Origin: a virus
Lineage: Duplodnaviria; Heunggongvirae; Uroviricota; Caudoviricetes
Length of the DNA: 35,451 nucleotides
Strand: one strand, 5' to 3'
IMG/VR virus record: IMGVR_UViG_2740892422_000002
Location: 1-35,451 of that record
Part shown: in pieces, positions 1 through 35,451 of the stretch
How the letters are laid out: the number at the start of each line of letters is the position of its first letter
How positions within the stretch are numbered: position 1 is the first letter of the stretch
Notes under the pieces: model-generated
What the model was told of the DNA's origin: nothing
Database searches by the model: none
The model's input: only the letters and a program-made list of their open reading frames with translations
Made by a program: the position numbers and the translations under genes

Positions 1-135
1 ATTGATTTTTCGCGAAACCATTTGATCATATGACAAGATGTGTATCCACCTTAACTTAATGATTTTTACCAAAATCATTAGGGGATTCATCAGCGCGCAG
101 CTCCTTTGAACCATAGCCGACAATCCGGCCTTCAT
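1..135 (-). CDS. mom: mom-like DNA modification protein, N-terminal fragment truncated by the window edge; start codon uncertain (ATG at 133..135 or 88..90)
   Basis: Open frame from ATG 133..135 to position 1 on the minus strand, immediately downstream of com; assignment is by synteny only, protein not recognised by sequence. Confidence 0.4.
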
Positions 136-137
136 AC

Positions 138-323
138 TCAATAACGCAGGGTTTTGTCAGAATGCGTGATTTCTTCTCTTTTCCCACAATACAGCTCCGT
201 GGGATGCTCTTTGGCATTCGATATGACAATGTAACGTTTACAGCGAGGGCATTTAATTTCTATATGCTTAAAACCTCCTTTAAACAGTAATTTATTGCAG
301 TTTTTACAGCGAACAGAGTCCAT
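138..323 (-). CDS. com: Com-like zinc-finger translational activator of mom
   Basis: 61-aa product [61 protein letters not shown] with CxxC...CxxC zinc-finger; closely resembles Mu Com as recalled; AGGGGGAA RBS before ATG at 323. The ORF-track start at 350 is judged an upstream extension. Confidence 0.8.
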
Positions 324-446
324 GATTCCCCCTGTGTAATAACCAGACATGACCGCCCGGAGGGCTGGGGGTATTTAATCACAACCGATGCAAACCGACG
401 ATCGATATGATGTTATCGATCGTCATAAACTATACAAACTGATTAT
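324..446 (-). promoter_or_regulatory. com-mom upstream regulatory region, candidate C-dependent late promoter, with Dam-site palindrome (arms 397..407 and 414..424)
   Basis: Intergenic between the tail-fiber assembly gene stop (447) and com; perfect 11-bp inverted repeat GACGATCGATA/TATCGATCGTC with 6-bp spacer; GATC at 400..403 and 418..421. Confidence 0.5.
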
Positions 447-1022
447 TTAATCACCGACAGTTAACGCTCTCACCTCGTCCAGTATGGACAGCCGGGAAAG
501 CTGCTCCTTCATTTCACGCTGGCGCTGATAAATCTCGTCATTGCGATCGACCTGTGCCTGCGCCATTGCTGTCGCCAGTTCTTCCAGTTCAGACATCGAC
601 AGTTTCACCTGTTGATTATCGGCATCACCCCACGCAAGGGTGGTTCGTGCCGTATCGGATTTCGCCGCCATTACTACCGGATAAAGACGGGCCATTGAGT
701 CGGGGCCAGCATTCCAGGTACGACCGTTCCATTCGAACGTGAACGGCTGCGCTTCCTGTTCTGCACGCCAGGCGTTGATTTGCTGTTTTTTGGCATCTTT
801 TGCCGCTGCGATAAGTTCCGGCGTGACGGTGAACGGGGCGATTTCGCCCCATTTGCCGCTCTGTAACTCTTCCCAGATGCGCTGGCCTGTTGTTGCGGTA
901 TCGTCCTGCATGGCGGTATACGGGACAAATTCCGTTTCACCTTCAAATAGCACCTCGCAGTCAACCGCACCATTTTCGAGATAATGCGCGTATCTGATGC
1001 CCTTTACCGCTCTGATTTTCAT
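447..1022 (-). CDS. tail fiber assembly protein (Tfa-type chaperone) for the long fiber
   Basis: 191-aa ORF immediately downstream of the long tail-fiber gene; size, position and C-terminal region typical of lambda/P2-type fiber assembly chaperones. Confidence 0.65.
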   Translation of the reverse strand: MKIRAVKGIRYAHYLENGAVDCEVLFEGETEFVPYTAMQDDTATTGQRIWEELQSGKWGEIAPFTVTPELIAAAKDAKKQQINAWRAEQEAQPFTFEWNGRTWNAGPDSMARLYPVVMAAKSDTARTTLAWGDADNQQVKLSMSELEELATAMAQAQVDRNDEIYQRQREMKEQLSRLSILDEVRALTVGD

Positions 1023-1036
1023 GTTCTATCTCCTTG

Positions 1037-4000
1037 TTACTCAATGCGCACGAACAAACAGATAAAGCCTCTGTCGCCATACGTTCCACGATAACCTGAC
1101 AGGGCCTGATAACGACCGGGAAAACTGAATGCCCCAGCACCACCCGCCTTTACTGAAGGTGTGGAAACATATGTCCCGGAATTATTAATTGCACAGTCGA
1201 TAGCCACAGGACCAAGTCGCGACCCCGCCACTACATCCCCAAGGCCAATTTTTATTTCCTTATCTCCTGCCGCTGTTCCCTGATAGACCGCGAGAATAAG
1301 AGAGCCAACTGCCGGATATTTGTAATATGAGGACGGGCCGTTGCCCGCCGTCCGGGACAGCAGGAAGGCCAGCGAATCGCCGTCGTAAATGACAGGGCTT
1401 ACTGTTGCATTCCAGTTGTTTCCACTCCAGCGATAAGTCAGGCGATGAATACTGTGCTCACCTTCGTAATACTGGTTAAAACACAGCAGCGTTTTGAATT
1501 TACGCGTTGTGTCCGATTCATCGTTATCAAAGGGCGACCACATCACATCAATGATGCCGTTAAATTTTGTGGTTCCTGCCAGTAGTGTGGAAGAATCCGC
1601 AATACTGACCGCATAACGCCCCGGGGTGACCTCTTTCAGCCACTCAGCAAAATCAGCCTGTCCATCAAATGCCAGTGCATCGGTGCTGGTAAATGCCTGA
1701 CCGAACCCATGCATACCAGACAGTGCCAGCCTGCCCGGTGTACGGTCGCGGATATCGCTCTGGGGTTCCATCGTCGCAGCCGCTTTCAGTTCAAGCTCCG
1801 TGCGCATGGCCTCAGACGTGTCCAGCGCCAGTAATGCGCGGGCTTTTTCTGACAGCTGTGCCAGTAAAACCCGGCCCTCTGCACTGAAATAAGGCAGTGT
1901 GTTTTCTTCCGGTGTTATCTGGCTGACAGCCGTTAACATGTCATTAAGCGGCTGCTTACCTGCCAGTGCATTAGTGACCGTTGTCGCAAAGTTCGGGTCA
2001 TTACCCAGCGCCGCTGCCAGCTCGTTCAGCGTGTCGAGGGCTTCCGGTGATGAGCCAACCAGCGCGGCAAGCAGTTTGCGGACAAACTCCGCATTGGCGA
2101 TTTCATTACCAGCTGCATCATCTGGCGGTGTTGGCGTTGTCGGCGTTCCGGTCAGTGCCGGGCTTTTCAGCGGTGCGCGGGTTTCAATCAGCGCCCGGAG
2201 TGAAGCCTCGTTGACTTTCAGGTTTTCCCAGCCAACCAGATAACCATCTCCGGCATTCCAGTAGCGATTGTAATAAATGTGGCCGTTAATACCGTAAAAA
2301 ATAATGATTTTAGCCACATATGCCGGATTGGGGTTGGTTTGAGGCTCCGGCCAGATAATTTCAACGGTACCATTGAACAGCACGCCCTGTATTACCGCAT
2401 TTGTATCTGCATAAACGGCATAGCGACCGGGTTTTGCCGTTTTTACCCAGCGGAGAAAATCGGTCTCTGTTTTAAACTCGGTTCTGTCGCCGCTGGAAAA
2501 TACTTTCCCGAATCCAAACATGCCGGGAATCGCCAGACGGCCTTCGGTGCGGTCGTAAATATTCTCCTGTGCATCCTTCTGTGCTGCATTGCCAAGTTGT
2601 GGCGTCAGATTCGTCCAGGTGACCGGGGCGGAGATATTATCGCCACGAACGGTCATAAGAATCCGTCCGTCTTTTCCAAAAAACAGAACCAGCTTTGTTG
2701 CTGTCTGGCTGGTTTTGTCGTCCCAGCCATTATCCAGCCAGATAATTTCTGTTATTCCGGTCGTCTCTTCCGTTTGTGTGGAAAAGGTGTAATACCGTCC
2801 CGGGTGCAGGTTATGCGCACTTTTGGCTATGGTCGCCATATCGCGGGCAATAATTGAACTTGCTCCGGCGTCCGTCATTCCGTAACCAAATGCACCTGGT
2901 AGCGCAACACGGCCTTCCGTGCTGTCGTAAAGGTCTGTCTGAATGTCCTTTACCGCCGCGCTTTTCAGCTCAAGCTCCGTGCGCATGGCTTCCACTGTGG
3001 CCTGTGCCAGCAGTGACCGGGCTTTTTCTGACAGCGGAGACAGTGAAGCATTCCCGTCCTGATTAAAGCACAGAAGATTATCTGCCCGTTCTTCCAGATT
3101 ACTGATTGCGGTTAACACGTCACTGAGTGGTTGTTTACCCGCCAGCGCGTTCATGATTGTTGTCGCAAACTCCGGGTCATTGCCCAGCGCCGCTGCCAGC
3201 TCGTTCAGTGTGTCCAGGGCTTCCGGTGACGAGTCAACCAGTGCGGCGAGCAGTTTGCGGACAAATGCCGCGTTCGCGGTTTCCAGACCGACTGCATCGT
3301 CCGGTGGGGTTGGTGTGGTTGGCGTACCCGTGAACGCCGGGCTGTCCAGCGGCGCTTTTGTTTTCGTCTCGTCCATGACGGCTTTGACAGCCTTTGGTGT
3401 GGCGGCCAGTTCTTCGCTGTCGTTGTCTGTATCACTACAGAGTTGCACCAGACCTTTTTGCGTCGTGCTGGCGTTGGTTCCTTTCAGGTCATCGACTATC
3501 CGTTGCGCCTCGTCCCTGTGCTGTTTCGCGTTCTGCTCGCTTTTTGCTGCCGCTTCGGCGCTGGCTTTTGCCTCGCCGGTCAGCGTTGCAGCATCAGCAA
3601 GTTTATCGACCGCTTTCTGGACTATCGCGTCAGCATCCTTGACAGCCTGTTCTGCGCGGGCGGCATTCTGGTTTGTTTCAGAGGCCAGCTCTTCAGCTTT
3701 CTGCACATTACCCGCAATTTCTTCTGCATCCTGCTGTATTTCCCCGGCGAGCGCTTCTGTATCCTGGCGGGCCTGTTCAGCAGCGGTGGCGTGCTCTCCT
3801 GCTTTTTCTGCGCTTTGCTGCGCCTGTTGCGCCAGCTCTTCGAATTTCTTCAGGGCTTCCGGGCGCAGGTCAATATCGGTTGCGCCCAGAAAATCATTCA
3901 GCGAACCGTCTGTCGAATCTTCATAAACGCGAATGACACCGATTTCTGAAAGGCGCTGTGTGCTTTGTGTCAGGCGAACGCTGTACACACCCGGCAGAAC

Positions 4001-4150
4001 GGGGAAGTCGTACTCCCCGCTCTGTGTGGTGACGTGGCTGAAAACACCTTTCAGAATCCCTGCGCGGTTGTGCAGGGAGGTCAGTGTAATGGTTGCGCCG
4101 CCAAGCGGTTCTCCCGTGGGCGTTTTAATCACACCTTTAAGCTGCGGCAT
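1037..4150 (-). CDS. long tail fiber protein (P2 gpH / lambda Stf-like, mosaic, with internal module duplication)
   Basis: 1037-aa ORF; contains twice the conserved fiber motif ...SPA(F/L)TGTPTTPTPPDDA...FVRKLLAALV.SSPEALDTLNELAAALGNDP.FATT..NALAGKQP; N-terminus resembles side-tail-fiber N-domains. Confidence 0.85.
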   Translation of the reverse strand: MPQLKGVIKTPTGEPLGGATITLTSLHNRAGILKGVFSHVTTQSGEYDFPVLPGVYSVRLTQSTQRLSEIGVIRVYEDSTDGSLNDFLGATDIDLRPEALKKFEELAQQAQQSAEKAGEHATAAEQARQDTEALAGEIQQDAEEIAGNVQKAEELASETNQNAARAEQAVKDADAIVQKAVDKLADAATLTGEAKASAEAAAKSEQNAKQHRDEAQRIVDDLKGTNASTTQKGLVQLCSDTDNDSEELAATPKAVKAVMDETKTKAPLDSPAFTGTPTTPTPPDDAVGLETANAAFVRKLLAALVDSSPEALDTLNELAAALGNDPEFATTIMNALAGKQPLSDVLTAISNLEERADNLLCFNQDGNASLSPLSEKARSLLAQATVEAMRTELELKSAAVKDIQTDLYDSTEGRVALPGAFGYGMTDAGASSIIARDMATIAKSAHNLHPGRYYTFSTQTEETTGITEIIWLDNGWDDKTSQTATKLVLFFGKDGRILMTVRGDNISAPVTWTNLTPQLGNAAQKDAQENIYDRTEGRLAIPGMFGFGKVFSSGDRTEFKTETDFLRWVKTAKPGRYAVYADTNAVIQGVLFNGTVEIIWPEPQTNPNPAYVAKIIIFYGINGHIYYNRYWNAGDGYLVGWENLKVNEASLRALIETRAPLKSPALTGTPTTPTPPDDAAGNEIANAEFVRKLLAALVGSSPEALDTLNELAAALGNDPNFATTVTNALAGKQPLNDMLTAVSQITPEENTLPYFSAEGRVLLAQLSEKARALLALDTSEAMRTELELKAAATMEPQSDIRDRTPGRLALSGMHGFGQAFTSTDALAFDGQADFAEWLKEVTPGRYAVSIADSSTLLAGTTKFNGIIDVMWSPFDNDESDTTRKFKTLLCFNQYYEGEHSIHRLTYRWSGNNWNATVSPVIYDGDSLAFLLSRTAGNGPSSYYKYPAVGSLILAVYQGTAAGDKEIKIGLGDVVAGSRLGPVAIDCAINNSGTYVSTPSVKAGGAGAFSFPGRYQALSGYRGTYGDRGFICLFVRIE
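1780..2200. repeat. intragenic direct repeat copy 1 (~0.4 kb, roughly 80-85% identical to 2958..3375 by eye)
   Basis: Near-identical strings, e.g. TTGTCGCAAA.TTCGGGTCATT.CCCAGCGCCGCTGCCAGCTCGTTCAG and CAAGCTCCGTGCGCATGGC, in both copies; boundaries approximate. Confidence 0.7.
2958..3375. repeat. intragenic direct repeat copy 2 (partner of 1780..2200)
   Basis: Same as copy 1; offset about 1.18 kb, inside the long tail-fiber gene. Confidence 0.7.
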
Positions 4151-4667
4151 CGGGACGCTCCGGCCAGTTGATGGAATTAAAGGAGGCTTCGTCAGTAACG
4201 GTGCTTAAATCCAGTGCCTTTACCGCTTTGATATATGCCATCCACTGCGTAAGACGGGCTTTATCATCGTCGCTGATGGTGCCCAGCTCCAGCTCGGTTT
4301 TCCAGTCGGAGGTGATGTCCTTCGCTTCATTCAGCAGGCGCTGACGTTGTTTTTCTGCCAGTTGCGAATAATCAACAGGAACAGGCAGCACTTCGCCATC
4401 TTTGTAATACCAGCTGACTTCAATGCCAAAACCTTCCGGCAGTTCATCCACTTCCACAATGGTGAAGCCAGCCGGATAAAGACGGGACACGTCTTCCGCC
4501 ATTGAATAAATCACGCCGGTTTCCGGGTGAATACACAATTTGTATTTCTTCGTGAATTTATCCAGTGATTCATAAAAATCTTGTCCGTCTTCACTGCGGA
4601 AATACTGAATGTTTTCACCGTAAGGCATTTCTTCCGGGTAATAACGCGTGACGTTTCTGAGTTCCAT
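4137..4667 (-). CDS. tail fiber assembly protein (Tfa-type chaperone) for the upstream 259-aa fiber
   Basis: 176-aa product from ATG at 4667 preceded by TAAGGAG RBS; follows the 259-aa fiber gene. The ORF-track start at 4703 is judged an extension. Confidence 0.65.
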   Translation of the reverse strand: MELRNVTRYYPEEMPYGENIQYFRSEDGQDFYESLDKFTKKYKLCIHPETGVIYSMAEDVSRLYPAGFTIVEVDELPEGFGIEVSWYYKDGEVLPVPVDYSQLAEKQRQRLLNEAKDITSDWKTELELGTISDDDKARLTQWMAYIKAVKALDLSTVTDEASFNSINWPERPDAAA

Positions 4668-4681
4668 TATTTTCTCCTTAA

Positions 4682-5461
4682 TTAACCAGAGATAGTGCGC
4701 CATGCGCCACTAATATAAATTTGCACAGGTTTATACTTGATGAACTCCATTTTTTCGCCGCCATCAACAAAGGTGACCACGCAGCCTGTCGGAGCCTGAT
4801 ATCCACCCTGAACCTGCGCCCCCAACTGAACATTCTGAACGTACCGGGCATCGGCTGTTGACTGACTCATTCCTGCAGGAATCGTGATATCGCTGGTGCC
4901 ATCAAATGGCACATTGTTAATCCTGCGGGCCGTCTGAAGTCGGGTTGCCGTTCCGGCGTTGCCGCTGATGTTGCTGATGGTGATATCCGAAGACAGGGCC
5001 ATGCCGTTGACCCTGCGGGTATTCGGTACAGCACTATTAGCTTTATTTACCGTTTCACGTAATGAAAGTGCTTCGATAATTTCACCGGCTGTGTTTTTCC
5101 CGAGAATACTGCGCACAAAAGCACTGAGCGGCGTTAATGCCATTGTGTCTTCGCCCGTAAAATACGGGAACGTATTATTCTGACCGGTTAATCCGGCAAT
5201 AGCTCCGGCTGAACCACTGTTCGTAATAAACAGTTTTTTCAGCGCCGTCATAATCTGGTTGGTGGTATTTTTATCCGGTTTGATATTTGCCTGCCGGAGA
5301 ATTTCCAGCAGTTCAGACTGAATAATATTAAACCAGTCCGGCCCCGGATAAGTGGGCGGAATACCATTCCCGCCTTCGGTGAAATAAAGCGTTGTTTTGC
5401 TTAATTCAGCCGCGACAGGTGGCATTACCGGCACCCCCGTCGGATTATCCACATGAAACAT
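4682..5461 (-). CDS. tail fiber protein (shorter fiber, S-like position)
   Basis: 259-aa ORF between the baseplate cluster and a Tfa gene; internal segment ...AGLTGQNNTFPYFTGEDTMALTPLSAFVRSIL... resembles tail-fiber shaft motifs. Confidence 0.55.
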   Translation of the reverse strand: MFHVDNPTGVPVMPPVAAELSKTTLYFTEGGNGIPPTYPGPDWFNIIQSELLEILRQANIKPDKNTTNQIMTALKKLFITNSGSAGAIAGLTGQNNTFPYFTGEDTMALTPLSAFVRSILGKNTAGEIIEALSLRETVNKANSAVPNTRRVNGMALSSDITISNISGNAGTATRLQTARRINNVPFDGTSDITIPAGMSQSTADARYVQNVQLGAQVQGGYQAPTGCVVTFVDGGEKMEFIKYKPVQIYISGAWRTISG

Positions 5462-5464
5462 AAA

Positions 5465-6049
5465 TTATTCTCCGGTGTAATAATATTCATATTCCGTGCC
5501 CGCCAGCCGGTAATGCTTCAGCAGGCATTCCAGCTCGCGGGTCCGTTCGCTGATTAATGGCGTCATGACGTCATCAATACAGGTAAACCGCCCGGCATCT
5601 TTGTCCGGGACTTCCACTTTCAGCAGCCAGCGATACCGCGCCGGATGTAGCGGGTACATGCAGTCACGCAGGCAGTGGTGCGGCAGAACGGCCGTCACCT
5701 TAATAGTGAATCCCAGCGCCGCCGCAGCGGCTTCAATCTGCCAGGTGGCCAGCCCGCCTTTGCGGCGGTATTTCTCCACCACGGCCCGGCGGCGGGCTTC
5801 CGTTGTGGTGGCGGCAATTCCGCATTCCGGCAGCGCCAGATATTGCTCCCACTCCGGCAGCAACTGGAGCGTGGTTTCCGGTCGCATCTCCACATGCAGA
5901 CGCGAGGCGTCGTATTCAACGCGGGTTAAACGCTCTGCAAGCGCCCTTAAAAAACGGTTTAAATCCGCGTCGTTATCACGCGGCCATGCCTTACCCCGTG
6001 GCATGACCTGTTGCAGTGCGGTCAGCCATTCCGTCACGCTGTGAGCCAT
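5465..6049 (-). CDS. tail/baseplate protein (Mu gp48-like, DUF2313-type)
   Basis: 194-aa ORF directly after the baseplate-J gene; position and size match the Mu gp48 family. Confidence 0.55.
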   Translation of the reverse strand: MAHSVTEWLTALQQVMPRGKAWPRDNDADLNRFLRALAERLTRVEYDASRLHVEMRPETTLQLLPEWEQYLALPECGIAATTTEARRRAVVEKYRRKGGLATWQIEAAAAALGFTIKVTAVLPHHCLRDCMYPLHPARYRWLLKVEVPDKDAGRFTCIDDVMTPLISERTRELECLLKHYRLAGTEYEYYYTGE

Positions 6050-7110
6050 GTCACCTCCCCGATGGTGATAAGCTCATCCACATCACTGGTAGTGTCTTCC
6101 CCGATGTTCAGGAAGTAGTCCGCGATGCCGGACGTCATACCGATGGCCGTGCGCAGCGAGGACACCGGCAACATCTGACCGGGGGCCAGCGTTTTCTGTA
6201 ATGCGGTCAGGTTTGCCCGGACGGCGTTCCTGTTCGCCTGGCTGTCCGGTGTCAGACGGATGGACAGGTCGACTTTCTTCAGCCTGACCTGTACCGGCCA
6301 GACCTCGATGCCGCCCGGTTTTCCCACCATCACGCCGGTGGCCGGGTGTTTGTGGCAGAACAGATACTGCTCCATTGTCTTCAGGTCTTCGCGGGTCGGC
6401 ACAATGTCTTCACGGTCATCATAAAGCCATGCCAGCCCGACCGTGCCGGGGCCGTGCCACGCATCCCACGCCCACGCACGGCTGACGCCCGGCACTTCAC
6501 GCGCCCATATCACGTAGTCATGCAGCGCACCGCCCACCGGGGGATTGCGGCGCACATACAGCAGACGGTCCAGCAGCTCTGCGATGGATTCGATGTCTGC
6601 GCCACCGGTGATGCCACTTTCAGTCACCGCGCCTGTGCTGCCCGTTCCGGGTAGCGGGGATAACAGGGTCAGCACGGCACCGGCAGCAAGATTGCCTGCC
6701 ACACCGGCTTCTTCAGCCTGCACGATGACGGTGACCTCGCCGTCCTGTACCTCGCCGGATGTGAGTACCTGATACACCTGATTCGTGTCGGACTGCATCC
6801 GGGTTTCTGCCGGAATGGGGGACTGACTGGTGAAGGTCACCGGCCCGCTGGCAAAGGTTGCCTGCTTGCGGATAACCCCTTCATACGTTGCTGTTTTGAT
6901 AATGGTTTCATCATCAGACGTAGTGGACGGAATTATCTGGTCCTTGATCCAGCTCTGATGGTCGTATAAATCCCGGACCTGACTGCTGAACGACACGTTC
7001 AGCGCCTGCTCAACACTGACAGGCGGCAGCTTTTGCAGGCCGAGTTCATACGCAATATCTTTTTCGCCGTCGGCAATCAGTTTGCCCAGCGTGGGGATTT
7101 CATACGGCAT
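6034..7110 (-). CDS. baseplate J-like protein (Mu gp47-like)
   Basis: 358-aa ORF in the baseplate cluster; size and synteny. Confidence 0.75.
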   Translation of the reverse strand: MPYEIPTLGKLIADGEKDIAYELGLQKLPPVSVEQALNVSFSSQVRDLYDHQSWIKDQIIPSTTSDDETIIKTATYEGVIRKQATFASGPVTFTSQSPIPAETRMQSDTNQVYQVLTSGEVQDGEVTVIVQAEEAGVAGNLAAGAVLTLLSPLPGTGSTGAVTESGITGGADIESIAELLDRLLYVRRNPPVGGALHDYVIWAREVPGVSRAWAWDAWHGPGTVGLAWLYDDREDIVPTREDLKTMEQYLFCHKHPATGVMVGKPGGIEVWPVQVRLKKVDLSIRLTPDSQANRNAVRANLTALQKTLAPGQMLPVSSLRTAIGMTSGIADYFLNIGEDTTSDVDELITIGEVTWLTA

Positions 7111-7552
7111 TAATGGTGGCCTCCCATCGGCGGGTGATTTCGATTGTGAGCGTGGTTTTGTCCGGGCGGGTTAACACCACCTGAAAGGCAATACGGTCAG
7201 GGACGATGATTCTGGCCGCGACGGTGGCGTTACGGGCGTAACCGGCCCGCAGCAGCGGTTGCATGGACAGTCGCGCGTAATCCTCCACACGCAGGCGGAC
7301 ATCTTCCGTCAGTTTTTCGCGTTCAAGCAGCCACAGGCGGGAACCCCACGAAAAATCGCTGTACGTGTCGCCCGGCCAGCCGCGCGGGTCGCCGGAACCA
7401 TCTGGAATGACATCATCGTCATCAGCACGGGCATCAGTGAAAAGGCAGATAAGAACCTGAGTGACCAGCCCCTCATCCAGTGAGAGGCCGTTATGGGTGA
7501 CGGTGATGTCACCCCGTGAGAGAGTATTATTCCAGCGGATTCCGGTCGTCAT
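7100..7552 (-). CDS. baseplate wedge protein (Mu gp46 / T4 gp25-like)
   Basis: 150-aa ORF between spike-like and J-like baseplate genes; synteny. Confidence 0.6.
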   Translation of the reverse strand: MTTGIRWNNTLSRGDITVTHNGLSLDEGLVTQVLICLFTDARADDDDVIPDGSGDPRGWPGDTYSDFSWGSRLWLLEREKLTEDVRLRVEDYARLSMQPLLRAGYARNATVAARIIVPDRIAFQVVLTRPDKTTLTIEITRRWEATINAV

Positions 7553-8085
7553 ATGGGCGGTGATGTCTTCTCATTGTCGCCGTCCTTATGAATGTGTTTG
7601 ATGAAAGATTTACCGTTGATTGTGGCATCTGCAGTAAATTCACAGGGACCGACGAATTTCATTTGTTTACCGATAATATTCAGCAATTCGTCGGCGGTGA
7701 GATTTACCGTTTTCCCTGAAACGTTTAATTGTTCTCCTGTGATTTCAATAATTCCGCCTTTCTTTAACGTGATATGCGATTTACCGTCCTGGTGATACAG
7801 CCGGACATCACCGGGGGACAGGCCTTTCGGGCGACATCGCTTGTCCTCCACCGCGATGGCAACCAGCCCGTCACGCCGTCCGCCCACGGCCAGCACGATG
7901 GCTTCAGAACCTTCCGGCGGAACGGAAGTAAACCCGTAGTTCTGGAAGCGTTCCACGTCGTCGTCGGTGGCATCAGCCAGCGTCTGGATTTGCAGGTTCT
8001 GCCGCTCCAGACTGTCAGACACCATGCGCACAACGGCACGGTCAACCAGCAGCCGCAGACGGCGGGCAATTGCGTTTAATCCCAT
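7549..8085 (-). CDS. baseplate assembly/spike protein (Mu gp45-like)
   Basis: 178-aa ORF downstream of the gpD/P-like gene; synteny. Confidence 0.6.
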   Translation of the reverse strand: MGLNAIARRLRLLVDRAVVRMVSDSLERQNLQIQTLADATDDDVERFQNYGFTSVPPEGSEAIVLAVGGRRDGLVAIAVEDKRCRPKGLSPGDVRLYHQDGKSHITLKKGGIIEITGEQLNVSGKTVNLTADELLNIIGKQMKFVGPCEFTADATINGKSFIKHIHKDGDNEKTSPPI

Positions 8086-9146
8086 GTGGCCACCGCCTTT
8101 GTTTTCTTCGTCTTCGCTTTCATTTCCGGCATATCCAGTGATTCAGGCGGAACCAGCGCCAGAACCGTCATCCGCCCCTGTGCGCCATCCGTCCAGGTCA
8201 CCCCGGATATCAGCCAGGTGGTTTTCAGGTTCTGAATGCTGTCGTCGATATCGACAAGGCGGTTGGTCTGCCACAGCGGGCCGCTGTCGCCCTGTTCGCG
8301 CCAGCCTGCCACCGTGATTTCCGTCGTGCGGGATTCCCCCAGCATCCGGGCTTTGTACCATTCCCCGCGAATGCTGGCCCCGCCCACGGTCAGGCTGTCT
8401 TCATTGACCAGAATGCGCGGGCGGTAACGGTTAATTTCCGGGTCTTCGGTGATGTACTGGCGACCACCCACCATCGAGGCAGGCTGGCTGTCCCACAGTT
8501 TGCCACCGGCACTGGTGGTGCCCTTGATGATGTACTGGCTGTTACGCTCCCGCCAGCTGAAGCGCCCACGGGCAGCGAGGATATTTTTCCCCAGCACCAG
8601 TGACACACCCGCGCGAACGGAAGAGGCGCGGGTGATAATCAGGTTACCTGCGCCGTCAGACGTCAGCAGAACGCCGCGCTGTTTTGCCAGCCGGTCGAGC
8701 AGTTCAAAGCCCGTTTCACCCTGTTCCAGAACGACGGACGCAAACGCCTCCCCGGTCGGGGTTTCCGTGATGACGGTTATCCCGAACGGGCGGCAGACAT
8801 CAGCCGCCACCTGTTCAAGCCGCACGCCTTTCCATTTCCCGGATGAATGCACCACAGAGCAGTCCACCAGGTCACCGGTTTTGTCGCGCCCCATGACGCG
8901 GATCTCCACGTTATCTGCGTCATAGCTGGGGATAAAATCATCAATATACCCCGTCAGCACGGTATCCGCGCCCAGCCTGACCGTGCAGGGTTGCCCCTCA
9001 CGAATCACGCGCGGTGCCGCCGCTGACCAGCGGGTTGTCACACTGAGATCAAACTCACCGGCAATCGCCTTCAGGGAACGGCTGATGGACATTTCCGTCC
9101 AGCCTTCCCACAGTTTGCCGTCAACGGTAAGAATCACGGATTCCAT
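8076..9146 (-). CDS. baseplate hub/tail protein (Mu P, P2 gpD-like)
   Basis: 356-aa ORF following the DNA-circularisation N gene; size and order typical of Mu P. Confidence 0.7.
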   Translation of the reverse strand: MESVILTVDGKLWEGWTEMSISRSLKAIAGEFDLSVTTRWSAAAPRVIREGQPCTVRLGADTVLTGYIDDFIPSYDADNVEIRVMGRDKTGDLVDCSVVHSSGKWKGVRLEQVAADVCRPFGITVITETPTGEAFASVVLEQGETGFELLDRLAKQRGVLLTSDGAGNLIITRASSVRAGVSLVLGKNILAARGRFSWRERNSQYIIKGTTSAGGKLWDSQPASMVGGRQYITEDPEINRYRPRILVNEDSLTVGGASIRGEWYKARMLGESRTTEITVAGWREQGDSGPLWQTNRLVDIDDSIQNLKTTWLISGVTWTDGAQGRMTVLALVPPESLDMPEMKAKTKKTKAVATWD

Positions 9147-18779: not shown

Positions 18780-19544
18780 TTACTCACTGTCAAAACGGGC
18801 CTGTTTTGTCGCCAGCTGGCGTGCCAGCTCCTGCTCACGGTTTATACCGGGATTGTAGTTCCAGCCCGGATCAATCCCTTCCGGCACATCTTCCTCTTCG
18901 CCCGTGCGTTTGTTCACCCAGCGGACGGTTCTGATTTCCGGCGCTTCGGTGTGAATGGTGCCCTGTGCCGCCAGTTGCGCATACTCACCACGGCTGACCT
19001 GACGGATGGTGCATTTGCAGCCCCAGCCGTTAGGGGCAAAATGTGTCTGCCAGAACGGATGATCTACCGGCAGACACAGACGCGCCCATTTCACATGCTC
19101 CGCCCGGTGCTCGCGGGATGGCCCCAGCTCGTAAATCAGATACGGCATGGCCCGCTTTGTCCGTTGAATGCGTTCCCACTGGCCCGCCGCGCGGGCAGTG
19201 CGCATGTTGGTGTCAAAAATCGTACGGAGGCGGCGGTCGCTGCCCTGTTGCACGGTGCGGGTTTCACCCGTCAGCGGATCATCCATCTCCTGTACGCCCC
19301 ACCATCCGCGTTTTATCAGCAGCGGTTGCAGCGCCTCCCGGAACTCACTGAACGTCTGCCCGCTTTGCAGGGCGTCTTCCACAAGGGCTTTCACATCCGA
19401 CAACAAATCCAGTTGCAGCATTTTTGCCACGGTGAAGCTGTTCCGGTGCTCTTCCCGCCATACATCCCGGTAATCAAAACCGGGGCGCAGCTTCTTCGCC
19501 TTCAGCCACGCCAGCGCCTCTTTCGGGATGAGAGTTTCACGCAT
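18780..19544 (-). CDS. head morphogenesis protein (Mu F-like)
   Basis: 254-aa product from ATG at 19544 (MRETLIPKEALAWLK...); follows the portal gene. Confidence 0.8.
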   Translation of the reverse strand: MRETLIPKEALAWLKAKKLRPGFDYRDVWREEHRNSFTVAKMLQLDLLSDVKALVEDALQSGQTFSEFREALQPLLIKRGWWGVQEMDDPLTGETRTVQQGSDRRLRTIFDTNMRTARAAGQWERIQRTKRAMPYLIYELGPSREHRAEHVKWARLCLPVDHPFWQTHFAPNGWGCKCTIRQVSRGEYAQLAAQGTIHTEAPEIRTVRWVNKRTGEEEDVPEGIDPGWNYNPGINREQELARQLATKQARFDSE

Positions 19545-21108
19545 GAGCAGTGTCCCCCAGCACACGCGCCTTAAAGCACACCTCCGCCAGTTGCAGGGCA
19601 AAGTCGTCCGCGTTCAGCGTTTCCTGAAGCTCAGGCAGACGTTTCAGAAAGTCATCAAAACTGTCGCATTCCTGCGCCAGTGTCAGCACCGGGTTCGTGA
19701 ACGCCTCGCCGGTTTTCTGCCAGTCACGCAGGGCATCATCCACCATCTGTGCCAGTTCATCGGGGTGTTCACGGTTCAGGGCGACGCGCTCGCGGTTCAT
19801 CGCCATATCACCTGACATTCCGGCAGACACCGGATGCAGAACATCAGCCCCGTCGTCCGGTTCAGCCAGGCCGAACCGGTCCCGCAGCTCCGATTCCTGA
19901 ACCCGCATCCCCCGGTCAATCAGTGGCACCAGAGCGTCTGTCAGCGCCTTCAAATCTTCCGCTTCACTGATACGCAGAACAACACGGGGGTAGTGCGCCT
20001 GTGGCCCGTAGTTGGCCTCAATGTAGGGGCGTACCAGATATTCATTCAGCGTGTTAGCCAGCTGCCGCGCGTCCCAGCGCACAATGTCCATGCGCACCTG
20101 ATTGTGCACGTCCGCCTGTGAACGCGAACTGCCGTTATCCGTGGTCATGGTCTGCCCCAGCACGGCTTTACTGATTTGCGCATCACACCATTCCGCCATT
20201 TCACGGAACAGTGCGCCGCCGTTATTCCTGCTGGCGGTTTCCTTCATCTCCAGTTGCATGGACTGCGGAATGGCACACCCGGCATCCGAGGCAATGGAGG
20301 CAATCGCATCAATCAGCACGCGGATTTGCTCCTCCGTGGCGTTGGGACCGTATTTCCCCACCGTGACCGGAATGCCGAATTTTTCCGCAAATGCCCACCA
20401 GTCGCGCACGGTAAAGGATTTCAGCATGTACATCACCGCCACCAGACGGGCCAGACCGTTACGCAACGGCAGACCGGATTTCAGGCGCGGCTGGTGAACA
20501 ATGAATTTTCCCGGTGTCAGCGGTACGCCATCCACCGGTTCATCGTCCGTCAGCAGGCGGAACTGGCGCAGCGTGGGTTTTTCGGCTTTCAGAAAACGGG
20601 GATCAACCCATTCATAATCACGGGGCATCCAGTGGTTGTTGCGGGTGTCCCACAGGATTTCACAGACCGCCACGCCTTTTCCCAGCCCGTCGAGCAAATC
20701 AAACATCAGCTCAGGGATTTGCGGGGCTTCCATCAGCGCACGGATGGCGTCCGCCAGTTGCACGTCAGCATCGTCATCACTGGCGGCCACCACCACCGGT
20801 TCGATACCCGCCACCGTCAGCTTGCGGGTGCGCAGCACCGAGGCGTAATGCAAATCGCGTTCTTCCATCTCTTCAGCAAGGATAAAAAAATCACGTGTGA
20901 TGCCGTCGGCGGCATTGCGCAGAATGCCTGCCAGCCTGCCGGGGTTCAGCCCGGAGGCGACGCTGATACCCGGCGAGGCCGAACGCACACCGGCATGACG
21001 CGGACGGGCCTGTGCTTCGTTGAGCGCCTCTTTTTTCAGCGTGTCTTCCTCACCGGTTGCCGGGTTCAGCAGACGGCGAACGGCCCCGGCCAGTTGTTTC
21101 AGGTTCAC
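19537..21108 (-). CDS. portal protein (Mu H/gp29-like)
   Basis: 523-aa ORF with GTG start at 21108 preceded by GGGAGG RBS; GTGA overlap with terminase large stop. Confidence 0.85.
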   Translation of the reverse strand: MNLKQLAGAVRRLLNPATGEEDTLKKEALNEAQARPRHAGVRSASPGISVASGLNPGRLAGILRNAADGITRDFFILAEEMEERDLHYASVLRTRKLTVAGIEPVVVAASDDDADVQLADAIRALMEAPQIPELMFDLLDGLGKGVAVCEILWDTRNNHWMPRDYEWVDPRFLKAEKPTLRQFRLLTDDEPVDGVPLTPGKFIVHQPRLKSGLPLRNGLARLVAVMYMLKSFTVRDWWAFAEKFGIPVTVGKYGPNATEEQIRVLIDAIASIASDAGCAIPQSMQLEMKETASRNNGGALFREMAEWCDAQISKAVLGQTMTTDNGSSRSQADVHNQVRMDIVRWDARQLANTLNEYLVRPYIEANYGPQAHYPRVVLRISEAEDLKALTDALVPLIDRGMRVQESELRDRFGLAEPDDGADVLHPVSAGMSGDMAMNRERVALNREHPDELAQMVDDALRDWQKTGEAFTNPVLTLAQECDSFDDFLKRLPELQETLNADDFALQLAEVCFKARVLGDTAHA

Positions 21109-22640
21109 AGTAAACCTCCCTCATTTTTCAGGCCGCGCGTCAGCTTCATCTGGCGGCGCGCGTTGCGTTCTTCCGGTTTCGCCGGGCGGTTCAGGCGGTG
21201 CAGTTCGTAACGGTGGCAGTCATCCTTGCTGGCAAGGAAGCCCAGGAAAATGGCCACAGCGGCGTCGCCGTGACGTTTGTGACCGTCGCTGCCTCTGGTT
21301 CGTGAATCATCAATGCCGGGAACGCCACGCAGTAACTGAATGGCCCCGAGGTCATTGATCACGTCTTCATGCTTCGGAAGGATCAGCTCATCATCTTCAA
21401 ACGCTGCACGGAACCGGGGCATGTTTTCGCGGTAGAACGCCACGGACAGCATCACCTGTTCCACTTCGTCGCCGTACCGCTCCGCCGCCTGTTCTGCCAG
21501 ATACTGACCATTCCCCCGCGCATCCATTTTGATACCGTCACGACGGGGCAGACGATCGCAAAGCCAGAACAGCACCTGCTCCTGCTGTTTAAACGGCACA
21601 TTGCCAAGCTCAACCAGGAACGGCACCTCGCGGGTGGTGTCATCGTTCACCGTCACCGGGGCCAGTACGGTCAGGTCACCCGAACGCGCAAAGTCTTCCC
21701 CCAGACAGTGGCGCAGGTTCTTCGGGAGTTTTTTCAGCTCGGGGCGCACCACCGTTTCCAGCCATTCCCGGATATCTGCCCGGCGCTGGCTTTCCGTCAG
21801 TGCGTTAAATTCCGGTGTGCCGGTAAAGCGCAACACTTTCCCGGTGCCACGGGCCGCACGTTCACGCAGTGAGCGGCGGATATACGTGCCGCCGCCGTTT
21901 TTCGGGACGCAGTAATACTCCTCCAGCGCGTCTTCGCGGGTGGCGGTATTTCGCAGCAGGCCTTCTTTCCATTCCGCCTCGGCTTCCGGTGACCACACCA
22001 TGCCGCGCACCTGACAGATACGTCGGTACAGCCCGTCATTGCAGGCGTCGTCCAGCGTGATGGTGTGAATGCTGTAATCTTTTTTGCCCGCGCGGCTTTC
22101 CTGAATCAGCTGGTTAAACAGGTTGTCCACGCCGTCATGGGTGGAAATAAGGCGAATTTTGCCGCCCCATGTTTTCAGCGGCAGCACAGCCTTCAGCAGC
22201 TCGTCCAGTTTTTCATGGAACGCGGCCTCGTCGATGGTGACATTCCCCTGCATCCCGCGAATGTTGCTCGGGTTGCTGGACAGTGCCTTGACCTTAAAAC
22301 CGCTGGCGAAGTACACGACGAACGTCAGAATGTCCTTGTCTTCGTCGGTGATCACTTCCTCGCAGATTTCTTCCGCTGCCGCATTAAACGCTTTCGCCCA
22401 CATCGCCACAGCGTCGATAAATTCGCGGGCCATCTCCTTATTCGAACCGATATAAAAGTGATCGCGCCCGCCGTCTTCCTTCTTCAGCGATGCCGTCAGT
22501 GCTGCATCTGCCGCCTCCGCCCAGGTTAAACCTGTACGGCGGGATTTCTCGGCGATTTTCAGGTCGGCATCATCCGCCACCCAGCGTTTCTGATACGGCA
22601 GCAGAACATCATATTCACTGAACGTATCCATTTGTGTCAT
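21105..22640 (-). CDS. terminase large subunit
   Basis: 511-aa ORF; ATGA overlap with the terminase small gene; ATPase and nuclease-like regions; position upstream of portal. Confidence 0.9.
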   Translation of the reverse strand: MTQMDTFSEYDVLLPYQKRWVADDADLKIAEKSRRTGLTWAEAADAALTASLKKEDGGRDHFYIGSNKEMAREFIDAVAMWAKAFNAAAEEICEEVITDEDKDILTFVVYFASGFKVKALSSNPSNIRGMQGNVTIDEAAFHEKLDELLKAVLPLKTWGGKIRLISTHDGVDNLFNQLIQESRAGKKDYSIHTITLDDACNDGLYRRICQVRGMVWSPEAEAEWKEGLLRNTATREDALEEYYCVPKNGGGTYIRRSLRERAARGTGKVLRFTGTPEFNALTESQRRADIREWLETVVRPELKKLPKNLRHCLGEDFARSGDLTVLAPVTVNDDTTREVPFLVELGNVPFKQQEQVLFWLCDRLPRRDGIKMDARGNGQYLAEQAAERYGDEVEQVMLSVAFYRENMPRFRAAFEDDELILPKHEDVINDLGAIQLLRGVPGIDDSRTRGSDGHKRHGDAAVAIFLGFLASKDDCHRYELHRLNRPAKPEERNARRQMKLTRGLKNEGGLL

Positions 22641-23218
22641 GCGCTAATCCCCAGAATTTCACGTTTGATGGTGTCAGCCGCACCACCTGACAGACCGCCC
22701 GTTCTGACCAGTTCTTCGGTTTTCTCTGCCATCTCCTGCGCAAACGCATCGCGGATCGCTTTCTCGCGTTTATGGCTGGTCATGGCTGCCGCTTCCAGAC
22801 GCTGGGCAACCAGCGCCAGTTGCCCCAGCGCCTTCGGTGCAACGGGCTTGTCGTCTTCTGCCATCGACATGGACGTTTCAAAGGCCAGCGTTTTCACAAA
22901 CTCCATCAGCAGCTTGCCGACGTCTGACGTCGGCGCGGAACCCAGCTTTGCCGCCCAGACTTCGGCCATTTCGCGGGAGGCGCGGATTTTGGCCCCGACT
23001 TTTTCCATGCGGATGGCATAGCGGTTTAAGCCCGTCCGGCTTAACTGCATCTCTTCCGGCAGGTTGTGTTCGTCAATCAGGGCGTTGATGGCTTCGCGGA
23101 TTTCTTCCTGCGTGTGCCGCTTTTCCCGCAGCATCTGATGCAACTGCTCCCGGATGCTGTCAGGGAGTAAATCCACTTTGGAAAGACGGCCACGGGTGGG
23201 GCGTTGTTCATTTTCCAT
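22637..23218 (-). CDS. terminase small subunit-like DNA-binding protein (Mu gp27/D-like)
   Basis: 193-aa product from ATG at 23218 with AGGAGG RBS (the ORF-track start at 23239 is a GTG); ...SKVDLLPDSIREQLHQML... typical of the Mu-like terminase small subunit family. Confidence 0.7.
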   Translation of the reverse strand: MENEQRPTRGRLSKVDLLPDSIREQLHQMLREKRHTQEEIREAINALIDEHNLPEEMQLSRTGLNRYAIRMEKVGAKIRASREMAEVWAAKLGSAPTSDVGKLLMEFVKTLAFETSMSMAEDDKPVAPKALGQLALVAQRLEAAAMTSHKREKAIRDAFAQEMAEKTEELVRTGGLSGGAADTIKREILGISA

Positions 23219-23355
23219 GTGTGCCCTCCTGTTGCTCACTACGCTGTAAACTTTCGTATGCAGATTTCAGTGCGCCGCTCTGGATTTCCCGCCATGTCAG
23301 GTTGTGCGCCAGACGGCGGAGTTCATCACGGGACGCTTTACTTATCGGATTCTTT

Positions 23356-23655
23356 TTACGGTTCACGACGGCCCCCGTCTTCAGTTCCCGGTGTTTTCAG
23401 ACCGGCGTATATTTCTTCGCGAACGGAGCGGATATCCTTACCCAGCAGCTTCCACAGCCGCGCACATGCCGGTGATGAACGCAGGGCACGTTTCATGGGG
23501 GTATCCGGTGCATCCGGGTTCCAGGGCTTTCCGGTCTGTTGTTCATATGCACGGGCGATGGCGTTTTTCTCAATATCCGCGAGCACAAGACAGTACGCCA
23601 GCTGCCGCACGACGGCCCGTTCTCCGCGACTTAACGGCTTCAGTTTTCGGGCCAT
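23356..23655 (-). CDS. hypothetical protein
   Basis: 99-aa ORF tightly packed after the upstream gene; no family recognised. Confidence 0.4.
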   Translation of the reverse strand: MARKLKPLSRGERAVVRQLAYCLVLADIEKNAIARAYEQQTGKPWNPDAPDTPMKRALRSSPACARLWKLLGKDIRSVREEIYAGLKTPGTEDGGRREP

Positions 23656-23657
23656 GC

Positions 23658-23951
23658 TCAGTCCCTCGCACGGGGTTTCTTAACGCCCGGAACGCTGGAC
23701 AGGCCGTTTGCCACATCCTCACCGCTGCCGGTGATTTCAGCCACGTAACAGCCGCCCACATCAGACAGACGAACCAGCCCCTGCTCGCGCAGCCATGCAA
23801 GCTGGGTGCGCACCACATCACGGGATACCTTATGACCGTAGGCCTGAAGGCAGGTCTGCAACACGGATTCATTCGCGCTGTCGCCACAGTCCAGCAGGGA
23901 ACGCAGCAACACCAGACGACGGTCTTCAGTGAGGATCTCTTTCATCGCCAT
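23658..23951 (-). CDS. hypothetical protein, possible winged-helix DNA-binding protein
   Basis: 97-aa ORF with ATG at 23951 overlapping the upstream stop; helix-rich N-terminal half. Confidence 0.45.
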   Translation of the reverse strand: MAMKEILTEDRRLVLLRSLLDCGDSANESVLQTCLQAYGHKVSRDVVRTQLAWLREQGLVRLSDVGGCYVAEITGSGEDVANGLSSVPGVKKPRARD

Positions 23952-24256
23952 TATTTTTTTTCCTTTAACTCGTTCTCTAATAACAAATCGCTGATGCGGG
24001 ATACCTGGCGGATGGATGGCCCCAGCTCTTTGATTTCTCCCCGCAGGTTGCTGATATCCAGTTGCAGGCGGTGGAACTCATCACGGTCGGGTAAATGGTG
24101 TACCTGGCTTTCCATCACCGACACGCGGGAACGGAGTGAATCAAACTCTTCACGTTTGACGTAGGTTTTCGCCAGAATCAACTGAAGCAGGTTTATTCCT
24201 GTCATCAGCAATGCCCACAGAATGGGCCAGTTGGCTCTGATCATTTCCCAGGACAC
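23951..24256 (-). CDS. membrane-anchored coiled-coil protein (DUF2730-like; candidate lysis accessory protein)
   Basis: 101-aa ORF with N-terminal hydrophobic segment WPILWALLMTGINLLQLIL followed by a charged coiled-coil region. Confidence 0.5.
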   Translation of the reverse strand: MSWEMIRANWPILWALLMTGINLLQLILAKTYVKREEFDSLRSRVSVMESQVHHLPDRDEFHRLQLDISNLRGEIKELGPSIRQVSRISDLLLENELKEKK

Positions 24257-24468
24257 GTTTTCCTCCTGCGTTCACGCATCTGCTGACAGTCAATACAGGT
24301 CACCACATCCGGCAGCGCCGCAAGGCGCTGTGCCGGAATAACGTTCCCGCAGTCATTGCATAAGCCCCGGCTGTGGGGCGCTTCTTTTGTCCGCGTCTGC
24401 CAGGCTTTAACGACGCTCTGACGCTCGTTCAGAACCACTTCACTGATGCGGTCGATTTCGTCGGTCAT
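24241..24468 (-). CDS. TraR/DksA-family C4 zinc-finger protein
   Basis: 75-aa ORF with CNDCG...(17 aa)...CIDCQ motif. Confidence 0.75.
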   Translation of the reverse strand: MTDEIDRISEVVLNERQSVVKAWQTRTKEAPHSRGLCNDCGNVIPAQRLAALPDVVTCIDCQQMRERRRKTCPGK

Positions 24469-25073
24469 TTCAGCCCCGCAGAAATTTTGTGACGGCTTGA
24501 CTTGCTGTAACGGGCAAAGCCGTCAAGGGTTCTTACACCGAGATAGCCCAGCGCCGGGGTAAGCAACATCAGCGTGATATCCCAGTCCGGTGACGGCATA
24601 TGCAGCGAGATACCTCTGGCACCGGCAATGGCTCCGGCAATCTGGCCGCAGGAGAGCAACAGCACATAGGCCAGACTGCTGTAACAGGAAAGGCGGGCCA
24701 GCAGCGGGCGCGTCTGGCGCACATAGCTGTCCGTGGCGTTGTCACCATTGCGGATGGTTTCCTGCTGTTCGTGGTGTGCGGCCTGCTGGTCAGCCAGCAC
24801 CAGCTTCTGCCGTTCCACCTCCAGCTGTTGCAGCTGAATTTTCAGGGTTTCCAGTTGTATCTGTTGTTCCGGTGGTAACATCGCCATCTTCTGTTCCAGA
24901 ACGCGCTGCTGTTCAGCCACCGGCAGGCTTTCCCGGACGCTTTCCACCATACCGGCCACCGAGTCAGCGGCAGCAGACGTGCTGCCACCAAACCAGCGCC
25001 CGACGGAACGAATCAGCCCCGGCCCGGCGTTCAGCAGAACAGAGGCGATGCCTGAAAGGGTTAACGGATCCAC
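24465..25073 (-). CDS. coiled-coil membrane protein (candidate spanin-like lysis protein)
   Basis: 202-aa product from GTG at 25073 preceded by GGAGG RBS; Gln/Glu-rich heptad-like region; C-terminal hydrophobic stretch containing LLLSCG. Confidence 0.4.
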   Translation of the reverse strand: MDPLTLSGIASVLLNAGPGLIRSVGRWFGGSTSAAADSVAGMVESVRESLPVAEQQRVLEQKMAMLPPEQQIQLETLKIQLQQLEVERQKLVLADQQAAHHEQQETIRNGDNATDSYVRQTRPLLARLSCYSSLAYVLLLSCGQIAGAIAGARGISLHMPSPDWDITLMLLTPALGYLGVRTLDGFARYSKSSRHKISAGLK

Positions 25074-25486
25074 GGGAAACCTCCATACAGATAACGCTGA
25101 AGACAGAGCAGACCGCCGCAACTGCCACCACACAGCCAGAACACCGGATGCACCGGTGACATCATCATCAGCGTGCTGAAGACGCAGCAGAAATACCCCA
25201 GCGCCCAGACCACCCATGACCACACGATGATGTGGCGACCAAAAGCCCGGTAACGGACTTCAGGCAGCAGGCGAAATGGCACATTCCCGAGGCTTGCGCT
25301 GTATGAAAACAACACCACCCCGGCAAAGGACAACAACATCAATACGAACGATCGCCAGCCACATAACATGCTGATGATGAACATGCAGAGTGTCAGTCCG
25401 GCCAGCGGCCATGGCGTTCTCATCAGTCGGGAACAAATCAGCCAGTCACACAGTTTTAAAATTTTGTTCATTACCTTTTTCCACAT
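25061..25486 (-). CDS. polytopic small membrane protein (candidate holin)
   Basis: 141-aa product from ATG at 25486 with GGGA RBS; three to four hydrophobic segments, Cys/Trp-rich. Confidence 0.4.
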   Translation of the reverse strand: MWKKVMNKILKLCDWLICSRLMRTPWPLAGLTLCMFIISMLCGWRSFVLMLLSFAGVVLFSYSASLGNVPFRLLPEVRYRAFGRHIIVWSWVVWALGYFCCVFSTLMMMSPVHPVFWLCGGSCGGLLCLQRYLYGGFPWIR

Positions 25487-25697
25487 TGAATTTTTCCCTG
25501 TACTTCTGGCACTGCCAGAAAATGTCCCGTGTATCCACGGAGTTCCAGCCACGCATGTAGTAGCTGGCGTGTGTGCCGTCATGGCCTGTATAGTCCAGCG
25601 GTTTCGGGGGCGGACCTCCGGCCATGCGGTGCAGAACCTCCTGACGCAGGCGGTCACGCCGCCCGGCTTTCAGTGAGGCATCCCAGCCTTTACCCAT
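25446..25697 (-). CDS. hypothetical protein (lysis cluster)
   Basis: 83-aa ORF whose ATG at 25697 follows the endolysin stop; no transmembrane segment or lipobox. Confidence 0.4.
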   Translation of the reverse strand: MGKGWDASLKAGRRDRLRQEVLHRMAGGPPPKPLDYTGHDGTHASYYMRGWNSVDTRDIFWQCQKYREKFNVEKGNEQNFKTV

Positions 25698-25698
25698 A

Positions 25699-26283
25699 TC
25701 ACCCCCGCGTGGCGGACATGATGCCCAGAGGGGTAAGACAGGCGTCGGTCAGCTTTTCCATGCGGTTAAACCAGCCGTTCAGGTATTTGCCCTGGGCGGG
25801 TTTTGATTTGATGATGTCGGCATAAAAGCGGGAACGACGGACAATACAGCGGGCCAGCAGCCAGTCAGGGGTGGACTGGCTCACGGCCTTGCGGGTACGC
25901 GGCCCGATGATGCCGTCAGCATCCACATCAGCGGCCTCCTGCAAAAGTTTGATAGCCTTTTTAACGCCATGCTGAACCGCCGCATCAAACACAAAAAGCG
26001 CCACGCCATCAGGCCACTGGTCACACCCGGCAGGCAGCCAGTAATCGCGCCAGTAAATCTGCGCAACCTGTTCGCGGGTCAAATCCTTAATGCGGGTATC
26101 CGGTTTGCCGTCGCCGTTGACGTCGGTTTTGCCGTCAATCACACCGTCGCGGCGGTCAGAAATGCCGTATTTGGTTTCGCCGCCACGGTCAGTGGGGTCA
26201 TTGACATAGACGCCTTCGATATCGGGACGCAGAATGAAATTCAGCGCATGTTCAAAGGCCGGGGAGAATTTTTGATTTTCCAT
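25699..26283 (-). CDS. endolysin, glycoside hydrolase family 108-like with C-terminal peptidoglycan-binding domain
   Basis: 194-aa ORF; N-terminal ...ALNFILRPDIEGVYVNDPTDRGGETKYGIS... matches the GH108 catalytic motif; no signal or SAR sequence. Confidence 0.8.
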   Translation of the reverse strand: MENQKFSPAFEHALNFILRPDIEGVYVNDPTDRGGETKYGISDRRDGVIDGKTDVNGDGKPDTRIKDLTREQVAQIYWRDYWLPAGCDQWPDGVALFVFDAAVQHGVKKAIKLLQEAADVDADGIIGPRTRKAVSQSTPDWLLARCIVRRSRFYADIIKSKPAQGKYLNGWFNRMEKLTDACLTPLGIMSATRG

Positions 26284-26338
26284 AAAAGCACCTGTGAAGC
26301 AGATTTAAACGTGGTCTGCTTCATGGTGCCGGAGGCAT

Positions 26339-26362
26339 AAAAAAAGCCGGATTTACCGGCTT
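26339..26362 (-). terminator. Rho-independent terminator-like hairpin with U-tract (copy A of a duplicated element)
   Basis: Minus strand AAGCCGG-TAAAT-CCGGCTT followed by T-run; lies between the secreted-protein gene stop (26385) and the endolysin start (26283). Confidence 0.6.
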
Positions 26363-26384
26363 CATTGAATATAAGGTTATTGGT

Positions 26385-26882
26385 TCAGTTAACTTTACGG
26401 GCAGAACACGTAGTCTTCATTACTGAACGTTCAATTTTTATCTTCCAGCCATTTACTGTTTTTTCGACAGGATCATCTTCAGCTTGCTTTAAATTTTTAA
26501 CTTGCATGAAATTCAGCGGGGCTGGGGTATCATCGTCCCATGATGTCGGGCGAACATAATCAGGGACAACAAAAGGCTCAAAAACAGTTTCACATAAAGC
26601 AGACGTCATTTGAGCGAACTCGTCGCTATCGGGGCGAACCGGTCCTGTAACATACTGCATTTTTATGTTGATTTCGTTATCTCGCACAGACGTCTTTAAA
26701 TCCTGATATACACCTAAGTTAAATCCTTTAAACTCAGCAATGGCAGCGTCACCTTTACCGTACCAGTCGGTATAGTCAACGGATGTTTTTTTCTGAAAAA
26801 CATCTTTGACTTTTTGCTGGAATGTATCCGCCGCTTGTACAGTAGTAACAGTTAGTAAAAGAATAAGGGGAAGATATTTCAT
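26385..26882 (-). CDS. secreted/periplasmic protein of unknown function (AT-rich moron)
   Basis: 165-aa ORF with N-terminal signal peptide MKYLPLILLLTVTTVQA|AD; markedly AT-rich relative to flanking phage genes. Confidence 0.7.
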   Translation of the reverse strand: MKYLPLILLLTVTTVQAADTFQQKVKDVFQKKTSVDYTDWYGKGDAAIAEFKGFNLGVYQDLKTSVRDNEINIKMQYVTGPVRPDSDEFAQMTSALCETVFEPFVVPDYVRPTSWDDDTPAPLNFMQVKNLKQAEDDPVEKTVNGWKIKIERSVMKTTCSARKVN

Positions 26883-27280
26883 TGTTCGTCCTTAAATAGT
26901 TGCATTTGATATTTTCCACGCTCCAGTCGGCGCATTCTTTTGATGGCCTGATATACCGTTTTGTATGTCACTTTGTAACGCTGCACCAGCTCCGCTACGT
27001 TTTTCCCATCAAAATCACGCCAGATGCGCATGTCTCTGATAAGATTTTCCAGTATTTTCCCTTTCGGAACATATACCTGAATCCCACCGATATGATTGCA
27101 AATCGCCACTACCAGCTCAAGGGAGTGGGCAGGGTTAACTCCAAGCCTTATCAGCTCTTGTCGCAACAGAGCATTCAGCTCAGCCAGTAAAGATGGAAAT
27201 CCCGATTTTTCCTGAACATCATCAAAATATTCAAGGATACTGTCGTCCTGATAATCACCAAATAAATCCTGCTCTTTCAT
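26879..27280 (-). CDS. mor: Mor/C-family transcriptional activator
   Basis: 133-aa ORF with acidic N-terminus and C-terminal ...AHSLELVVAICNHIGGIQVYVPKG...YKTVYQAIKRMRR... resembling Mu Mor/C; located directly after the gemA-like gene. Confidence 0.7.
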   Translation of the reverse strand: MKEQDLFGDYQDDSILEYFDDVQEKSGFPSLLAELNALLRQELIRLGVNPAHSLELVVAICNHIGGIQVYVPKGKILENLIRDMRIWRDFDGKNVAELVQRYKVTYKTVYQAIKRMRRLERGKYQMQLFKDEQ

Positions 27281-27828
27281 AGAACTATTCTCCCGCTGTT
27301 TCTGGCGCGGGCATACGCACTGGTCAGTGCATCATATCCGCGCAGTTCCCGCCCGGTTTCGCTCACAGGTAAAGGCACGCCGTGTCGGGCAAAGGCTTCC
27401 CGAATGCAGCGCATATGCCACTGCTTGAGCGTTTCGAGCACAACCTGCAACGATTCCCCATGACACCAGGCCAGCGTGGAAACACCCTGACCACCATTAC
27501 GTCTGGCCGTCAGACGTTCAACGTATTTGTCCAGCGCGGCGTCGCTGATATCGGAGACGAAACCATCAAGAAACATCTGCTGCCAGATTTTATAAATCTT
27601 CTCGCGCGGTGTGACATGCCCCTTAAAGCGACGGCGGGGATGTTTTTTCTGCTTTTTAAAACCGCGCTCTTTCATGGCATCGAGCACTTGTTCCAGTTGT
27701 GCAACAGACAGCTCGCGGCAACTGGTTTTGCCCGTGCACTGCACCAGAAAAGCTCGGTAAGTGTCATCGTCGAGTTGCAACTCCCGACGGGCAACATGAA
27801 TTAATTTAATCAGGGATGTGCGGCTCAT
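27277..27828 (-). CDS. gemA: GemA-like early protein
   Basis: 183-aa ORF immediately upstream of mor, matching Mu gemA in position and size. Confidence 0.6.
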   Translation of the reverse strand: MSRTSLIKLIHVARRELQLDDDTYRAFLVQCTGKTSCRELSVAQLEQVLDAMKERGFKKQKKHPRRRFKGHVTPREKIYKIWQQMFLDGFVSDISDAALDKYVERLTARRNGGQGVSTLAWCHGESLQVVLETLKQWHMRCIREAFARHGVPLPVSETGRELRGYDALTSAYARARNSGRIVL

Positions 27829-28141
27829 TATGTCCCCCGGATTTAAAAATTAATTCAGTGTTGAATAGCTCTTTACTCATTCGCTGTAGCACATCGAGGG
27901 CGGCAACTGCCGCCACTTTATCCTGACTGGCAATGATTCCCCGCAACTCTTCGATAATCCATGCAGGGCTTAATGATTCAGCAATCATCGTGCGCTTTTC
28001 TGAAATTAAATTTTCTCTGGCCTGCTCATAGTGTTGGTATACGACATTATCCAGAAAATAATTTACCTCTTGTTCTGACATGCCACTGGAAATTAAGGTT
28101 GCAGCCATTAAATCAGCATCAGTAATCATCTGTATTTTCAT
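27806..28141 (-). CDS. hypothetical early protein (AT-rich accessory region)
   Basis: 111-aa acidic ORF between gam and gemA. Confidence 0.5.
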   Translation of the reverse strand: MKIQMITDADLMAATLISSGMSEQEVNYFLDNVVYQHYEQARENLISEKRTMIAESLSPAWIIEELRGIIASQDKVAAVAALDVLQRMSKELFNTELIFKSGGHNEPHIPD

Positions 28142-28316
28142 TTCTTAATACCTCTTCGCAATAAAAGATTTCATTGGGATAACGTTTTTGTATGCGCTCA
28201 ATCACCTGCATACATGCCTGCTCTGTGGGCCAGATTTTTTCTGTTGCCGGGATAGCATCACAGGCATCACTCCCGCAGGTGCCAACCAGCAGGACAAAGC
28301 CAATTGACTTAATCAT
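28119..28316 (-). CDS. small secreted or lipoprotein-like protein
   Basis: 65-aa product from ATG at 28316 (MIKSIGFVLLVGTCGSDACD...): N-terminal hydrophobic segment followed by Cys, with four further Cys. Confidence 0.45.
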   Translation of the reverse strand: MIKSIGFVLLVGTCGSDACDAIPATEKIWPTEQACMQVIERIQKRYPNEIFYCEEVLRNENTDDY

Positions 28317-28851
28317 GTTCACTGACTTCCTGTGTTGCTGCCGGAGCTGGTGAATAATCAAGAATGAGATAGCGCATGACGTGGTCGGTGATATTCCAGC
28401 CACTGGAACCACAAATAAAGCGCCCCAGCCGGATATCGATATACGCCATCACAAAACGGGGCATCCCCTGTTTGCACATCTCGTCATCCACTTCAGCAAC
28501 GATGTAAACCGACTCGCAGGTCAGTACGCCTGTCGCAAATTCTTTTGCCAGTGCCGGAATGGCATTGCCTTCCAGCCAGGGCAAAGAGCGGCGGAACGCG
28601 CACCATTGAGCATTATCAACAGCGGGGTGTTCCGTTGTTGCGTTTCGTCTTACTGGCGGCGTTGGACGAGGGCGCGGAACGTCATAAAATCCGTTACATT
28701 CAGTGAGAACTCCGGCATCAACCGCATCACGCAGGAAATACACCATTGACGAGGGCAGCATATTCATTTTTTCAGCCAGAACCCCGCAGGTCAGACGCCC
28801 GTAAGCCCGTAATAATGTGCTGACACCATTCAGAACTTTTGCATCAACCAT
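28309..28851 (-). CDS. hypothetical early protein, possible winged-helix N-domain
   Basis: 180-aa ORF; first gene after gam and a 98-bp spacer. Confidence 0.5.
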   Translation of the reverse strand: MVDAKVLNGVSTLLRAYGRLTCGVLAEKMNMLPSSMVYFLRDAVDAGVLTECNGFYDVPRPRPTPPVRRNATTEHPAVDNAQWCAFRRSLPWLEGNAIPALAKEFATGVLTCESVYIVAEVDDEMCKQGMPRFVMAYIDIRLGRFICGSSGWNITDHVMRYLILDYSPAPAATQEVSEHD

Positions 28852-28949
28852 TTTTTATTCCTCAGTAATCTGTTTCAGGCGCGAGCAATCCCCTGACGCA
28901 TCGCGCCATAATTAAAAGAAAGTGAACTAATTAAATATTAATGGTGGTA

Positions 28950-29474
28950 TTAAATACCGGCTTCCTGTTCAAACGGAATAATAGAAAAATCTTCAATGCC
29001 TGATTTAACTGTAATTCCGGCGACACCTGCGACTGCTTTCGGTTCCAGTAAAATCGCTTCCTTGTTGATTTCCTGTTTCGTGCGAATAAAGCGTTGCAGG
29101 CCAAGACGCTCCAGCGTTTCCATCACCGCATCCACACCGCGAATACTTACCGATGGTGGGCGCTGACGCCATGACACATCGCCGGTTACCAGGTTCGCCG
29201 TCTTCACCTTGCCGCCGTTCGTCAGTTCGTCGCGGTTCGCTTCACACCATCCCTGAACGCCTTTTGAAAGGGTTTCAATACTGGTTTTAAGGGGCGCAAT
29301 CTGTGAGGCGTATTTCTCAGTAATTTCAGCGATAGCGTCATTCATTTCCGTTTCAAGTCGTGCCGCTTCGCGTTGCAGGTCACCAATCCGGCGAATATCA
29401 CACACCACGGCATCGCGGGATTGCGGAACATAAGCTGCTGCGGCACTCTTGATTCGTTTTGCTGGTTTAGCCAT
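28950..29474 (-). CDS. gam: host-nuclease inhibitor Gam (Ku-like DNA end-binding protein)
   Basis: 174-aa ORF MAKPAKRIKSAAAAYVPQSRDAV... with coiled-coil; matches Mu Gam in length and sequence as recalled. Confidence 0.85.
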   Translation of the reverse strand: MAKPAKRIKSAAAAYVPQSRDAVVCDIRRIGDLQREAARLETEMNDAIAEITEKYASQIAPLKTSIETLSKGVQGWCEANRDELTNGGKVKTANLVTGDVSWRQRPPSVSIRGVDAVMETLERLGLQRFIRTKQEINKEAILLEPKAVAGVAGITVKSGIEDFSIIPFEQEAGI

Positions 29475-29494
29475 ATAAATAAAGCTCCTGTTAA

Positions 29495-29785
29495 TTAATA
29501 TTCGCTGTATACAATGCTGGATACAGCACGATTGCTTAATTCCATCTTTTGGGCAATGACATGAATAGCCAGCCCTTCTTTATAAAGTTCACGACACAAA
29601 TATTTGTCGTGCTCACTGACCCGGTATGCACACAACGATATTCCGTGCCTTCTGGCATGTGCCTGTAGGGCGGTTGGGGCAACGTTCAGTTTTTTCGCCA
29701 TTTCCTCGACGGTCATTTTCCCGACACTGGCTTCGATAAATTCCCGGTCTTCGCGTGACCATCTTTTGCGAGGGATTATCATCAT
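29495..29785 (-). CDS. small HTH-containing DNA-binding protein
   Basis: 96-aa product from ATG at 29785 with GGGAAGGAGG RBS; HTH-like segment TVEEMAKKLNVAPTALQAHARRHGIS. Confidence 0.5.
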   Translation of the reverse strand: MMIIPRKRWSREDREFIEASVGKMTVEEMAKKLNVAPTALQAHARRHGISLCAYRVSEHDKYLCRELYKEGLAIHVIAQKMELSNRAVSSIVYSEY

Positions 29786-29801
29786 GCCTCCTTCCCTGAA
29801 A

Positions 29802-30071
29802 TTAATGTTTGGCTGCATCCGGGTTATACCGGAATAACTCGCCTTCGGCTTCCAGCCCAAGTTCTCTGGCTGACTTCAACAACTCCTGGGTTGCTTTTTC
29901 AATAATTTCAGGAGCCATGCTCTTGATAATGCCTGCCATCACGTCATGTGGTCCGATTTGCGCCTTAGGTGACTGTTCTTTCAGTTGCACACTCATTCCT
30001 ACAAAGAAACCTCCTTTTTTCTGAAACTCAACATCTTCCATGCGGTTAAATTCAAAGATTACTTTTGCCAT
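29802..30071 (-). CDS. hypothetical early protein
   Basis: 89-aa product from ATG at 30071 with GAGGAA RBS (MAKVIFEFNRMEDVEFQKKGG...). Confidence 0.5.
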   Translation of the reverse strand: MAKVIFEFNRMEDVEFQKKGGFFVGMSVQLKEQSPKAQIGPHDVMAGIIKSMAPEIIEKATQELLKSARELGLEAEGELFRYNPDAAKH

Positions 30072-30099
30072 TTTGTTATTCCTCACAAATAAGCCGTTA

Positions 30100-30327
30100 T
30101 TAACGCCAGATAATCTGGCAACCATTAAGGCGGGCCGTCCATACGGAACGGGCAACCCCTGATTTATGCTCCATAATCCTGACAGCGTTTCTGACCAGCT
30201 CCGGTGGTGGGCAGGTGATTTCAAGTACCGGGCGGGCTACGCCCAGCCAGGATTCGTTGACGTGGCTGCCGTGCTCCTGTAACCAGGTCTTTACTTCCGT
30301 TGCCATTTTGATATTCCGTGACATCAT
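30100..30327 (-). CDS. kil: Kil-like small protein (by position after B)
   Basis: 75-aa product from ATG at 30327 with GGAGAG RBS, starting 13 nt after the B stop; assignment by synteny with Mu. Confidence 0.45.
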
Positions 30328-30340
30328 GATTTCGCTCTCC

Positions 30341-31279
30341 TTACGTGCGCAGCAGGGTTGAAATATCAACGTCGAGGTCTAATTCACGGAAAGCCTGACG
30401 CAGATAATCTTCATTAACACGTTCACCTTTGCCGTGGGCGGTCATGGCCGCAAGGCGCAGCGAGTGGTTCAGGATGCGAAGCGCACCTGGTTTTTGCGCA
30501 ATCTGCTGTAATAATTCCCGCTCGTTTTCGCCGGTAATTTGCCAGGCATCCGCAATGGCCTTTACATCATCAATTTTGGTTTTATTGATTGCCGTCCGTT
30601 TGGCAATACGGGAAAACAGTCGGGCAAATTCAACCGTTCTGTTACCACCGGTCATGTTTGAATAAACGCGGTGATTCCCCATCAGAACAAGGCCAATACG
30701 GGCGGATTCCTGCAACAGGCGGAGTTCTTCCAGAACTTCAGCGCCAAGATGATCAGCTTCGTCGATAATGACCAGCCCCTGCGTACCTTCAAGGCGGCGT
30801 CGCAAAGCGCGGGAGAGCGGCCCTTTGCGGCGCGGTGCGTCATTCATTCCCAGTTCATACGCCAGTTCAGTGAGACATTCCAGAACACTGGCGCAGGATG
30901 GGGTAATGGTGATCATCCAGACATTGTTATTGGTGCGACGAAATTCGCGGGCTGCTTCAGTTTTTCCCACACCTGGATTACCGCAGATAACAGAAATACT
31001 TTCAGTCAGGCTGGCAAAACGCATACTCGTCCAGATTTGGCGTGCTGTTCTGGTTTCCACAAAACGTGGTGGTTCTGGCAGCTCTGCGGCACGGTGATAG
31101 TTCTCCAGCCAGCGTTCCAGCGTCTGCGCAACACGTTCATTGTCGCCGTTGTACTTGTTATTCACGAATGCGCTTAACGTTCCTGCGGCCACGCCAGACT
31201 CGCGTGCAATTTGTGCATAAGTCGCTTTTTCACTTTCTACAAGCGTGCGCAGTCCTGCGCGAATATCGGAAATATTCAT
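30341..31279 (-). CDS. B: transposition ATPase / target DNA activator MuB
   Basis: 312-aa ORF with Walker A GNPGVGKT and Walker B IIDEADHL; near-identical to Mu B as recalled. Confidence 0.92.
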
Positions 31280-31317
31280 CTGAATAACCTCGTAATTAAA
31301 TTTTGTTTAAACGTTAA

Positions 31318-33309
31318 TTAAATGGCTTTTTTACGTCTGTTCTGTTCCAGAATATCCAGCGAATGATTCAGATATTCATCACGATCAGTTTCATATTCAT
31401 CATCGGGTTCCTGGTATTTCACCTGCACCGTGTTACCGGAAGGCCGGAAAATACCAACAACCCTTGATTCTGGCGCTGCTGGTTCGGCTATCTGCGGCAG
31501 CAGTTCAGCAATTTCCAGCGCGTCCATTTGTTTCTGCGCCTTAATGGCTGCTTTAGTTGCAGATTTCAGTTGTTTCTGGCGGCGGCGATATTCACGGCCT
31601 GCCGCAGCATCATTAAACGCAACAGGTGCCAGACATTCCGCTTCACAGATAAACCGACCGTCCAGGGTGTAGCAATAAACCGTGCTGTGTAGCTGTTGTG
31701 GATCAAATCTGACCACAACTTTTTTCACTCCGGCATTCATTAACGCCATGTTGTAATAAACGTTTTTCGCGCCTTTAAGGGAGCCGCCAACTTTAAGCGT
31801 AAACTCGCCTTTGCGTGAAACGTTCACCGCCTCGGCAGGCAGTAACAGCATCCGTTTTTGTTCTTCGGTTGGCTTACGCACAATCGTTCTGGCGTATTCA
31901 CGCTCGAAAACATCATCAAACGAGAGTTTGCCCCCGCACATTTCTGTTTCACGGCCTGTTCTGGCATTGAACATCGCCACACCTTCGGCAAGGGTTTTCA
32001 GAAACAGCTCTGCATCAACAGCGCGGTCGCCATAGTTATCAGGTTTTGCCTGCGGATTTGGCCCCGTATATGCGCCAGCCAGTGCCGGATGCTTATCAAC
32101 GTATTCCTCAAGCCCACCAACACCGAAAGCACGTTCAACAGGTTTTGCCTGGCCCCAGCCTTTACCGGCAACAACGCTTGTCCAGTGCATTTTCGCGCCC
32201 ATCAGTAAAAACAGTCCCTTTGGATCGTCCTCTTTTACCTTAAAGCGGTAACGATTGGGCGCGCCTCCCGTCAGCCATTTATTCGCTGCACCACGGGTGT
32301 TATCAATGGTGATGTGAAAATCCTCCGGGATACCGTAGCGAGTCACAACATCCATGAACGAGAGGCGAATTGAATCAATGTTCTCGCTCACATCGCAGCG
32401 CCAGCCCAGAATTTTTCGGGTTTTCACATCCTGCCAGAACCATGTTTTCGGGCGGATCACATCACCGTTAAACCAGCGTACAAAGACGTTATGCAGATAA
32501 CCGTCGCCGTTGATCCACTGCATGGCGTCCAGGTGTTCCACAGTTCGTTGCTGTGCCGGTATCAGATGCATCAGTGCATGTTCACCTTCACGGCAGGCAA
32601 CAACCATTGCCTCGTCCAGTTGCTGAATCCGGCGAAAGGCCGTGGCACGGGAGGGAATATTCCAGTCATGCTCACGTGCTGCCAGTTCCAGACGCTCATA
32701 ACATTTGCGAAAGGCGGGTTTTTCCGGTCGCAGATAATCTGCAATCAGAAACTGCCAGGCATCCTCGTCAAATTCACTTTTGTGAACGTTGCGACGGGAT
32801 GCACCACGGCCATCAACAAGCGCAGCCGCCCAGTCAGACTTCGCAAACTTCTGTACCTGGTAATATTTGTCCCGCAAAGTGGATGCGCTGACCTGGTAAT
32901 GTCCAGCAACGGTCGCAAATGCCGTTTTCGTTGAAATCCCCTGGTTCAGCATTTCGTCTGCAGCCTGAACCGCAGGCAACCATTTTTCAGCAAGTCTGCG
33001 CTGGGAATCGCTGGCGTTATCCCATTTGCTCCACAGTGCCTCACGATCATAATCATGGGCTTCCAGCGTGGGGCGGGCGATTTCAAAACGGCCCAGGCTT
33101 GTTTCAATCTCTCCTTGTCTAAGCAATAACGCCGCTTTCGCTTCAACAGGTAAAGAGTTAGCATTGTATTCAATTGCTTTACCTCCTTTGACACCTGCTC
33201 TAGTGCGGTTTTGCCATCCTTGCTTTTTAGCGACATAAATCACACCAGCTGATGTTTTCGGCAAGCCAGGAAGATTCGCACACTCTTTCGGTGACACCCA
33301 AAGTTCCAT
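31318..33309 (-). CDS. A: DDE transposase MuA
   Basis: 663-aa product from ATG at 33309 ([15 protein letters not shown]...), one nucleotide after the ner stop; matches Mu A. The ORF-track 685-aa version carries a spurious 22-aa N-terminal extension. Confidence 0.92.
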
Positions 33310-33310
33310 A

Positions 33311-33538
33311 TTATTCACCTGCTTGATATCGGCTAGGCCAGATGACTTCCGGTTTAGTTTCAAGGGCGTTAGCAATAATCTGTTCGCCCTTTGGCCAGTG
33401 CCGTTCTAGCGCATTAGCTAATGTTGTTGGCGCATAACCAAACTGCCGAGAAAGAGCTGATAAAGAGAGCTTTCTTTTCTTAAGTCCCGCAATCACATCA
33501 GCACGATGCCAATCACGGACCTTTTCGTTGGAACACAT
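33311..33538 (-). CDS. ner: Ner DNA-binding regulator (negative regulator of early transcription)
   Basis: 75-aa [55 protein letters not shown]...; matches Mu Ner. Confidence 0.9.
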
Positions 33539-33706
33539 TTAAAAACCCTCCTAAGTTTTGTAATCTATAAAGTTAGTAATTTAACTAAGTGCAAAAACTT
33601 AGTTTACTTGCCAAAAAGATAAATACTGAAAAGTCTTTTGTAAAGTAACTTTTCAGTATTGTTGGGTGTATTTTGTTTATCACATTGAAAAATAAGGGTT
33701 TAAATT
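33539..33706. promoter_or_regulatory. divergent early/repressor promoter and operator region (also the expected position of the transposition enhancer)
   Basis: AT-rich intergenic between divergent ner (-) and c (+); 13-bp inverted repeat AATACTGAAAAGT/ACTTTTCAGTATT (33622..33634 and 33648..33660) and repeated GAAAAGT motifs. Confidence 0.7.
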
Positions 33707-34297
33707 TTGAAAAGTAACTTTACAGAATCCACTGATACTAAAAAGTCAATCTGGTGTACGCCGCAAGAAATTATGGCTGCTGATGGTATGCCTGGATCTG
33801 TTGCAGGTGTTCACTATCGGGCAAATGTTCAAGGCTGGACAAAGCGAAAAAAGGAAGGTGTGAAGGGGGGAAAAGCAGTTGAATACGATGTGATGTCTAT
33901 GCCCACCAAAGAACGAGAGCAAGTTATTGCACACCTAGGTCTGTCTATTCCTGGCACTGCTGCTCAAGCTAATGAGCAGCAGGATTCTTCGGAGCTGATA
34001 AACAAATTAACCACAACCTTAATCAATATGATTGAAGAACTGGAACCAGATGAAGCACGTAAGGCACTGAAACTTTTAAGCAAAGGTGGACTATTGGCGT
34101 TAATGCCACTTGTATTTAATGAACAGAAACTTTACAGCTTTATAGGATTTTCACAGCAAAGTATCCAGACGTTGATGATGCTAGATGCATTACCTGAAGA
34201 AAAACGCAAAGAGATTTTGTCAAAGTATGGGATTAATGAACAGGAGAGCCTTGTAGCTCCTTTGCAGGATCCACAAGATGTAAAAAAAGCCGTATAA
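33707..34297 (+). CDS. c: Mu-type repressor c
   Basis: 196-aa ORF (M)KSNFTESTDTKKSIWCTPQEIMAADGMPGSVAGVHYRANVQGW...; matches Mu repressor; begins with TTG at 33707 immediately after an in-frame stop. Confidence 0.88.
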   Translation: MKSNFTESTDTKKSIWCTPQEIMAADGMPGSVAGVHYRANVQGWTKRKKEGVKGGKAVEYDVMSMPTKEREQVIAHLGLSIPGTAAQANEQQDSSELINKLTTTLINMIEELEPDEARKALKLLSKGGLLALMPLVFNEQKLYSFIGFSQQSIQTLMMLDALPEEKRKEILSKYGINEQESLVAPLQDPQDVKKAV

Positions 34298-34456
34298 CAA
34301 CCAGGAACCTAGCTAAAACACACACTTCCCCTCAGTAACCTAGAGGGTAAGATACTGAAACAACAAAAGCTGTTTTTGATATACGTCATTCGCCAGAAGC
34401 CTGGTTGTTATCGGGTTTGAAGCGTTTTTGAAGCTGCAATTGAAATAATGCGTGAA

Positions 34457-34636
34457 GCAACTGCTTTTCGTATGTTTAATGAAACAAAAGCCATTTCTAA
34501 CAATCTTTCGCGTTTCAATGCTTAACGGCTAAAATTTGTTCTACAGGCTTGCAAGCCCCACCAAATCTAATCCCGTCAAATCCCGAATAATCCAATATCC
34601 TCCCGGTTTTTTTCGTACTTCTCGTGAATCAATACA
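34457..34636 (-). other. Mu left-end (attL) region with terminal MuA-binding sites; terminus at 34636
   Basis: Minus strand from 34636 reads TGTATTGATTCACGAGAAGTACGAAAAAAACCGGGAGGATATTGGATTATTCGGGATTTGACGGGATTAGATTTGG..., matching the Mu left end with a few substitutions. Confidence 0.85.
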
Positions 34637-35451
34637 CCGGTGATGAGCAGGTTGAGGTGCTGAAGGGCATCAGCCTCGATATTTATGCGGGTGAGATGGT
34701 CGCGATTGTTGGCGCTTCGGGTTCCGGTAAATCGACCCTGATGAATATTCTCGGCTGTCTGGATAAGGCCACCAGCGGCACCTATCGCGTCGCCGGTCAG
34801 GATGTTGCCACGCTGGACGCCGATGCGCTGGCGCAACTGCGCCGCGAGCATTTCGGCTTTATTTTCCAGCGTTACCATTTGCTTTCGCATTTAACCGCCG
34901 AGCAGAACGTTGAAGTACCCGCCGTCTATGCTGGTCTTGAGCGGAAACAGCGACTGCTTCGTGCCCAGGAGTTGCTGCAACGGCTGGGGCTGGAAGACCG
35001 TACAGAGTATTATCCGGCACAGCTTTCGGGTGGTCAGCAACAGCGCGTCAGCATCGCGCGGGCATTGATGAACGGTGGTCAGGTAATTCTTGCCGATGAA
35101 CCAACCGGCGCACTGGACAGCCATTCTGGCGAAGAGGTGATGGCGATCCTGCATCAGCTGCGCGATCGTGGGCATACGGTGATTATCGTCACCCACGATC
35201 CGCAGGTCGCTGCTCAGGCCGAGCGGGTGATCGAAATTCGCGACGGCGAAATTGTGCGCAATCCTCCCGCCATTGAAAAAGTGAATGTTACTGGCGGGAC
35301 GGAACCTGTTGTCAACACGGTGTCTGGCTGGCGGCAGTTTGTCAGCGGTTTTAACGAGGCGCTGACGATGGCATGGCGGGCGCTGGCAGCGAATAAAATG
35401 CGTACTTTACTGACCATGCTGGGGATTATTATCGGTATTGCGTCGGTGGTT
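34637..35451 (+). pseudogene. macB: macB (macrolide ABC transporter ATP-binding/permease), 3' portion only; gene interrupted by the prophage and running off the window end
   Basis: In-frame translation from 34639: [56 protein letters not shown]...[15 protein letters not shown]...[11 protein letters not shown]..., i.e. the ABC ATPase domain of E. coli MacB beginning around codon 18. Confidence 0.85.

Follow-up and report, generated by a model that had tools for sequence, protein, structure and literature searches.

Two co-oriented tail fibre and chaperone pairs, and no G inversion switch, in a Mu-like prophage of Escherichia coli

Inversion of the G segment of phage Mu is a textbook case of host-range bet hedging. 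A Mu-type prophage with a differently organized tail-fibre region raises the question of whether its host range is still switchable, and of how its fibres are used. We analyzed a 35,451-nt stretch of DNA (the window), which is a Mu-type transposable prophage of E. coli. It carries the Mu gene set (MuA DDE transposase, MuB, Mu-type repressor, portal, sheath, gp44-gp48 baseplate and com), and the Mu left-end motif ...GTGAATCAATACA terminates at position 34636. The genes under study follow each other on the minus strand in the order gp47, gp48, a 259-aa fibre (fibre 1), a Tfa/U chaperone (Tfa1), a 1037-aa fibre (fibre 2), a DUF4376 chaperone (Tfa2) and com (Table 1). The open reading frames of the fibre region are real genes, with Pfam, PHROG and PDB matches far above chance, and a sister prophage carries identical genes annotated in RefSeq. 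The coordinates given in the first-pass annotation were all correct. The Tfa1 open reading frame spans 4137..4703, and its RefSeq start at 4667 has a strong Shine-Dalgarno (SD) motif, taaggagaaaataATG.

The genes on either side are of Mu type. Upstream, the sister-prophage counterpart of the gp47 homologue is annotated in RefSeq as 'baseplate J/gp47 family', and the gp48 homologue is 34% identical to Mu gp48. Downstream, the com region shares 82% nucleotide identity with Mu com/mom, and the RefSeq version of com encodes 61 aa (138..323). The sister prophage has an intact mom of 241 aa, whose start maps to window position 217; homology to all sister prophages ends at position 90.

Table 1. Features of the fibre region and its surroundings (window coordinates)
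Feature	Position	Strand	Evidence
Mu gp47 homologue, baseplate wedge, 358 aa	6034..7110	-	Pfam Baseplate_J, E 9e-60
Mu gp48 homologue, baseplate wedge, 194 aa	5465..6049	-	Pfam Phage_Mu_Gp48, E 6e-32
Fibre 1, shortened Mu S-type tail fibre, 259 aa	4682..5461	-	PDB, BLASTP and PHROG matches
Position homologous to Mu gixL, without partner site	5054..5079	-	16/26 bases match gix
Tfa1, Mu U-type tail fibre assembly chaperone, 176 aa	4137..4667	-	Pfam Caudo_TAP, E 8e-22
Fibre 2, Stf-type long fibre, 1037 aa	1037..4150	-	Pfam PF08400 and Phage_fiber_2; PHROG
Fibre 2, predicted collar-type anchoring N-domain, aa 1-95	3866..4150	-	phmmer to solved PDB domains
Horizontally exchanged distal block, comprising all of fibre 2 beyond about aa 160 and most of Tfa2	505..3670	-	Nucleotide identity
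Fibre 2, internal duplication	1923..2176; second copy 3102-3355	-	80% nucleotide identity; spacing 1179 nt = 393 aa
Tfa2, DUF4376 tail fibre chaperone, 191 aa	447..1022	-	Pfam DUF4376, E 2e-17, residues 73-177
com, Mu Com zinc-ribbon translational activator of mom	138..350	-	Pfam Zn_ribbon_Com, E 3e-7
mom 5' remnant, about 42 codons, cut by IS10	90..217	-	Sister-prophage comparison

All components of the inversion switch are missing. Mu Gin had no homologue in six frames of the whole window (tblastn, best E 0.8), and the open reading frames between gp48 and com are all accounted for, with no serine recombinase among them. Nor did the window contain any gix/hix-like site above chance: the best match was 16-17 out of 26 bases, and several unrelated positions reached the same 16/26. 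Within positions 1..7000 we found no long inverted repeats, the longest being 22 nt at 77% identity, while the same search applied to two gin-bearing controls returned repeats of 77 nt at 94% and 152 nt at 76% in a Citrobacter locus, and of 181 nt at 76% in a Mu-like phage (L004). Oppositely oriented sets of fibre ends and chaperones sharing a common N-terminal exon are absent as well, as all four genes run along the minus strand and each fibre is encoded with a full N-terminus of its own. At the position that corresponds by homology to Mu gixL, the sequence encodes ...IIEALSLRE..., aligned with FIQNLGLQE of Mu S. Since the match of this position to gix is at chance level for this window, it is at most a degenerate relic, by position alone. 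The first-pass annotation had claimed that the locus lacks gin, a G segment and flanking inverted repeats, and that host range would be fixed rather than switchable; all of this held. Because the pair of recombination sites is absent, neither a cis- nor a trans-acting invertase can switch the fibres, and specificity is genetically fixed.

Fibre 1 opens with a baseplate-docking N-domain (residues 1-81), continues in a short shaft that includes a P1 S-like segment, and ends in a tip (residues ~200-259). The N-domain matches residues 1-81 of the Mu tail fiber protein S (PDB 5yvq/9ki1, E 6e-25) and the tip aligns with Mu S at about residues 434-502 (434-501 in the PDB alignment, 437-502 by BLASTP). 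BLASTP against Mu S gave E 9e-27 and, for the tip, E 4e-8, and the protein falls into PHROG 1833, 'tail fiber protein' (E 3e-82). These matches to the N-terminus of Mu gp49 and to the tip of Mu S bear out the earlier assignment of the 259-aa product as a fibre and not a baseplate protein. The arrangement is also that of a Mu S-type fibre, with the gp48 gene immediately upstream of the gp49-like docking domain and an S/S'/P2 H-type tip followed by a chaperone. In Mu, the gp49 N-terminus docks on residues 133-155 of gp48, the fibre-docking loop (PMC11915804). Tfa1 begins 14 nt downstream of fibre 1, belongs to PHROG 136 (E 8e-58) and is matched by Mu U over its full length (tblastn, E 6e-19).

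Fibre 2 is of a different kind. Its residues 4-130 match PF08400 (phage_tail_N) with 91.7 bits against a cutoff of 26.6, and the protein also matches Phage_fiber_2 (E 3e-15) and PHROG 2636 (E 2e-255). Among proteins of known structure, the N-terminus is closest to the XM1 collar spike gp40 (PDB 7kjk, phmmer E 5e-11, residues 3-187); it also matches the Ur-lambda Stf N-domain (PDB 9e7m, E 9e-10, residues 3-90), and both alignments span the whole anchoring domain. In Ur-lambda, 12 copies of StfN form a collar at the gpV/gpM junction and Stf raises the adsorption rate (PMC12617516), while gp40 of XM1 binds the neck of a contractile-tailed phage (PMC10457771). Judged by domain homology, the two fibres are thus not equivalent, as the long one has a lambda-Stf/XM1-collar-spike type of anchoring domain, and because of this anchor fibre 2 probably does not use the gp48 docking loop. 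The N-domain is 55% identical to that of a Mu-like prophage of C. braakii and 37-39% identical to those of phiP27, E. coli W, P13-6 and lambda. The distal block has been exchanged horizontally: its nucleotide identity is about 90% with fibres from E. coli myovirus prophages that are unrelated, and 89% with the lambdoid phage Rac-SA53. Besides an internal duplication, fibre 2 contains two 'APLxSPAxTGTPTTPTPPDDA...ALAGKQPL' collar segments and three 'DxYDxTxGRxAxPGxFGxG' knob modules. Tfa2 starts 14 nt past the fibre 2 stop, is assigned to PHROG 1141 (E 3e-86) and shares 86% nucleotide identity with L57 of phiP27. Experimental support for DUF4376 fibre chaperones comes from Alteromonas phages V22/A5 and the Campylobacter CJIE1 H-fibre system only.

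The four genes are tightly packed or overlapping, with the start codon of fibre 2 lying 14 nt inside the end of Tfa1. Each has an SD motif 5' of it, namely GGAG about 10 nt from the ATG of fibre 1 and 9-12 nt from that of fibre 2, and strong SD motifs for both chaperones. No terminator-like site was found between the fibre and chaperone genes on the minus (coding) strand. Because of this packing, the separate SD motifs and the uninterrupted intergenic sequence, the four genes should be made together late in infection, and the display of both fibres at once is plausible from the gene arrangement.

Among 5,426 complete E. coli genomes, the baseplate clade of this prophage occurs in 49 and the fibre 2 N-domain variant in 51, with overlapping strain lists. 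The other four members whose surroundings we read are all Mu-like prophages, and their insertion sites vary: flhA (the ETEC1732 sister), mdtO, and sites adjoining yehQ and ynfD. The clade-specific N-domain of fibre 2 is co-inherited with the baseplate: essentially all clade members retain it, including those that have lost the distal part. Such losses do occur. A large set of human isolates, nearly identical to each other, has fibre 2 cut to about 113 aa; in XJ34 it is pseudogenised, and in SA53-3 it has been struck by an IS3 element. Given these lesions, fibre 2 is dispensable for the persistence of the prophage, and it may be decaying.

We consider it rather likely that the locus is a fixed, non-invertible two-fibre module whose fibres are made together, with fibre 1 on gp48 and fibre 2 elsewhere on the virion, offering two specificities at once. 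The late tail operon would then end in a host-recognition module with two different fibres. The conserved first 81 residues of fibre 1 would dock on the wedge loop of gp48, as in Mu, and the adjacent U-type chaperone would fold its C-terminal tip. The Ig-like PF08400 domain of fibre 2 places it in the class that collars the tail in Ur-lambda or the neck in the myophage XM1, so that it would most likely attach away from the gp48 loop, without competing with fibre 1, and the DUF4376 chaperone would fold its distal part. Virions would carry two receptor-binding specificities at the same time, as opposed to the alternating G(+) and G(-) states of Mu. A division of labour may be envisaged, in which the long fibre touches the host first and the short one, on the baseplate, sets off contraction.

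The main challenge to this two-fibre reading is that fibre 2 and its DUF4376 chaperone could be passenger DNA, a relic or moron-like cargo that is never assembled, with adsorption carried out by fibre 1 and Tfa1 alone. The lesions described above would fit, as would the existence of gin-less relatives with S and U only. Moreover, Tfa2 and the distal part of fibre 2 share about 90% nucleotide identity with genes of unrelated prophages, which points to recent exchange. However, the 1037-codon frame is intact, has its own SD motif and overlaps Tfa1, and the clade-specific anchor survives distal loss. The N-domain has a counterpart in a Citrobacter Mu-like prophage, phiP27 keeps the same layout, and the exchange junction just past the anchor, at about residue 160, is the classic pattern of a functional fibre that swaps its specificity. 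On balance, we regard the passenger explanation as fairly unlikely. Far less credible is the idea that host range is still switchable, either by a host Pin-family invertase acting in trans or by recombination between the internal repeats of fibre 2. Pin-family invertases are common in E. coli strains, and the repeats, 1179 nt apart, are 80% identical. Nonetheless, any invertase would face co-oriented genes and no inverted pair of gix/hix-like sites and, because the repeats are direct, recombination between them would remove a module and not toggle two alternative states. We therefore hold this alternative to be extremely improbable.

A subtler question is where fibre 2 is mounted. The block formed by distal fibre 1, Tfa1, the whole of fibre 2 and the DUF4376 gene travels as a unit and has been joined to at least three baseplate-attachment domains that are unrelated to each other. 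Distal fibre 1 and Tfa1 are 77-98% identical among phiP27, E. coli W and P13-6, and the fibre 2 N-domains are near-identical, whereas the baseplate-binding fibre-1 N-termini are of three unrelated types. Since an identical phiP27-type N-domain sits behind three different fibre-1 N-termini and tail types, a docking site specific to one tail type fits poorly. Fibre 2 could then be displayed on its cassette partner, either distal fibre 1 or a retained Tfa1, as a branched fibre and not as a collar on tail or neck. In these gin-less cassettes a Caudo_TAP chaperone always directly precedes fibre 2, and Mu Tfa is reported, according to a citation in PMC7882524, to remain bound to the fibre. Against this, the two homologues of the N-domain with known structures attach to rings of the tail or neck and not to fibres, and gin separates the fibre 2 gene from S and U in C. 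braakii. In E. coli W and P13-6 the sheath and antirepressor genes are partial and the prophages look degraded, so that their cassettes may not be functional. A branched fibre thus appears very unlikely. Because the cassette changes baseplate domains with its anchor unchanged, the partner and a generic neck collar may both be considered as docking sites. To the broader possibility that fibre 2 is a real second adhesin whose anchor is not tail-type-specific and docks on fibre 1, on the retained Tfa1 or on such a collar, we would give a small chance. If true, it would represent an undescribed mounting of a lambda-type side fibre on Mu/P2-type tails, and constitutive dual-receptor recognition would be an alternative to inversion-based bet hedging.

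This clade shows that close relatives of Mu dispense with G inversion and may carry two adhesins at once instead. This bears on host-range prediction for transposable prophages in ETEC and STEC strains. As the anchor and the distal parts are clearly modular, the junction at about residue 160 of fibre 2 is also relevant to fibre engineering. Of wider interest is the docking place of a lambda-Stf-type collar domain on a contractile tail. Apart from that question, the locus is an instance of ordinary mosaicism among tail fibres, as RefSeq annotation and phiP27 already show.

Two known systems are informative about the anchor. Ur-lambda Stf (9E7M/9MGH) has a homologous N-domain, followed by an Ala/Glu/Gln-rich coiled coil, a Phage_fiber_2 repeat and a downstream gene for a dedicated chaperone. 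Its collar, however, surrounds a non-contractile tube that has no sheath; in a myophage this surface is hidden. Because the tail of the prophage is contractile and Mu-type, the docking surface must differ from that of lambda. The chaperones differ too, since lambda Tfa is of the Caudo_TAP family and that of fibre 2 is DUF4376. The Vibrio myophage XM1 offers a precedent for such an anchor on a simple contractile-tailed phage, as gp40 (7KJK) likewise combines the N-domain with a coiled coil. There, gp40 attaches to gp4 and gp5, the proteins of head completion and tail termination, whereas the neck of the prophage is Mu gp36-like, and sequence comparison detected no similarity between the neck proteins of the window and those of XM1. 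The XM1 docking mode is therefore not transferable by homology, and neck attachment of fibre 2 is a hypothesis.

As for the layout, the prophage shares with Mu the gp44-gp48 baseplate, the S-type fibre N-terminus and the U-type chaperone, followed by com-mom. It differs in lacking gin, the gix pair and the inverted second set, in the shortening of S from 504 to 259 aa, and in the Stf-type fibre and DUF4376 chaperone inserted between U and com. The double cassette recurs in the Stx2e phage phiP27 (L54-L57) and two further myovirus prophages of E. coli. In phiP27 (L52-L57) the order is the same, with gp47-like and gp48-like genes, fibre L54, Caudo_TAP L55, PF08400 fibre L56 and DUF4376 L57, and L56 shares the N-domain (38% aa identity) and the C-terminal module with fibre 2. 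Unlike the prophage, phiP27 is of the integrating type and has attR at its right end, its cassette is not followed by com-mom, the N-terminus of its fibre 1 is unrelated to Mu S, and L56 has 490 aa with one knob module instead of three. The closest N-domain outside E. coli is that of the C. braakii ATCC 51113 Mu-like prophage (L018, the Citrobacter control above), where an S-type fibre precedes and a DUF4376 gene follows. In contrast to our prophage, it has Gin, its segment is flanked by 77-152-nt inverted repeats, and its PF08400 fibre, which lies with the DUF4376 gene directly downstream of gin and the invertible segment, is short (320 aa) and collagen-like. As this genome carries both the second fibre and the inversion switch, the two are independent modules. 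The first-pass annotation had described two fibre pairs instead of gin: gin and the G segment are indeed absent, but the second pair is an independent add-on and not a replacement. Since about 1% of complete E. coli genomes, as well as phiP27, already have the layout, it is not unusual, and the locus is an ordinary mosaic variant of known systems rather than a new type.

Pfam matches in the window include the Mu-type genes MuA (DDE_2, E 3e-136), MuB, the Mu-type repressor, the Mu portal and protease/scaffold, together with tail genes for the sheath, tape measure, DNA-circularisation protein and the baseplate proteins gp44, gp47 and gp48. This gene content identifies the window as a transposable prophage of the Mu type. 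Downstream of gp48, the ORFs that we found agree exactly with those listed in the first-pass annotation, namely two fibre genes, each followed by its chaperone gene, and com (see table). E. coli ETEC1732 harbours a sister prophage in flhA that is 100% identical over window 90..6000; its annotated genes are the same, and an intact mom comes after them. The annotation of this sister marks gp44, the baseplate-hub gene, as frameshifted (L001, the ETEC1732 locus, 10987-11911), while the window has an intact 356-aa ORF at 8076-9146.

Genes of the fibre region, in order along the minus strand
Feature	Position	Strand	Basis
gp48 homologue	5465..6049	-	Pfam
Fibre 1, 259-aa ORF	4682..5461	-	Downstream of gp48; Mu S homology
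Tfa1, Caudo_TAP chaperone	4137..4667 (start as in RefSeq)	-	Full-length Mu U homologue
Fibre 2, 1037-aa ORF	1037..4150	-	PF08400
Tfa2, DUF4376 protein	447..1022	-	DUF4376 family
com	138..350	-	ORF listing

In Mu, the equivalent interval contains S, U, U', S' and gin. We searched the whole window with Mu Gin by six-frame tblastn and obtained a best E of only 0.8, while the same run recovered Mu S (E 2e-23) and Mu U (E 6e-19); this excludes a gin relic or pseudogene. A scan for gix/hix sites allowing mismatches returned at best 16-17 of 26 positions at several unrelated places, which is the level expected by chance, and the position equivalent to Mu gixL (5054-5079) matches gix at 16 of 26 positions with no partner site. 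The longest inverted repeat within window 1..7000 measures 22 nt at 77% identity. Applied to gin-bearing relatives, the same tool detected inverted repeats of 77 nt (94%) and 152 nt (76%) in a Citrobacter prophage and a pair of 181 nt (76%) in the Mu-like phage inside a Stx1 phage. The homology, site and repeat searches and their positive controls therefore bear out the first-pass claim that the region lacks gin, an invertible segment and inverted repeats. Since the site pair is absent, a Pin-type invertase supplied in trans by the host could not switch the fibre region either. FluMu and other Mu-like prophages reportedly also lack gin.

Fibre 1 resembles Mu S at both ends. Its residues 1-81 align with the same residue numbers in the solved Mu fibre (PDB 5yvq/9ki1, E 6e-25) and its residues 204-258 with the Mu S tip, residues 437-502 (E 4e-8), while the alignment at residues 128-166 spans the stretch that encodes gixL in Mu. 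About 240 residues of the Mu shaft are absent. On these alignments, fibre 1 is a shortened Mu S. The homology at both ends rules out a baseplate protein, and the ORF stands as the fibre that it had been called. In Mu, the N-terminus of the fibre S (gp49) anchors on the fibre-docking loop of gp48, residues 133-155 (PMC11915804); in the window, the gp48 homologue lies immediately upstream of fibre 1, and the gene after fibre 1, Tfa1, is homologous to Mu U over its full length.

Fibre 2 begins with a PF08400 domain (91.7 bits, cutoff 26.6), followed by a coiled-coil-like stretch rich in Ala, Glu and Gln and then by a Phage_fiber_2 repeat. Its N-terminus matches the N-domain of Ur-lambda Stf (9E7M, E 9e-10), twelve copies of which form a collar where the gpV tube meets the gpM ring and bear four trimeric side fibres (PMC12617516). 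It also matches the "collar spike" gp40 of the Vibrio myophage XM1 (7KJK, E 5e-11), whose N-domain attaches to gp4 and gp5, neck proteins of this contractile-tailed phage (PMC10457771). Judged from these matches, the anchor of fibre 2 is of a different class from that of fibre 1, and since it is of another class, fibre 2 probably does not compete with fibre 1 for the gp48 loop. Docking on the neck through homologues of XM1 gp4 and gp5 is unsupported: we found no similarity between the neck proteins of the window and those of XM1, and they are Mu-like, one of them matching Mu gp36 only (E 3e-10 to 9khx).

The distal part of fibre 2 has a modular structure, with two collar segments and three knob modules, compared with one knob module in its phiP27 counterpart (gene L56). 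A direct repeat of 254 nt with 80% identity (1923-2176 and 3102-3355, spaced by 1179 nt) reflects tandem duplication of a module within the gene. Homologues range from 320 aa (Citrobacter braakii, collagen-like) through 490 aa (phiP27) to about 1045 aa. As for Tfa2, downstream of fibre 2, members of its DUF4376 family have been shown to be fibre chaperones in systems from Alteromonas and Campylobacter.

The genes of the fibre cassette are separated by gaps of 3, 14 and 14 nt, with a 14-nt overlap between Tfa1 and fibre 2, and a Shine-Dalgarno motif of the GGAG type precedes each of them. On the coding strand, we found a single terminator-like site, which is weak and lies within fibre 2. The natural reading is that the cassette would be co-transcribed from the late tail operon.

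Among E. coli relatives, phiP27 shows the same order as the window (gp47-like, gp48-like, fibre L54, Tfa L55, PF08400 fibre L56, L57). The prophages of E. coli W and O141:H4 P13-6 have the order fibre, Tfa, PF08400 fibre and DUF4376 gene behind other myovirus baseplates, and their fibres share about 90% nucleotide identity with fibre 2 from around residue 160 on. Fibre 2 is not a plain lambdoid gene, because its nearest distal homologues occur in these myovirus prophages besides the lambdoid Rac-SA53, and because the Mu-like clade has an anchor variant specific to it. This variant occurs in 51 of the 5426 complete E. coli genomes and the gp47-gp48 clade of the window in 49, with overlapping strain lists. 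All four of the other clade members whose surroundings we read are Mu-like prophages without gin, at different insertion sites. The overlapping lists and the Mu-like context thus indicate that the anchor was co-inherited with the baseplate, while the distal fibre was exchanged. In a sub-clade made up of E. coli RIVM_C019217 and some 20 nearly identical isolates from humans (L007 8699-10755), gp48/YmfQ is enlarged to about 325 aa, and an additional 352-aa hypothetical protein lies between gp48 and the S-type fibre. What persists of fibre 2 there is its N-terminal end, about 113 aa long and encoded about 270 nt upstream of com.

Overall, we consider it reasonably probable that the fibre region of the window is a fixed dual-fibre adsorption module. 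The short S-type fibre 1 would be seated on gp48, the long Stf-type fibre 2 would be mounted by its collar-type domain, and each would be folded with its own chaperone. The main rival, which we regard as unlikely, is that fibre 2 is passenger DNA and is not assembled on the virion. Some clade members carry a decayed fibre 2, shortened to about 113 aa, pseudogenised or disrupted by IS3, and the gene is therefore dispensable for prophage persistence.

A cassette shared between tail types bears on where a mounted fibre 2 would dock. phiP27 (5637-7539 of its locus), E. coli W (11341-13795) and P13-6 (11338-13591) have in common a near-identical distal fibre 1, Tfa1 (77-98% identity) and the fibre-2 N-domain, while their fibre-1 N-termini are of three unrelated types. 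The cassette as a unit, its fibre-2 anchor included, thus changes tail type by a swap of the fibre-1 attachment domain alone. A tail-specific dock for fibre 2 fits poorly with this mobility; either a generic collar or a cassette-encoded partner could serve as the dock instead. Alternatively, some of these three prophages could be defective.

The first-pass annotation had also proposed that two fibre pairs stand in place of the switch. For the second pair, this does not hold in the four loci whose ORFs we read, out of 20 that we gathered by alignment of the S N-terminus. A Kluyvera locus has an invertase besides S, Tfa and an inverted S' part. A Yersinia locus contains only S and U, as does an Enterobacteriaceae locus, in which mom comes next. 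The order in Citrobacter braakii ATCC 51113 is S, inverted U' and S'v, Gin, a PF08400 fibre and a DUF4376 gene; the N-domain of this fibre shares 55% identity with the window anchor. Since relatives show all combinations (both, either or neither), gin and the second fibre are independent modules.

In C. braakii (L018 10001-13900) and in the Mu-like phage inside Stx1_JNE122137 (L004 6947-9533), the invertible segment seems to contain a single chaperone gene, which is oriented against the full-length S that is expressed at present and so leaves the in-frame S variant with no co-oriented chaperone directly downstream. After gin, the latter phage has a 680-aa ORF and, in place of Mu com-mom, a cytosine-methyltransferase-like ORF (GGTPCQAFS motif, by eye; coordinates listed for this locus, 9633-11675 and 13058-14110). 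A similar methyltransferase-like ORF occurs in C. braakii (16141-17292).

At the ends of the window, positions 1-89 are the terminal end of IS10/Tn10 (minus strand, ctgatgaatcccctaatgattttggtaaaaatcatt...) and match a phage CL707 record at 100% identity. When window 1-6000 was the query, the best match reached 99% or more in 1639 E. coli records, most likely because of this piece. The mom remnant (90-217) retains about 42 codons before the IS10 cut, while sister prophages have an intact 241-aa mom. The 96-nt gap from Tfa2 to com (351-446) holds a GATC-rich near-palindrome, cgatcgatatgatgttatcgatcg, at about 399-422, reminiscent of the region under Dam/OxyR control that lies upstream of Mu Pmom. 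The Mu-type left-end motif CTTCTCGTGAATCAATACA (34618-34636, ending at 34636) has two mismatches to Mu attL, and the 815 nt beyond it (34637-35451) look by eye like part of a MacB-like ABC-transporter gene of the host; the insertion site therefore differs from that of the copies in flhA, yehQ, ynfD and mdtO.

Our literature search (PF08400; dual fibres in Mu-like or SfV/phiP27 phages; FluMu and gin) found no paper on this arrangement. Public records already contain both Gin-less prophages of the Mu-like type and the double-fibre cassette, and the only point of wider interest is where an Stf-type anchor docks on a contractile tail.

Follow-up and report, generated by a model that had tools for sequence, protein, structure and literature searches.

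The window (the whole stretch of 35,451 nucleotides that was analysed, IMG/VR record IMGVR_UViG_2740892422_000002) contains the greater part of a Mu-like transposable prophage, which runs in reverse orientation. A Mu-type left end lies at about 34636 (region about 34560-34636; reverse complement TGTATTGATTCAC...). Beyond it, positions 34637-35451 are host DNA with a macB-like ABC-transporter ATPase gene on the plus strand, indicating that this copy of the prophage is inserted in a macB-like gene. Four GATCs at 35145-35229 belong to the same host gene. The phage has a mosaic make-up. At 26300-33400 it has an early region with 89% identity to Mu that extends to Mu nt 8995, within mor, and positions 1-26300 belong to a late part unrelated to that of Mu, with a GH108 endolysin and no C gene. 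The phage has a single Mor/C-family ORF, and no C orthologue was found anywhere in the window. Despite the mosaic late region, Mom is 97% identical to the Mom of Mu_3F6.

The com-mom pair occupies the first few hundred positions of the window, on the minus strand (Table 1). A second in-frame ATG of com lies upstream, at 350, but RefSeq uses the ATG at 323 for the identical gene. The outside end of an IS10 cuts mom after codon 41, so that mom must be dead in the genome of the window; intact Mom has 241 amino acids (L001), and the ETEC1732 prophage, otherwise identical and inserted in flhA, carries an intact 241-residue Mom. In R100, the sequence matching window positions 1-93 adjoins an IS4-family transposase. 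Rfam reports RNA-OUT within the IS10 end (1-48, plus strand, 56.9 bits), this being its only report, and no family at the palindrome described below. The IS10 end also has a GATC of its own at 24-27, which we take to be the well-known site of Dam control in the promoter region of the transposase; on that assumption, two unrelated Dam-sensing elements would lie less than 400 bp apart. On the other side of com lies a gene for tail-fibre assembly (DUF4376), and the window has no gin upstream of the palindrome.

Table 1. Features of the com-mom regulatory region and related genes in the window
Feature	Position	Strand	Remarks
IS10 outside end, interrupting mom	1-93	-	100% identical to IS10 of Tn10 on R100
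mom, first 41 codons only	94-217	-	truncated by IS10 insertion
com, 61 aa zinc-ribbon translational activator of mom	138-323	-	identical to RefSeq WP_001372435.1; Pfam Zn_ribbon_Com, 2.5e-7
TATTAC, candidate -10 hexamer	336-341	-	weak inference, read from the sequence
ATACCCCC box, presumed activator site	367-374	-	occupies the place of the ATAACC(C/A)C element in the C-dependent late promoters of Mu
CATC exactly where Mu has its third GATC	387-390	-	13 bp after site 2; Dam site lost
Predicted proximal OxyR half-site ATCGTCGGTTTGCAT	388-402	-	5/10 consensus, lowest of 15 lineages compared; starts from the A of the proximal GATC
Perfect palindrome GACGATCGATA-N6-TATCGATCGTC	397-424		inner core of the predicted operator
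Proximal Dam site, homologue of Mu mom GATC site 2	400-403		18 bp from the distal site, as in Mu
Distal Dam site, homologue of Mu mom GATC site 1	418-421		
Predicted distal OxyR half-site ATAGTTTATGACGAT	419-433	-	8/10 consensus; starts from -12 of the distal GATC
DUF4376 tail-fibre assembly gene	447-1022	-	stop codon 22 nt upstream of the palindrome, same strand
Mor/C-family activator gene, the only one in the window	26879-27280	-	63% identical to Mu Mor

An inverted-repeat search finds, between com and the tail-fibre gene, two arms of 11 nt each (397-407 and 414-424), 100% complementary and separated by a 6-nt spacer; the plus strand reads GACGATCGATA-tgatgt-TATCGATCGTC. The preliminary description had reported a perfect 11-bp palindrome with two GATCs upstream of com-mom, and this is indeed what the region contains, at a distance of 74-101 nt from the com ATG at 323. 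The window has two perfect inverted repeats whose arms measure 11 nt or more and whose loops do not exceed 10 nt, against a mean of 0.11 in 300 dinucleotide shuffles. The sole other one, at 12259-12287 (cagctgcc...ggcagctg), sits between a Gp41-like tail assembly chaperone gene (12318-12713) and a 603-residue ORF (10420-12231). GATC is depleted in the window, with 49 sites against 121 expected from dinucleotide shuffles, and the two sites of the palindrome stand at the edge of a stretch of 6.4 kb that is free of GATC (549-6945; tail-fibre and baseplate region). The methylome papers that mention Mu-like prophages contain nothing on these two GATCs.

Of 5,426 complete E. coli genomes, 49 contain a region of the window type. 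Comparison of 29 loci, representing 22 distinct sequences, reveals a block of about 46 bp, TTTGTATAG...GCATC, that is nearly invariant. The palindrome arms, both GATCs and the CATC are unchanged in all 22 variants, while spacer positions 2, 3 and 6 vary to give seven different spacers (e.g. ACATCA, ACATCG, GCATCA, CCATCA and CAATCG). The three nucleotides after GCATC are hypervariable. The upstream gene varies too, and homology starts at TTTGTATAG regardless of its identity. The conserved span thus fits a site of the size of an OxyR tetramer, rather than the 28-bp palindrome by itself. Among viral contigs, 26 contain an exact match to GATCGATA-N6-TATCGATC, and in 18 of these it lies upstream of com-mom; the other eight have no flanks in common and are taken to be chance matches of a 16-base pattern. 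A chance origin of the palindrome itself was rejected on three grounds, namely the shuffle counts, the conservation across variants and the contexts of the exact pattern.

In Mu, the mom regulatory region comprises a "region I" with three GATCs that is bound by OxyR (MomR) when unmethylated and lies upstream of the C-activated promoter Pmom. The region reads, in the direction of transcription, catATAGaaaacGACGATCGAatcaatcaaaTCGATCGgcaatacaGATCGATTATGCCCCAATAACCacac, and the corresponding stretch of the window reads gtATAGtttatGACGATCGATAacatcaTATCGATCGTCggtttgCATCggttgtgattaaATACCCCCagcc. Alignment with the Mu mom promoter region, proposed in the preliminary description as a check, shows that the two are colinear. 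They share GACGATCGA...TCGATCG, the CGATCG cores and the 18-bp spacing of the GATCs, with an ATAG 12 nt upstream of the distal GATC, an ATA(A/C)CC box whose first base is at offset 29, counted from the G of the proximal GATC (site 2), and the com-mom gene pair downstream. Across the site, 30 of 47 positions are identical. The palindrome is homologous in position and sequence to GATC sites 1 and 2 of Mu, which bears out the earlier suggestion that it is the equivalent of the methylation-sensing mom operator, insofar as this can be judged from sequence. Three GATCs within 43 bp control Mu mom, and OxyR binds the unmethylated promoter (Bolker & Kahmann 1989; Sun & Hattman 1996; Hattman & Sun 1997, as cited in PMC4461284, PMC7549136 and PMC2909390); the Mu footprint coordinates used in our comparison come from such secondary citations and from general knowledge.

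There are nevertheless several differences between the two regions. Where Mu has its third GATC, the window reads CATC, as do all 22 distinct variants of the window type. The dyad of the window consists of 11 perfect base pairs with a 6-nt spacer, whereas that of Mu has 7 bp with a 10-nt spacer. The window phage has one Mor-like activator and no C. Finally, the window operator is intergenic and follows a tail-fibre assembly gene, whereas that of Mu is placed inside the 3' end of gin. In Mu_3F6 (L002, 1490-1545), the three GATCs and the C-binding dyad all fall within the last 17 or so codons of gin, and in Mu the gin stop codon TAA falls within TTATGCCCCAATAA. Being encoded inside gin, the Mu operator must evolve under a coding constraint from which the window lineage is free.

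Other com-mom lineages were compared as well. An alignment query with Mom retrieved 80 viral contigs and a single-Mom genome scan added four more loci; a com gene was identified at 93 loci, whose upstream regions comprise 61 distinct sequences. Mu-type phages and L003, L005, L056, L057, L058 and L090 have three GATCs, with 18 or 19 bp between sites 1 and 2 and 13 bp between sites 2 and 3. In L055 and L060 sites 1 and 2 are 31 bp apart instead of 18, followed by the same 13 bp. Lineages of the L084 type (e.g. L084, L076 and L087) retain only the 13-bp pair of sites 2 and 3 and have AATT at site 1; conversely, the window type, L004 and L093 have only sites 1 and 2. The dyad may be kept with other flank bases, as in L005 (CACCGATCGAT-N9-ATCGATCGGTG) and L090 (TAGCGATCAATA-N6-TATCGATCGCTA). 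The box is found at offset 29 from the proximal GATC in 9 of 14 com-mom lineages (the window type, three of Mu type, L003, L004, L005, L055 and L056). These layouts and the box at its constant offset make the palindrome the local form of a widely conserved cassette. The preliminary description had also claimed a different, dyad-symmetric architecture read by a dimeric binder. This part is not supported, as Mu, eight other com-mom lineages and E. coli agn43 share the dyad core; the real differences from Mu are smaller and amount to CATC in place of the third GATC, flanks that extend the symmetry to 11 bp and the lack of gin upstream.

The ATACCCCC box is the presumed site of the activator. Mu C-dependent late promoters have ATAACCCC or ATAATCCC at the position of the box (PMC4461284). 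The motif ATAMCCC is enriched in the window phage (13 occurrences against 4.8 expected). An attempt to define the box from the other late promoters of the phage was dropped; the look-alikes ATACCCC(C)RGCCC (10182 and 26530) are located inside ORFs, and the intergenic regions of the phage yielded no shared motif for an activator box. A scan of positions 1-1200 found no sigma-70 promoter and no minus-strand terminator, and the best candidate for a -10 hexamer would leave a very short leader. The predicted transcription start is near 334.

OxyR binds a dyad-symmetric site as a dimer of dimers, with the dimer consensus ATAGxTxxxAxCTAT (PMC2909390). Scored against ATAGnTnnnAnCTAT, the two predicted half-sites of the window match at 8 and 5 positions, those of Mu at 7 and 6, and those of agn43 at 8 and 8. 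The ATAG of the distal half-site is found in the same register in Mu, L057, L058, L093 and agn43. The predicted tetramer site, in its extended form, is ATAG-N7-CGAT / N16 / ATCG-N7-GCAT, and both GATCs are embedded in it: the GAT of the distal one contributes to the CGAT arm, and the ATC of the proximal one starts the ATCG arm. The dyad axis of this predicted 46-bp site (433-388) coincides exactly with the centre of the palindrome. That OxyR binds such a site, and that the axis of the predicted one is the palindrome centre, is a further point against the claimed difference in architecture. However, the inner (ATA/TAT) and outer (GA/TC) flank symmetry lies outside the published OxyR consensus positions.

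The extended site scores 13/20, the joint maximum among 70,812 window positions. Because eight positions in the window reach this score, the motif match alone is not significant, and the argument for OxyR is based instead on homology, exact in register, to the OxyR/Dam sites of Mu and agn43, both characterised by experiment. A compact (N7) form of the OxyR consensus was also tried; it scores 12/20, below the window maximum of 13 and no better than background, and the extended geometry was adopted. The half-site starts are 31 bp apart in the window and 32 bp apart in agn43, L005 and L058. The extended geometry has been ascribed to reduced OxyR (PMC2909390), and the GATC coordinates of gtr would imply a half-site distance of about 32 bp as well.

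The agn43 (flu) region of E. coli K-12 reads ATAGAATAAAACGATCAATAtctatttTATCGATCGTTTATATCGATCG. Like the window, it has an ATAG at -12, the arrangement ATAG-N7-CGATC and inner ATA/TAT flanks, and its own GATCs are spaced at 19 + 13 bp; its flanks CGATCAATA...TATCGATCG follow a pattern in common with the window, CGATC(A/G)ATA...TATCGATCGT, and 31 of 47 positions of the site are identical. It differs from the window in possessing a third GATC and a second half-site that is strong (8/10), and it is a chromosomal (CP4-44) switch that is heritably ON or OFF; for mom, phase variation has never been demonstrated (PMC2909390). In Salmonella/P22 gtr and in opvAB, too, GATCs are found at the ends of OxyR half-sites and the spacing fits the reduced (extended) form of OxyR (PMC2909390). 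There, however, the GATCs form pairs 13 bp apart in one half-site (for gtr, PMC2909390), and the tetramer sites are alternative and overlapping, whereas the window has one GATC per predicted half-site and a single predicted tetramer site.

Taken together, the homology indicates that the palindrome is probably the centre of an OxyR repressor operator of about 46 bp (433-388, minus strand) that controls the com-mom promoter and is sensitive to Dam methylation. Most likely, this operator is a switch of an already understood kind, here with two Dam sites instead of three. By analogy with Mu, a tetramer of host OxyR would bind the two half-sites, ATAG-N7-CGAT and ATCG-N7-GCAT, with one GATC at the inner end of each and with its dyad axis on the palindrome centre. 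As long as the GATCs are unmethylated or hemimethylated, OxyR would stay bound and keep the promoter off even in the presence of the phage activator, repressing without displacing it. Full Dam methylation of both GATCs would exclude OxyR, and the single Mor-family activator, bound at the adjacent ATACCCCC box, could at that point switch on com and mom, a toxic gene for DNA modification, at a late stage of the lytic cycle. The activator step is an assumption, in view of a phage without a C orthologue. The steps of the mechanism are known for Mu (Bolker & Kahmann 1989; Sun & Hattman 1996; Hattman & Sun 1997, as cited in PMC4461284, PMC7549136 and PMC2909390), and we infer by homology that they would apply to the window operator. 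Among the points against the OxyR reading are the poor match of the proximal half-site and the lack of a third GATC.

It is conceivable, though unlikely, that the palindrome acts as RNA instead of, or besides, serving as an operator. It would then form a hairpin where the transcript of the tail-fibre operon ends, functioning as a terminator, insulator or stabiliser against read-through into the toxic com-mom genes. The inverted repeat does follow the DUF4376 stop codon by only 22 nt on the same strand, and for a 71-nt RNA from the region the folding energy is -20.8 kcal/mol (z = -3.4), the stem having 12 bp. Moreover, hairpins are stronger where a tail gene lies directly upstream, -14.6 to -16.6 kcal/mol in the window, L003, L004 and L005 as against -5.9 to -11.1 kcal/mol in Mu-type phages with gin, and flank symmetry is achieved with different bases in L005 (CACC/GGTG), L090 (TAGC/GCTA) and L003 (AAT/ATT). 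The weaker symmetry in Mu can, however, be explained by the coding constraint of gin. No U tract follows the stem (GGUUUGCAUC), the terminator scan makes no call, and it is the sequence of the CGATCG cores that is conserved, without covariation. This element is also found inside the gin ORF in Mu and at agn43, where a hairpin role is inapplicable, and the L084 lineage is without the distal arm altogether. A secondary role in insulating mom from tail-operon read-through may still exist, given the stronger hairpins in lineages without gin upstream.

A related proposal is that the mom operator of this lineage has been remodelled into a two-GATC perfect dyad unlike that of Mu, either as the target of a methylation-sensitive dimer other than OxyR or as a dual element, DNA operator and RNA hairpin in one, that insulates mom. 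This, too, we regard as improbable. The first of these options, a different dimeric and methylation-sensitive protein of host or phage origin that would read the perfect dyad in place of OxyR, was also considered in its own right, and its chances are small. It would account for the perfect 11-bp dyad reaching beyond the OxyR consensus positions, for the loss of the third GATC and for the weakness (5/10) of the proximal OxyR half-site. Yet the site is colinear with the OxyR sites of Mu and agn43, including the outer ATAG, an element superfluous for a dimer that sits on the palindrome. Conservation extends over about 46 bp and not 28, and another binder would leave both the outer ATAG and GCATC unexplained; no candidate for such a binder was identified in the window.

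Mu C binds the dyad TTAT-N6-ATAA, a sequence that is present in the Mu region examined. Activators of the Mor/C family bind sites with dyad symmetry, and the idea that the palindrome is itself the target of the phage's activator draws on the GATA-N6-TATC that it contains and on the presence of only one Mor-family activator in the window. It is very improbable, in that colinearity with Mu assigns the activator to the ATACCCCC element at 374-367, some 40 nt further downstream, and would put the palindrome centre near -77 as against -43.5 (abutting the -35 region) for a Mor/C dyad. The half-sites are inverted in orientation relative to the C site, and the same GATC pair recurs at the chromosomal agn43 and in phages whose activators differ.

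If the palindrome is part of an OxyR operator, as we favour, the Dam/OxyR control module of the toxic mom gene would travel with com-mom as a conserved cassette of operator, activator box, com and mom, crossing mosaic Mu-like prophages of several enterobacterial genera. The geometry of the cassette is fixed (18/19 + 13 bp) and is shared with the chromosomal agn43 switch. Its natural variants, with sites 1 and 2 (window), sites 2 and 3 (L084 type) or a spacing of 31 bp (L055 and L060), amount to a ready-made series of mutants that could be used to ask which GATCs are needed by OxyR for sensing. The biology of the palindrome in the window would otherwise be as expected, and its target mom is already inactivated by IS10.

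Elsewhere in the window, a terminator-like hairpin, gaagccggtaaatccggc followed by a T run, occurs in two minus-strand copies (26284-26384 and 18567-18664), of which one immediately precedes the endolysin gene and the second lies in a different gap between genes. The endolysin-side copy is preceded by CCAATAACC, which resembles the end of the C site of Mu Pmom.

Follow-up and report, generated by a model that had tools for sequence, protein, structure and literature searches.

An in-frame direct repeat in the accessory tail fibre gene of a Mu-like E. coli prophage: a probable duplicated hinge plus coiled-coil unit and its recombination in relatives

The window, i.e. the whole 35,451-nt stretch of DNA analysed, is a Mu-like E. 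coli prophage that carries genes for a Mu-type sheath, baseplate and transposase. One cassette of this prophage has the gene order fibre, DUF4376, com, mom, and upstream of the long fibre lies a native fibre set in which a PF02413 gene pairs with a short Mu S-like fibre gene. In the loci compared, the DUF4376 gene is invariably found 3' of this fibre type, and the N-terminal half of its product co-varies with the type of fibre tip.

447..1022, minus strand: downstream DUF4376 gene, 191 aa, candidate fibre assembly partner (PF14301, E 2.4e-17)
1037..4150, minus strand: Stf-like accessory tail fibre gene, 1037 aa, RefSeq WP_032084897.1 (ORF and translation, Pfam, PHROG)
4137..5461, minus strand: upstream native fibre set (BLASTP to Mu S and Mu U; PF02413)
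4137-4667/4703, minus strand: Mu U-type assembly protein (BLASTP to Mu U, 26% identity; PF02413)
4682-5461, minus strand: short Mu S homologue, 259 aa (BLASTP to Mu S, 33% and 37% identity)

The long gene encodes a fibre, as shown by matches of its product to PF08400 (E 5e-26), PF03406 (E 2.6e-15) and PHROG tail fibre families and, among PDB entries, to the N-domain of lambda Stf, and the sequence-only reading was thus correct in placing a repeat inside a long tail-fibre gene. PF13620 also matches. The 1037-aa protein is 100% identical to an E. coli ETEC1732 protein, and the full-length gene is present at 99.9-100% identity in three ETEC genomes.

The imperfect direct repeat of about 0.4 kb claimed for this gene is recovered by self-BLASTN as a single off-diagonal match of 2959-3355 to 1781-2176 (76.4% identity over 403 columns, E 9e-56), which in gene coordinates is nt 796-1192 against 1975-2370. 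A repeat search yields an ungapped 254-nt core (1923-2176 and 3102-3355) of 80% identity at a spacing of 1179 nt. Since this offset between the copies equals 393 codons and a 417-column alignment of the two is without gaps, both copies are read in the same frame. With the gene lying on the minus strand, 2958-3375 represents the N-proximal copy. The description "two tandem protein modules" holds in that there are two homologous modules, but they are not tandem, being separated by 783 nt of non-repeated coding sequence with the domains D1 and D2. Identity is uneven along the unit, with a 90-92% peak over ~90 nt at its centre and values of 47-62% for unit nt 211-330, and the longest identical run is 26 nt, CTGAACGAGCTGGCAGCGGCGCTGGG, of which the reverse complement had been quoted earlier. 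At the protein level the similar region is longer and pairs aa ~245 to ~516 with ~641 to ~918 (local score 584; z = 75 versus shuffles), with a third, partial copy at aa ~520-650 that consists of the downstream domain only.

From N- to C-terminus the fibre is laid out as anchor, putative Ala-rich coil, PF03406 repeat, and then R1-D1-D2-R2-D3-tip:

3761..4150, minus strand: N-terminal anchor of lambda StfN type, aa 1-130 (PF08400; PDB matches 9e7m, 7kjk)
3476..3880, minus strand: Ala-rich region, putative proximal coiled coil, aa 91-225 (24% Ala; aligns with the XM1 gp40 coil)
3350..3469, minus strand: Phage_fiber_2 repeat, aa 228-267, the sole scoring copy (PF03406, E 2.6e-15)
2959..3355, minus strand: repeat copy R1, aa 266-397, predicted N-proximal hinge plus distal-coiled-coil unit (self-BLASTN; Ur-lambda Stf alignment)
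3158..3262, minus strand: R1 conserved core, aa 297-331, containing LLAALVDSSPEALDTLNELAAALGNDPEF (90-92% nt identity to the R2 core)
3183..3208, minus strand: longest identical run (26 nt), copy 1 (copy comparison)
2591..2950, minus strand: knob-like domain D1, aa 401-520 (paralogue alignment; AF2)
2186..2590, minus strand: knob-like domain D2, aa 521-655, third partial repeat
1781..2176, minus strand: repeat copy R2, aa 659-790, predicted distal hinge plus coiled-coil unit (self-BLASTN; Ur-lambda Stf alignment)
1979..2083, minus strand: R2 conserved core, aa 690-724 (copy identity and pS)
2004..2029, minus strand: longest identical run (26 nt), copy 2 (copy comparison)
1406..1771, minus strand: knob-like domain D3, aa 794-915 (paralogous to D1 and D2, 29-38% identity)
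1040..1405, minus strand: C-terminal tip, aa 916-1037, presumed receptor-binding part (variability; 15.6% Gly)

The anchor scores well above threshold against PF08400 (E 5.2e-26, 91.7 bits vs a cutoff of 26.6), and its PDB matches are the lambda Stf N-domain 9e7m (E 8e-9) and Vibrio phage XM1 gp40 7kjk (E 4e-10). The PF03406 repeat that follows the Ala-rich region also matches residues 99-155 of the Mu fibre S. A conserved fibre-repeat motif had been said to open each module; both copies do share the start motif APLxSPAxTGTPTTPTPPDD, but PF03406 itself scores only once, just upstream of copy 1, with a weak remnant of the motif upstream of R2 that would fit capture of the second copy as well as local duplication. 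The knobs each open with a GRxAxPGxFGxG motif. The Gly-rich beta domain proposed to follow each module is not borne out: Gly content of the post-repeat domains is 8-10%, as compared with 7.9% for the whole protein and 15.6% for the C-terminal tip alone, and AF2 predicts these domains to be mixed alpha/beta, not pure beta.

The AF2 models are of limited confidence, with pLDDT 61-77 in the D1 domain core and a mean pLDDT of 44.6, too low to be usable, for a monomer of aa 655-1037 (R2-D3-tip) built on a 55-sequence alignment. The D domains seem to resemble the knobs found in phage and pyocin fibres, although the identity to R-type pyocin fibre knobs (6cl5, 6cl6, 6cu2) and phage K gp144 (5m9f) is 6-12% and the comparison is made with a moderate-confidence monomer model; Foldseek matches to beta-propeller lectins and nucleoporins were set aside as repeat-beta noise. 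A D-domain alignment profile gave only chance-level matches to PDB sequences, and the separate modules gave none to Pfam (E<=1) or NCBIfam (E<=0.1). The tip is among the most variable segments (mean pairwise identity 0.71 among 116 orthologues) and matches nothing in Pfam, NCBIfam or PDB sequences; over aa 794-1037 there is likewise no Pfam or PDB sequence match, and a receptor-binding C-terminus of the lambda or T4 gp37 type was not found there.

Alignment to an Ur-lambda Stf query rebuilt at 774 aa accounts for both copies: aa 215-386 aligns locally to Ur-lambda Stf 344-515, in which the R1 portion 265-386 falls on lambda 394-515; the R2 counterpart, 658-775, falls on 394-511. In Ur-lambda Stf, residues 394-422 are described as a hinge and 423-525 as the distal back-folded six-chain coiled coil, preceded by a proximal coiled coil of residues 102-393 (PMC12617516). 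By this alignment each copy is apparently homologous to the hinge plus distal back-folded coiled coil. Similarly, from the lambda layout, aa 91-225 is presumed to match the proximal coiled coil (lambda Stf 102-393; PMC12617516); it is ~135 aa long as against ~290 aa in lambda, and is without confident predicted structure. Ur-lambda gpStf (PMC12617516) and the present fibre thus have in common the PF08400 anchor (9e7m), a putative Ala-rich coil, the PF03406 motif, and a unit of hinge plus distal coiled coil that contains the DTLNELAAALGNDP core. They differ in that Ur-lambda gpStf has one hinge unit and the present fibre two plus three knob-like domains; in the receptor-binding ends, which are unrelated, no alignment being obtained past lambda residue ~515; in the downstream partner, DUF4376 (PF14301) here and a PF02413 Tfa in lambda; and in the carrier, here a contractile-tail Mu-like prophage and in lambda a siphovirus.

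Neither the module nor its two-copy layout is confined to this prophage. Homologues of the fibre number ~8000. The two-copy layout is stable and widespread: E. coli, Salmonella and E. marmotae together account for at least 120 clusters at 90% identity with proteins of 957-1047 aa, and it is present in 19 complete E. coli genomes. The ~80-139-aa unit matches 17,441 representative proteins at E<=1e-3, and 127 of the 150 best-matching of these contain 2-11 copies. A 141-nt query over the R2 core (1960-2100) finds 428 phage records, P2 gpH, Gifsy-2 Stf and mycobacteriophages among them. The module occurs generally as a repeat in phage fibres, and neither Pfam nor NCBIfam has a model that covers it. 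K-12 StfR, considered as a well-known two-copy fibre, was ruled out, the module being wholly absent from it.

The sequence-only reading had further suggested that the repeats are substrates for recombination and for fibre length variation, and relatives agree with both. Fibre lengths of 639, 654, 750 and 1037-1047 aa are found between genomes, and other variants, the 639- and 750-aa forms included, break at module boundaries (aa ~160, 424, 542, 646). The most informative pair is SC418 and E. coli W, whose orthologous prophages lie beside uspF-ompN with flanks 91-98% identical. The E. coli W fibre gene has the same internal repeat (76% identity) and the Rac-like SC418 prophage a single chimeric repeat copy; the SC418 form is 1176 nt shorter, and the pair of BLAST matches between the two share 254 nt of overlap within the repeat. 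Up to column 141 the SC418 copy agrees with copy 1 at 17 of 19 informative sites, and from column 203 on it agrees with copy 2 at 58 of 62, the switch falling within the conserved core. The sequences fit either direction of change, and the SC418 allele could be ancestral, the two-copy gene then being an insertion. A Mu-like orthologue from Salmonella has copies that match each other at 98.5% over unit nt 172-302 (~130 nt), yet the same tract is only 79% (R1) and 66% (R2) identical to the window's orthologous copies, and is bounded by sharp edges with flanks 71-75% identical. This tract has the form expected of gene conversion between the two copies, a process for which nothing specific to fibre repeats was found in the literature. 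Some orthologues also show R1-type residues in the R2 core and vice versa. In relatives, then, the repeat copies appear to have acted as recombination substrates, by deletion or insertion and by gene conversion. Within the window itself, the synonymous difference pS between the copies is 0.16-0.30 in the core vs 0.6-0.9 in the flanks; as proof of recent exchange this was downgraded, for 78 of 93 nt of the region are matched in a mycobacteriophage fibre, probably owing to conservation of the motif and a shared GC-rich codon preference.

The repeat is thus very probably two copies of an Stf-type hinge plus coiled-coil unit, with the recombination seen in relatives a part of ordinary modular fibre evolution. 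A structural unit of ~132 residues is encoded twice in one 1037-aa accessory fibre; by analogy with the lambda model each unit most likely forms a trimer joint between rigid segments, so that a fibre with two of them would be longer and have two joints. The conserved core (SSPEALDTLNELAAALGNDP) supplies near-identical DNA to otherwise diverged fibre genes and is acted on by homologous recombination, of which relatives show three outcomes: in-frame loss or gain of one 393-codon period, conversion of one copy by the other, and exchange of distal cassettes at module boundaries.

How the second copy came to be in the gene is a separate question. Rather than by local duplication, a fibre of the form N-coil-R1-D1-D2-tip' may have gained the R2-D3-tip cassette of another fibre, a proposal to which we give slightly less than an even chance and which concerns origin only, being compatible with later exchange between the copies. 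The nearest relatives of R1 are R modules of other, mostly single-copy, fibres (82-97%) and those of R2 are single-copy fibres (91-96%), and R1 and R2 are 72% identical and rank 14-18 of 88 for one another; since each is closer to single-copy fibres than to the other, the pair may have been joined from separate sources instead of arising by duplication within the gene. The presumed parts also occur separately: a 750-aa allele in Mu-like and P2-like prophages stops right after D2 with a different tip, R-D3-tip is found alone in SC418-type fibres, and D1-D2 with the hinge start is present as a block in virulent phage Av-05 (88% nt identity over D1 segment 2667-2819). However, among diverse fibres the mean likeness of copies is 0.75 within one protein vs 0.53 between proteins, and many fibres contain perfect head-to-tail arrays, so local duplication is evidently common for this module.

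That the repeat is a structural duplication kept by protein selection, its DNA similarity having no part in recombination, is improbable: the core motif is conserved at the amino-acid and even the nucleotide level as far as mycobacteriophages, so constraint alone can keep the DNA similar, but it explains neither the Salmonella tract, which is 98.5% identical between paralogues against 66-79% between orthologues with sharp edges, nor an indel between orthologous prophages that switches inside the core. At the other extreme is a high-frequency length switch, in the lysogen or phage population, that alters host range. A crossover at any point of the repeat would stay in frame and yield a layout known in nature, and the fibre cassette is located where Mu has its invertible host-range segment. 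Such a switch is nevertheless very improbable, as copies that share 76% identity and no identical run longer than 26 nt are not the long near-identical repeats of frequent RecA-dependent deletion, the gene is full-length and nearly invariant in the three ETEC genomes, the two-copy length is stable over the clusters noted above, and there is no site-specific recombinase, Mu Gin having no tblastn match in the window. With an identical run of only 26 nt, deletion within a lysogen should be rare, and the process appears from the comparisons to be modular shuffling on an evolutionary scale rather than a programmed switch. An assembly artefact is scarcely credible; no point was found in its support, and the layout recurs in independent assemblies, complete genomes and protein clusters alike, with copies that differ at about a quarter of positions.

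The cassette occupies the same genome position as the Mu G-segment (S/U, S'/U', Gin invertase), between baseplate genes and com-mom, and like it concerns alternative fibres. Unlike the G-segment it has no invertase, its two fibre sets are in the same orientation, and its repeat is direct and within one gene; the only inverted repeats in the window are two weak ones of 20-22 nt, none of G-segment type. A broader and unlikely interpretation of the comparisons is that the cassette specifies a second fibre always encoded beside the native one, two-jointed and mounted not on the baseplate but at the neck or collar, two fibres at once replacing Mu's invertible switch; the duplicated hinge would set reach and flexibility, and the core would be a splice site for the trading of parts among Mu-like, Rac-like and P2-like prophages and virulent Vequintavirinae. 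The neck or collar attachment is suggested because the N-terminal domain is homologous to that of XM1 gp40 (7KJK), which resembles the present fibre in N-terminal domain and coil (E 4e-10); XM1 gp40 and the mycobacteriophage "tail collar fibers gp4" (9D93), which shares the repeat core (E 3e-9), are both located at the neck or collar.

Other fibre systems offer partial parallels. In a tail fibre atlas preprint (10.1101/2024.10.28.620165), the mobile pseudo-domains D7 "pyocin knob" and D42 are likewise repeated, variable in copy number and joined to varied N-termini, and the authors propose that such domains help lateral transfer; RBP_49 of the same atlas has a carboxypeptidase-like N-terminus homologous to XM1 7KJK. 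T-even distal fibres resemble the present case in that motifs within fibre genes serve as crossover points for adhesin exchange, although the motifs and folds are different and the evidence is experimental there and comparative here. For these phages, Tetart et al. (1996 and 1998) reportedly traced the swapping of adhesin parts to crossovers at conserved motifs in the fibre genes, and reportedly found the fibre altered when a small domain of it was duplicated. The general understanding of phage fibre evolution is unchanged by the present result. What it adds, for a very abundant fibre module still without a curated family model, is a residue-level map of natural cut-and-rejoin points in a common prophage fibre family: the SSPEALDTLNELAAALGNDP core, the GRxAxPGxFGxG motif at each knob start and the D2/R2 boundary are junctions that could be practical splice points for chimeric fibres in phage or packaged-cosmid delivery.

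The long tail fibre gene, which like all genes of the window is on the minus strand, contains a repeat with two copies, R1 (N-proximal) and R2 (distal):

1037-4150, minus strand: long fibre gene, 1037 aa, carrying the repeat

Self-comparison of the gene by BLASTN gives a sole off-diagonal match, 2959-3355 (R1) with 1781-2176 (R2), at 76.4% identity over 403 columns (E 9e-56). A repeat search of the window finds an ungapped 254-nt core of 80% identity at a spacing of 1179 nt, and the longest identical run between the copies is 26 nt (3183-3208 and 2004-2029). The spacing is a whole number of codons (393) and the alignment of the copies is gapless, which keeps the repeat in frame. At the protein level aa ~245-516 resemble aa ~641-918 (z = 75 against shuffles), and a third copy at aa ~520-650 comprises the downstream domain only. 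The repeat reported by the sequence-only reading, with the identical run that it quoted, is therefore real, and the interpretation as a site of fibre recombination and length variation is right in substance. The copies are not tandem as that reading supposed, because two domains separate them in the layout R1-D1-D2-R2-D3-tip (D1 to D3 being domains predicted to be knob-like, the tip aa 916-1037); nor is each copy followed by a Gly-rich domain, the D domains having 8-10% Gly vs 15.6% in the tip.

Pfam recognizes an N-terminal domain of the lambda Stf type (aa 4-130, PF08400) and, at aa 228-267, a single Phage_fiber_2 repeat; the rest of the 1037-aa fibre has no further Pfam or NCBIfam score, and no model of either collection covers the hinge/core module (window 2951-3367 and 1772-2188) or D1, D2, D3 and the tip. 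PDB sequence matches are to the lambda Stf N-domain (9e7m) and the Vibrio phage XM1 gp40 "collar spike" (7kjk) at the N-terminus, and to a "tail collar fibers gp4" chain (9d93) at the repeat core. In Ur-lambda gpStf, residues 1-91 are StfN and, after a linker, residues 102-393 form the proximal coiled coil; residues 394-422 are the hinge, residues 423-525 the distal coiled coil of six chains, and the receptor-binding domain comes last (PMC12617516). In alignments to a 774-aa Ur-lambda Stf reference reconstructed from two lambda reading frames, R1 residues 265-386 correspond to lambda 394-515 and R2 residues 658-775 to lambda 394-511; by this homology the 0.4-kb repeat is a duplicated hinge and distal-coiled-coil unit, present twice in a single fibre. 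After each unit comes a domain of ~125 aa that opens with the motif D-x-T-x-G-R-x-A-x-P/S-G-x-x-G-x-G, found at aa 413, 537 and 806. An AF2 model of D1-D2 (mean pLDDT 65; D2 core 80-91, D1 core 61-77) has a strand-helix-strands pattern in both domains, Foldseek matches the fibre of R1 pyocin (probability 0.85), and the D domains are predicted with moderate confidence to be knob-like.

Three lines of comparative evidence, an indel, gene conversion and breaks at module boundaries, argue that the copies have recombined in relatives. Orthologous prophages adjoin uspF-ompN in E. coli SC418 and E. coli W (chromosomal flank 98.5% identical, phage flanks 91-96%), and the SC418 fibre, 654 aa, has one unit only. 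The two differ in length by 1176 nt, and their two BLAST matches overlap by 254 nt within the repeat. The SC418 unit is of copy-1 type at 17 of 19 distinguishing sites up to column 141 of the unit alignment, mixed over columns 147-199 and of copy-2 type at 58 of 62 sites from column 203 on, which places the switch in the conserved core (3158-3262 in R1, 1979-2083 in R2). The difference may be a deletion or an insertion, either direction being compatible with the sequences. In a Salmonella Mu-like prophage whose genes lie in the same order, the fibre orthologue (1032 aa) has two copies that are 98.5% identical to each other over unit nt 172-302, with 94 nt identical in a row, vs 71-75% in the flanks. 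In the window the interval 172-302 is the least similar stretch of the repeat, and over it Salmonella R1 is 79% identical to the window R1 and Salmonella R2 66% to the window R2; the tract points to gene conversion between the copies. Other orthologues have R1-type residues in the R2 core and also the reverse, and R2 of P0122 (a 50%-cluster representative) is of R1 type over nearly its whole length. Synonymous divergence between R1 and R2 is 0.6-0.9 and falls to 0.16-0.30 in the core, part of which may stem from motif conservation and GC-rich codon preference, since the core shares 78/93 nt with mycobacteriophage Alvin gp6 and 18 of 26 same-residue codons are identical.

The two-copy layout is stable. 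At least 120 clusters (90% identity) from E. coli, Salmonella and E. marmotae span the whole query, at lengths of 957-1047 aa, and 19 complete E. coli genomes match over at least 80% of the fibre gene. From aa 161 on, the 1046-aa version in the E. coli W Rac-like prophage has 90.7% DNA identity to the window gene, and the two copies within it are likewise 76% identical. Among 116 orthologues R1 is nearly invariant (0.97); variation is greatest in the N-terminal anchor (0.65), the tip (0.71), part of D2 and the R2 distal half. A frequent or programmed length switch is unlikely because the copies share 76% identity and no more than 26 consecutive identical bases, the window has no homologue of the invertase Gin, and the three ETEC copies are full length.

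Breaks at module boundaries are seen in several alleles. The STEC383 allele (639 aa) matches the window gene to aa 424 and continues with another knob and another tip. Divergence sets in at aa 542 for STEC346 and at aa 646 for both STEC1575 and P393-F10, the 750-aa STEC1575 protein ending after D2 with another tip. Differences of the Rac-like alleles are confined to the anchor, upstream of aa ~160. Annotation of such genes is problematic (L010 3188-5439; L005 3005-4969; homologue-cluster table): the record of the STEC1575 allele marks it as a pseudogene without C-terminus, yet its 750-aa ORF reads as intact, with a tip of another type; P393-F10 bears that flag too, and by DNA comparison its allele diverges at the same point, gene nt 1939; and many members of the long-fibre family are publicly labelled "shikimate transporter".

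In E. coli P393-F10 (L005) the pair of Stf-type fibre and DUF4376 gene lies at a prophage end adjoining tRNA-Ser. Its prophage neighbours bear the annotations late control protein and tail protein X, from which the prophage is read as P2-like, and the cassette thus moves among Mu-like, Rac-like and P2-like prophages. Part of D1 (window 2667-2819) has 87-88% DNA identity to fibre genes of virulent Vequintavirinae and related phages (Av-05 and others), and Av-05 gp0078 (L012 3025-4662) has a D1-D2 block and then the start of a hinge, together indicating temperate-virulent phage exchange. When the DUF4376 gene (window 447-1022) is compared with the same gene in loci L002, L003, L006, L010 and L011, the N-terminal half is 87-92% identical where the fibre tip type is the same and 67-76% where it differs; the C-terminal half does not co-vary with tip type. 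The co-variation of the N-terminal half fits the DUF4376 protein as a candidate tip-specific assembly partner.

The module is abundant. R1 scanned against 1.84 billion representative proteins finds 17,441 that match at E<=1e-3, and 3,931 at E<=1e-10. Of the 150 best, 127 have 2-11 copies, often in head-to-tail arrays that repeat every ~77 or ~130 aa; the proportion of 127 in 150 overstates the true multi-copy fraction because summed-score ranking favours multi-copy proteins. A 141-nt query across the core matches 428 phage records at the DNA level, among them P2 gpH, Fels-2, Gifsy-2 Stf, Klebsiella phages, 286 mycobacteriophages and 26 Gordonia phage records. The core motif (window 1976-2068) and gp6, a tail protein of the actinobacteriophage Alvin (L009 1501-1593), are identical at 26/31 aa and 78/93 nt. 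The nearest relatives of R1 and of R2 are in other fibre proteins, mostly single-copy, at 82-97% identity, closer than the 72% between R1 and R2 themselves; the two-copy gene may therefore have arisen when a distal cassette was captured, and not through local duplication. T-even phages provide classic cases both of recombination at conserved fibre motifs and of domain duplication (works listed in PMC3157838). Mobile pseudo-domains of variable copy number have been described in modular fibres and proposed to aid lateral transfer (preprint 10.1101/2024.10.28.620165), and recombination of lambda stf with prophage stf genes has been measured in the laboratory (PMC3945230). As modular fibre evolution goes, the repeat is an ordinary case, though a well documented one.

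The carrier is a Mu-like prophage, with PHROG matches among the window ORFs to Mu-type transposase A, DNA transposition protein B, tail sheath, tape measure and baseplate wedge. E. coli ETEC1732 has a 100% identical fibre gene in a prophage inserted in flhA, with the gene order baseplate J, gp48-like, short fibre, assembly protein, long fibre, DUF4376, com, mom. The interrupted flhA (L001 2631-4340, outside the window) is annotated without its N-terminus, and this host may be non-flagellate. The window (447-5461) retains a shortened Mu S/U fibre pair (259 aa and assembly protein), and where Mu has U'-S'-gin it has the lambda-Stf-type fibre and DUF4376 gene; no Gin homologue was found in the window, so the two fibre sets are in one orientation rather than an invertible switch. 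The fibre N-terminal domain (3761-4150) is homologous to lambda StfN, which forms a collar round the tail tube, and to that of gp40 of the Vibrio myophage XM1, six trimers of which bind the neck. On the basis of this homology the fibre may attach at the neck, not the baseplate, of a contractile tail. A more speculative reading is that the Stf-type cassette at the U'-S'-gin site supplies a second, twice-jointed fibre that would be bound at the neck as the homologous XM1 gp40 is. An antisense ORF of 257 aa (3153-3926, plus strand) overlaps the Ala-rich coil region of the long fibre; a similar antisense ORF, orf206b, is annotated inside lambda stf, and that of the window is probably a by-product of GCN-rich codons, not a gene.

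Follow-up and report, generated by a model that had tools for sequence, protein, structure and literature searches.

A Mu gp26 orthologue and phrog_8988 genes head to tail with the terminase genes of a Mu-like Escherichia coli prophage

The locus within a Mu-like prophage

The stretch of DNA analysed here (the window, 35,451 nucleotides of an IMG/VR virus record) is a Mu-like prophage in reverse orientation, as established by profile and DNA comparison with Mu-like phages. Its minus strand runs from a GH108 endolysin gene through a Mu gp18-like gene, two membrane/holin-like genes and a TraR/DksA zinc-finger gene to a DUF2730 gene, a 97-aa gene, a 99-aa gene and the genes for the small and large terminase subunits. 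The DUF2730 gene (23951..24256, minus strand) is a member of the Mu gp25 releasin family, based on its Pfam match (PF10805, E 1e-30), the Mu annotation and published work (PMC9239132). Its stop overlaps the start of the 97-aa gene (23658..23951, minus strand) in a 1-nt TAATG junction, and 2 nt (TGA-GC-ATG) then separate the 97-aa gene from the 99-aa gene (23356..23655, minus strand). A first-pass annotation of this DNA had singled out these two ORFs as a tightly spaced, unassigned pair immediately upstream of the terminase genes, and the frames, the spacing and the position all hold. The small terminase gene is of the Mu gp27 (DUF3486) type (22637..23218, minus strand; Pfam PF11985, E 2e-54). 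The mechanically called ORF (22637..23239, minus strand) begins at GTG 23239, but the conserved and annotated start is ATG 23218, which has AGGAGG 7 nt upstream and is also the RefSeq start in a 99.9%-identical record.

Downstream of the 99-aa gene, 137 bp (23219..23355) remain before the small terminase gene, and these had been taken for a non-coding gap. They lie entirely within a 52-codon ORF with a GTG start (23208..23366, minus strand), which the NCBI pipeline annotates as WP_001080358.1 in the closest genome. The small late genes of the region would then number three, not two, all read along the minus strand one after another into the terminase genes. The last 11 nt of the 99-aa gene are also the first 11 nt of the 52-codon ORF, its GTG included (23356..23366, minus strand), and the 52-codon frame in turn stops a few codons into the small terminase gene, in a second 11-nt overlap, ATGGAAAATGA (23208..23218, minus strand). 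The chain of junctions from the DUF2730 gene to the small terminase gene therefore measures 1, 2, 11 and 11 nt. A GGGGG run precedes the first 11-nt overlap, just upstream of the 99-aa stop (23358..23374, minus strand), and the 52-codon ORF lies in the +1 frame. All three reading frames are already known from RefSeq, with near-identical proteins, and two of them, the 97-aa and 99-aa genes, are unremarkable and fall into families that have been catalogued.

A promoter or a pac-related site had also been proposed for the 137-bp interval. A minus-strand scan for sigma-70-like sites (-35/-10 hexamers, 16-18 nt spacing), which leaves out activator-dependent late promoters, returned 2 sites in 4 kb against 2.0 expected, none of them at 23219..23355. 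RNA folding round the terminase start in five lineages gave nothing beyond shuffled controls (z -0.8 to +1.6), and Rfam had no match in the region of the two genes and the interval. A pac site here is unlikely because Mu-type phages initiate packaging at the phage end and not near the terminase genes (PMC5557969), and because many otherwise identical prophages do without the 160-bp segment.

The wider prophage offers several further observations. The E. coli ETEC1732 record (L005) is 99.9% identical across the compared 1-kb segment (window 23100..24100). Its prophage is complete, with transposase, Gam, Mor, portal, head and tail genes, com and mom, and is integrated in flhA. RefSeq flags frameshifts in the tail assembly gene (25578..25972) and a baseplate gene (29144..30215) of that record; the former could be a programmed frameshift of the kind usual in tail chaperones. 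At window positions 1..48, plus strand, Rfam identifies RNA-OUT, the IS10/Tn10 antisense RNA (56.9 bits, with its 5' end cut by the window edge), so the window begins inside an IS10 end, beside the tail-fibre end of the prophage. In the related ETEC1732 prophage, com and mom occupy this position. Finally, a 105-codon ORF (23570..23887, minus strand) crosses the 97-/99-aa junction in another frame; it looks spurious, since its sequence varies freely where the 97-aa and 99-aa genes change synonymously in relatives.

The gp26 orthologue

Judged from its sequence, the 97-aa gene is orthologous to Mu gp26, one of the core genes of Mu-like phages, and it can no longer be called unassigned. The protein is 59% identical to Mu gp26 (Mup26, AAF01104.1) over its full length. 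It belongs to the VpaChn25_0724 family, with matches to NCBIfam NF050184 (122.2 bits, cut-off 65, residues 9-94) and to phrog_436 (E 6e-38). At the DNA level, blastn matches the 97-aa region to genes 25 and 26 of Mu, D108, SfMu and related phages. Pfam has no family for the protein at E <= 0.01, its HTH_5/HTH_20-type profiles (ArsR/SmtB regulators) included, and the sole other NCBIfam match falls far under its cut-off.

The predicted fold agrees with this assignment. The AF2 model, built with 36 homologues, has a pLDDT of 94 and a pTM of 0.86, and its topology, H1-b1-H2-H3-b2-b3, is that of a canonical winged helix; the curated Mu record likewise describes Mu gp26 as a winged-HTH protein. Foldseek searches with the model retrieved STIV F93 (2co5), pNOB8 AspA (5k5q/4rs8), TubR, Sso10a and proteins of the MarR, ArsR, PadR and Fur groups, with F93, AspA and the MarR/ArsR/PadR proteins ranking highest, at a probability of 1.0, TM scores of 0.57-0.66 and an rmsd of ~2 A over 70-75 residues at 12-26% identity. 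Outside the fold, the protein carries a conserved basic C-terminal tail, VPGVKKPRAR, within which PGVKKPR is the most conserved stretch. Small winged-helix proteins are usually dimeric, and fold and synteny together suggest that the gp26 orthologue would bind DNA, probably as a dimer. It may work with the small terminase in DNA maturation, or in late-stage regulation. The first-pass annotation had offered packaging accessory and regulator as possible roles, and for this protein either is a reasonable suggestion, given a predicted fold of DNA-binding type and a position before the small terminase gene.

The phrog_8988 genes and their polymorphic slot

The 99-aa protein matches phrog_8988 over residues 1-91 of the 92-position profile (E 6e-43). 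This is a catalogued family without an assigned function, and to that extent the label of unassigned still applies. With a pI of 9.9 the protein is basic, and an all-helical structure is predicted for it, though by an unreliable model (AF2 pLDDT 62) for which Foldseek returned nothing at E < 5. No fold is claimed for it, since the pLDDT is only 62 and the Foldseek matches are noise. The family has no match in Pfam, NCBIfam or PADLOC, and the PADLOC profiles for anti-phage defence hit none of the products of the 97-aa, 99-aa and 52-codon frames. A full HMMER scan of 1.84 billion representatives yielded 14 matches to the 99-aa protein, and a search of viral contigs with P0166 gave none. PDB searches with two family profiles retrieved only a designed consensus-TPR protein, at a whole-sequence E of 0.002-0.004 that is summed over four repeats, each non-significant alone. 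Residues 35-76 of the 99-aa protein weakly resemble one TPR unit, and Pfam gives no TPR match. Two possible origins were tried and rejected: hhalign gave a probability of 0.3% for phrog_8988 as a fragment of the window's small terminase, and of 0.4% for a relationship with the gp26 alignment.

Homologues of phrog_8988 lie between gp26 and TerS in ~30 viral loci. For example, Klebsiella phage Kp4866-3 (a 91-aa ORF), Trabulsiella and Shewanella phage MuM16-1 (p25) each have a member directly before the terminase gene. The family is not strictly terminase-linked, since the homologue in Pseudoalteromonas phage HS6, gp37 (L007, 2501..2782), lies away from the terminase gene in a lysis cassette, between gp18-like and holin-like genes. 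HS6 gp37 overlaps both of its neighbours by 11 nt, with ATGGCAATTAA as the 3' junction. Its upstream neighbour, HS6 gp38, was considered as a second paralogue and set aside, as it shows 6% identity only and resembles the Mu gp18-like gene. Two loci with 31%-identity matches (L026 and L027) were also dropped as apparently spurious; they have no homologous ORF or Mu-like context. Mu itself carries no phrog_8988 gene and packages without one.

The 52-codon ORF is read as a truncated paralogue of the 99-aa gene, consisting of the N-terminal ~38 residues and a short tail. This rests on its N-terminal match to the 99-aa protein (BLASTP, 39% identity over 38 aa of the two N-termini, E 3e-8) and on its match to positions 1-39 of phrog_8988 (E 8e-4). 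An hmmsearch value of E ~1e-13 was circular, the profile having included the sequence itself, and was left out as evidence. The 99-aa gene no longer overlaps the terminase gene because its 3' end has been displaced by this paralogue. The 11-nt overlap geometry recurs in five lineages, namely the 95-aa allele described below, Trabulsiella, MuM16-1, Kp4866-3 and HS6, the last with a different downstream gene.

A slot of variable content separates gp26 from the small terminase gene. In the Mu-proper group (gp26 identity <=72%), gp26 abuts the terminase gene, with a gap of -17 to +9 nt. In the enterobacterial clade (gp26 identity >=73%), one or more genes are inserted, usually occupying ~265-280 nt and in other cases 369, 439 or ~630 nt; in nearly every locus of this clade the insert is a phrog_8988 gene of ~90-95 aa. 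One locus (L062) has a gap of only 54 nt. An extra gene of ~125 aa, with the motif LDRSETQLI.ERD...YEAVTG.PPEWS and no Pfam match, occurs between gp26 and the phrog_8988 gene in L044-L047, L055 and L058 (~2091..2474) and in L029 (117..356); at L055 nothing else occupies the slot.

The variation extends to prophages whose gp26 proteins are identical or differ by no more than one residue. Among these, the 99+52 aa arrangement is found in the window, L002, L004 and L010-L018, and a 95-aa gene stands alone in L003 and L019-L025. A 67-aa fusion (P0178) occurs in 194 index blocks, a 52-aa chimera (P0180) in Escherichia marmotae, and a diverged 52-aa gene alone (P0181) in L028. A 52-aa gene is the sole occupant of the slot in L033 and L034 as well as in L028, and in Mu the slot is empty. 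All alleles begin 2 nt past the gp26 stop and finish at the terminase overlap. On the minus strand, an 11-nt direct repeat, GGGCCGTCGTG, has its first copy within the 99-aa gene (codons 11-16, 23608..23618) and its second where this gene meets the 52-codon ORF (23364..23374). The two copies are 244 nt apart, and loss of the 244 nt between them leaves precisely the 67-aa fusion, in which residues 1-16 of the 99-aa gene run straight into the 52-codon ORF. Recombination at the repeat accounts for this allele, which is common in other E. coli prophages.

Interpretation and comparison with known systems

We consider it probable, though well short of certain, that the locus belongs to the late operon for lysis and packaging in a Mu-like E. 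coli prophage, and that a gp26 orthologue, a phrog_8988 gene and its truncated paralogue are coupled there to the terminase genes. By analogy with Mu, the genes would be co-transcribed from a late lys-type promoter. The geometry of the junctions suggests that ribosomes ending one frame would be delivered to the next start, that is, translational coupling. We propose that, through the 1-, 2- and 11-nt junctions, synthesis of the small terminase would be linked to translation of the frame before it. RNA folding gave no sign of a sequestered terminase start, which counts against dependence on coupling. Conservation in relatives, which had been put forward as the measure of whether the two ORFs are genuine, bears them out: both genes are real, under purifying selection and chained tightly to the terminase genes. 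In 21 related loci, polymorphic sites fall at the three codon positions as 2, 0 and 21 in the 97-aa gene (binomial P=1e-8, pN/pS 0.04) and as 16, 7 and 35 in the 99-aa gene (P=2e-5, pN/pS 0.22-0.23).

The most serious competing explanation concerns the third gene. A copy that was duplicated or recombined could have left the 52-codon ORF behind as a functionless, decaying remnant, retained because the small terminase gene has its ribosome-binding site and start in the 3' end of the segment; this is a live possibility, if one we hold only tentatively. Half of the family's conserved residues (G42, K43, Y45, L58 and P62) are missing from the 52-codon product, and the whole segment is missing from many prophages. 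The codon-position bias is non-significant (P 0.08-0.09), a result of there being only 10-20 polymorphic sites. Against decay, pN/pS is 0.21 in the ORF's own frame versus 0.57 or undefined in the other frames, and the frame is open in 23 of the 24 copies examined. The exception (L009, IMG/VR 2513237361_000012) has a 1-nt deletion at ~2865 in locus coordinates, AACCTGACATGG to AACCGACATGG, that frameshifts the ORF in a copy otherwise 100% identical; either a sequencing error or genuine inactivation could account for it. The gene is also the only one in the slot in other lineages, one with 83% identity, and every architecture preserves a frame that ends at the terminase overlap. The 52-codon ORF is probably a gene.

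A second alternative holds that the gp26 orthologue is a transcription regulator, acting on late or lysis timing or on host genes, with no direct part in packaging, and that its position is simply inherited gene order. The predicted winged helix does resemble the MarR, ArsR, PadR and Fur regulators, many sources name homologues of the protein ArsR-family regulators, and lysis genes lie upstream. We found no functional study of Mu gp26 in the literature. In the only published study of a gp26-family member, deletion of VpaChn25_0724 in a Vibrio prophage remnant had pleiotropic effects on growth, the membrane and the transcriptome, not a packaging defect (PMC7756092), which counts against a packaging reading. 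However, Pfam places the protein in no regulator family at E <= 0.01, and the centromere-binding or architectural proteins AspA, TubR, Sso10a and F93 are equally good structural matches. The gp26 gene is a late one, expressed later than the known Mu regulators Mor and C, and a small terminase gene follows the gp26 homologue on the same strand in all 80 of the related IMG/VR viral loci examined. A purely regulatory role is on this evidence rather doubtful.

The phrog_8988 genes raise a similar question. The 99-aa gene is a clade-restricted, faster-evolving and dispensable accessory gene of a family whose frame stops, in nearly all cases, 11 nt into the gene that follows. It is a further step to suppose that both the 99-aa and the 52-aa genes serve, for example, in host interaction or counter-defence and have no packaging role, and we regard that step as unlikely. 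In its favour, phrog_8988 genes are absent from Mu and from more distant Mu-like phages, their presence and truncated forms differ among near-identical prophages, they evolve faster than their neighbours (pN/pS 0.22 versus 0.04), and the HS6 member has a different gene position. Yet defence-related models and known families give no match, the variation consists of truncations of one family and not of swaps of unrelated genes, and the same 11-nt overlap ties the gene to the terminase start in ~30 loci.

Stronger claims for the module fare less well. The phrog_8988 module might be a terminase-coupled modulator, its alleles (99+52, 95, 67, 52 and none) reflecting selection on that role, but we think this highly improbable. 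Were it true, the small terminase or the packaging site would be bound by the product, or small terminase dosage would be set by how much of the product is translated. The outcome would be a change in how efficiently or specifically DNA is packaged, or in visibility to host defences that sense terminase. A minor variant of this modulator reading, sharing its low probability, is that +1 slippage at the GGGGG run fuses the 99-aa and 52-codon products into a protein of ~148 aa (...TEDGAVVNRKK...); the databases contain no protein with such a fusion. Weakest of all, and barely credible, is a non-coding spacer at 23219..23355 with a promoter or pac-related site for the terminase genes, for which nothing was found beyond its sole basis, the 137-bp interval between annotated genes, and against which stand an annotated ORF spanning that interval, its want of promoter-like sites and unusual RNA structure, the start of Mu-type packaging at the phage end, and the many otherwise identical prophages in which the 160-bp segment is missing and the upstream gene abuts the terminase start.

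For the operon reading that we favour, the consequences are of little importance beyond annotation. The 97-aa gene should be read as a Mu gp26 orthologue and the gap as coding sequence, in which there is no need to seek a promoter or a pac site. Natural polymorphism at the slot before the small terminase gene gives five alleles in near-identical prophages, with the 11-nt terminase overlap always kept. This allele set could serve as a ready-made genetic series for the study of translational coupling, and of the roles of gp26 and phrog_8988 in Mu-like phages.

Each part of the locus has a counterpart in known systems. In translationally coupled gene pairs of phage late operons, the stop lies at or inside the next start, as it does in the window with its TAATG junction, 2-nt spacer and two 11-nt overlaps. 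Compared with known coupled pairs, coupling in the window is suggested by geometry only, and folding detected no structure that sequesters the downstream start. The phrog_8988 members of Kp4866-3, MuM16-1 (p25) and HS6 (gp37) fall, like the 99-aa protein, in the 90-99 aa length class and overlap the next gene by 11 nt; the E. coli branch of the family has diverged in the central TGKPYD...FLNxNPEY motif. With F93, AspA, TubR and the MarR/ArsR/PadR proteins, the 97-aa protein has a fold in common, a structural likeness only and one taken from a predicted model. Unlike those winged-helix proteins, it has no Pfam family and no identified ligand- or metal-binding features. The closest counterpart is Mu gp26 itself, which resembles the 97-aa protein in size, in its predicted winged-helix fold and in its place between the DUF2730 releasin and gp27 genes. 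In Mu, gp27 follows gp26 after an 11-nt spacer, whereas in the window two extra reading frames have been inserted between them.

Follow-up and report, generated by a model that had tools for sequence, protein, structure and literature searches.

The interval 23951..26283 (minus strand) of the window, by which the whole analysed stretch of 35,451 nucleotides is meant, opens the late operon of a Mu-like transposable prophage of Escherichia coli and, with a probability of roughly seven in ten, represents a lysis cassette that would be the holin-dependent counterpart of the holin-less cassette of phage Mu, with a 202-aa membrane protein as predicted holin of the PF11351/TeaA/RcGTA type. The genes are called A to G from the endolysin to the Mu gp26 homologue. 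The ORFs described in the first-pass annotation (endolysin, 83-aa, 141-aa, 202-aa and 101-aa proteins) are all present on the minus strand, and this list of five had missed a sixth gene, which codes for a TraR/DksA zinc-finger protein at 24241-24468. The designation of the gene set as a lysis module is borne out by homology for D and F, which fall in lysis-related families, but not for B and C, to which homology gives no such family; conversely, B and C can still be called uncharacterised, but not D, a PF11351 relative, and the 101-aa F, a DUF2730 protein.

The Mu-like identity is consistent with the flanks, where Mor, GemA, Gam and transposase are encoded to one side of the interval and TerL and a TerS of the Mu gp27 type to the opposite side. 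Between the stop codon of an upstream gene for a secreted protein and the start of the endolysin gene sits a terminator-like hairpin (26343..26363, minus strand; GAAGCCGG-taaat-CCGGCTTT followed by a T run), recognized by consensus scan and sequence, behind which the late (lys-like) transcription unit appears to begin. As the gene order of the cassette recurs in 76 enterobacterial viral contigs and the five genes tested are all under purifying selection (dN/dS 0.03-0.33 over 60 loci), the cassette ORFs are not chance ORFs. It is highly improbable that the cassette resides in a decaying, non-inducible prophage with some of its ORFs, namely B and C, being remnants or annotation noise. Copies of the E. 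coli version were found in prophages only, with no megablast match to the window among 50,697 phage records, and in the prophage of E. coli ETEC1732, a 100% megablast match, the single 1-nt difference causes a frameshift at the F/G junction. However, the ORFs of the window are all intact, the selection on the cassette genes is at odds with decay, the cassette is also found in the deposited genome of Klebsiella phage Kp4866-3 (a GenBank 'UNVERIFIED', unannotated record) and plaque-forming Vibrio phages carry the cassette without C.

Gene A (25699..26283, minus strand) encodes a soluble endolysin of 194 aa composed of a GH108 N-acetylmuramidase and a PG_binding_3 domain, as indicated by matches to Pfam (PF05838, E 9e-24, 84.2 bits, cutoff 21.2; PF09374, E 2e-17, 63.8 bits, cutoff 24.6), to the endolysin family phrog_315 (2e-55) and to the PDB relatives 2IS5/2IKB (8e-20), with which the E-G-x-Y...D-x-G-G-E-T motif is aligned. 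The catalytic region IEGVYVNDPTDRGGET aligns with hEGGYaNHPkDpGGET of 2IS5, whereby the Glu is kept and Val stands in place of the second Gly. The protein starts with MENQKFSPAFEH, and no 19-residue window over its full length reaches a KD value of 1.2, so the endolysin indeed possesses neither a signal nor a SAR sequence. As A is soluble and without export signal, a membrane-permeabilising partner is needed, as had been concluded before; a sub-threshold match to the NCBIfam family 'holin-associated N-acetylmuramidase' was also found.

The predicted partner is D (24465..25073, minus strand; 202 aa), the gene of which begins with a GTG codon preceded by GGAGG 6 nt upstream. The protein consists of a weakly hydrophobic N-terminal helix (aa 3-24), which contains Gly/Pro and is followed by a conserved Arg, a helical domain of approximately 95 aa and, in the C-terminal half, a transmembrane domain (TMD; aa 124-152), a short loop, another TMD (aa 166-180) and a basic C-terminus. 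Basic residues follow TMD1 and TMD3 and precede TMD2, so that hydropathy and the positive-inside rule predict an N-out/C-in topology with a cytoplasmic helical domain. While no recognisable holin family had been evident from the sequence by eye, four independent lines of evidence relate D to PF11351 (GTA_holin_3TM). D itself scores 20.6 bits (E 6.5e-4) and, as this is below the Pfam gathering cutoff of 24.8, it is regarded as a divergent relative and not as a curated member of the family, an assignment that draws on transitive and profile evidence. An exhaustive search with the D profile retrieved 152 representatives; PF11351 is matched individually by 36 of 113 scanned relatives (best 4.7e-10), whereas only one other family is matched among these 113, in a single protein, and three hydropathy peaks are present in 71 of them. 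The D-family profile aligns with TeaA of phage ICP1 (hhalign 89.8%, E 1.8e-6, 135 columns), and the top Foldseek match of the AF2 model of D (pLDDT 92) is annotated as 'Holin of 3TMs' (E 2.6e-7).

Genomic context points in the same direction. When B and C are skipped, a peptidoglycan hydrolase gene is the next gene upstream of D in at least 47 of 65 diverse loci, with hydrolases of at least five families (DUF5675 in 20, GH108 in 12, Phage_lysozyme in 4 and M15 in 4 cases), and in six further loci a GH108 gene is upstream of the D-family gene with a C-like gene in between. The occurrence of DUF5675 in the endolysin slot lends support to its assignment as an endolysin. Among the late proteins of the plaque-forming Vibrio phage 1.028.O, which encodes a GH108 endolysin and lacks C, a TMD occurs outside the structural proteins in just two, the D-like one and DUF2730. 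[quoted passage not shown]

With respect to the outer membrane, the first-pass annotation had considered an internal lipobox in the 202-aa protein, an o-spanin embedded in an alternative frame and, overall, a holin/spanin combination, none of which is upheld by the data. The LLLSCG string is part of the second TMD of D, and its Cys is not conserved, being replaced by L/I/V in the homologues from Klebsiella, Pectobacterium, Yersinia, Edwardsiella and Citrobacter. On the coding strand of the 35-kb window no ORF with a lipobox was found other than this in-frame LLSC inside D, the surroundings of D homologues at 154 related loci show no conserved ORF for a spanin-type lipoprotein with a lipobox, be it embedded in another gene or separate, and none of the CDSs of Vibrio phage 1.028.O contains a lipobox. 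The lipobox criteria fit the N-terminus of the o-spanin of phage B23 (MKILSLLAFAFVLGGC), as read from its translation, B23 itself being outside the scan. It is very unlikely that D, by itself or jointly with B, takes over from the spanin and acts after murein degradation on the outer membrane or on inner-outer membrane fusion, with C or F as the holin. D does occupy the slot between endolysin and TraR/DUF2730 that is taken by gp23/23.1 in Mu and by the i/o-spanin pairs in B23 and POA1180, it has a long helical, coiled-coil-like domain and the cassettes that bear it are devoid of any spanin. Yet the positive-inside rule places this helical domain in the cytoplasm, D has no lipoprotein partner, comparison with Mu gp23 yields an hhalign value of 2% only, and holin behaviour has been observed for the PF11351 members RcGTA 556 and TeaA. 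Furthermore, with D as a spanin, DUF2730 would be the sole holin candidate left in Vibrio phage 1.028.O.

Upstream of D, and overlapping its start by 13 nt, C (25061..25486, minus strand) encodes a polytopic inner-membrane protein of 141 aa, or of 136 aa if started at the ATG at 25471 used by PGAP. The description as a Cys/Trp-rich polytopic membrane protein proved to be apt, with 9 Cys, 9 Trp and four hydrophobic segments corresponding to four predicted TMDs; 13 K+R residues stand against 2 D+E, and hydropathy together with the positive-inside rule predicts an N-in/C-in topology. A word-based search retrieved relatives of C in four clusters only, while the gap between B and D holds an ORF with four TMDs in 75 of 76 enterobacterial loci; C is missing from the enterobacterial locus L066 and from the Mu-like phages of Vibrio and Shewanella. 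With a dN/dS of 0.22-0.33 and a dS two to three times that of its neighbours, C is a fast-evolving, enterobacteria-restricted accessory gene under purifying selection. No family was matched in Pfam, PHROGs or NCBIfam, and homology to the ICP1 antiholin ArrA is not detected (hhalign of the C-family profile 0.04%, BLASTP E 15). By architecture and position, C is a candidate antiholin or regulator.

One may nevertheless ask whether C is the real holin and D an accessory, be it as antiholin, as regulator of lysis or as additional holin, which we consider unlikely. C is a small, polytopic and highly basic membrane protein encoded within the lysis operon, its two alleles in E. coli start with MWKKVM and MHRM, reminiscent of the dual starts seen in lambdoid holins, and it evolves fast as many holins do. 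Moreover, Janthinobacterium phage Donnerlittchen carries a D-like gene, in the usual spanin position, alongside a bona fide holin of the LydA family, so D-family proteins need not be 'the' holin everywhere. On the other hand, the plaque-forming Mu-like phages of Vibrio and Shewanella dispense with C and keep a soluble endolysin (GH108 or DUF5675) together with D, L066 likewise has no C, C matches no holin family in the three databases searched, and it is D, not C, that is homologous to the two experimentally supported holins.

B (25446..25697, minus strand), which starts 1 nt past the endolysin stop codon, encodes a soluble basic protein of 83 aa without TMD, modelled by AF2 as three helices (pLDDT 77) with no fold match in BFVD and PDB. 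Its homologues bear the precomputed family PF26867. B is a conserved neighbour of the endolysin gene (dN/dS 0.07-0.09), and B-like genes are found between endolysin and D in Mu-like phages of Klebsiella, Shewanella and Vibrio.

The remaining genes connect the cassette with Mu. E (24241..24468, minus strand; 75 aa), which takes the position that gp24 has in Mu, encodes a C4 zinc-finger protein of the TraR/DksA family (PF01258, 1.4e-10, 41.5 bits, cutoff 24.9; TIGR02419, 61.2 bits, cutoff 59.7), is conserved between the D and DUF2730 genes in 36 of 70 diverse loci and is probably not a lysis effector. F (23951..24256, minus strand), the fifth gene downstream of A, had been seen as an N-terminally anchored coiled-coil protein of 101 aa, but it is not uncharacterised, since residues 4-98 match DUF2730 (PF10805, 1.3e-30, 105.9 bits, cutoff 24.9), the family of the Mu releasin gp25, with which F shares 26% identity (BLASTP E 3e-11). 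Its TMD (aa 9-29) is followed by K30, K34 and R35 and a charged helical domain that is predicted to be cytoplasmic (N-out/C-in) from the flanking charges and the DUF2730 topology reported by Chamblee et al. (PMC9239132). As A lacks a SAR domain, the releasin mechanism of Mu cannot apply to F as described. Mu gp25 has been shown not to be a holin, and the role of DUF2730 in Mu-like phages with non-SAR endolysins has been raised as a question (Chamblee et al., 2022; PMC9239132). Elsewhere, DUF2730 occurs beside another type of holin (PF13272 in B23) and without a holin (Mu), and a partnership of D and F need not be specific. G (23658..23951, minus strand), a winged-helix-like protein of the VpaChn25_0724 family (NF050184, 122 bits) that is 61% identical to gp26 of Mu (E 2e-42), is taken to close the cassette on the downstream side and is not counted among the lysis genes.

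The lys operon of Mu encodes the SAR endolysin gp22, the spanin gp23/23.1, gp24, the releasin gp25 and gp26 (Chamblee et al., 2022; PMC9239132). Common to both operons are the genome position after Mor and before a gp27-type TerS, the small zinc-finger gene preceding DUF2730 and the retention of gp25 and gp26 homologues. In contrast, a soluble GH108 enzyme replaces the SAR T4-type lysozyme, and the slot of gp23 is filled by the PF11351-type putative holin together with B and C without a recognisable spanin, so that a cassette predicted to be holin-driven, with a releasin homologue and no SAR endolysin, is set against a holin-less one. In the teaA/arrA locus of ICP1 (ORF139-ORF138-ORF137), ArrA is ORF138 with four TMDs (Hays & Seed, 2020; PMC7182436). 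The two loci have in common the remote homology of D and TeaA, a four-TMD gene directly upstream (ArrA and C, respectively) and a protein of approximately 100-115 aa with an N-terminal TMD and a coiled coil that is encoded within the same operon (ORF139 and F, respectively), but neither C and ArrA nor DUF2730/F and ORF139 are detectably homologous, the gene order is another one and ICP1 is a large virulent myovirus.

The RcGTA pair rcc00555/rcc00556 likewise consists of a GH108/PG_binding_3 muramidase gene adjoining a gene for a PF11351-family membrane protein; it is, however, alphaproteobacterial and host-regulated, lacks B, C, TraR and DUF2730, and D is a divergent branch under the Pfam cutoff. 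Reportedly, the RcGTA pair was tested in E. coli by Westbye in 2013; the system is not known to include a spanin. The gene order endolysin-(B)-D-TraR-DUF2730-gp26-TerS is also that of the Vibrio phages 1.028.O and Martha 12B12, Shewanella phage MuM16-2, Klebsiella phage Kp4866-3 and Rhodobacter phage RC1, in the last of which the product of the gene lying between endolysin and DUF2730 scores 24.2 bits against PF11351. These five are listed as DUF2730 phages without SAR endolysin (Chamblee et al., 2022, Table S1; PMC9239132). They differ in that their D-like genes are annotated as merely 'hypothetical' or 'coil containing protein', C is limited to the enterobacterial branch and the endolysin is of the GH108, DUF5675 or T4-type lysozyme family.

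With D as the holin, A, which has no export signal, would accumulate folded in the cytoplasm while D builds up in the inner membrane in the N-out/C-in orientation, its helical domain facing the cytoplasm, and, as suggested by holin homology and elimination, would trigger at a set time to form holes through which A reaches the murein. C, encoded just upstream of D, would most likely modulate the timing of D as an antiholin-like partner (compare ArrA/TeaA), the membrane-tethered F would most likely act from the cytoplasmic side on the membrane-level timing of D, much as gp25 does in Mu when the SAR endolysin is released, and B may assist in the cytoplasm, possibly by regulating A or D. No gene for the breach of the outer membrane was found in the cassette and, as no recognisable spanin is encoded, the outer-membrane step is unaccounted for. 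Rather doubtful is the joint proposal that Mu-like phages with soluble endolysins follow a lysis pathway of their own, in which DUF2730 controls the holin and not the endolysin, and that PF11351 cassettes complete lysis of Gram-negative hosts without a spanin. DUF2730 might then promote membrane exit or rearrangement of the N-terminal helix of D or, alternatively, lower a membrane-energetic threshold sensed by SAR domains and holins alike, while the outer-membrane step might fall to an unrecognised component (B or even the holin) or might not take place. If true, holin control would explain the retention of DUF2730 across Mu-like phages whatever the endolysin.

The cassette is built from known families as a holin-based alternative to the holin-less one of Mu, with the releasin homologue kept. 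The question of Chamblee et al. on DUF2730 thereby becomes testable in an E. coli prophage with a tractable host and an identifiable PF11351-type partner, and the interplay of releasin and holin is amenable to study in the same strain background as for Mu. Hundreds of prophage proteins of Enterobacteriaceae now called 'hypothetical' or 'coil containing' can be labelled as PF11351-related putative holins. Finally, as judged from the 154 related loci scanned, a clade of transposable phages of Escherichia, Klebsiella, Vibrio and Shewanella is without a recognisable spanin, a gap that bears on the universality of the three-step model of lysis.

The lysis cassette of this Mu-like transposable prophage is real, intact and under selection. 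Nearly all genes of the prophage are on the minus strand, and the cassette is located between GemA/gp16 (27277-27828) and Mor (26879-27280) on one side and the small terminase of the Mu gp27 type (22637-23239) and the large terminase (21105-22640) on the other. By megablast, positions 23300-26900 match 54 E. coli records and 0 of 50,697 phage records, with a 100% match, one nucleotide apart, to the chromosome of E. coli ETEC1732 (porcine). Six close-packed or overlapping genes lie within 23951-26283, namely A, a GH108+PG_binding_3 endolysin (194 aa; 25699-26283), B (83 aa; 25446-25697), C (141 aa, shortened to 136 aa if translation begins at the second ATG; 25061-25486), D (202 aa, GTG start with a GGAGG Shine-Dalgarno sequence; 24465-25073), E, a TraR/DksA zinc finger protein absent from the list of the first-pass annotation (75 aa; 24241-24468), and F (101 aa; 23951-24256). 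With a terminator-like hairpin (26363-26343) between it and the upstream gene, A appears to be the first gene of the late transcription unit, like lys in Mu.

As judged from sequence comparison, most cassette genes are assigned to known families, i.e. GH108, a putative PF11351-related holin, TraR and DUF2730. The set had been put forward as uncharacterised, which stands for B and C, but not for D and F, which are related to PF11351 and DUF2730, respectively. At the junction of the F stop and the start of the next gene G, an A8 run (23954-23961, minus strand; GAAAAAAAATAATGG) is the sole difference to E. coli ETEC1732 over the 9.6 kb compared; with A7 in ETEC1732, the DUF2730 ORF reaches 109 aa and the start of the next gene is displaced, and the cause is a homopolymer prone to slippage or, alternatively, an error in assembly. 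A 65-aa ORF of the early region (28119-28316, minus strand) combines the N-terminus MIKSIGFVLLVGTCGSDAC, a signal-peptide or near-lipobox sequence, with a Cys-rich acidic domain and has no family match.

The description of the endolysin as signal-less is borne out by hydropathy analysis, which finds no hydrophobic segment anywhere in A. Compared with the solved homologue 2IS5, the GH108 domain of A carries an insertion of ~12 residues at residues ~47-62 (IDGKTDVNGDGKPDT) with a DxDGDG motif reminiscent of a calcium-binding loop; the Klebsiella phage enzyme carries the insertion as well. Between Mor and the endolysin, the gene 5' of the hairpin encodes a protein of 165 aa, here Sig165 (26385-26882, minus strand), which has a classic SPase-I signal peptide (MKYLPLILLLTVTTVQA/AD) and no family match. 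Its homologue in Vibrio phage 1.028.O is gp19 (jackhmmer 3e-40), but with homologues in just 13 of 155 related loci Sig165 was rejected as a conserved periplasmic lysis factor or universal component. The slot corresponds to the Mu gp19/gp20 position, where differing secreted or membrane proteins are found in other phages.

The statement that no recognisable holin is present proved wrong; several lines of evidence agree that D is a divergent PF11351-type predicted holin. While D itself matches the Pfam family GTA_holin_3TM (PF11351) weakly (E 6.5e-4, 20.6 bits, under the 24.8-bit cutoff), an exhaustive HMMER search provided 152 representatives for the D profile, and 36 of the 113 D relatives scanned singly match PF11351 (best 4.7e-10), with only one other family encountered, in one protein. 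The D-family profile furthermore aligns with ICP1 ORF137, the holin TeaA, along 135 columns that take in the N-terminal WFGG motif (hhalign 89.8%, E 1.8e-6), and for TeaA collapse of the PMF and triggering by DNP are documented (PMC7182436). The other studied PF11351 member, rcc00556 of the Rhodobacter capsulatus GTA (RcGTA), has a GH108-type muramidase as its partner. The RcGTA lysis pair was reportedly the subject of E. coli experiments by Westbye in 2013.

The AlphaFold model of D built from the 113-sequence alignment (pLDDT 92) finds its best BFVD match in a protein labelled 'Holin of 3TMs' (E 2.6e-7); no D relatives were found in the PDB. The family shows three conserved hydrophobic segments by hydropathy, and from the charges the central helical domain (~95 aa) and the C-terminus are predicted to be cytoplasmic, an N-out/C-in arrangement as in class I holins. 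D as a homologue of an i-spanin was rejected upon comparison with Mu gp23 (hhalign 2%).

The genomic context points in the same direction. Directly upstream of the D homologue, a peptidoglycan hydrolase is encoded in 41 of 65 diverse viral loci (DUF5675 in 20, GH108 in 12, T4-type lysozyme in four, M15 peptidases in four and DUF1353 in one), and six more of these loci have a C-like gene between the D homologue and GH108. The plaque-forming Vibrio phage 1.028.O displays the order GH108-B-D-TraR-DUF2730 with no C, and as the D-like and DUF2730 proteins are its only non-structural late proteins with a TMD, D is by elimination supported as the holin. DUF5675, the commonest gene immediately upstream of D-family genes (loci L094-L163), fills the endolysin slot otherwise taken by GH108, T4-type lysozyme or M15 peptidases, a position which lends support to Chamblee et al., who suspected that Vibrio phage Martha has its DUF5675 protein as endolysin. 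In the Janthinobacterium phage Donnerlittchen, a non-Mu siphovirus (L087:2708-3962), the genes run LydA-type holin (PF16083), M15 endolysin, D-like protein (PF11351 E 0.002), so that the D-like gene is in the usual spanin position and occurs together with another holin family.

D had been noted for a lipobox-like LLLSCG segment, and the gene set had been put forward as a possible holin/spanin combination; the lipobox and spanin idea is refuted. The segment sits in TMD2, and the replacement of its Cys by L/I/V in other genera rules out a lipobox. Considering all starts and all frames, no credible lipobox was found on the coding strand of the 35-kb window, and in the -1.8 to +1.5 kb interval around D the 154 related loci showed no conserved lipoprotein ORF; the scan yielded only the in-frame, non-conserved LLSC of D and, within TMDs of C, LASC/LVSC strings. 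Nor does Vibrio phage 1.028.O have a lipobox CDS anywhere in its complete genome. An o-spanin embedded in an alternative frame was likewise looked for, with none credible in the window or the 154 related loci: two ORFs, one of 59 aa within D (Pro-rich, alternative-frame; 24569-24748) and one of 38 aa within C (25168-25284), were rejected for want of a canonical lipobox, and no alternative-frame ORF of >=50 aa was seen at the matching D position of the Klebsiella locus L002.

Other DUF2730 phages do encode spanins at precisely the position of D. Mu has its spanin gp23/23.1 there, the DUF2730 phage B23 an i-spanin and a Pro-rich lipoprotein starting MKILSLLAFAFVLGGC plus a PF13272 holin, and the DUF2730 phage POA1180 a 2-TMD protein and an i-spanin-like protein, while Rhodobacter phage RC1 encodes a PF11351 protein (24.2 bits) between lysozyme and DUF2730. 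These differing contents indicate that the stretch from endolysin to TraR/DUF2730 is an exchangeable module for which at least three versions exist, and the PF11351 version has no accompanying spanins.

F has a full-length match to PF10805/DUF2730 (105.9 bits) and is by sequence a homologue of the Mu releasin gp25 (26% identity, E 3e-11); the adjacent G (23658-23951) shares 61% identity with Mu gp26. Mu has no holin and requires gp25 for release of its SAR endolysin gp22, and DUF2730 is also present in Mu-like phages with non-SAR endolysins (Chamblee et al., PMC9239132). The present prophage is one case of DUF2730 beside an endolysin without a SAR domain.

Homologues of C were recovered by position, as a word-based search of 5.8 billion proteins gave only four close clusters and tblastn none among phages. 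The gap between B and D holds an ORF of 109-141 aa with three or four, mostly four, TMDs in 75 of 76 enterobacterial loci; most alleles share the loop motif LGN[LV]P[YF]RL, and the C-terminal W-I-R/Q (W-T-R or W-I-L in some alleles) is attributable to the 13-nt overlap with the D start. C is under purifying selection though faster-evolving than its neighbours (dN/dS 0.22-0.33, against a range of 0.03-0.17 in A, B, D and F), and its dS, two to three times that of the neighbours, suggests allele exchange; the two E. coli alleles are ~40% identical, with D genes 91-97% identical. The E. coli alleles open with two close Met codons split by basic residues (MWKKVM, 25471-25486, minus strand; MHRM, L008:3603-3614), reminiscent of lambdoid dual-start holin/antiholin motifs and not seen in Klebsiella alleles. 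Its absence from Vibrio and Shewanella phages makes C accessory rather than the core holin.

In architecture, F, C and D have their counterparts in the ICP1 operon, which encodes ORF139 (N-terminal TMD and coiled coil, 114 aa), the antiholin ArrA (four TMDs) and TeaA, respectively. ORF139 (L164:9753-10097) lies upstream of arrA and has a charged coiled coil in a DUF2730-like architecture. Profile comparison found no homology of C with ArrA (0.04%) and no significant homology of DUF2730 with ORF139 (hhalign 4%), and both were kept as analogies only; C, outside the ArrA family, thus probably works like an antiholin.

In relatives from Klebsiella, Shewanella and Vibrio, B is conserved directly 3' of the endolysin gene (27-79% identity), and its homologues are assigned to the recent Pfam family PF26867. 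Its three-helix model (pLDDT 77) has no informative match in BFVD or the PDB, and our guess is that B acts in the cytoplasm to regulate A or D. In PHROGs, phrog_2121 (284 columns) matches B (3-85), C (198-259) and D (91-273), each with E < 1e-29; gene calls that are adjacent or fused seem to have been combined in it, which makes it unreliable as a family.

Cumulatively, the new points are modest but concrete: no outer-membrane-disruption gene is apparent in the cassette, B and C are unassigned accessory genes and, with no prior description for Mu-like phages in the literature searched, a PF11351-type predicted holin is paired with a releasin homologue.

Follow-up and report, generated by a model that had tools for sequence, protein, structure and literature searches.

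Proteins of the TraR family are an established means by which plasmids and phages retune host RNA polymerase (RNAP) without ppGpp, and the locus described here adds one more member. TraR of the F plasmid needs no DNA to bind RNAP. Its N-terminal helix threads the secondary channel, starting at the active site and leading outwards; the β′ rim helices carry its zinc domain, and its C-terminal helix touches β lobe-Si1 (PMC6970531). D3 and D6 are required for function, and R48 plays an important part in rim-helix binding (PMC9239242). E46, R49 and K50 contact β′Si3, and alanine variants at these positions keep their binding and near-normal inhibition, with activation about twofold lower; the P43A and P45A variants bind more weakly, P43 being needed for tight binding to RNAP. 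Binding in the secondary channel and ppGpp-independent inhibition of rrnB P1 have been shown for TraR and five phage homologues (PMC9239242), and the remark in our preliminary description of the locus that phage homologues reprogramme host transcription is in this sense a published one, established for other homologues. The tested phage homologues with known context (four of the five) lie in early or regulatory regions, and all five carry the pair R48-R49.

Among these proteins, Orf82 of phage P2 equals TraR in its binding to E. coli RNAP; its IC50 for inhibition of rrnB P1 is 250 nM, compared with 50 nM for TraR (PMC9239242). Orf73 of phage λ slows host growth and raises burst size, and its D3N and D6N variants show that both aspartates are needed. 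A 2026 preprint describes the VP882 TraR as complexed with the product of a neighbouring gene and as switched off by another phage protein. In transposable phages, a TraR/DksA zinc-finger gene, gp7 of the Burkholderia phage KS10, was described in 2008 in the slot that leads from the lysis genes to the small terminase, which is also the slot of the gene reported here; the authors proposed that it controls head-gene transcription (PMC2628397). In the Vibrio Mu-like phage martha 12B12 and its relatives a DksA-like gene lies directly upstream of a gene of the DUF2730 family. The Mu member of that family, gp25, is the "releasin" that frees Mu's membrane-tethered endolysin (PMC9239132).

The TraR-like gene and its product

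The window analysed here is a single stretch of viral DNA of 35,451 nucleotides. It represents a Mu-like transposable prophage of E. coli: between positions 2600 and 34636 its identity to a prophage of strain ETEC1732 is 99.98%. An intact ORF on the minus strand (24241-24468, ATG to TGA) encodes a protein of 75 aa, MTDEIDRISEVVLNERQSVVKAWQTRTKEAPHSRGLCNDCGNVIPAQRLAALPDVVTCIDCQQMRERRRKTCPGK. The preliminary description had given these coordinates correctly, stop codon included, and the CxxC-17-CxxC finger that it had claimed is present as C37-x2-C40, a 17-residue spacer and C58-x2-C61. The N-terminus reads MTDEIDRI, and D3, D6 and R48 are all present.

The protein matches Pfam PF01258 (zf-dskA_traR) at 41.5 bits (E 1.4e-10), against a gathering score of 24.9 bits, and PHROG_54, "DksA-like zinc-finger protein", over its full length (E 1.4e-19). 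The NCBIfam model TIGR02419 (C4_traR_proteo), titled [quoted passage not shown], is matched at 61.2 bits versus a cutoff of 59.7, a narrow margin of 1.5 bits. By these three scores the zinc-finger match is not due to chance. A sequence search of the PDB returned F-plasmid TraR in complex with RNA polymerase as the best match (5w1s, 6n57; E ~1e-6), followed by DksA (1tjl, 2e-5) and YbiI. The DksA equivalog models (TIGR02420/NF008045) gave 27 bits, far under their cutoffs of 115-289, and only the zinc-finger C-terminal part of the protein aligns with DksA, at residues 92-149. E. coli DksA has the same C4 zinc-finger domain, as reflected in its E value and in a fold match, and serves as the model for secondary-channel binding; however, it has 151 aa and a two-helix coiled coil and needs ppGpp, whereas the protein studied here is half as long, with a single N-terminal helix, and lacks the architecture of DksA proper (~150 aa, two-helix coiled coil with a DxxDxA tip). 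By sequence, then, it belongs to the TraR family and not to DksA proper. This identification is already known, as the public genome annotation carries the same name: RefSeq calls the exact protein "TraR/DksA C4-type zinc finger protein" (WP_032084915.1).

Structure prediction with AlphaFold2, from an alignment of 82 sequences, reached moderate confidence, with a mean pLDDT of 74 and a pTM of 0.43. The model consists of a helix at residues 3-27, a zinc knot and a second helix at residues 59-71, and the predicted fold thus has the three elements of F TraR, which comprise residues 2-27, 28-57 and 58-73 (PMC6970531). When the model was compared with the PDB using Foldseek, the top 11 matches were DksA/TraR-family chains only, led by DksA and TraR bound to RNAP with a probability of 1.00, at TM-scores of only ~0.5. 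The TraR/DksA homology proposed in the preliminary description is therefore recovered by three curated HMM libraries, by the PDB sequence search and by the fold search.

Comparison with F-plasmid TraR (PDB 5W1S, 6N57/6N58), whose sequence agrees with a translation of the gene given in Table S4 of PMC9239242, shows two proteins of similar length (73 versus 75 aa) that share 32-36% identity, depending on BLASTP settings. The alignment has no gaps around the zinc site, so that C37, C40, R48, C58 and C61 carry identical numbers; D3 and D6 are shared, and E66, R67 and K70 of the C-terminal helix are identical. The differences include A8, P43 and the β′Si3-contact residues E46/R49/K50 of TraR, where our protein has I8, V43 and A46/L49/A50, all three contact residues being replaced; P45 is present. 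Features of the TraR family that the protein carries include the C4 finger, scores above the HMM thresholds, the architecture, D3/D6 and R48, while A8 and E46/R49/K50 are absent. The genetic contexts also differ, since the F TraR gene lies in the conjugative transfer operon and the gene reported here in a phage late operon. In keeping with membership of the family, the protein is encoded on a mobile element of Proteobacteria, whose RNAP carries βSi1 and β′Si3, in this case an E. coli Mu-like prophage.

Among the phage homologues, P2 Orf82 shares 33% identity and the same imperfect DxxDxI motif; it has R48-R49 and is expressed from an early promoter with replication genes, whereas our protein has R48-L49 and is encoded among late genes. 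λ Orf73, of the same family, shares 30% identity and lies in the exo-xis (early) region; the two aspartates that it needs are both present in our protein. The counterparts in KS10 and martha have low identity to our protein, 34% in the case of martha.

A HMMER scan of 1.84 billion representative proteins retrieved 476 relatives at E ≤ 0.001, and relatives are found in gamma- and betaproteobacteria. Residue conservation, counted on an alignment of 97 short, full-length representatives, was complete (100%) for the four cysteines and R48, and high for I44 (97%), D6 (96%), P53 (92%), E66 (91%), D3 (90%), Q62 (90%) and A8 (87%). Our protein has every one of these residues except A8, which is replaced by an isoleucine found in 2% of the representatives and throughout the E. 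coli clade. At position 49 leucine is the most frequent residue among the 97 (53%), followed by arginine (26%).

Related loci were gathered from IMG/VR with a 13-sequence alignment, which yielded 80 loci whose relatives are 42-97% identical. The gene order holin-like, TraR-like, DUF2730, gp26-like, gp27, terminase is kept in 80/80, and the ORF is intact, with both Cys pairs, in all 79 of the 80 loci that could be reconstructed. Loci from Raoultella, Brenneria, Trabulsiella, Serratia, Klebsiella, Ferrimonas and Rheinheimera share this order, which an Alcaligenaceae MAG and Thauera retain in part. The conservation in Mu-like phages that the preliminary description had suggested checking is thus borne out by the Cys pairs, retained in 79/79 syntenic loci and 97/97 representatives; of the two results that it had named as fatal to its reading, a lack of TraR/DksA homology and a loss of the Cys pairs in relatives, neither was found.

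A short ORF of 75 aa that overlaps its neighbours at both ends could in principle be a non-functional remnant or an annotation artefact. However, the median pairwise dN/dS within the E. coli clade is ~0.27, the frame is intact in all 79 relatives down to 42% identity, the HMM matches are strong, and conservation of the gene spans Enterobacterales, Ferrimonas and Rheinheimera, the synteny being partial in Thauera. This conservation and the dN/dS effectively refute the remnant reading, which we consider extremely improbable. Because of the low dN/dS and the conserved ORF, the TraR-like gene is a real gene under purifying selection.

A large sister clade occupies the same slot (for example in L025, L026, L047, L055 and L071, match 6001-6210). 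Its proteins begin with MT(K/R)AFDRAS, having K or R at position 3, and keep D6, A8, R48 and the Cys pairs. Gp34 of X. bovienii, a tested homologue that also has no D3, was considered as a member of this Mu-like K3/R3 clade, where it would have supplied direct biochemical evidence on a syntenic orthologue, and was rejected on tail resemblance alone: the tail of Gp34 (translated from Table S4), KHYRSE, resembles the KHYRRMA of P2 Orf82. Only the zinc-finger half of our protein aligns with Gp34.

Candidate action on RNA polymerase

The reading that we favour, with a probability of roughly three in four, is that the gene encodes a late-made, TraR-family binder of the RNAP secondary channel that would inhibit rRNA and ribosomal-protein promoters. 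By analogy with TraR, the N-terminal helix (3-27) would enter the secondary channel and place D3 and D6 beside the active site, the zinc knot with its invariant R48 would rest on the β′ rim helices, and the C-terminal helix (59-71) would contact β lobe-Si1. Such binding would be expected to cause ppGpp-independent inhibition of promoters with short-lived open complexes, namely those of rRNA and ribosomal-protein genes, and this inhibition may free RNA polymerase and resources for the late functions of the phage. The protein would be produced late in lytic growth, from an operon whose first gene is the endolysin and which continues through the terminase and portal genes. We infer the binding to RNAP, the promoter targets, the late timing and the benefit to the phage, whereas the gene itself, its family membership, its fold class, its conservation and its operon context are established directly. 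The late-time role in particular is extrapolated, because the tested homologues with known context are early or regulatory.

Inhibition is probably kept, with TraR-type activation weaker and potency somewhat below that of TraR; weaker activation is expected since E46/R49/K50 are replaced by A46/L49/A50. Several findings count against the favoured reading: the margin of 1.5 bits for TIGR02419, I8, V43, the lost β′Si3 residues, the moderate confidence of the structural model and its TM-scores to TraR of only ~0.5, as well as the K or R at position 3 in the same-slot sister clade, given that D3N weakened λ Orf73, and the bare Cys pattern of Mu gp24 in the same slot.

Late operon, hairpin elements and competing readings

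The TraR-like gene lies within an operon on the minus strand. Its first gene encodes a GH108 endolysin with a peptidoglycan-binding domain (25699-26283), and is followed by an 83-aa ORF (25446-25697), a 136-aa ORF rich in hydrophobic residues (25061-25471) and a holin-like protein with three transmembrane segments (24465-25073; weak GTA_holin_3TM match, PHROG_1544). Downstream of the TraR-like gene are a DUF2730 gene of the Mu gp25 "releasin" family (23951-24256; PF10805, 105.9 bits), a VpaChn25_0724/gp26-like gene (23658-23951), two small ORFs (23208-23655), a gp27-type small terminase (22637-23239; PF11985, 185 bits; PHROG_426; also named in RefSeq) and the large terminase (21105-22640, named in RefSeq), these last two being the packaging genes, all on the same strand. 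A Mor/C-family transcription activator (26879-27280, minus strand; PF08765, 103.7 bits; PHROG_532) is encoded upstream and is presumed to activate the late operon.

The genes on either side of the TraR-like ORF overlap it. The TGA stop of the holin-like gene and the ATG of the TraR-like gene share the sequence ATGA (24465-24468), a Shine-Dalgarno-like GGGG run lies 5 nt before that ATG, and the GTG start of DUF2730 and its AGGAGG ribosome-binding site fall inside the last 16 or more nucleotides of the TraR-like ORF. The tight linkage to late genes noted in the preliminary description is accordingly confirmed by overlapping ORFs on both sides and by the order kept in all 80 loci. Its placement of the gene next to lysis and packaging genes is likewise accurate, because DUF2730 is the Mu gp25 releasin family: the neighbours comprise lysis genes (endolysin, holin-like, DUF2730) and packaging genes (gp27, large terminase).

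A sigma-70 consensus scan of the gene strand from the endolysin to the TraR-like gene found no promoter-like site. Late promoters of Mu-like phages are activator-dependent, and a scan of this kind would miss them. Terminator-like matches between the endolysin and the TraR-like gene amounted to one weak hairpin, located within a coding region, and a search of positions 22000-27500 against Rfam gave no match.

This setting raises the question of whether the protein acts on lysis or packaging itself. It might be a zinc ribbon that works in these processes without RNAP, for example as a cytoplasmic partner of DUF2730, of the holin-like protein or of the small terminase, with its TraR-like features inherited and no longer the function under selection. 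The order holin-like, zinc finger, DUF2730, gp26-like is fixed in 80/80 contigs and across genera, with overlapping frames, as would suit a protein tied to its neighbours, and partner proteins are worth considering because the VP882 TraR works in complex with a neighbouring gene product, QisA. However, growth arrest by VP882 still relies on TraR-RNAP binding, and the positions relevant to RNAP (D6, R48, the helix lengths and E66) are the most conserved of the clade, a pattern difficult to account for if RNAP were not the target.

Phage Mu itself bears on this alternative. Mu gp24 (L002, 3025-3219; annotated as hypothetical) occupies the same slot, directly upstream of gp25 (DUF2730), and has the CxxC-17-CxxC pattern in a protein of 64 aa that has neither D3/D6 nor a C-terminal helix and carries V in place of R48; it has no match in Pfam. 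The presence of the Cys pairs in the absence of these other features counts in favour of a zinc ribbon independent of RNAP. A profile comparison gave a probability of 59% over 31 columns, covering the zinc ribbon only, and on these data gp24 is not demonstrably a member of the TraR family. Its own family is tiny, with only five close relatives, one of which is without the second Cys pair, and gp24 may be a decaying TraR-like gene, a point against this alternative. In addition, the study that defined the lysis genes of Mu did so without mention of gp24 (PMC9239132). Considering both sides, we regard a role confined to lysis or packaging as improbable, and retain binding to RNAP as the preferred reading.

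The limits of the operon are marked by a repeated element. A 20-nt hairpin, GAAGCCGGTAAATCCGGCTT, followed by T7 occurs in two exact copies in the window, with shared flanks, where none is expected by chance. The first copy (26344-26363, minus strand) forms the upstream boundary of the operon; it follows the unit made up of the Mor-family activator and a 165-aa ORF, and lies 57 nt before the endolysin ATG. The second copy (18621-18640, minus strand) is upstream of the protease/scaffold gene and forms the downstream boundary. Among the related loci, 71/80 have the hairpin upstream of the endolysin, including those whose flanks are not alignable; 28 of these loci match the pattern once more, ~7.4-7.9 kb further downstream. 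The endolysin-side hairpin is almost invariant, its conservation being far above that of an ordinary terminator.

In sequence the hairpin with its T7 looks like an intrinsic terminator, and a late promoter is presumed just downstream of the endolysin-side copy; the element may combine a terminator with a late promoter or an activator site. In Mu, too, a hairpin of this kind lies between C and lys. The middle transcript of Mu ends at a terminator after C, and the C-dependent late promoter Plys comes next; a second one, PI, precedes gene I. The TraR-like gene sits in the counterpart of Mu's lys operon. From this lys-operon-like position, the hairpin elements and the parallel with Mu, we infer that its expression is late and activator-dependent.

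A position of this kind would also be consistent with a protein that acts mainly on the late promoters of its own phage, bound to RNAP and aiding the Mor/C-family activator much as TraR stimulates F-plasmid promoters, with the shut-off of host rRNA synthesis not its main effect. TraR significantly raises transcription from F-element promoters in vitro, as reported in PMC9239242, whose authors allow that other homologues might regulate the promoters of their own phages. The first late operon, which follows the Mor-family activator, contains the gene, and the highly conserved element stands ahead of two late gene blocks. Nevertheless, the λ promoters tested did not respond to λ Orf73, the residues whose alanine changes halve activation by TraR (E46/R49/K50) are all replaced in our protein, and a gene of the late operon cannot start its own operon but only reinforce it. 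We therefore consider it unlikely that the phage's own late promoters are the main target, and return to inhibition of host rRNA and ribosomal-protein promoters as the preferred role.

Part of this picture is already known, namely the annotation of the protein, the mechanism of the family and the presence of a TraR-like gene in the transposable-phage slot (2008). Beyond these lie the consistent late-operon placement across the Mu-like lineage, the replacement of the β′Si3 interface and the K3/R3 sister clade, which are modest variations on the known theme. The placement matters in that the Mu-like lineage keeps a TraR homologue in its late lysis/packaging operon and without the β′Si3 contacts, whereas the tested homologues of known context are early genes and all five have R48-R49. 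We put forward tentatively, and with more doubt than conviction, that Mu-like phages harbour a distinct late-operon subgroup of TraR proteins, translationally coupled to lysis genes, without the β′Si3-contact residues and often without D3 or A8, whose mode of action could differ from that of the early-region homologues studied to date. If this were true, the subgroup might act as an inhibition-only factor, by which shut-off of host rRNA synthesis at the end of the cycle feeds Mor/C-dependent late transcription, or alternatively in concert with the product of an adjacent gene, like the VP882 TraR with QisA; Mu gp24 would then be a decayed remnant of the same subgroup. Proteins of this type could tell whether TraR inhibition and activation come apart in nature, and could reveal what a late-expressed modulator of RNAP does for a phage.

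The prophage and its variants

The RefSeq annotation of the copy in ETEC1732 includes a Mu-like gene set: a repressor, a Ner-like protein, a transposase, an AAA ATPase, Gam and gp16, followed by the Mor-family activator, the endolysin, DUF3486/gp27, the terminase, a DUF935 portal, the protease and the gpT head protein, and a tail part with sheath, tube, tape measure, baseplate and tail fibre. Of 5,426 complete E. coli genomes, 53 carry the region. A megablast search of a 4.7-kb region against 50,697 phage records gave no match, and the element is known as a prophage only.

The prophage ends at ~34636 in the window, where the host flank (34637-35451) is macB. In the ETEC1732 copy (L001 from 32037) the flank consists of a truncated flhA (FHIPEP) and flhB. 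That the window is the ETEC1732 prophage in flhA was considered and rejected, as the alignment shows the differing host flank, macB. The sequences are instead consistent with the same Mu-like prophage residing in different genes of different strains, inserted by transposition, and each such insertion disrupts a host gene.

Few indels separate the two copies, with three gap openings over 32 kb. The DUF2730 protein differs near 23927-23951, with 109 aa in ETEC1732 (under a strain-specific accession) and 101 aa in the window, and a baseplate gene, annotated by RefSeq as frameshifted in ETEC1732, reads as one 356-aa ORF at 8076-9146 of the window.

Two further ORFs vary among related prophages. 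The 165-aa ORF (26385-26882, minus strand), which has a signal-peptide-like N-terminus (MKYLPLILLLTVTTVQA), sits between the Mor-family activator and the hairpin. It matches nothing in Pfam or PHROG and is found in only some related prophages, and on both grounds looks like an accessory ("moron") gene. The 136-aa ORF of the lysis cassette (25061-25471) exists as two alleles, ~98% and ~39% identical to the window copy, which differ among E. coli prophages that are otherwise 90-100% identical; this pattern of sequence identity indicates a mosaic replacement inside the lysis cassette.

Follow-up and report, generated by a model that had tools for sequence, protein, structure and literature searches.

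We propose, at a probability of roughly 60%, that the 9-bp inverted repeat ahead of the endolysin gene lys is the inner stem of a hairpin that would occlude the ribosome-binding site (RBS) and that lies across the predicted start point of a Mu Pm-type, Mor-dependent promoter. Such an arrangement would act as a translational gate of the type known from gene e of phage T4. Of this proposal, the analysis shows the sequence identity to Pm, the conserved register of the -10 hexamer, the predicted fold, and its clade-specific complementarity.

The stretch of DNA analysed (hereafter the window; 35,451 nt) matches a Mu-like prophage of E. coli ETEC1732 at 100% identity. Early and late genes are all located on the minus strand of the window. 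The lys gene is preceded by gemA (gp16), mor, and a 165-aa ORF and is followed downstream by small membrane-type ORFs, DUF2730, and the terminase genes. The elements around lys are as follows.

25699..26283, minus: lys, GH108 endolysin (Pfam Glyco_hydro_108 and PG_binding_3; RefSeq annotation)
26293..26289, minus: Shine-Dalgarno (SD) sequence AGGTG of lys, with the ATG at 26283
26287..26293, minus: AGGUG of the SD plus CU; GGUGCU pairs with GGCACC in the predicted fold
26295..26303, minus: 3' arm of the 9-bp repeat, UCUGCUUCA, in the 5' UTR
26304..26314, minus: 11-nt loop, the site of substitutions and a 2-nt deletion in close relatives
26315..26323, minus: 5' arm of the 9-bp repeat, TGAAGCAGA in the mRNA sense, at promoter positions ~-8 to +1
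26315, minus: predicted Mor-dependent start, +1 (± 2 nt), from the register with Mu Pm
26323..26328, minus: predicted -10 hexamer CACCAT, no -35, first bases shared with the anti-SD strand (register of Mu Pm TATCCT)
26325..26333, minus: anti-SD strand UCC-GGCACC, the 5' side of the outer helix, upstream of +1 (minimum free energy and centroid structures)
26339..26363, minus: intrinsic terminator with stem GAAGCCGG/CCGGCTTT, loop TAAAT, and U7, which ends the early operon and overlaps the Mor site (terminator scan)
26351..26366, minus: homologue of the 16-bp Mor-binding dyad of Mu Pm (-51 to -36), AATGAAGCCGGTAAAT versus AGTAAAGCCGGTTAAT in Mu (sequence comparison)
26879..27280, minus: mor, the sole Mor/C-family activator gene in the window (Pfam Mor PF08765, E = 6.6e-30)

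The inverted repeat and its chance level

An inverted-repeat scan placed the arms at 26295-26303 (TGAAGCAGA) and 26315-26323 (TCTGCTTCA). They are 9 nt long, 100% complementary, and separated by an 11-nt spacer, which matches the coordinates, length, and full complementarity given in an earlier, sequence-only reading of this DNA. In the mRNA sense, the lys leader reads ...TCAATGAAGCCGGTAAATCCGGCTTTTTTT ATGCCTCCGGCACCA TGAAGCAGA CCACGTTTAAA TCTGCTTCA CAGGTGCTTTT ATG. Perfect 9-bp inverted repeats with loops of 3-20 nt gave 30 overlapping hits (~15 distinct) across the whole window versus 2.8 ± 1.9 in dinucleotide shuffles, and a shuffled 56-nt leader held a perfect 9-bp repeat in 0.16% of trials (P ~0.0016). 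The repeat is unusual for so short a leader, yet it is not unique in the window.

A larger predicted hairpin over the ribosome-binding site

In the predicted fold of the minus-strand RNA, the 9-bp repeat is the core of a larger, interrupted hairpin of 18 bp on the coding strand. UCC-GGCACC-A-UGAAGCAGA pairs with UCUGCUUCA-CA-GGUGCU-...-GGA at -22.8 kcal/mol (z = -4.0), and none of 200 shuffles was equally stable. In the outer helix of this fold, GGCACC (26330-26325) pairs with GGUGCU (26292-26287), which is the SD sequence; its partner strand sits 35-45 nt upstream. The UCC of the long RNA pairs with the G of the lys start codon and the next two bases. Thus, structure prediction of the lys 5' region returned a hairpin that is larger than the one first noted. 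RNA beginning at the predicted +1 folded at -5.7 kcal/mol (z = -0.55). This shorter RNA retains a weak 5-bp helix touching the SD, which counts against a translational gate.

The predicted cost of opening the lys RBS was 13.0 kcal/mol in the read-through RNA, 5.7 kcal/mol in RNA from +1, and 6.7 ± 2.3 kcal/mol after the upstream sequence was shuffled; only 1 shuffle in 100 was as high as the native sequence. When RBS occlusion contributed by the segment from -55 to -33 was compared among 45 gene starts of the window, lys ranked first (7.0 kcal/mol; background 0.6 ± 2.6). Two other window genes came near lys in this comparison (6.9 and 6.4 kcal/mol), and this also counts against the gate. The gene starts 10420 and 23655 (minus strand) resemble lys in that sequence located 33-55 nt upstream contributes 6-7 kcal/mol to the predicted RBS occlusion. 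A search of Rfam 15 returned nothing at the gathering score; the best match, sroD (24.7 bits versus 50), lay over the terminator rather than the hairpin.

The terminator as a probable Mu Pm-type promoter

The sequence-only reading described the element upstream of the repeat as a terminator copy. A terminator is indeed called at this position, but the label missed the promoter role that is suggested by near-identity to Mu Pm. In the Mu record AF083977, Pm is annotated at 9163-9233, overlapping a predicted terminator (9179-9200) directly after mor. The window element is a near-identical match to the Pm sequence (cagtAAAGCCGGTTAATCCGGCTTTTTTTACGTCC...), and the CCGGC-T7 that follows the dyad is identical in both.

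The Mor dyad was placed at -51 to -36, with its centre at -43.5, by the Howe laboratory (PMC4287176, PMC4390567). In the primer table of PMC4390567, -87 to -58 is GAAATACC...CTTCT, -57 to -52 is randomised, and AGTA is -51 to -48. These primer coordinates set +1 of Mu at Mu 9224, which is 31 nt downstream of the CCGGC in the dyad; TATCCT then occupies -13 to -8. Carrying the Mu register over to the window places the dyad at 26366-26351, the -10 hexamer at 26328-26323, and +1 at 26315, where the 5' arm ends. A reading by eye found a CGGCAC-like sequence at the -35 position of the lys promoter. Judged from this register, lys transcription most likely starts at ~26315 from a Mor-activated Pm-type promoter. 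Two other placements were discarded. An activator at -43.5 from the hairpin centre was dropped because the Howe laboratory coordinates fixed the register elsewhere, and the repeat itself was rejected as the activator site since its centre would place +1 inside lys.

Copies of GCCGGTWAATCCGGC were gathered from three sources: E. coli genomes, a set with one genome per species, and viral contigs. The pattern xAxxxT was present at the predicted -10 register in 146 of the 148 phage-context copies, the other two being shifted by 1 nt, versus 7 of 71 non-phage copies. This non-phage control, taken from the genome-contig scan, consists mostly of generic terminators in Bacteroidota and other groups; in unrelated bacteria, copies of GCCGGTWAATCCGGC serve simply as a terminator. 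We also noted by eye that in most relatives the -10 hexamer is followed by a G in a common register, which creates an ATG (CACCATG, CAAAATG, and CATGATG; 26322-26324, minus strand). In the window, this ATG opens a 27-codon out-of-frame ORF without an SD, which would occur only in read-through RNA.

The predicted start point changes how the repeat is viewed. The earlier placement of the repeat in the endolysin leader is probably half true: the 3' arm is in the 5' UTR, while the 5' arm, being at ~-8 to +1 of the predicted promoter, likely lies outside the main lys mRNA. The suggestion of an RNA hairpin that modulates translation survives in a modified form. The predicted fold occludes the SD, and pairing is kept with different stems across clades. 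However, the 5' half of the hairpin is upstream of the predicted start, and, therefore, the hairpin should act on read-through RNA and not on the regular lys mRNA.

We considered whether the hairpin may instead lie wholly within the main late lys mRNA, where it would tune or delay endolysin translation or need an opening factor, as Com for Mu mom. The predicted hairpin is stable and covers the SD, and a small zinc-finger protein of the TraR/DksA type is among the proteins encoded by the phage. In Mu mom, a stem that occludes the RBS is known to be opened by Com. However, this explanation requires a start upstream of 26333, and the only promoter-like element there is of the Pm type, the register of which leads to +1 at 26315. 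No sigma-70 promoter was detected in the minus-strand interval that separates the terminator from the hairpin, and only ~6 nt separate the U-run from the outermost pair. We regard this explanation as unlikely. An RBS-occluding stem-loop is a feature of mom and, by prediction, of lys. The difference is that mom needs an RNA-binding protein for its one relevant transcript, whereas relief at lys would come from the choice of start, with no factor involved.

Mor and the second promoter copy

The Mor protein of the window is 63% identical to Mu Mor, and its C-terminal DNA-binding helix is near-identical. phmmer searches with Mu Mor and Mu C detected no second Mor/C homologue among the six-frame ORFs of the window; hence, the phage has no C. 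The 19-mer AAGCCGGTAAATCCGGCTT has two exact copies, one before lys (26344-26362) and the other before the Mu-I-like protease/scaffold gene (18621-18639), and these two sites occupy the positions of Plys and PI of Mu. The Pm promoter of Mu serves gp18-gp20 and C, and the C protein in turn activates Plys, PI, PP, and Pmom. The window phage, unlike Mu, lacks C and carries Pm-type sites directly before lys and I, and, thus, Mor appears to act as the late activator. Mu Pm and the lys promoter are otherwise alike: they share a near-identical Mor site/terminator, the U/T-run, the xAxxxT -10 spacing, the lack of a -35, and a mor gene just upstream. The second copy comprises the following elements.

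18573..18643, minus: second module copy, ahead of the Mu-I-like protease/scaffold gene at 17604..18566 (Pfam Mu-like_Pro)
18620-18640, minus: Mor site/terminator of the second copy, with the -10 CATACT at 18605-18600 and the predicted +1 at 18592
18597-18575, minus: hairpin CCGTCG (18597-18592), 11 nt, CGACGG (18580-18575), with the 3' arm overlapping the SD GGAG

The predicted +1 at 18592 is the last base of the 5' arm, as at lys. The hairpin of this copy is weak (10 of 100 shuffles reach it), which counts against the gate, and is stronger in other I-type clades. Further Mor-type sites in the window amounted only to chance-like matches, one of which lies inside a coding region.

Several observations concern the surroundings of these sites. 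The prophage has only two Mor-type sites, with none before the tail genes, and ACCGGTTAATCCGGC at 5183-5197 is inside a coding region and has no T-run. Upstream of the second copy, the region 18650-18770 (minus strand) contains a terminator-like hairpin, AAACGC...GCGTTTTTT, and the direct repeats GCGTTTTTGAAG (twice) and GGTTTTGAAGGGGG. The 165-aa ORF (26385-26882, minus strand), which is located between mor and the lys promoter, begins with a signal-like segment at its N terminus, and Pfam gave no match for it. E. coli prophages that are otherwise collinear either have this ORF, have a different gene in its place, or lack it. Since this ORF is variable in relatives and the conserved block always resumes at the Mor site, its sequence context makes it look like a moron. 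A more Mu-like prophage in E. coli TUM9757 (L013, 2751-3161) has a Pm-type promoter directly before a GH108 gene, and it carries a second Mor-family (C-like) gene and a second glycoside hydrolase a few genes downstream.

Comparison across Pm-type leaders

A megablast search of the phage collection returned no match, and relatives came from E. coli genomes. The 148 phage copies collapsed to 70 distinct leaders. One of them did not appear Mu-like and was removed, and the 69 that entered the analysis represent ~25 clades, including Mu, and precede lys-type genes, I-type genes, or Mu gp18. The stems are wholly different between clades, yet each leader folds across the predicted +1 and pairs the RBS. 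Among the 69 leaders, the mean cost of freeing the 16-nt RBS was 12.5 kcal/mol in read-through RNA versus 4.7 kcal/mol in RNA from the predicted +1, and it was 6.2 kcal/mol when the 23 nt upstream of +1 were shuffled. The corresponding values for the Mu Pm/gp18 leader were 12.3 (read-through) and 2.5 kcal/mol (from +1). At least 4 nucleotides of the RBS pair upstream of +1 in 67 of the 69 leaders, and a mean of 15 bp span +1.

Promoter halves were also swapped among 25 clades. Cognate pairs averaged 13.2 kcal/mol versus 7.7 kcal/mol for non-cognate pairs, and the cognate half ranked 1-3 of 25 in 22 clades; the few swaps that beat the cognate pair joined related clades with a common outer helix. 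The outer helices differ but are complementary (CGGCAC/GUGCCG, GGGCAC/GUGCCC, CCGGAA/UUCCGG, GCCUGC/GCAGGC, and GCCCUC/GAGGGC). Within the window clade, the 9-bp stem is invariant, the outer helix shows only GC to GU and CG to UG changes, and substitutions and a deletion occur in the loop. The structure pair count found no double compensatory changes in this clade, a further point against the gate. RNAalifold gave no consensus structure for a 53-sequence MAFFT alignment in the promoter register, which is attributable to differences between clades in the register of anti-SD pairing. Because this register shifts, the between-clade evidence is thermodynamic and is not classical covariation. A clade-restricted alignment (A3) had register shifts and was excluded from the pair counts. 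A covariance model of the window clade matched other clades weakly, along with spurious reverse-strand hits, and its alignment was left out of the evidence.

These comparisons bear on three other explanations. The repeat may have no function and be a chance or hitch-hiking feature of the conserved promoter module. In line with this, there are ~15 comparable repeats in the window, and the invariance of the stem in close relatives may reflect recent common descent. We consider this explanation unlikely because of the value of P ~0.0016 for a leader of this size and, moreover, because unrelated stems in ~25 clades all occlude the RBS through sequence upstream of +1, well above the level of shuffled and non-cognate controls.

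The sequence-only reading had raised the possibility of a protein-binding dyad, for example for the late activator. As a DNA operator, the dyad would bind a phage or host protein (the late activator or a repressor) at ~-8 to +21 of the promoter. The perfect 9-bp dyad has arm centres 20 bp apart and overlaps the start point, and the second promoter copy has equal geometry, with an arm ending at +1 and an 11-bp spacer. However, the arm sequences at the two promoter copies are unrelated. No second exact match to TGAAGCAGA exists in the window. Relatives swap the arm sequences wholesale and keep complementarity, and changes in relatives that are G-U only preserve RNA pairing but not a DNA palindrome. 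The activator site is already explained by the neighbouring upstream Mor dyad in the Pm-like element. An operator is, thus, the explanation we consider very unlikely, and the suggestion of a protein-binding dyad was not borne out.

A back-up terminator or processing site was also considered, in which the hairpin and UUUUAU would end escaped RNA or RNase III would cut it. UUUUAU follows the outer helix in the window clade and in one other (the L012 clade), and the stem is ~18 bp in all. However, a U-run behind the helix is absent from most other clades (GCAGGCAUG and GCAAAUG). The terminator scan does not call the hairpin, the loop of which is 11 nt, and U4 appears only after the outer helix and in some clades. 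Furthermore, the clades conserve base pairing with the SD and start codon, a trait that a terminator would not require. This explanation appears improbable to us as a replacement for the translational gate, with which it is nevertheless compatible because it also silences read-through RNA.

Proposed mechanism and its relation to known systems

We infer the start point in the window phage, the existence of a read-through RNA, and the effect on translation from the sequence and the folding models. Transcription of the early operon would start at a predicted promoter at ~33.6 kb and stop at the terminator before lys. RNA that escapes the terminator would carry the anti-SD strand and the 5' arm, fold while it is made, and block ribosome loading on lys. 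Once accumulated, Mor would recruit sigma-70 RNA polymerase to the dyad overlapping the terminator, and transcription would begin at ~26315, the 3' end of the 5' arm, inside the hairpin. With this start, the Mor-dependent lys mRNA should lack both the 5' arm and the anti-SD strand, leaving the RBS open for endolysin synthesis, and only read-through of the terminator would produce RNA that can fold. The terminator, activator site, and hairpin may together make lys strictly dependent on Mor at the transcriptional and translational levels. Two further considerations speak against the gate. The terminator looks strong, and, thus, read-through may be small; moreover, the endolysin has no secretion signal, and, hence, early synthesis alone need not be harmful.

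A gate of this type is already known from T4, and the Mu-like Pm leader would be a further case. In the T4 genes e (lysozyme), soc, 49, and I-TevI, the SD/AUG is hidden in a hairpin of transcripts that start upstream; for gene e, a later promoter lies inside the DNA for the 5' strand, so that RNA from this promoter is without the strand and is translated (PMC3014915). T4 gene e and lys of the window would, thus, have in common a lysis-gene RBS hidden in read-through RNA and a later promoter within the DNA of the 5' strand, as experimentally shown in T4 and as predicted here. The two systems have no sequence homology. The late promoters of T4 depend on gp55 (TATAAATA), whereas lys would use sigma-70 and Mor. 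Unlike T4 gene e, the -10 hexamer of lys supplies part of the anti-SD strand in the predicted fold, and an intrinsic terminator appears to double as the activator site. We found no description of a start-spanning hairpin at Mu Pm or in Mu-like prophages in the searchable literature; older Mu papers were largely outside this search.

A wider claim seems to us about equally likely to hold or to fail. All Pm-type Mor-dependent promoters of Mu-like enterobacterial phages, including Mu Pm, may be compact modules of ~100 bp that combine the terminator/activator element with a start-spanning hairpin. Translation of the first gene would be set by the origin of the RNA, and the -10 hexamer would take on a second role as anti-SD. 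Such a module would be mobile as a unit; its left edge coincides with the mosaic junction in relatives with different or no upstream genes.

If our proposal is correct, a translational layer would be added to the textbook early-middle-late cascade of Mu, which is normally described as purely transcriptional. The lysozyme strategy of T4 would also have evolved a second time, independently, in a temperate transposable phage family. The -10 hexamers would often be of the CAC/CAA type because they double as anti-SD. In addition, a 'terminator' that is repeated in a prophage could mark activator-dependent promoters, which would be useful for annotating Mu-like prophages without C.

Other repeats in the window

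Repeats were also noted at other positions. In the region 33616-33720 (minus strand), the predicted early promoter before a ner-like gene has a -35 (TTTACA) that is straddled by a 13-bp inverted repeat (AATACTGAAAAGT/ACTTTTCAGTATT), and AAGTTACTTT(T)CA is repeated ~70 bp upstream. From their sequence and position, these repeats are probably repressor or Ner operators. At 16620-16674 (minus strand), a 12-bp hairpin (GCAGTTAAAAGG/CCTTTTAACTGC) directly follows a 300-aa gene (16702..17604), and after it comes the palindrome GCCTTTTAAAAGGC, which adjoins the start of the next gene. The sequence GGAACAGCTGCC at 12259-12290, just upstream of a 603-aa gene (10420..12231), is an inverted repeat of 12 perfectly matched bp around a loop of 5 nt.

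Follow-up and report, generated by a model that had tools for sequence, protein, structure and literature searches.

The middle promoter Pm of phage Mu is the closest described counterpart of the element discussed here. [quoted passage not shown] The element is centered at -43.5 and takes the place of the -35, with the dyad running from -51 to -36 and the footprint from -56 to -36 (PMC4390567, PMC4287176). In the GenBank record AF083977 the promoter reads CAGTAAAGCCGGTTAATCCGGCTTTTTTTACGTCCTCAATATCCT (middle-promoter region CAGTAAAGCCGGTTAATCCGGCTTTTTTTACGTCCTCAATATCCTG); positions 9163-9233 of the record are annotated as the Mor-activated middle promoter, and positions 9179-9200 within it as a terminator, a TransTermHP prediction. 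When the numbering on the Mu sequence is fixed by the published mutations -57G and -54A (PMC4390567), the layout of Pm becomes AGTAA-AGCCGG-TTAAT at -51..-36, CCGGC at -35..-31, seven T (T7) at -30..-24 and TATCCT at -13..-8. Mu has a single copy of this promoter, which drives the middle operon encoding C.

Two further promoters of Mu, Plys and PI, depend on C and stand before lys and I, respectively. They too have a dyad at -43.5 in place of the -35, and each is preceded by a terminator, so that terminator and promoter are found side by side. Another group worth comparing is that of the Mu-like phages of the Pasteurellaceae, 3927AP2, phiMhaMu2 and SuMu, in which lys lies directly downstream of mor and C is missing (PMC4553209). 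Promoters of these C-less phages are described neither in PMC4553209 nor in the SuMu paper.

The prophage and its duplicated element

The window, by which we mean the entire stretch of 35,451 nucleotides that was analysed, is a Mu-like prophage that is found with 100% identity in E. coli ETEC1732 (NZ_CP122823). Relatives of it are present in about 50 complete E. coli genomes, and a megablast search of the phage collection with 10 kb returned a single weak match, to a Klebsiella phage. The phage genes are on the minus strand (a repressor gene at 33707-34297 is listed as plus), in the order transposase A, B, GemA (27277-27828), Mor, ORF165, copy 1 of the element, lys, terminase, portal, F (18780-19601), copy 2, I and T. 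The first gene of operon 1 is lys (25699..26283), which encodes a GH108 endolysin, and the first gene of operon 2 is I (17604..18566), which encodes a Mu-type head protease/scaffold.

Several features at the periphery of this map deserve a brief mention. Beyond the repressor gene, where Mu has its left end, there are three small ORFs on the minus strand (34576-35417). At the opposite edge, positions 1-48 of the plus strand match the Rfam family RNA-OUT, the IS10 antisense RNA, with 56.9 bits in a match cut by the window edge, and this IS10 end adjoins the tail-fibre end of the prophage. Directly 3' of the major capsid gene T, at 16621-16701 on the minus strand, lies a long hairpin, GCAGTTAAAAGG...CCTTTTAACTGC followed by CTTTTAAAA, which has the look of a partial terminator.

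The Mor homologue, encoded at 26879..27280 on the minus strand (Pfam Mor, E=6.6e-30), is the presumed reader of the sites described below. Its sequence shares 63% identity with Mu Mor and 32% with Mu C. A tblastn search of the window found no second gene of the Mor/C family, and a C gene is absent. ORF165 (26385-26882, minus strand), situated between mor and the lys promoter, was tested as a hidden C and rejected: Pfam and PHROG give no match for it, tblastn shows no resemblance to C, and its presence varies among relatives. There it is either absent or swapped for unrelated sequence, a variable cassette that closes the early operon.

An earlier, sequence-only reading of this DNA had pointed out a 26-mer, AAAAAAAGCCGGATTTACCGGCTTCA on the plus strand, that occurs in two identical copies, and the duplicate was reproduced. 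Copy 1 is at 26339..26364, 20 nt 3' of the ORF165 stop, and copy 2 at 18616..18641, 139 nt 3' of the stop of the F-like gene and within the 213-nt gap between F and I. These are the only exact copies in the window; there is no third match with up to 3 mismatches, and dinucleotide-preserving shuffles gave 0 matches in 100. On the transcribed minus strand the 26-mer reads TGAAGCCGG-TAAAT-CCGGCTT+TTTTT, and a terminator scan flags both loci. The terminator shape that had been claimed for this strand was borne out when the folding was run: the arms GAAGCCGG and CCGGCTT form an 8-bp GC stem around the 5-nt loop TAAAT, with seven T directly 3' of the hairpin, and the folding energy of -12.6 kcal/mol was equalled by 0 of 200 shuffles. 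The distance to the two gene starts, given before as about 50 nt, was measured from the end of the T-run to the ATG as 55 nt for lys (26283) and 49 nt for I (18566). The two loci also resemble each other well beyond the 26 nucleotides, over some 49 nt that can be written as TTCAnTGAAGCCGGTAAATCCGGCTTTTTTTnTGCCTyCsGCAnnnTGA, of which nTGCCTyCsGCAnnnTGA lies past the T-run. The suggestion that the element marks the entries of two late operons as a functional duplicate, and not by chance, is upheld.

What kind of control the element exerts is a separate matter. The earlier proposal was that both copies are intrinsic terminators, and that late control works by regulated termination or antitermination, or through a shared RNA leader structure. 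A canonical hairpin with a U-run at both sites speaks for this proposal. On the other hand, an Rfam scan of both 26-mer sites matched no family, Pfam and PHROG scans, which covered only the genes around both elements and the baseplate and tail-fibre genes, turned up no antiterminator protein, and no evidence for antitermination was found. One could also imagine that the copies are plain, unregulated terminators, made identical by a recent duplication or gene conversion, and that the late promoters are located elsewhere. All 26 of 26 bases are indeed identical, and upstream genes precede both copies. The 49-55 nt left before the start codons, however, are too short for another promoter, and a sigma-70 scan finds none.

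Comparison with the Mu middle promoter

Both copies align with Mu Pm without a gap. A 33-nt core shows 3-4 differences, and the alignment brings the -10 hexamers into register. The putative lys promoter consists of AATGA-AGCCGG-TAAAT, CCGGC, T7, ATGCCTCCGG and CACCAT, and the putative I promoter of AGTGA-AGCCGG-TAAAT, CCGGC, T7, CTGCCTTCCG and CATACT. In each of them the 26-mer also makes up the -35 side and the spacer, with CCGGC at -35..-31 and T7 at -30..-24. The imperfect dyads predicted to bind Mor are at 26351..26366 for lys and at 18628..18643 for I, both on the minus strand. Their scores were 30.9 and 29.7, respectively, with a position weight matrix (PWM) built from the -52..-34 segments, for which the shuffle maximum was 14.4. 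The half-sites of the lys promoter differ from those of Mu Pm at -50, -48 and -39, and those of the I promoter at -48 and -39 only.

The spacing is conserved as well. The end of the dyad is separated from the -10 hexamer by 22 bp in Mu and in both copies of the window, and the distance from TWAATCC to CACCAT of lys is 20 nt, the same as to TATCCT in Mu Pm. The hexamers occupy 26323..26328 (CACCAT, Mu-equivalent -13..-8) and 18600..18605 (CATACT) on the minus strand, and the transcription starts predicted by homology are near 26315 and 18592. Both are weak -10s, with 3-4 of 6 matches, which keep A2 and T6. No -35 accompanies them: TCCGGC, CCGGCT and ATCCGG match TTGACA at no more than 2 of 6 positions, and the sigma-70 scan finds no full promoter there. 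Another hexamer of the lys leader, TTAAAT, was tried as the -10 and set aside: nothing corresponds to it before I or in relatives, and the dyad would then be at about -57.

These features bear on all of the explanations considered. The homologous sequence in Mu is a mapped activator-dependent promoter, which counts against antitermination, and the match of the element to the experimentally defined Mor-binding core of Mu Pm argues that the control acts on DNA, via an activator. The earlier idea that the control point is regulated termination, antitermination or a shared RNA structure is therefore not supported. Duplication or gene conversion fares no better, since the flanking similarity follows the Mu Pm pattern of dyad left half, spacer and -10 instead of extending as a block. 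With the additional finding given below, that the 26-mer is invariant among the E. coli-group relatives retrieved while its flanks vary, we consider plain duplicated terminators highly improbable. A dyad is, of course, a generic feature of sites for dimeric regulators, and it could be the operator of some other DNA-binding protein, be it the repressor, Ner or a host factor. This we hold to be extremely unlikely, given the near-identity to the footprinted Mor site of Mu, the covariation of the dyad with Mor residues described in the next section, and a PWM scan that found no related sequence in the repressor/Ner operator region (33520-33720).

In our opinion, it is very likely that at each copy the core of a promoter of the Pm type, dependent on sigma-70 and Mor, is superimposed on an intrinsic terminator. 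The likeness to Mu Pm comprises the dyad architecture, CCGGC followed by T7, the distance to the -10, the lack of a -35, the overlapping hairpin and the orthologous Mor. The number of copies and the genes served are different: in place of the one copy ahead of the C-encoding middle operon of Mu, there are two here (possibly three), ahead of late operons, and no C. With no C gene and a single Mor-like protein in the window, Mor most likely switches on the lys and I operons with no intermediate. The promoter wiring thus differs from that of Mu, in that lys and I are served and not the C operon, but the type of promoter does not.

The likeness to Plys and PI of Mu is of another kind. The map positions before lys and I agree, and so does a dyad at -43.5 that replaces the -35, but the Mu promoters are read by C, of which the window has no homologue, and their sequences differ. 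Terminator and promoter, which are neighbors in Plys and PI, are superimposed here. With 3927AP2, phiMhaMu2 and SuMu, as these phages have been described, the prophage shares the mor-lys order, the absence of C and the GH108 endolysin.

The DNA just upstream of the I promoter has some structure of its own. A small GC hairpin, GGGGGTATTTCCCC followed by GTTTTC, is found at 18650..18663 on the minus strand, directly upstream of the dyad, and many distant relatives also have a GC hairpin of this sort, with GTTT(A/T)C after it. By its sequence, it may terminate the lys-head operon and, at the same time, supply a T-rich stretch equivalent to the alpha-CTD site of Mu Pm. Further upstream, at 18663-18705 (minus strand), there are three direct repeats of TTTTGAAG, with TTTTCAGTGAAG at the dyad in addition. 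The TGAAG/TTTTGAAG repeats were dismissed as a recognized motif, because the coding strand is generally rich in TGAAG (79 versus 34).

A candidate for a third promoter of the Pm type was found on the minus strand at 7673..7718, inside the gp45-like baseplate gene and upstream of the gp46-like gene. It consists of CAGGGAAAACGGTAAATCT at 7718..7700, 21 nt, and TATTAT at 7678..7673, and is without a hairpin. Its PWM score of 19.5 exceeds the shuffle maximum of 14.4. Relatives keep the site, down to the use of rare ATA codons by which a -10-like hexamer containing ATA is maintained; as the site is within a coding region, part of this conservation is due to protein constraint. Wherever the lys, I and third sites are all readable in one genome, their variable bases agree. 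It probably serves the baseplate and fibre genes as an internal promoter, though the support is weaker here than at lys and I.

Conservation among relatives and the residues of Mor

To see which parts of the element are held constant, relatives were collected by a scan with the large terminase, which gave 80 IMG/VR viral contigs with terminases 59-100% identical and with the synteny kept. In every E. coli-group relative retrieved, both copies of the 26-mer are invariant and the bases flanking them vary. Among the mosaic relatives the conservation begins at about -55, which is the upstream edge of the Mor footprint in Mu, regardless of which gene lies upstream.

The two positions differ in what they preserve. 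Where Mor is at least 58% identical, all lys-proximal copies retain the full 8-bp stem and the T-run; the lys variants also have nAnnnT at the place of the -10 in nearly all cases, a few of them reading it 1 nt later. Before I, the full hairpin is kept in the E. coli group and a few others, and the right arm and the T-run are lost in about 15 of about 27 distinct variants, for example GTGAAGCCGGTTAATCCACCTGAGTCCCCGTTTCCCCCCACACTG. These hairpin-less variants retain the dyad, the CC that follows it, and an nAnnnT hexamer 20-21 nt downstream. The -10s found before I in the relatives are CATACT, CACACT or GACACT, 20-21 nt after TWAATCC. A search of related prophages, which had been suggested in the sequence-only reading as a check, therefore came out in part as expected: the copies before lys do keep the hairpin, but many of those before I keep only the dyad and the -10.

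Because the I copies can lose the hairpin and still keep the dyad and the -10, the conserved function appears to be the promoter, and the terminator an added role. That the lys copy always has its hairpin and T-run would be explained by its position at the end of the early operon, as in Mu. An RNA hairpin element would not tolerate the loss of one arm, so control through a shared RNA structure is not supported, and the Rfam scan was empty as well.

The occurrence of the sequence was also surveyed with one genome per species. The pattern RAAGCCGGTWAATCCGGCTTTTT gave 86 occurrences, of which 80 were fetched and examined. Fifteen of the 80 have Mu-like proteins nearby, and all of these are in the mor-lys or the F-I gap of Enterobacterales prophages, in Klebsiella, Raoultella, Trabulsiella, Brenneria, Serratia, Pluralibacter and Kluyvera. 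In relatives whose Mor is only 31-40% identical, GTTAATCC and then a C-rich run stand before lys and I, with a different spacing to -10-like sequences; this clade may have a different promoter architecture for its divergent Mor/C protein.

The bases that vary within the dyad do so together with residues of the helix-turn-helix of Mor. In the segment AI(K/R)RMRR of the protein, K is found with A at -39 and R with T, in 48 and 29 concordant cases, respectively, and 6 discordant ones, mostly I promoters in apparent mosaic recombinants. In the segment VT(YK/FN)TVY, the pair YK accompanies G at -48 and FN accompanies A, with 75 and 8 concordant cases and none discordant. These counts include related and mosaic genomes, so that the independent events are few. 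Mu itself, with FN and R in its Mor and with A at -48 and T at -39, obeys the same pattern, and the differences between its half-sites and those of the window are in step with the changes in Mor. The lys site is physically linked to mor, and its concordance is conceivable without function; the I site, about 8 kb from mor, follows the same rule. The covariation points to a site that is read on DNA. From these sequences it suggests a simple recognition code for Mor, in which K or R of the helix would read A or T at -39, and YK or FN would read G or A at -48.

Such covariation is not what antitermination would lead one to expect, nor is the loss of the hairpin and T-run from many I-proximal copies in which the left arm and the loop persist, together with a -10 whose spacing is fixed. 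Late control by regulated termination, antitermination or a shared leader structure is in our judgment very unlikely. The homology to Pm, the orthologous Mor, the pattern of conservation and the covariation of protein and DNA, on the other hand, can all be seen in the sequences compared, and they agree with a promoter that Mor would read.

Termination, leader pairing and a proposed circuit

A promoter of the Pm type does not preclude that the hairpin also terminates transcription. The remaining 65 of the genomes examined above, many of them Bacteroidota and some Pantoea, have the same hairpin with no Mu-like proteins nearby. In 83% of these it lies within 60 nt 3' of an ORF stop, compared with 8.6% for random positions, which makes the hairpin an ordinary gene-end terminator elsewhere. 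In these genomes the hairpin looks like a plain terminator that is either shared or has arisen by convergence; its use at gene ends in unrelated bacteria could be cited in favor of antitermination as well. For the copies of the window, a real terminator function is what we infer from the canonical energy and U-run, the proximity to the ORF165 stop and the gene-end use in other genomes. Termination at the hairpin of Mu is predicted, from the TransTermHP annotation in GenBank and from what we take to be the Mu early terminator at about 9.2 kb.

The leaders that follow the two T-runs contain another recurrent feature. In the lys leader (26284..26337, minus strand) the bases at about -24 to -8, the -10 among them, are complementary to the Shine-Dalgarno sequence and the AUG, with an inner hairpin GAAGCAGA...TCTGCTTC, and the I leader (18567-18615, minus strand) has the same anti-Shine-Dalgarno complementarity. 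An inverted repeat that starts at or just after the -10 is present in every lys and I promoter examined and also in Mu Pm. The complementarity to the Shine-Dalgarno/AUG region is made up of differing pairs in at least four lineages (GCACC/GGTGC, CGGCAC/GTGCCG, ATGCCTG/CAGGCAT, CCGGAA/TTCCGG and TCGGCA/TGCCGA), and Mu Pm has the same layout, with TGATGA...TCATCA. For the lys leaders, the duplex of matched 5' and 3' arms has a mean energy of -11.3 kcal/mol, against -8.0 kcal/mol for arms paired across lineages; in 5000 permutations the matched value was not attained once.

With its 5' arm upstream of the start predicted for the promoter, this structure is possible in read-through RNA only. Leaked early RNA would then be translationally silent, and Mor-initiated RNA, which is without the 5' arm, would be translated. 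A crude test of the pairing probability of the Shine-Dalgarno sequence in promoter-initiated versus read-through RNA gave 0.50 versus 0.90 for I, which supports silencing, and 0.72 versus 0.79 for lys. A comparable arrangement is known from IS10 and IS50. There the ribosome-binding site is paired with sequence from upstream of the start site of the element itself, and the translational silencing is confined to RNA initiated outside. The leader pairing is alike in the two cases, but the element and the genes differ, and for the prophage it is a hypothesis drawn from covariation. Further conserved RNA pairing downstream in the leaders would also suit control by antitermination. Returning to the Pm-type promoter, we put forward with some hesitation that the fold-back may be a third insulating layer in the promoter-terminator module, alongside a Mor recognition code; this combined proposal comes from sequence comparison and has somewhat less than an even chance of being right.

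If Mor binding, the start sites and actual termination are as we infer, the circuit may be pictured as follows. Early transcription would start from a promoter on the Ner side, pass through A, B, gemA, mor and ORF165, and stop at copy 1. As Mor accumulates, its dimer would bind the A(A/G)TGA-AGCCGG-TAAAT dyads (Mu-equivalent -51..-36) in place of the missing -35 and recruit the host RNA polymerase to CACCAT at lys and CATACT at I. Transcription would begin at lys for the lysis/packaging operon, at I for the head operon, and probably inside the gp45-like gene. In RNA that reads in from upstream, GAAGCCGG-UAAAU-CCGGCUU with its U's would fold into the -12.6 kcal/mol terminator, and copy 2 together with the small GC hairpin at 18650-18663 would stop the transcripts of the lys operon before I. 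With upstream transcripts stopped at the hairpins, the late operons would fire only with Mor. The cascade would have two steps and no C protein, as opposed to the three steps in Mu.

For the C-less Mu-like prophages that are widespread in E. coli and other Enterobacterales, this amounts to a testable circuit, from the early operon to Mor and from Mor to the late operons. It would also mean that some 30 bp can be the stop signal of one operon and the activator-dependent start of the next. The natural variation of Mor and its sites may serve as a ready-made set of specificity swaps for the Mor/C family, for whose activation complexes cryo-EM work has recently been posted as a preprint. For the annotation of Mu-like prophages, hairpins of this kind before lys or I would be read as Mor-dependent promoters, and not only as terminators.

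Follow-up and report, generated by a model that had tools for sequence, protein, structure and literature searches.

The window, by which we mean the whole 35,451-nucleotide stretch analyzed here, is a Mu-like prophage of E. coli with an overall GC content of 54.2% (48.6% in the early and 56.7% in the late region), and the complete prophage of E. coli ETEC1732 is 99.98% identical to it. An IS10-type insertion at about position 93 deprives the window of the final ~600 nt of the prophage (part of mom); the stretch missing from the window encodes only mom in ETEC1732. Three consecutive genes on the minus strand define the locus: mor (26879–27280), an ORF for a 165-aa protein (ORF165; 26385–26882) and an endolysin gene (25699–26283), whose product combines the GH108 and PG_binding_3 domains. 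An earlier note had reported an AT-rich ORF with a signal peptide between a Mor-like gene and the endolysin gene, and ORF165 indeed has these features and this placement. Upstream of mor in the early operon is a homolog of gemA (27277–27828, minus strand; Pfam GemA, 9.1e-33), while the endolysin gene is followed by a gene resembling Mu E18 (25446–25697, minus strand). The lysis/head operon further includes a gene for a TraR/DksA-type zinc-finger protein (24241–24468), which has no counterpart in Mu. The homolog of Mu gene I, a head protease/scaffold gene annotated as a phage protease (17604–18566, minus strand), is the first gene after a second candidate promoter considered below.

The 133-aa product of mor matches Pfam PF08765 with E=6.6e-30 and 103.7 bits (cut-off 24.9), covering 105 of the 107 profile positions. 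It shares 63% identity with Mu Mor (E=4e-61) and 32% with Mu C (E=2e-17), and its gene follows gemA as in Mu; by sequence comparison it is an ortholog of Mor and not of C. It bears the motifs EQDLF at the N-terminus and QMQLF at the C-terminus; the latter reads QPDLF in the sister alleles, QPSLL in Mu Mor and QPDLF in Mu C. Searches with phmmer (--max), using Mu Mor, Mu C and the window Mor as queries against the 676 stop-to-stop ORFs (>=30 aa) of all six frames, recovered no second Mor/C paralog, the next ORF after mor having E>=0.2. A Mor+C profile HMM, the search proposed along with the earlier claim of a single Mor/C-family regulator, detects mor at 1.5e-69 with a runner-up at 0.65, and the PGAP annotation of the complete ETEC1732 prophage contains a single Mor-family protein, so that all three lines agree with that claim. 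We also considered a C gene encoded beyond the window edge and rejected it because the complete ETEC1732 prophage carries none. The C paralog encoded downstream of Pm that marks the Mu-type three-step cascade is absent by these searches. In a census of IMG/VR records, a match to Mu C was found in the stretch fetched around none of 76 Pm-like copies of the C-less type and none of 21 gene-I-type copies, as against 19 of the 23 copies of the Mu or vB_YpM_5 type.

Immediately 3' of ORF165 is a composite element (26336–26366, minus strand) comprising a Mor box, a hairpin and a run of seven T residues, which is homologous to the early terminator and the Mor site of Pm in Mu and aligns with the annotated Mu Pm (9163–9233) and terminator (9179–9200). 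In Mu, the Mor site is a 16-bp dyad of 5-6-5 organization at −51 to −36 (PMC4390567, PMC4287176). The corresponding 16-bp box of the window, AATGAAGCCGGTAAAT (26351–26366, minus strand), overlaps a hairpin with an 8-bp stem (26343–26363, minus strand; dG −12.6 kcal/mol, z −3.7); its presumed registration within the hairpin is taken from the GenBank annotation and the published coordinates. A candidate −10 hexamer, CACCAT (26323–26328, minus strand), is situated 22 nt past the box, at the spacing of TATCCT in Mu, and would place the transcription start near 26315. The window and Mu thus share gemA-mor followed by the hairpin AAGCCGGT(T/A)AATCCGGC and a T-run, as well as a Pm with a 5-6-5 box of 16 bp, the spacer AGCCGG, no −35 hexamer and an equal −10 distance. 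The element also has the features of an intrinsic terminator, namely an 8-bp stem, a 5-nt loop and U7 (z −3.7 and −3.2 in its two full copies). While the gap between mor and this element is 9 nt in Mu, the window has a 498-nt gene inserted there. ORF165 lies upstream of the early-terminator/Pm-like element and is therefore the last early gene, at the tail of the early operon. Hence, the suggestion in the earlier note that it occupies the place where Mu carries C does not hold: the first gene of the middle operon, and the first 3' of the Pm-like promoter, is the endolysin gene.

The ATG of ORF165 shares bases with the stop codon of mor (ATGA), and AAGGA precedes it by 6 nt. Its GC content is 40.4%, against 54.2% for the prophage, and that of mor is 43.3%; the AT-rich block includes mor, and the low GC is therefore not confined to ORF165. 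With a dN/dS of 0.18, ORF165 is a genuine gene under purifying selection, and it is translationally coupled to mor. By inspection, the N-terminus of its product reads MK, YLPLILLLTVTTV and VQA|AD, that is, a single lysine, a 13-residue hydrophobic core and a predicted cleavage before AD; the signal-peptide coding part, residues 1–17 (MKYLPLILLLTVTTVQA), spans 26832–26882 on the minus strand. These features fit a Sec-exported substrate of signal peptidase I; a lipoprotein cysteine and signal motif are absent, and each of the 12 family members has an N-terminal hydrophobic segment. The structure prediction proposed earlier for this protein was run with AlphaFold2 and gave a pLDDT of 84.7 and a pTM of 0.78, with residues 1–18 below a pLDDT of 50 and unstructured in the model. 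The predicted mature product of ~148 aa has two conserved cysteines.

ORF165 belongs to an orphan family with 9 representatives among 1.84 billion entries. It has no match in Pfam, PHROGs or NCBIfam, none by tblastn against 50,697 phage records, and in PADLOC only a sub-significant one to ZorB (E=0.0024). The family profile retrieved nothing below E=0.3 from the PDB sequences, and Foldseek searches of BFVD with the model gave no match at E<=0.001. The predicted fold is a confident one without an informative structural match, and neither sequence nor fold resembles the described superinfection-exclusion or anti-phage defense families.

Comparison with relatives indicates that the position after mor is a variable slot, which contains nothing, ORF165, an unrelated-looking secreted protein of 159–165 aa or a 110-aa membrane protein. 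Among E. coli genomes, it is occupied by ORF165 in 9 and by the 159-aa secreted protein in ~21 and is empty in ~14, and even near-identical prophages differ in having or lacking ORF165. A wider census of 95 loci showed the slot to be empty at 34 of them and occupied by the membrane protein at 22, by a 165-aa secreted protein at 27 and by a member of the ORF165 family at 12. Homology with the empty-slot relatives restarts at about window position 26371, shortly before the Mor box. The distant members of the ORF165 family (34–41% identity) likewise occur between mor and the GH108 gene. Comparison of the 159-aa cargo with ORF165 by hhalign aligns just the first 41 residues (71% probability), and the BLASTP match is confined to the signal-peptide region; the AlphaFold2 model of this cargo is poor (pLDDT 57), and its order of secondary-structure elements is similar to that of ORF165. 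It is at most a possible diverged homolog of ORF165. The members of a putative superfamily of such slot proteins have in common a length of ~160 aa, a signal peptide and a pair of cysteines whose positions match.

In lambdoid phage genomics, a moron denotes an added gene that brings a promoter and a terminator with it and is expressed from the prophage, and the earlier note had applied this term to ORF165. Part of the description stands, as the gene is accessory, AT-rich (40% GC against 54%) and patchily distributed among near-identical prophages. Together with the predicted export of the product, this would suit an autonomous unit that has a promoter of its own, is transcribed while the prophage is repressed and alters the host surface or phage sensitivity. 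In a distant relative, L191, 235 nt separate the family member from a terminator hairpin upstream of it, and an own promoter is therefore possible there; moreover, the older Mu literature suggests that repression of the gem operon may be incomplete, and a weak internal promoter active in lysogens is possible. Nevertheless, we regard such autonomy as unlikely for the gene in the window. Its ATG overlaps the mor stop codon, leaving zero intergenic space, and a crude consensus scan of the minus strand between 26880 and 27580 detected no sigma-70-like promoter. The terminator downstream is a conserved phage element that is present in the empty-slot relatives too, and the protein is unlike any known exclusion or defense family. 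On these sequence features ORF165 seems to lack a dedicated promoter, and it does not qualify as a classical autonomous moron. Its place in the early operon instead predicts early lytic expression, which is a better fit than lysogenic conversion and weakens its proposed candidacy as a conversion factor. An envelope or exclusion role is possible.

The Pm-like element recurs at the late operons. A second candidate promoter (18600–18643, minus strand), located between a head-morphogenesis gene and the protease gene I at the position of PI, a C-dependent late promoter of Mu, contains the Mor box AGTGAAGCCGGTAAAT (18628–18643, minus strand) with the same hairpin and T-run and the −10 hexamer CATACT at 18600–18605. 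The recurring sequence before the protease gene was also delimited as 18616–18641. The 19-mer AAGCCGGTAAATCCGGCTT has two exact occurrences, at 26344–26362 and 18621–18639, where 0.02 would be expected by chance, and a 21-mer search allowing up to three mismatches returned three sites against an expectation of 0. The Mu PI core CCGCAAACTGAC is kept in the window as CCGCATACTGAC, and the site upstream of it, a C box in Mu, is replaced by a Mor box. This second promoter is conserved in diverged relatives. The third site, a candidate promoter inside the gp45-like baseplate V gene (7673–7721, minus strand), was found only through a half-site pattern. It has a degenerate box at 7701–7721, TTTCAGGGAAAACGGTAAATC, in which 18 of the 21 bases are those of the second copy, with TATTAT 23 nt past the box, and it does not fold into a hairpin. 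Mu gp45 lacks this site; it is kept in the Klebsiella phage Kp4866-3, and a −10-like hexamer remains in a variant with different amino acids. Its conservation is partly protein-driven because the encoded peptide, (S/T)GKTVN, is conserved.

The box/−10 combinations of the three sites, AATGA-AGCCGG-TAAAT/CACCAT, AGTGA-AGCCGG-TAAAT/CATACT and AGGGA-AAACGG-TAAAT/TATTAT, may be compared with AGTAA-AGCCGG-TTAAT/TATCCT in Mu, and at the sequence level all three display the Pm-type arrangement of a 16-bp 5-6-5 dyad box whose spacer is G/C-rich, no −35 hexamer and a −10 about 22 nt downstream. No further full copies of the element were recovered by a strict 26-mer search or a 16-mer search at >=11/16 matches. 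Boxes of the C type (TTAT-N5-6-ATAA or similar to CATAACCCC) were not found upstream of the late operons, and gene I has the Mor type. Upstream of com/mom, where C acts in Mu, the search gave no Mor box. A putative C-box-like sequence, AAATACCCCCAG, is present upstream of com.

One could take the repeated hairpins as mere reused intrinsic terminators, with late activation provided by the TraR/DksA-type protein, a host factor or read-through. Both full copies are canonical in this respect (8-bp stem, U7, dG −12.6 kcal/mol), the TraR-family gene, missing from Mu, sits in the lysis/head operon, and the candidate −10 hexamers are weak. However, experiments in Mu have identified the counterpart of the element as the Mor site of Pm (PMC4390567). 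Further, in the Klebsiella phage the copy before gene I retains the 16-bp box but no longer the right-hand arm of its hairpin, so that conservation follows the box and not the terminator; the third site likewise has no hairpin. In nearly all of the 123 copies of the element, A occupies position 2 and T position 6 of the hexamer at the −10 offset. These observations leave a terminator-only role rather improbable. The −10 hexamers are individually unconvincing, a weakness that is expected for activator-dependent promoters. TraR/DksA proteins act via the secondary channel of the RNA polymerase and are not known to recognize promoter DNA; on this ground, and with the gene lying downstream of the promoter it would have to activate, we rejected this protein as a substitute for C. 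The least probable of the alternatives is that ORF165 and the other cargoes are lysis-timing or endolysin-control proteins, that is, periplasmic partners or inhibitors of the GH108 enzyme and not exclusion factors: although the ORF165 family is always encoded directly upstream of the GH108 gene and its predicted periplasmic product, if synthesized early, would precede the endolysin, the two genes lie in different transcription units and many relatives with a 91–96% identical GH108 gene have an empty slot or another cargo, so that ORF165 is not needed for lysis.

The explanation that we favor as the likely one, with some reserve, is a C-less lineage with a two-step Mor cascade, in which ORF165 is an early exported cargo of the slot after mor. 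The early operon ends with gemA, mor and ORF165, followed by the hairpin and T-run, and the Pm-like promoter reads into the endolysin, lysis and head genes. The single Mor would bind the candidate boxes, recruit the RNA polymerase and turn on the late genes directly, in which case C becomes unnecessary. In Mu, late promoters are not activated by Mor (PMC4287176); given this, the entire basis for direct activation is that the candidate boxes have changed type. The idea that a lone regulator activates the late genes itself, raised as one of two options in the earlier note, thereby gains sequence evidence in the form of candidate Mor-box promoters before the late operons, and Mor probably drives late transcription directly. 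Under the two-step scheme, ORF165 would be made early in lytic growth alongside Mor, exported by the Sec pathway and act in the periplasm on an envelope-related target. As to what it does there, accessory exclusion or receptor masking is a guess. A functional analogy is offered by Llp of T5, Sp and Imm of T4 and Sim of P1: each is a small exported accessory protein that is not required for growth and that differs from one related phage to another, and Llp and Sp are produced early in lytic infection. ORF165 differs from all of these in having no sequence or fold similarity to them and no lipoprotein motif. A bolder version, which we put forward only tentatively and consider doubtful, is that Mor has absorbed the role of C together with a C-like C-terminal clamp-binding motif, making late transcription replication-coupled, and that the slot houses a fast-diverging superfamily of early periplasmic proteins, which would act as allele-specific exclusion or envelope factors travelling with mor alleles. 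Clamp-coupled late transcription has been described for Mu C (PMC12867686).

The organization has precedents and partial parallels. Relative to Mu, the window prophage lacks C, E19 and gp20, and the lysis genes are the first to be read from its Pm-like promoter. Mu-like phages without C are already known: in Mannheimia 3927AP2, phiMhaMu2 and Haemophilus SuMu, a GH108/PG_binding_3 lys gene comes right after mor, and middle genes such as C are missing (PMC4553209). These Pasteurellaceae phages are distant in hosts and sequences and were compared with the window by their published description, which reports no cargo slot and no promoter or Mor-box analysis. Klebsiella phage Kp4866-3 (OK490420.1) shares the backbone of gemA, mor, slot, element, GH108, E18-like gene, membrane proteins, TraR and gp25, as do the E. 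coli prophages with other slot contents. In Kp4866-3, Mor boxes occur at all three places, namely in the Pm-like element, ahead of gene I and within gp45; unlike the window, this phage carries a three-segment membrane protein of 110 aa (32% GC) in the slot and has no hairpin at the copy before gene I. Yersinia phage vB_YpM_5 (MT374853.1) resembles the window in its mor, the same element, a GH108-like gene and an E18-like gene, but its mor is followed by the element without an intervening cargo. It retains C and, further downstream, a Mu-type lysozyme, and therefore looks intermediate between Mu and the C-less layout.

The C-less prophage is hence a tidy variant of known phage biology and not a new kind of system, and none of these findings overturns current understanding. 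The early/middle/late cascade of Mu is the textbook model, and the lineage suggests that it may be shortened by a swap of activator boxes at the late promoters and not by a new factor. The lineage also supplies natural promoter variants for separating the specificity of Mor from that of C, and its lone Mor is a natural case for asking whether clamp-coupled late transcription extends beyond Mu C. Finally, the slot after mor is a hotspot at which prophages of E. coli, Klebsiella and Citrobacter carry differing exported or membrane proteins, and it offers a compact place to search for envelope-acting accessory functions of phages.

The entire window is a Mu-like prophage with its genes on the minus strand, and all the features described in the earlier note are present in it. 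From high to low coordinates, it codes for transposase A (31318-33375), B (30341-31279), Gam (28950-29474), a gp11-like protein (28309-28851), GemA (27277-27828), the 133-aa Mor (26879-27280), the 165-aa signal-peptide protein ORF165 (26385-26882), a GH108/PG_binding_3 endolysin (25699-26283) and a Mu E18-like protein (25446-25697), followed by membrane and holin-like proteins, a TraR/DksA-family C4 zinc-finger protein (24241-24468), a gp25-like DUF2730 protein (23951-24256), gp27 (22637-23239) and the terminase, head, tail and fibre proteins. The TraR/DksA-family gene (TIGR02419, 61 bits), set in the lysis/head operon between a holin-like gene and the gp25-like gene, has no counterpart that we could identify in the Mu annotation. 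Positions 90-34636 are 99.98% identical to a prophage in the flagellar export gene flhA of E. coli ETEC1732 (NZ_CP122823.1, 2159665-2194913), a match that sets the left prophage end at 34636 (junction 34636/34637) and makes com and mom the terminal genes of the complete element. The 99.98%-identical prophage splits flhA in both ETEC1732 and ETEC1734, and the window copy has a different chromosomal insertion site; a survey of 5,426 complete genomes of E. coli puts the backbone in about 59. In the window, mom is interrupted by an IS10-type insertion, with homology to the intact ETEC1732 prophage starting at position 90; positions 1-93, the reverse complement of CTGATGAATCCCCTAATGATTTTGGTAAAAATCA, are the end of this insertion sequence, and many plasmids, R100 among them, each carry two stretches that match it at 100%.

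The earlier note had located ORF165 where Mu carries C, the late activator gene; its surroundings instead place it outside the middle operon. Its start codon overlaps the stop codon of mor (ATGA) and has AAGGA six bases before it, and 20 bases 3' of its own stop codon comes GAAGCCGGTAAATCCGGCTTTTTTT, a hairpin with an 8-bp stem and a U7 run (dG -12.6 kcal/mol, z -3.7). Mu has the same element, AAGCCGGTTAATCCGGCTTTTTTT, 9 nt 3' of mor, where GenBank AF083977 labels it both a terminator (9179-9200) and part of the Mor-activated middle promoter Pm (9163-9233). The Mor site spans 16 bp, with two 5-bp inverted repeats flanking a G/C-rich hexamer; its midpoint lies at -43.5, it extends from -51 to -36, and it serves a promoter that has a -10 hexamer and lacks a -35 hexamer (PMC4390567, PMC4287176). 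Laying these coordinates on Mu, we infer the box AGTAA-AGCCGG-TTAAT, with TATCCT 22 nt downstream; the window has AATGA-AGCCGG-TAAAT (26351-26366), with CACCAT at the same offset. Because this box and hexamer, 3' of ORF165, match the Mu terminator/Pm element, ORF165 is an add-on to the early operon, ahead of the terminator/Pm unit, rather than part of the middle operon to which C belongs in Mu. The first middle-operon position is taken by the endolysin gene, and no consensus-like promoter was found on the ORF165 strand within or just upstream of ORF165.

The ORF165 protein begins with a typical Sec signal peptide (MKYLPLILLLTVTTVQA, then AD) without a lipoprotein cysteine. Its family is very small: an index of 5.8 billion proteins contains six clusters, an exhaustive HMMER search yields nine representatives out of 1.84 billion, and 185,579 species-representative genomes give two matches (Trabulsiella and Yersinia). 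Conservation covers the signal peptide, the motifs DWYxKGD, WDDD and NGW, and two invariant cysteines, C97 and C159. All members with readable context lie between mor and the GH108 gene of C-less Mu-like prophages, including members at 34-41% identity from E. coli, Citrobacter freundii and others; on the 3.8-kb contig of one member, P0014, neighboring phage genes could not be identified. A dN/dS of 0.18 against an 85%-identical allele indicates a functional gene under purifying selection. The earlier note had proposed a lysogenic-conversion or superinfection-exclusion factor; the gene layout speaks against ORF165 being expressed while the prophage is repressed, and hence against classical lysogenic conversion. 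After induction, ORF165 would rather be transcribed with mor from the early promoter, and its product would be exported by the Sec pathway, possibly disulfide-bonded, to act in the periplasm. Its role might be, at a guess, an accessory envelope function in lytic growth, such as exclusion or receptor masking.

Judged by comparison among related phages, the position of ORF165 is a cargo slot rather than that of a fixed gene. The slot holds ORF165 in 9 E. coli genomes and, in about 21 others, a 159-aa signal-peptide protein likewise overlapping the mor stop codon; in about 14 it is empty, with a short C-terminal extension on Mor and the box directly after. Homology between the window and these other classes ends at the mor 3' end or just into the signal peptide and restarts at about 26371, immediately before the box. 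Klebsiella phage Kp4866-3, which has the same backbone at 50-70% protein identity, carries there a 110-aa membrane protein with three hydrophobic segments (32% GC). Of 95 IMG/VR loci in which mor precedes the element, 34 slots are empty (these include Mu-type and vB_YpM_5-type loci, in which mor abuts the element), 22 hold this membrane protein, 27 a 165-aa secreted protein that is a distant relative of the 159-aa protein (19% identity, E=8e-5), and 12 a member of the ORF165 family. The other secreted cargo proteins resemble ORF165 in size, signal peptide and two similarly placed cysteines, though homology to it was not demonstrated. ORF165 does lie in AT-rich DNA, as the earlier note saw (40.4% GC versus 54.2% for the prophage), but the block also takes in mor (43.3%), whose GC content co-varies with the cargo: 43% beside ORF165 or the 159-aa protein versus 51% beside an empty slot. 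Synonymous divergence (dS) stands at about 0.36-0.40 in mor and ORF165, versus 0.15-0.17 in flanking genes. A distant relative (GCA_900129625.1; 2757-4105 of the compared stretch) has two cargo genes after mor, the first for a 169-aa protein with a hydrophobic N-terminus and the second for an ORF165-family member; between the two lie a variant hairpin, AAAAAGCCGGTTTTTCCGGCTTTTTTT, and a gap of 235 nt with a TTGACA in it, and the ORF165-family gene may be independently transcribed there.

The 133-aa regulator is a Mor-family member (Pfam E=6.6e-30) and, at 63% identity to Mu Mor versus 32% to Mu C, clearly reads as the ortholog of the former. It is the only one: a phmmer --max search of all six-frame ORFs of 30 aa or longer, with Mor and C of Mu and the Mor of the window as queries, matched mor alone, a combined Mor and C profile HMM scored mor at 1.5e-69 and the next ORF at 0.65, and the PGAP annotation of the identical full prophage lists a single Mor-family protein. 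A layout lacking C, in which a GH108 lys gene comes immediately 3' of mor, is known in Mu-like phages of Mannheimia and Haemophilus (PMC4553209), so the single regulator is not in itself new.

How late genes would be activated is suggested by further copies of the element. An exact second copy of its 19-mer core (18621-18639; 0.02 expected by chance), within a 26-nt identity, TGAAGCCGGTAAATCCGGCTTTTTTT (18616-18641), sits in the gap that separates the head-morphogenesis gene from the protease gene I. This is the position of the C-dependent promoter PI in Mu; the promoter core is kept (CCGCATACTGAC in the window versus CCGCAAACTGAC in PI), and the upstream C box is swapped for a Mor box. Upstream of the box, the 213-nt gap (18567-18779) also has GTTTTTGAAG and GGTTTTGAAGGGG as recurring motifs; the corresponding gap in Mu has a strong gyrase site. 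A 21-mer search allowing at most three mismatches found a third site (7701-7721; 0 expected by chance) inside the baseplate gp45-like gene, with TATTAT 23 nt downstream and no hairpin. It lies about 26.9 kb from the left prophage end, close to the 27.3 kb of the Mu late promoter PP, and is absent from Mu gp45.

The comparison with Kp4866-3 supports reading these sites as Mor-box promoters. Its copy before gene I keeps the box (AGGGA-AAGCGG-TTAAT), with GACACT downstream, and its right hairpin arm is gone, so selection appears to act on the box rather than the terminator. The third site is present in its gp45 with CATTAT, and a further variant keeps a -10-like TATAAA despite different encoded amino acids. 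An IMG/VR scan recovered 123 copies of the element on 118 stretches. With Mu C scored within the fetched DNA only, it was matched for none of 76 copies upstream of GH108 in C-less contexts, none of 21 between the head-morphogenesis gene and gene I (17 confirmed, 4 at contig edges), 11 of 13 of the Mu Pm type and 8 of 10 of the vB_YpM_5 type; the other three copies are at contig edges or unclassable. In the hexamer 22 nt past the box, the second base is almost always A and the sixth T (for example CACCAT, CACTAT, CAAAAT, CATGAT, CATACT and TATCCT). Yersinia phage vB_YpM_5, a Muvirus, has the order mor, element, GH108-like gene, E18-like gene, C, lysozyme (2223-3541), with the GH108-like and E18-like genes lying between Pm and C and the lysozyme, after C, of the Mu type; in evolutionary terms it looks intermediate between the Mu and the C-less layouts. 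In the literature that could be searched, we found no description of this intermediate layout, of the cargo slot or of late promoters in which Mor boxes take the place of C boxes.

The repeated Mor boxes, their conservation in Kp4866-3 and the IMG/VR census together support a two-step cascade in which the lone Mor would activate the late operons directly, the first of the two options raised in the earlier note. No Mor box was found before com/mom. The region upstream of com (com at about 137-322; region 323-446, minus strand) has a C-box-like AAATACCCCCAG and three GATC sites, the latter resembling the Dam/OxyR-controlled mom promoter of Mu.

Of the two Mu activators, C depends on a pair of clamp-binding motifs, QHDLF and QPDLF, and Mor has a DLF at the N-terminus only (PMC12867686). 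In the window, Mor has EQDLF at its start (27263-27280) and QMQLF at its end (26879-26915), where Mu Mor carries QPSLL; sister Mor alleles, from empty-slot and distant loci, end in QPDLF, identical to the motif with which Mu C binds the clamp at its C-terminus (PMC12867686). The lone activator may thus be coupled to the clamp as Mu C is, and the QMQLF or QPDLF end would be a C-like trait of these Mor alleles that is worth testing.

Follow-up and report, generated by a model that had tools for sequence, protein, structure and literature searches.

The early region of phage Mu has contained genes of unassigned function for decades, and current searches for counter-defence and host-takeover activities draw on its small genes. 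The interval between gam and gemA is already recognised as an accessory region (bioRxiv 10.1101/2023.04.06.535777; PMC4553209). In Mu, the part of this interval between gp11 and gemA holds gp12-gp15 (E13-E15), which are small, tightly packed and presumed non-essential (PMC4553209), as are the genes that fill the same position here. Among the candidates chosen for a screen of accessory genes were Mu gp13-15, from the same slot; the screen gave Mup07, which lies nearby, the name gnarl2 as a counter-defence gene (bioRxiv 10.1101/2023.04.06.535777).

The window analysed here (the whole stretch of 35,451 nucleotides) is a Mu-like E. coli prophage with 100% identity to ETEC1732, and its genes lie on the minus strand. 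We put a probability of about 0.8 on our main reading, namely that the region is a variable accessory-gene slot of the prophage early operon, anchored by gam with its 3' hairpin on one side and by gemA on the other. The features are as follows, in the direction of the genes:

gam, 28950..29474, minus strand: Mu Gam, DNA-end-binding inhibitor of host nucleases (Pfam Phage_Mu_Gam, 1.9e-43); conserved left anchor
Dyad GGTATTAAATACC (GGTATT-A-AATACC), 28946..28958, no strand: spans the gam stop codon (28950-28952)
gam-ORF180 spacer, 28852..28949, minus strand: 98 bp, GC 0.378; AT-rich tract, then GC-rich hairpin, then ORF180 ribosome-binding site (GAGGA)
Hairpin element, 28866..28916, minus strand: stem 28878-28884 / 28901-28907, loop motif GCGUCAGGG; about 37 nt after the gam stop
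ORF180, 28309..28851, minus strand: 180 aa, ortholog of Mu gp11 by homology
Replacement cassette, 27842..28336, minus strand: 495 bp, GC 0.42; no Mu counterpart; stands in place of Mu gp12-gp15 (1282 bp)
ORF65, 28119..28316, minus strand: 65 aa, small acidic protein with four invariant Cys
ORF111, 27806..28141, minus strand: 111 aa, acidic, predicted all-helical
11-nt AT-rich perfect inverted repeat (TGAATTAATTT / AAATTAATTCA), 27797..27857, no strand: brackets the gemA ribosome-binding site and start codon
gemA, 27277..27828, minus strand: Pfam GemA, 9.1e-33; conserved right anchor of the slot

Layout and turnover of the gam-gemA slot

All three ORFs are genuine genes whose stop and start codons overlap. 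RefSeq/PGAP calls for the identical ETEC1732 prophage have the same coordinates for each of them, the overlaps measure 8 nt (ORF180/ORF65), 23 nt (ORF65/ORF111) and 23 nt (ORF111/gemA), and a Shine-Dalgarno-like motif can be read ahead of every start. A first-pass annotation of this DNA had described three tightly overlapping ORFs in the semi-essential early region of Mu between gam and gemA, and this layout is borne out, with Pfam Gam and GemA matches flanking the ORFs. Because the genes are so tightly packed, we infer that they are co-transcribed from the early promoter and translationally coupled. Substitutions in the ORFs fall mostly at third codon positions. All three products are acidic (pI 5.4 for ORF180, 4.4 for ORF65 and 4.7 for ORF111), the last value confirming the acidic character already proposed for the 111-aa protein.

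The annotation had also taken the three ORFs to be clearly more AT-rich than the core genes. This is correct for ORF65 (GC 0.429) and ORF111 (0.414), as compared with gam (0.507), B (0.518) and gemA (0.536), but not for ORF180 (0.516), which is not AT-rich since its GC of 0.52 is like that of its neighbours; the two small ORFs are also matched in AT-richness by mor (0.433) and by the ORF that follows mor (0.404). Taken together, the three do not form a single AT-rich unit. Comparison with Mu by blastn placed the junctions of a replacement cassette, comprising ORF65 and ORF111, at 28337 and 27841: the segment 28337-29761 is 89% identical to Mu at the nucleotide level, and homology restarts at 27841, which is the gemA ribosome-binding site. 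The GC of the cassette is among the lowest 4% of 495-bp windows, its DNA had no match in 50,697 phage records, and it was found complete in 10 of 5,426 complete E. coli genomes. Relatives would exchange such a cassette by recombining at the 3' end of gp11 and at the gemA ribosome-binding site. The 11-nt inverted repeat at the gemA start occurs in the window and in UMNF18, whereas FDAARGOS_943 has a mismatch in it and Mu lacks it; not being conserved, it was rejected as an element, and its significance is doubtful.

To place the locus among its relatives we surveyed 33 distinct gam-gemA slots, taken from relatives whose Gam is at least 90% identical. At least 13 gene families shuffle independently in these slots, and the stretch is a hotspot of exchangeable accessory genes. 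The gp11 family occupies 27 of the 33 slots, the ORF111 family 18, ORF65 17 and Mu gp13 (Mu13) 14. ORF65 and Mu13 were together in none of the 33 (p = 1.5e-7, in slots that are not phylogenetically independent), and one or the other is present in 31, a pattern that marks ORF65 as the positional alternative to the Mu gp13 zinc-finger protein; the exclusivity could also arise if the two were alternative alleles at a single recombination site, with no function in common. ORF65 and ORF111 assort independently (Fisher p = 0.49, again among 33 slots that are not phylogenetically independent) and do not travel together. By sequence comparison, ORF180, ORF65 and ORF111 each have a gene family of their own, assorting independently among relatives.

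ORF180, ORF111 and possible anti-defence roles

ORF180 shares 89% amino acid identity with Mu gp11 over 177 residues (E 3e-109), the N-terminal ~60 residues included. It matches the whole Pfam PF25754 profile, Gp11_C (profile 1-78 of 78, 132.5 bits against a cutoff of 27, E 7.2e-39), as do all 36 aligned homologs, and it also matches phrog_1949. The first-pass statement that none of the three ORFs has a recognisable family therefore does not hold for ORF180, and PHROG families are found for the other two as well (phrog_16556 for ORF65, phrog_1988 for ORF111). Within ORF180, a winged-helix-like N-terminus (~1-60) is followed by a Pro-rich linker and Gp11_C (91-168), and the predicted winged-helix domain together with a small barrel domain suggests that gp11 is probably a nucleic-acid binder. 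The gene lies directly downstream of gam in the Mu-like early operon, with DUF5420 inserted between the two in some relatives, and its family is confined to Mu-like phages in the phage collection. ORF180 is the counterpart of Mu gene 11, and ORF65 and ORF111 are swappable cargo. As for homology to Mu early genes of known function, the lone clear Mu homolog is gp11, a gene without known function. Searching gp11 by sequence against solved structures gave nothing real (MIF at E 0.4), and a BFVD Foldseek fold search gave DUF551-like matches that were not significant. Paralogy of gp11 with DUF5420 or Mu gp12 was rejected, since no relationship was seen, and a literature search turned up no publication dealing with gp11, with PF25754 or with the two PHROG families.

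ORF111 matches phrog_1988 end to end (E 8.3e-43, profile 1-106 of 106) and contains AE(S/T)LSxxWIIxxLR...DKxAAVAAL as a conserved motif; the gemA leader and ribosome-binding site supply the codons for the C-terminal ~11 residues of the protein. Its relatives comprise 10 close clusters, an exhaustive representative search gave only 6 distant relatives at 40-52% identity, and a scan of genome contigs gave one locus; homologs also occur in Yersinia Mu-like phages and an Edwardsiella prophage. The AF2 model (pLDDT 74) consists of helices only, the fold search returned generic helical matches, none of them specific, and the sequence search against solved structures returned designed helical repeats only, nothing real. 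Two candidate assignments were discarded: GpsB, sub-threshold in NCBIfam at 22 bits against a cutoff of 91, and DUF6308, with matches that were sub-threshold and came from near-identical sequences. ORF111 would be a helical, probably oligomeric partner or adaptor protein adjoining gemA.

The products of the slot would be non-essential factors acting on the host early in lytic growth. The first-pass annotation had gone further in calling the region a hotspot for host-takeover and anti-defence functions, and anti-defence or host-takeover activity of these ORFs is a guess from position. That the cluster encodes anti-restriction or anti-defence proteins disarming host immunity early in infection is a possibility that we nevertheless consider unlikely. 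It accords with a hypervariable early slot that adjoins Gam, a RecBCD antagonist, with three proteins that are all small and acidic, with a fast turnover of modules that resembles an arms race, and with the counter-defence phenotype of Mup07 (gnarl2) and the choice of Mu gp13-15 as screen candidates (10.1101/2023.04.06.535777). However, the screened Mu gp13, gp14 and gp15 were left without a named phenotype (10.1101/2023.04.06.535777), the 39 supplementary files of that screen (Silas et al.) contain peptide strings from none of the three ORFs, none of the ORFs resembles a characterised anti-defence protein in Pfam, PHROGs, NCBIfam or PDB, and gp11 is conserved, occurring in 27/33 slots, rather than fast-turning. 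PADLOC gave no match for the three ORFs and NCBIfam none above cutoff, three large-database searches placed them only in narrow, unannotated families, and in the remote-homology and structure prediction that the first-pass annotation had proposed, the structure models were uninformative. An ORF at 29802-30071, considered as a Mup07/gnarl2 homolog, was not detected as such by tblastn.

The hairpin and dyad downstream of gam

The stem-loop reported earlier in the 98-bp spacer is present, with GGCGCGA at 28878-28884 and TCGCGCC at 28901-28907 separated by a 16-nt spacer; the 7-bp GC-rich stem and its inner pairs give -17.4 kcal/mol. The window holds 127 such 7-bp stems, and it is through its conservation only that this one is notable, the stem itself not being unusual. 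The gam-ORF180 spacer is conserved in Mu, SfMu and E. coli prophages regardless of the gene that follows. A covariance model of the hairpin finds a single copy in the window (71 bits). Of 87 related loci, 72 have one copy each, in every case immediately downstream of gam; an Edwardsiella prophage outside the training set is among them. The hairpin marks the left border of the variable region. Hairpin folding energies range from -16 to -22 kcal/mol (z -2.1 to -3.5); the whole 126-nt spacer folds no better than its shuffles (z -1.19). There is a single compensatory pair (C-G to U-A), the observed covariation is reached by 33 of 500 shuffles and is thus not convincingly above control, and RNA structure is not proven because the stem is almost invariant. 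The stem is followed by UGAAACAGAUUAC instead of a U-tract, so that the element is not a canonical intrinsic terminator, and the terminator scan did not report it. Rfam gave two sub-threshold matches between 26000 and 30500, both elsewhere, and none at the hairpin.

The hairpin most likely acts in the mRNA, either stabilising it between cistrons or serving as a processing site, and would there separate Gam expression from that of the variable cargo. REP elements in the malE-malF spacer are intercistronic hairpins that stabilise mRNA. Like them, the hairpin after gam is a stable, GC-rich intercistronic stem-loop that lacks a U-tract, and it similarly follows the gene likely needed in the larger amount (gam); it differs from the dispersed REP repeats in being single-copy, specific to Mu-like phages and equipped with a conserved loop motif. 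We think it rather improbable, although the odds are only slightly below those of an anti-defence role, that the element is instead a DNA-level or termination signal, which might bind a protein, promote module exchange as a recombination linker, or act as a partial terminator. Stem and loop motif are indeed kept mainly in sequence, with one compensatory pair, the hairpin sits where homology between relatives stops and cargo starts, and the AT-rich tract upstream of it is likewise conserved. Yet the outer stem is kept in every variant despite base changes, with differing inner pairs, the U-tract is missing, and no candidate binding protein is known.

The GGTATT dyad noted in the same annotation does lie over the gam stop, but at chance level: 13 such dyads occur in the window as against 9.6 +/- 2.9 in shuffles. 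It is mostly encoded by the C-terminal codons of gam and is not kept in diverged loci, and we judge it to be due to chance.

ORF65 and comparison with known phage systems

ORF65 matches phrog_16556 end to end (E 1.2e-25, profile 2-55 of 55), and its family alignments show invariant C14, C19, C35 and C53 behind a short hydrophobic N-terminus. Homologs with 41-54% identity are found in non-Mu temperate phages of Yersinia, Aeromonas and Hafnia, where they adjoin recombination genes and xis/int, and others are found on plasmid records. Judged by their homologs, ORF65 and ORF111 are members of small phage families that are uncharacterised. Like Mu gp13, ORF65 is a Cys-rich protein of ~60 aa, and the two occupy the same slot position; gp13 gives zinc-ribbon matches, whereas ORF65 has no CxxC, and the two gave no BLASTP alignment. 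ORF65 would do the job of Mu gp13, most likely by binding and inhibiting a host protein.

In this respect ORF65 may resemble YdfD, the Qin prophage lysis protein that inhibits IspG of isoprenoid synthesis (PMC8835842). We consider it improbable, with the link to the YdfD/DUF1482 lysis-protein family being only suggestive, that ORF65 is a remote YdfD/YebW (DUF1482) member, that is, a host-toxic small protein blocking a host enzyme. Proteins of both families are 56-65 aa long and have a hydrophobic N-terminus, a T-x-Q-x-C-(M/L) motif in the centre and Cys residues that align; both families lie in the early operons of temperate phages adjoining recombination genes, and pairwise hhalign of the ORF65 family with DUF1482 gave E 0.002 over 33 columns that include the TxQxC motif. 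The hhalign probability, however, is 13.8% (2.8% against YebW alone), and although 1 of 11 ORF65 family members matches Pfam DUF1482 (E 0.059), ORF65 and five divergent members have no match even at E <= 10. At the PF07358 gathering score of 25 bits ORF65 has no match, as compared with 91 bits for YdfD and 123 for YebW. ORF65 has four invariant Cys and YdfD two, and C35 is the one Cys column invariant across both families in the joint alignment.

Less probable again is the combined picture in which ORF65 and gp13 are interchangeable Cys-rich inhibitors of one host target, ORF65 is related to YdfD and the gam hairpin is a cis-regulatory RNA. If it were true, a YdfD-related family that includes ORF65 would have spread between Mu-like, lambdoid and other temperate phages, and the hairpin would be a previously undescribed RNA that fixes Gam expression and bounds the swaps of early cargo in Mu-like phages.

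The first-pass description of ORF65 as lipoprotein-like does not stand. In bacterial lipoproteins the lipobox [LVI][ASTVI][GAS]C follows a signal peptide whose N-terminal region is basic and whose hydrophobic core runs to ~10-15 residues, and small early phage lipoproteins of the T5 Llp or Cor kind exist. It is nevertheless very unlikely that ORF65 is an exported lipoprotein of that kind, blocking a receptor or DNA entry (superinfection exclusion). Its N-terminus is hydrophobic and is followed by a Cys, and a formal lipobox, ISSC, is present in the ortholog from the Yersinia phage, the only 1 of 4 orthologs to pass the motif. In ORF65 (VGTC) and most relatives, however, T or P precedes the Cys and there is hence no strict lipobox; the Cys stands at position 12-14 (14 in ORF65), the hydrophobic core spans just 8-9 residues, the N-terminal Lys is missing in the Yersinia and Aeromonas orthologs (two orthologs have no K/R in the first 7 residues), and lipidation of C14 would leave three conserved Cys. 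The weakest alternative, that at least one of the ORFs is no gene but an open frame arising by chance in AT-rich filler DNA, draws on their shortness, their small families, the absence of functional annotation and the roughly equal synonymous and non-synonymous codon changes of ORF65 in close comparisons, and is virtually eliminated by full-length homologs that, down to 35-54% identity, keep the invariant Cys or motifs in other genera and phage types, by PHROG families matched end to end, by a ribosome-binding site at each overlapping start and by NCBI annotation of all three ORFs.

Since ORF180 is the counterpart of Mu gene 11 and the other two ORFs are swappable cargo, in a slot already known to vary, most of this is ordinary: the ORFs add members to a recognised hotspot and leave the known picture of such accessory regions unchanged. 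What is gained is a map of the slot, with its conserved anchors, ~13 shuffling families, alternatives (ORF65 versus gp13) and independents (ORF65 and ORF111); with such a map, testing the three genes or the conserved hairpin is straightforward.

Set against Mu, ORF180 has the same domain as gp11, the same place after gam and the same spacer with its hairpin and ribosome-binding site, and it differs in four extra residues and in its C-terminal tail (TQEVSEHD), because the cassette junction falls in its last codons. Beyond this junction, the cassette comprises two genes in 495 bp, in contrast to four in 1282 bp in Mu, shows no sequence similarity to gp12, gp13 or gp14 (ORF111 likewise gave no BLASTP alignment with Mu gp14) and has no opposite-strand gene such as gp15 or DUF2513; the GC-rich hairpin and T-run that precede gemA in Mu and SfMu are both absent from the cassette. 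Shigella phage SfMu carries the ORF111 and Mu gp14 families side by side. Its gp14 (PHROG 1988) is 40% identical to ORF111 over 92% of the length, has the same C-terminal motif and likewise lies in the gam-gemA slot, but in SfMu two further genes separate gp14 from gemA, whereas here ORF111 overlaps gemA directly.

Genes between gam and gemA

The window, whose genes lie on the minus strand, is an Escherichia coli Mu-like prophage, and positions 27700-29000 are 100% identical to the chromosomes of the pig ETEC strains ETEC1732, ETEC1734 and ETEC1703.

Genes from B to the endolysin
30341-31279 (-), B
30103-30324 (-), kil-like gene
29498-29782 (-), Mup09-like gene
28950-29474 (-), gam
28309-28851 (-), ORF180
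28119-28316 (-), ORF65
27806-28141 (-), ORF111
27277-27828 (-), gemA
26879-27280 (-), mor
26385-26882 (-), secreted-looking 165-aa ORF
after the 165-aa ORF, GH108 endolysin

ORF180, ORF65 and ORF111 are real genes; NCBI pipeline annotation gives exactly the same coordinates, a ribosome-binding site lies upstream of each start, and the overlaps measure 8, 23 and 23 nt. The first-pass annotation had described an AT-rich cluster that has no recognisable family and ends in an acidic ORF111. ORF111 is indeed acidic, as are ORF180 and ORF65. The AT-richness stands for ORF65 (GC 0.43) and ORF111 (GC 0.41), where the window as a whole averages 0.54. It fails for ORF180, whose GC of 0.52 equals that of gam, B and gemA; ORF65 and ORF111 are matched in AT content by mor and the ORF after it. 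The lack of a family was wrong for ORF180, which is Mu gp11, with 89% identity over the full length and matches to phrog_1949 and the Pfam "Phage Mu Gp11 C-terminal domain" (E 7e-39). Its homologs form about 220 clusters in Escherichia and Salmonella, all unnamed, and within the phage collection the family is confined to Mu-like phages. Structure prediction, a proposed check, yielded a poor AlphaFold model (pLDDT 58) that suggests a two-part protein whose C-terminal domain is a small beta-barrel; its Tudor-like and DUF551-like matches are not significant.

DNA homology to Mu covers 28337-29761 (gp11, gam and gp9; 89%) and 27066-27841 (gemA and mor; 76%). The 495 bp at 27842-28336 had no Mu counterpart in this comparison and occupy the place of Mu gp12, gp13, gp14 and gp15; ORF65 and ORF111, which they carry, are best described as a swapped-in cassette. 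Its left junction falls within the last codons of ORF180 and its right junction at the gemA ribosome-binding site, so that the last ~11 ORF111 residues, which are variable among homologs and disordered in the model, are translated from the gemA leader. The cassette DNA matched none of 50,697 phage records. Among 5,426 complete E. coli genomes, 10 hold the complete cassette and about 50 its ORF65 part alone.

Close relatives of ORF111 (at least 82% identity) occur in Escherichia and Salmonella alone, and an exhaustive search of 1.8 billion representatives added six at 40-52%. Among the homologs are SfMu gp14, one Edwardsiella prophage gene and genes of Yersinia Mu-like phages, all in the gam-gemA slot toward its gemA end. 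The family shares the motif AE(S/T)LSxxWIIxxLR...DKxAAVAAL; the model (pLDDT 74) contains helices only, and fold searches returned nothing but generic helical proteins.

Gene exchange in the slot and its surroundings

With Gam as bait, 80 viral contigs were fetched, 69 of which contained both gam and gemA; they yielded 58 distinct slot sequences, and in 33 of these Gam was at least 90% identical. At least 13 gene families occupy the slot in a loosely fixed order:

[DUF5420] - gp11 or 63/75-aa pair - [gp12] - (gp13 or ORF65) - [120- or 129-aa gene] - [ORF111 family] - [gp14] - [gp15 or DUF2513, other strand] - gemA

Among the 33 slots, gp11 is present in 27, the ORF111 family in 18, ORF65 in 17 and Mu gp13 in 14. 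ORF65 and gp13 never occur together (0/33), and one or the other is present in 31/33 (Fisher p = 1.5e-7, which overstates independence, the slots being related by descent). In the proposed check of co-occurrence across Mu-like prophages, ORF65 and ORF111 are distributed independently (p = 0.49, with the same overstatement through descent), and the exact ORF180-ORF65-ORF111 trio makes up one of the 33 distinct slots. As this co-occurrence pattern shows, the three ORFs do not form a functional unit, and one position is filled by either ORF65 or the gp13 zinc-finger protein. The location and hotspot character first ascribed to the region are right; an anti-defence or host-takeover activity of its ORFs is plausible, from position only.

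A near-identical prophage in E. coli UMNF18 (locus L004, 1959-2278) carries a 320-bp insertion that places a 120-aa gene between ORF65 (60 aa in this prophage) and ORF111. Its flanks show a 20-bp overlap of homology, and it illustrates how the slot gains or loses a single gene. A perfect 11-nt AT-rich inverted repeat (27797-27807 and 27847-27857) brackets the gemA ribosome-binding site and start; UMNF18 has it, and FDAARGOS_943 and Mu lack it. Directly upstream of gemA, Mu (L001, ~2203-2260) and SfMu (L002, ~1401-1453) have a GC-rich hairpin with a short C/T-rich run (GGCGGTG..CACCGCC CCCTTT), whereas in the window this hairpin is absent and ORF111 continues directly into gemA. A DUF2513 gene on the opposite strand, which may be expressed from the prophage, often lies between the ORF111-family gene and gemA in relatives (L008, 1410-1826 (+); L006, 4226-4639 (-)), in the position of Mu gp15. 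In more distant Mu-like elements (L006, 3157-3696, and several IMG/VR loci) the gene after gam encodes a 179-aa protein with an N-terminus MazG-like by eye.

A second variable slot, between kil and the Mup09-like gene, holds one 89-aa ORF (29802-30071 (-)) in place of Mu Mup06-08, gnarl2/Mup07 among them, to which tblastn detected no similarity. On the other side, the AT-rich 165-aa ORF (GC 0.40) has a classic signal peptide (MKYLPLILLLTVTTVQA/AD) and no match in Pfam, PHROG or NCBIfam; relatives have a different gene or none in its position. It is followed by a canonical terminator-like hairpin with a T-run (26343-26363 (-)), where the early/middle transcript probably ends. A sub-threshold Rfam match to the Yersinia sRNA Ysr206 (26701-26929 (+); 28 bits, gathering score 124), antisense to the mor/ORF165 junction, is probably chance. 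No separate homolog of the Mu late activator C was found in the window, MuC matching the mor gene alone (32% identity); the endolysin comes directly after mor and one ORF, with a Mup18 homolog downstream (25482-25697). Because of the missing C homolog and this layout (25482-27280), late-gene control must differ from that of Mu.

The hairpin after gam

The stem-loop (28878-28884/28901-28907) and GGTATT dyad (28946-28958) first noted around the 98-bp spacer are both present. The 6-nt dyad was rejected as a signal, its frequency being at chance level. A 7-bp stem is by itself unremarkable (the window has 127, of which 13 are GC-rich), and the whole spacer folds no better than shuffles. A covariance model built from 14 hairpin variants detects a single copy in the window (28866-28916). 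Of 87 related loci, 72 have exactly one copy, ~37 nt past the gam stop; these include loci whose Gam is only 63% identical and an Edwardsiella prophage that was not part of the training set. The hairpin is strongly conserved; it stays put irrespective of the next gene, and immediately beyond it the relatives cease to be homologous. Each variant has a stable fold. Evidence for selection on the pairing is thin, with one compensatory pair and controls not clearly exceeded, and the element has no U-tract and no Rfam match. We read the element as an intercistronic mRNA hairpin bordering the variable region; a role at the DNA level is a less likely alternative.

ORF65 relatives and known Mu accessory genes

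Four invariant cysteines and a short hydrophobic N-terminus characterise the ORF65 family. The lipoprotein reading once proposed does not hold up, with no strict lipobox, the Cys at position 14, a hydrophobic core of 8-9 residues and an unconserved basic residue. The family extends beyond Mu-like phages: in unrelated temperate phages of Yersinia, Aeromonas and Hafnia, homologs (41-54% identity) lie in early operons, adjoining erf, recT or recE ahead of xis/int, and others are on plasmid records. Records of Klebsiella pneumoniae plasmids of ~214 kb (H107-H112) carry family genes at 45% identity.

ORF65 resembles in layout DUF1482, the family of YebW and of the Qin prophage lysis protein YdfD, an IspG inhibitor (PMC8835842), whose genes also lie in early operons, there next to recE. 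One ORF65-family member reaches E 0.059 against Pfam DUF1482, five divergent members give no DUF1482 match at all, and hhalign of the two families returns a weak match (probability 13.8%, E 0.002). We treat this possible link as a lead and do not assign ORF65 to DUF1482.

In Mu, the stretch from B to C is by long usage the semi-essential region. A systematic phage accessory-gene screen singled it out, naming Mup07 gnarl2 and testing Mu gp13, gp14 and gp15, for which no phenotype is named (10.1101/2023.04.06.535777). The window alleles of ORF180, ORF65 and ORF111 are absent from that library (10.1101/2023.04.06.535777). Since the accessory region is already recognised in Mu, the window ORFs add new members to a region of known kind. 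The leads of most use are the mutual exclusion of ORF65 and gp13, the possible relation to YdfD and the hairpin conserved downstream of gam.
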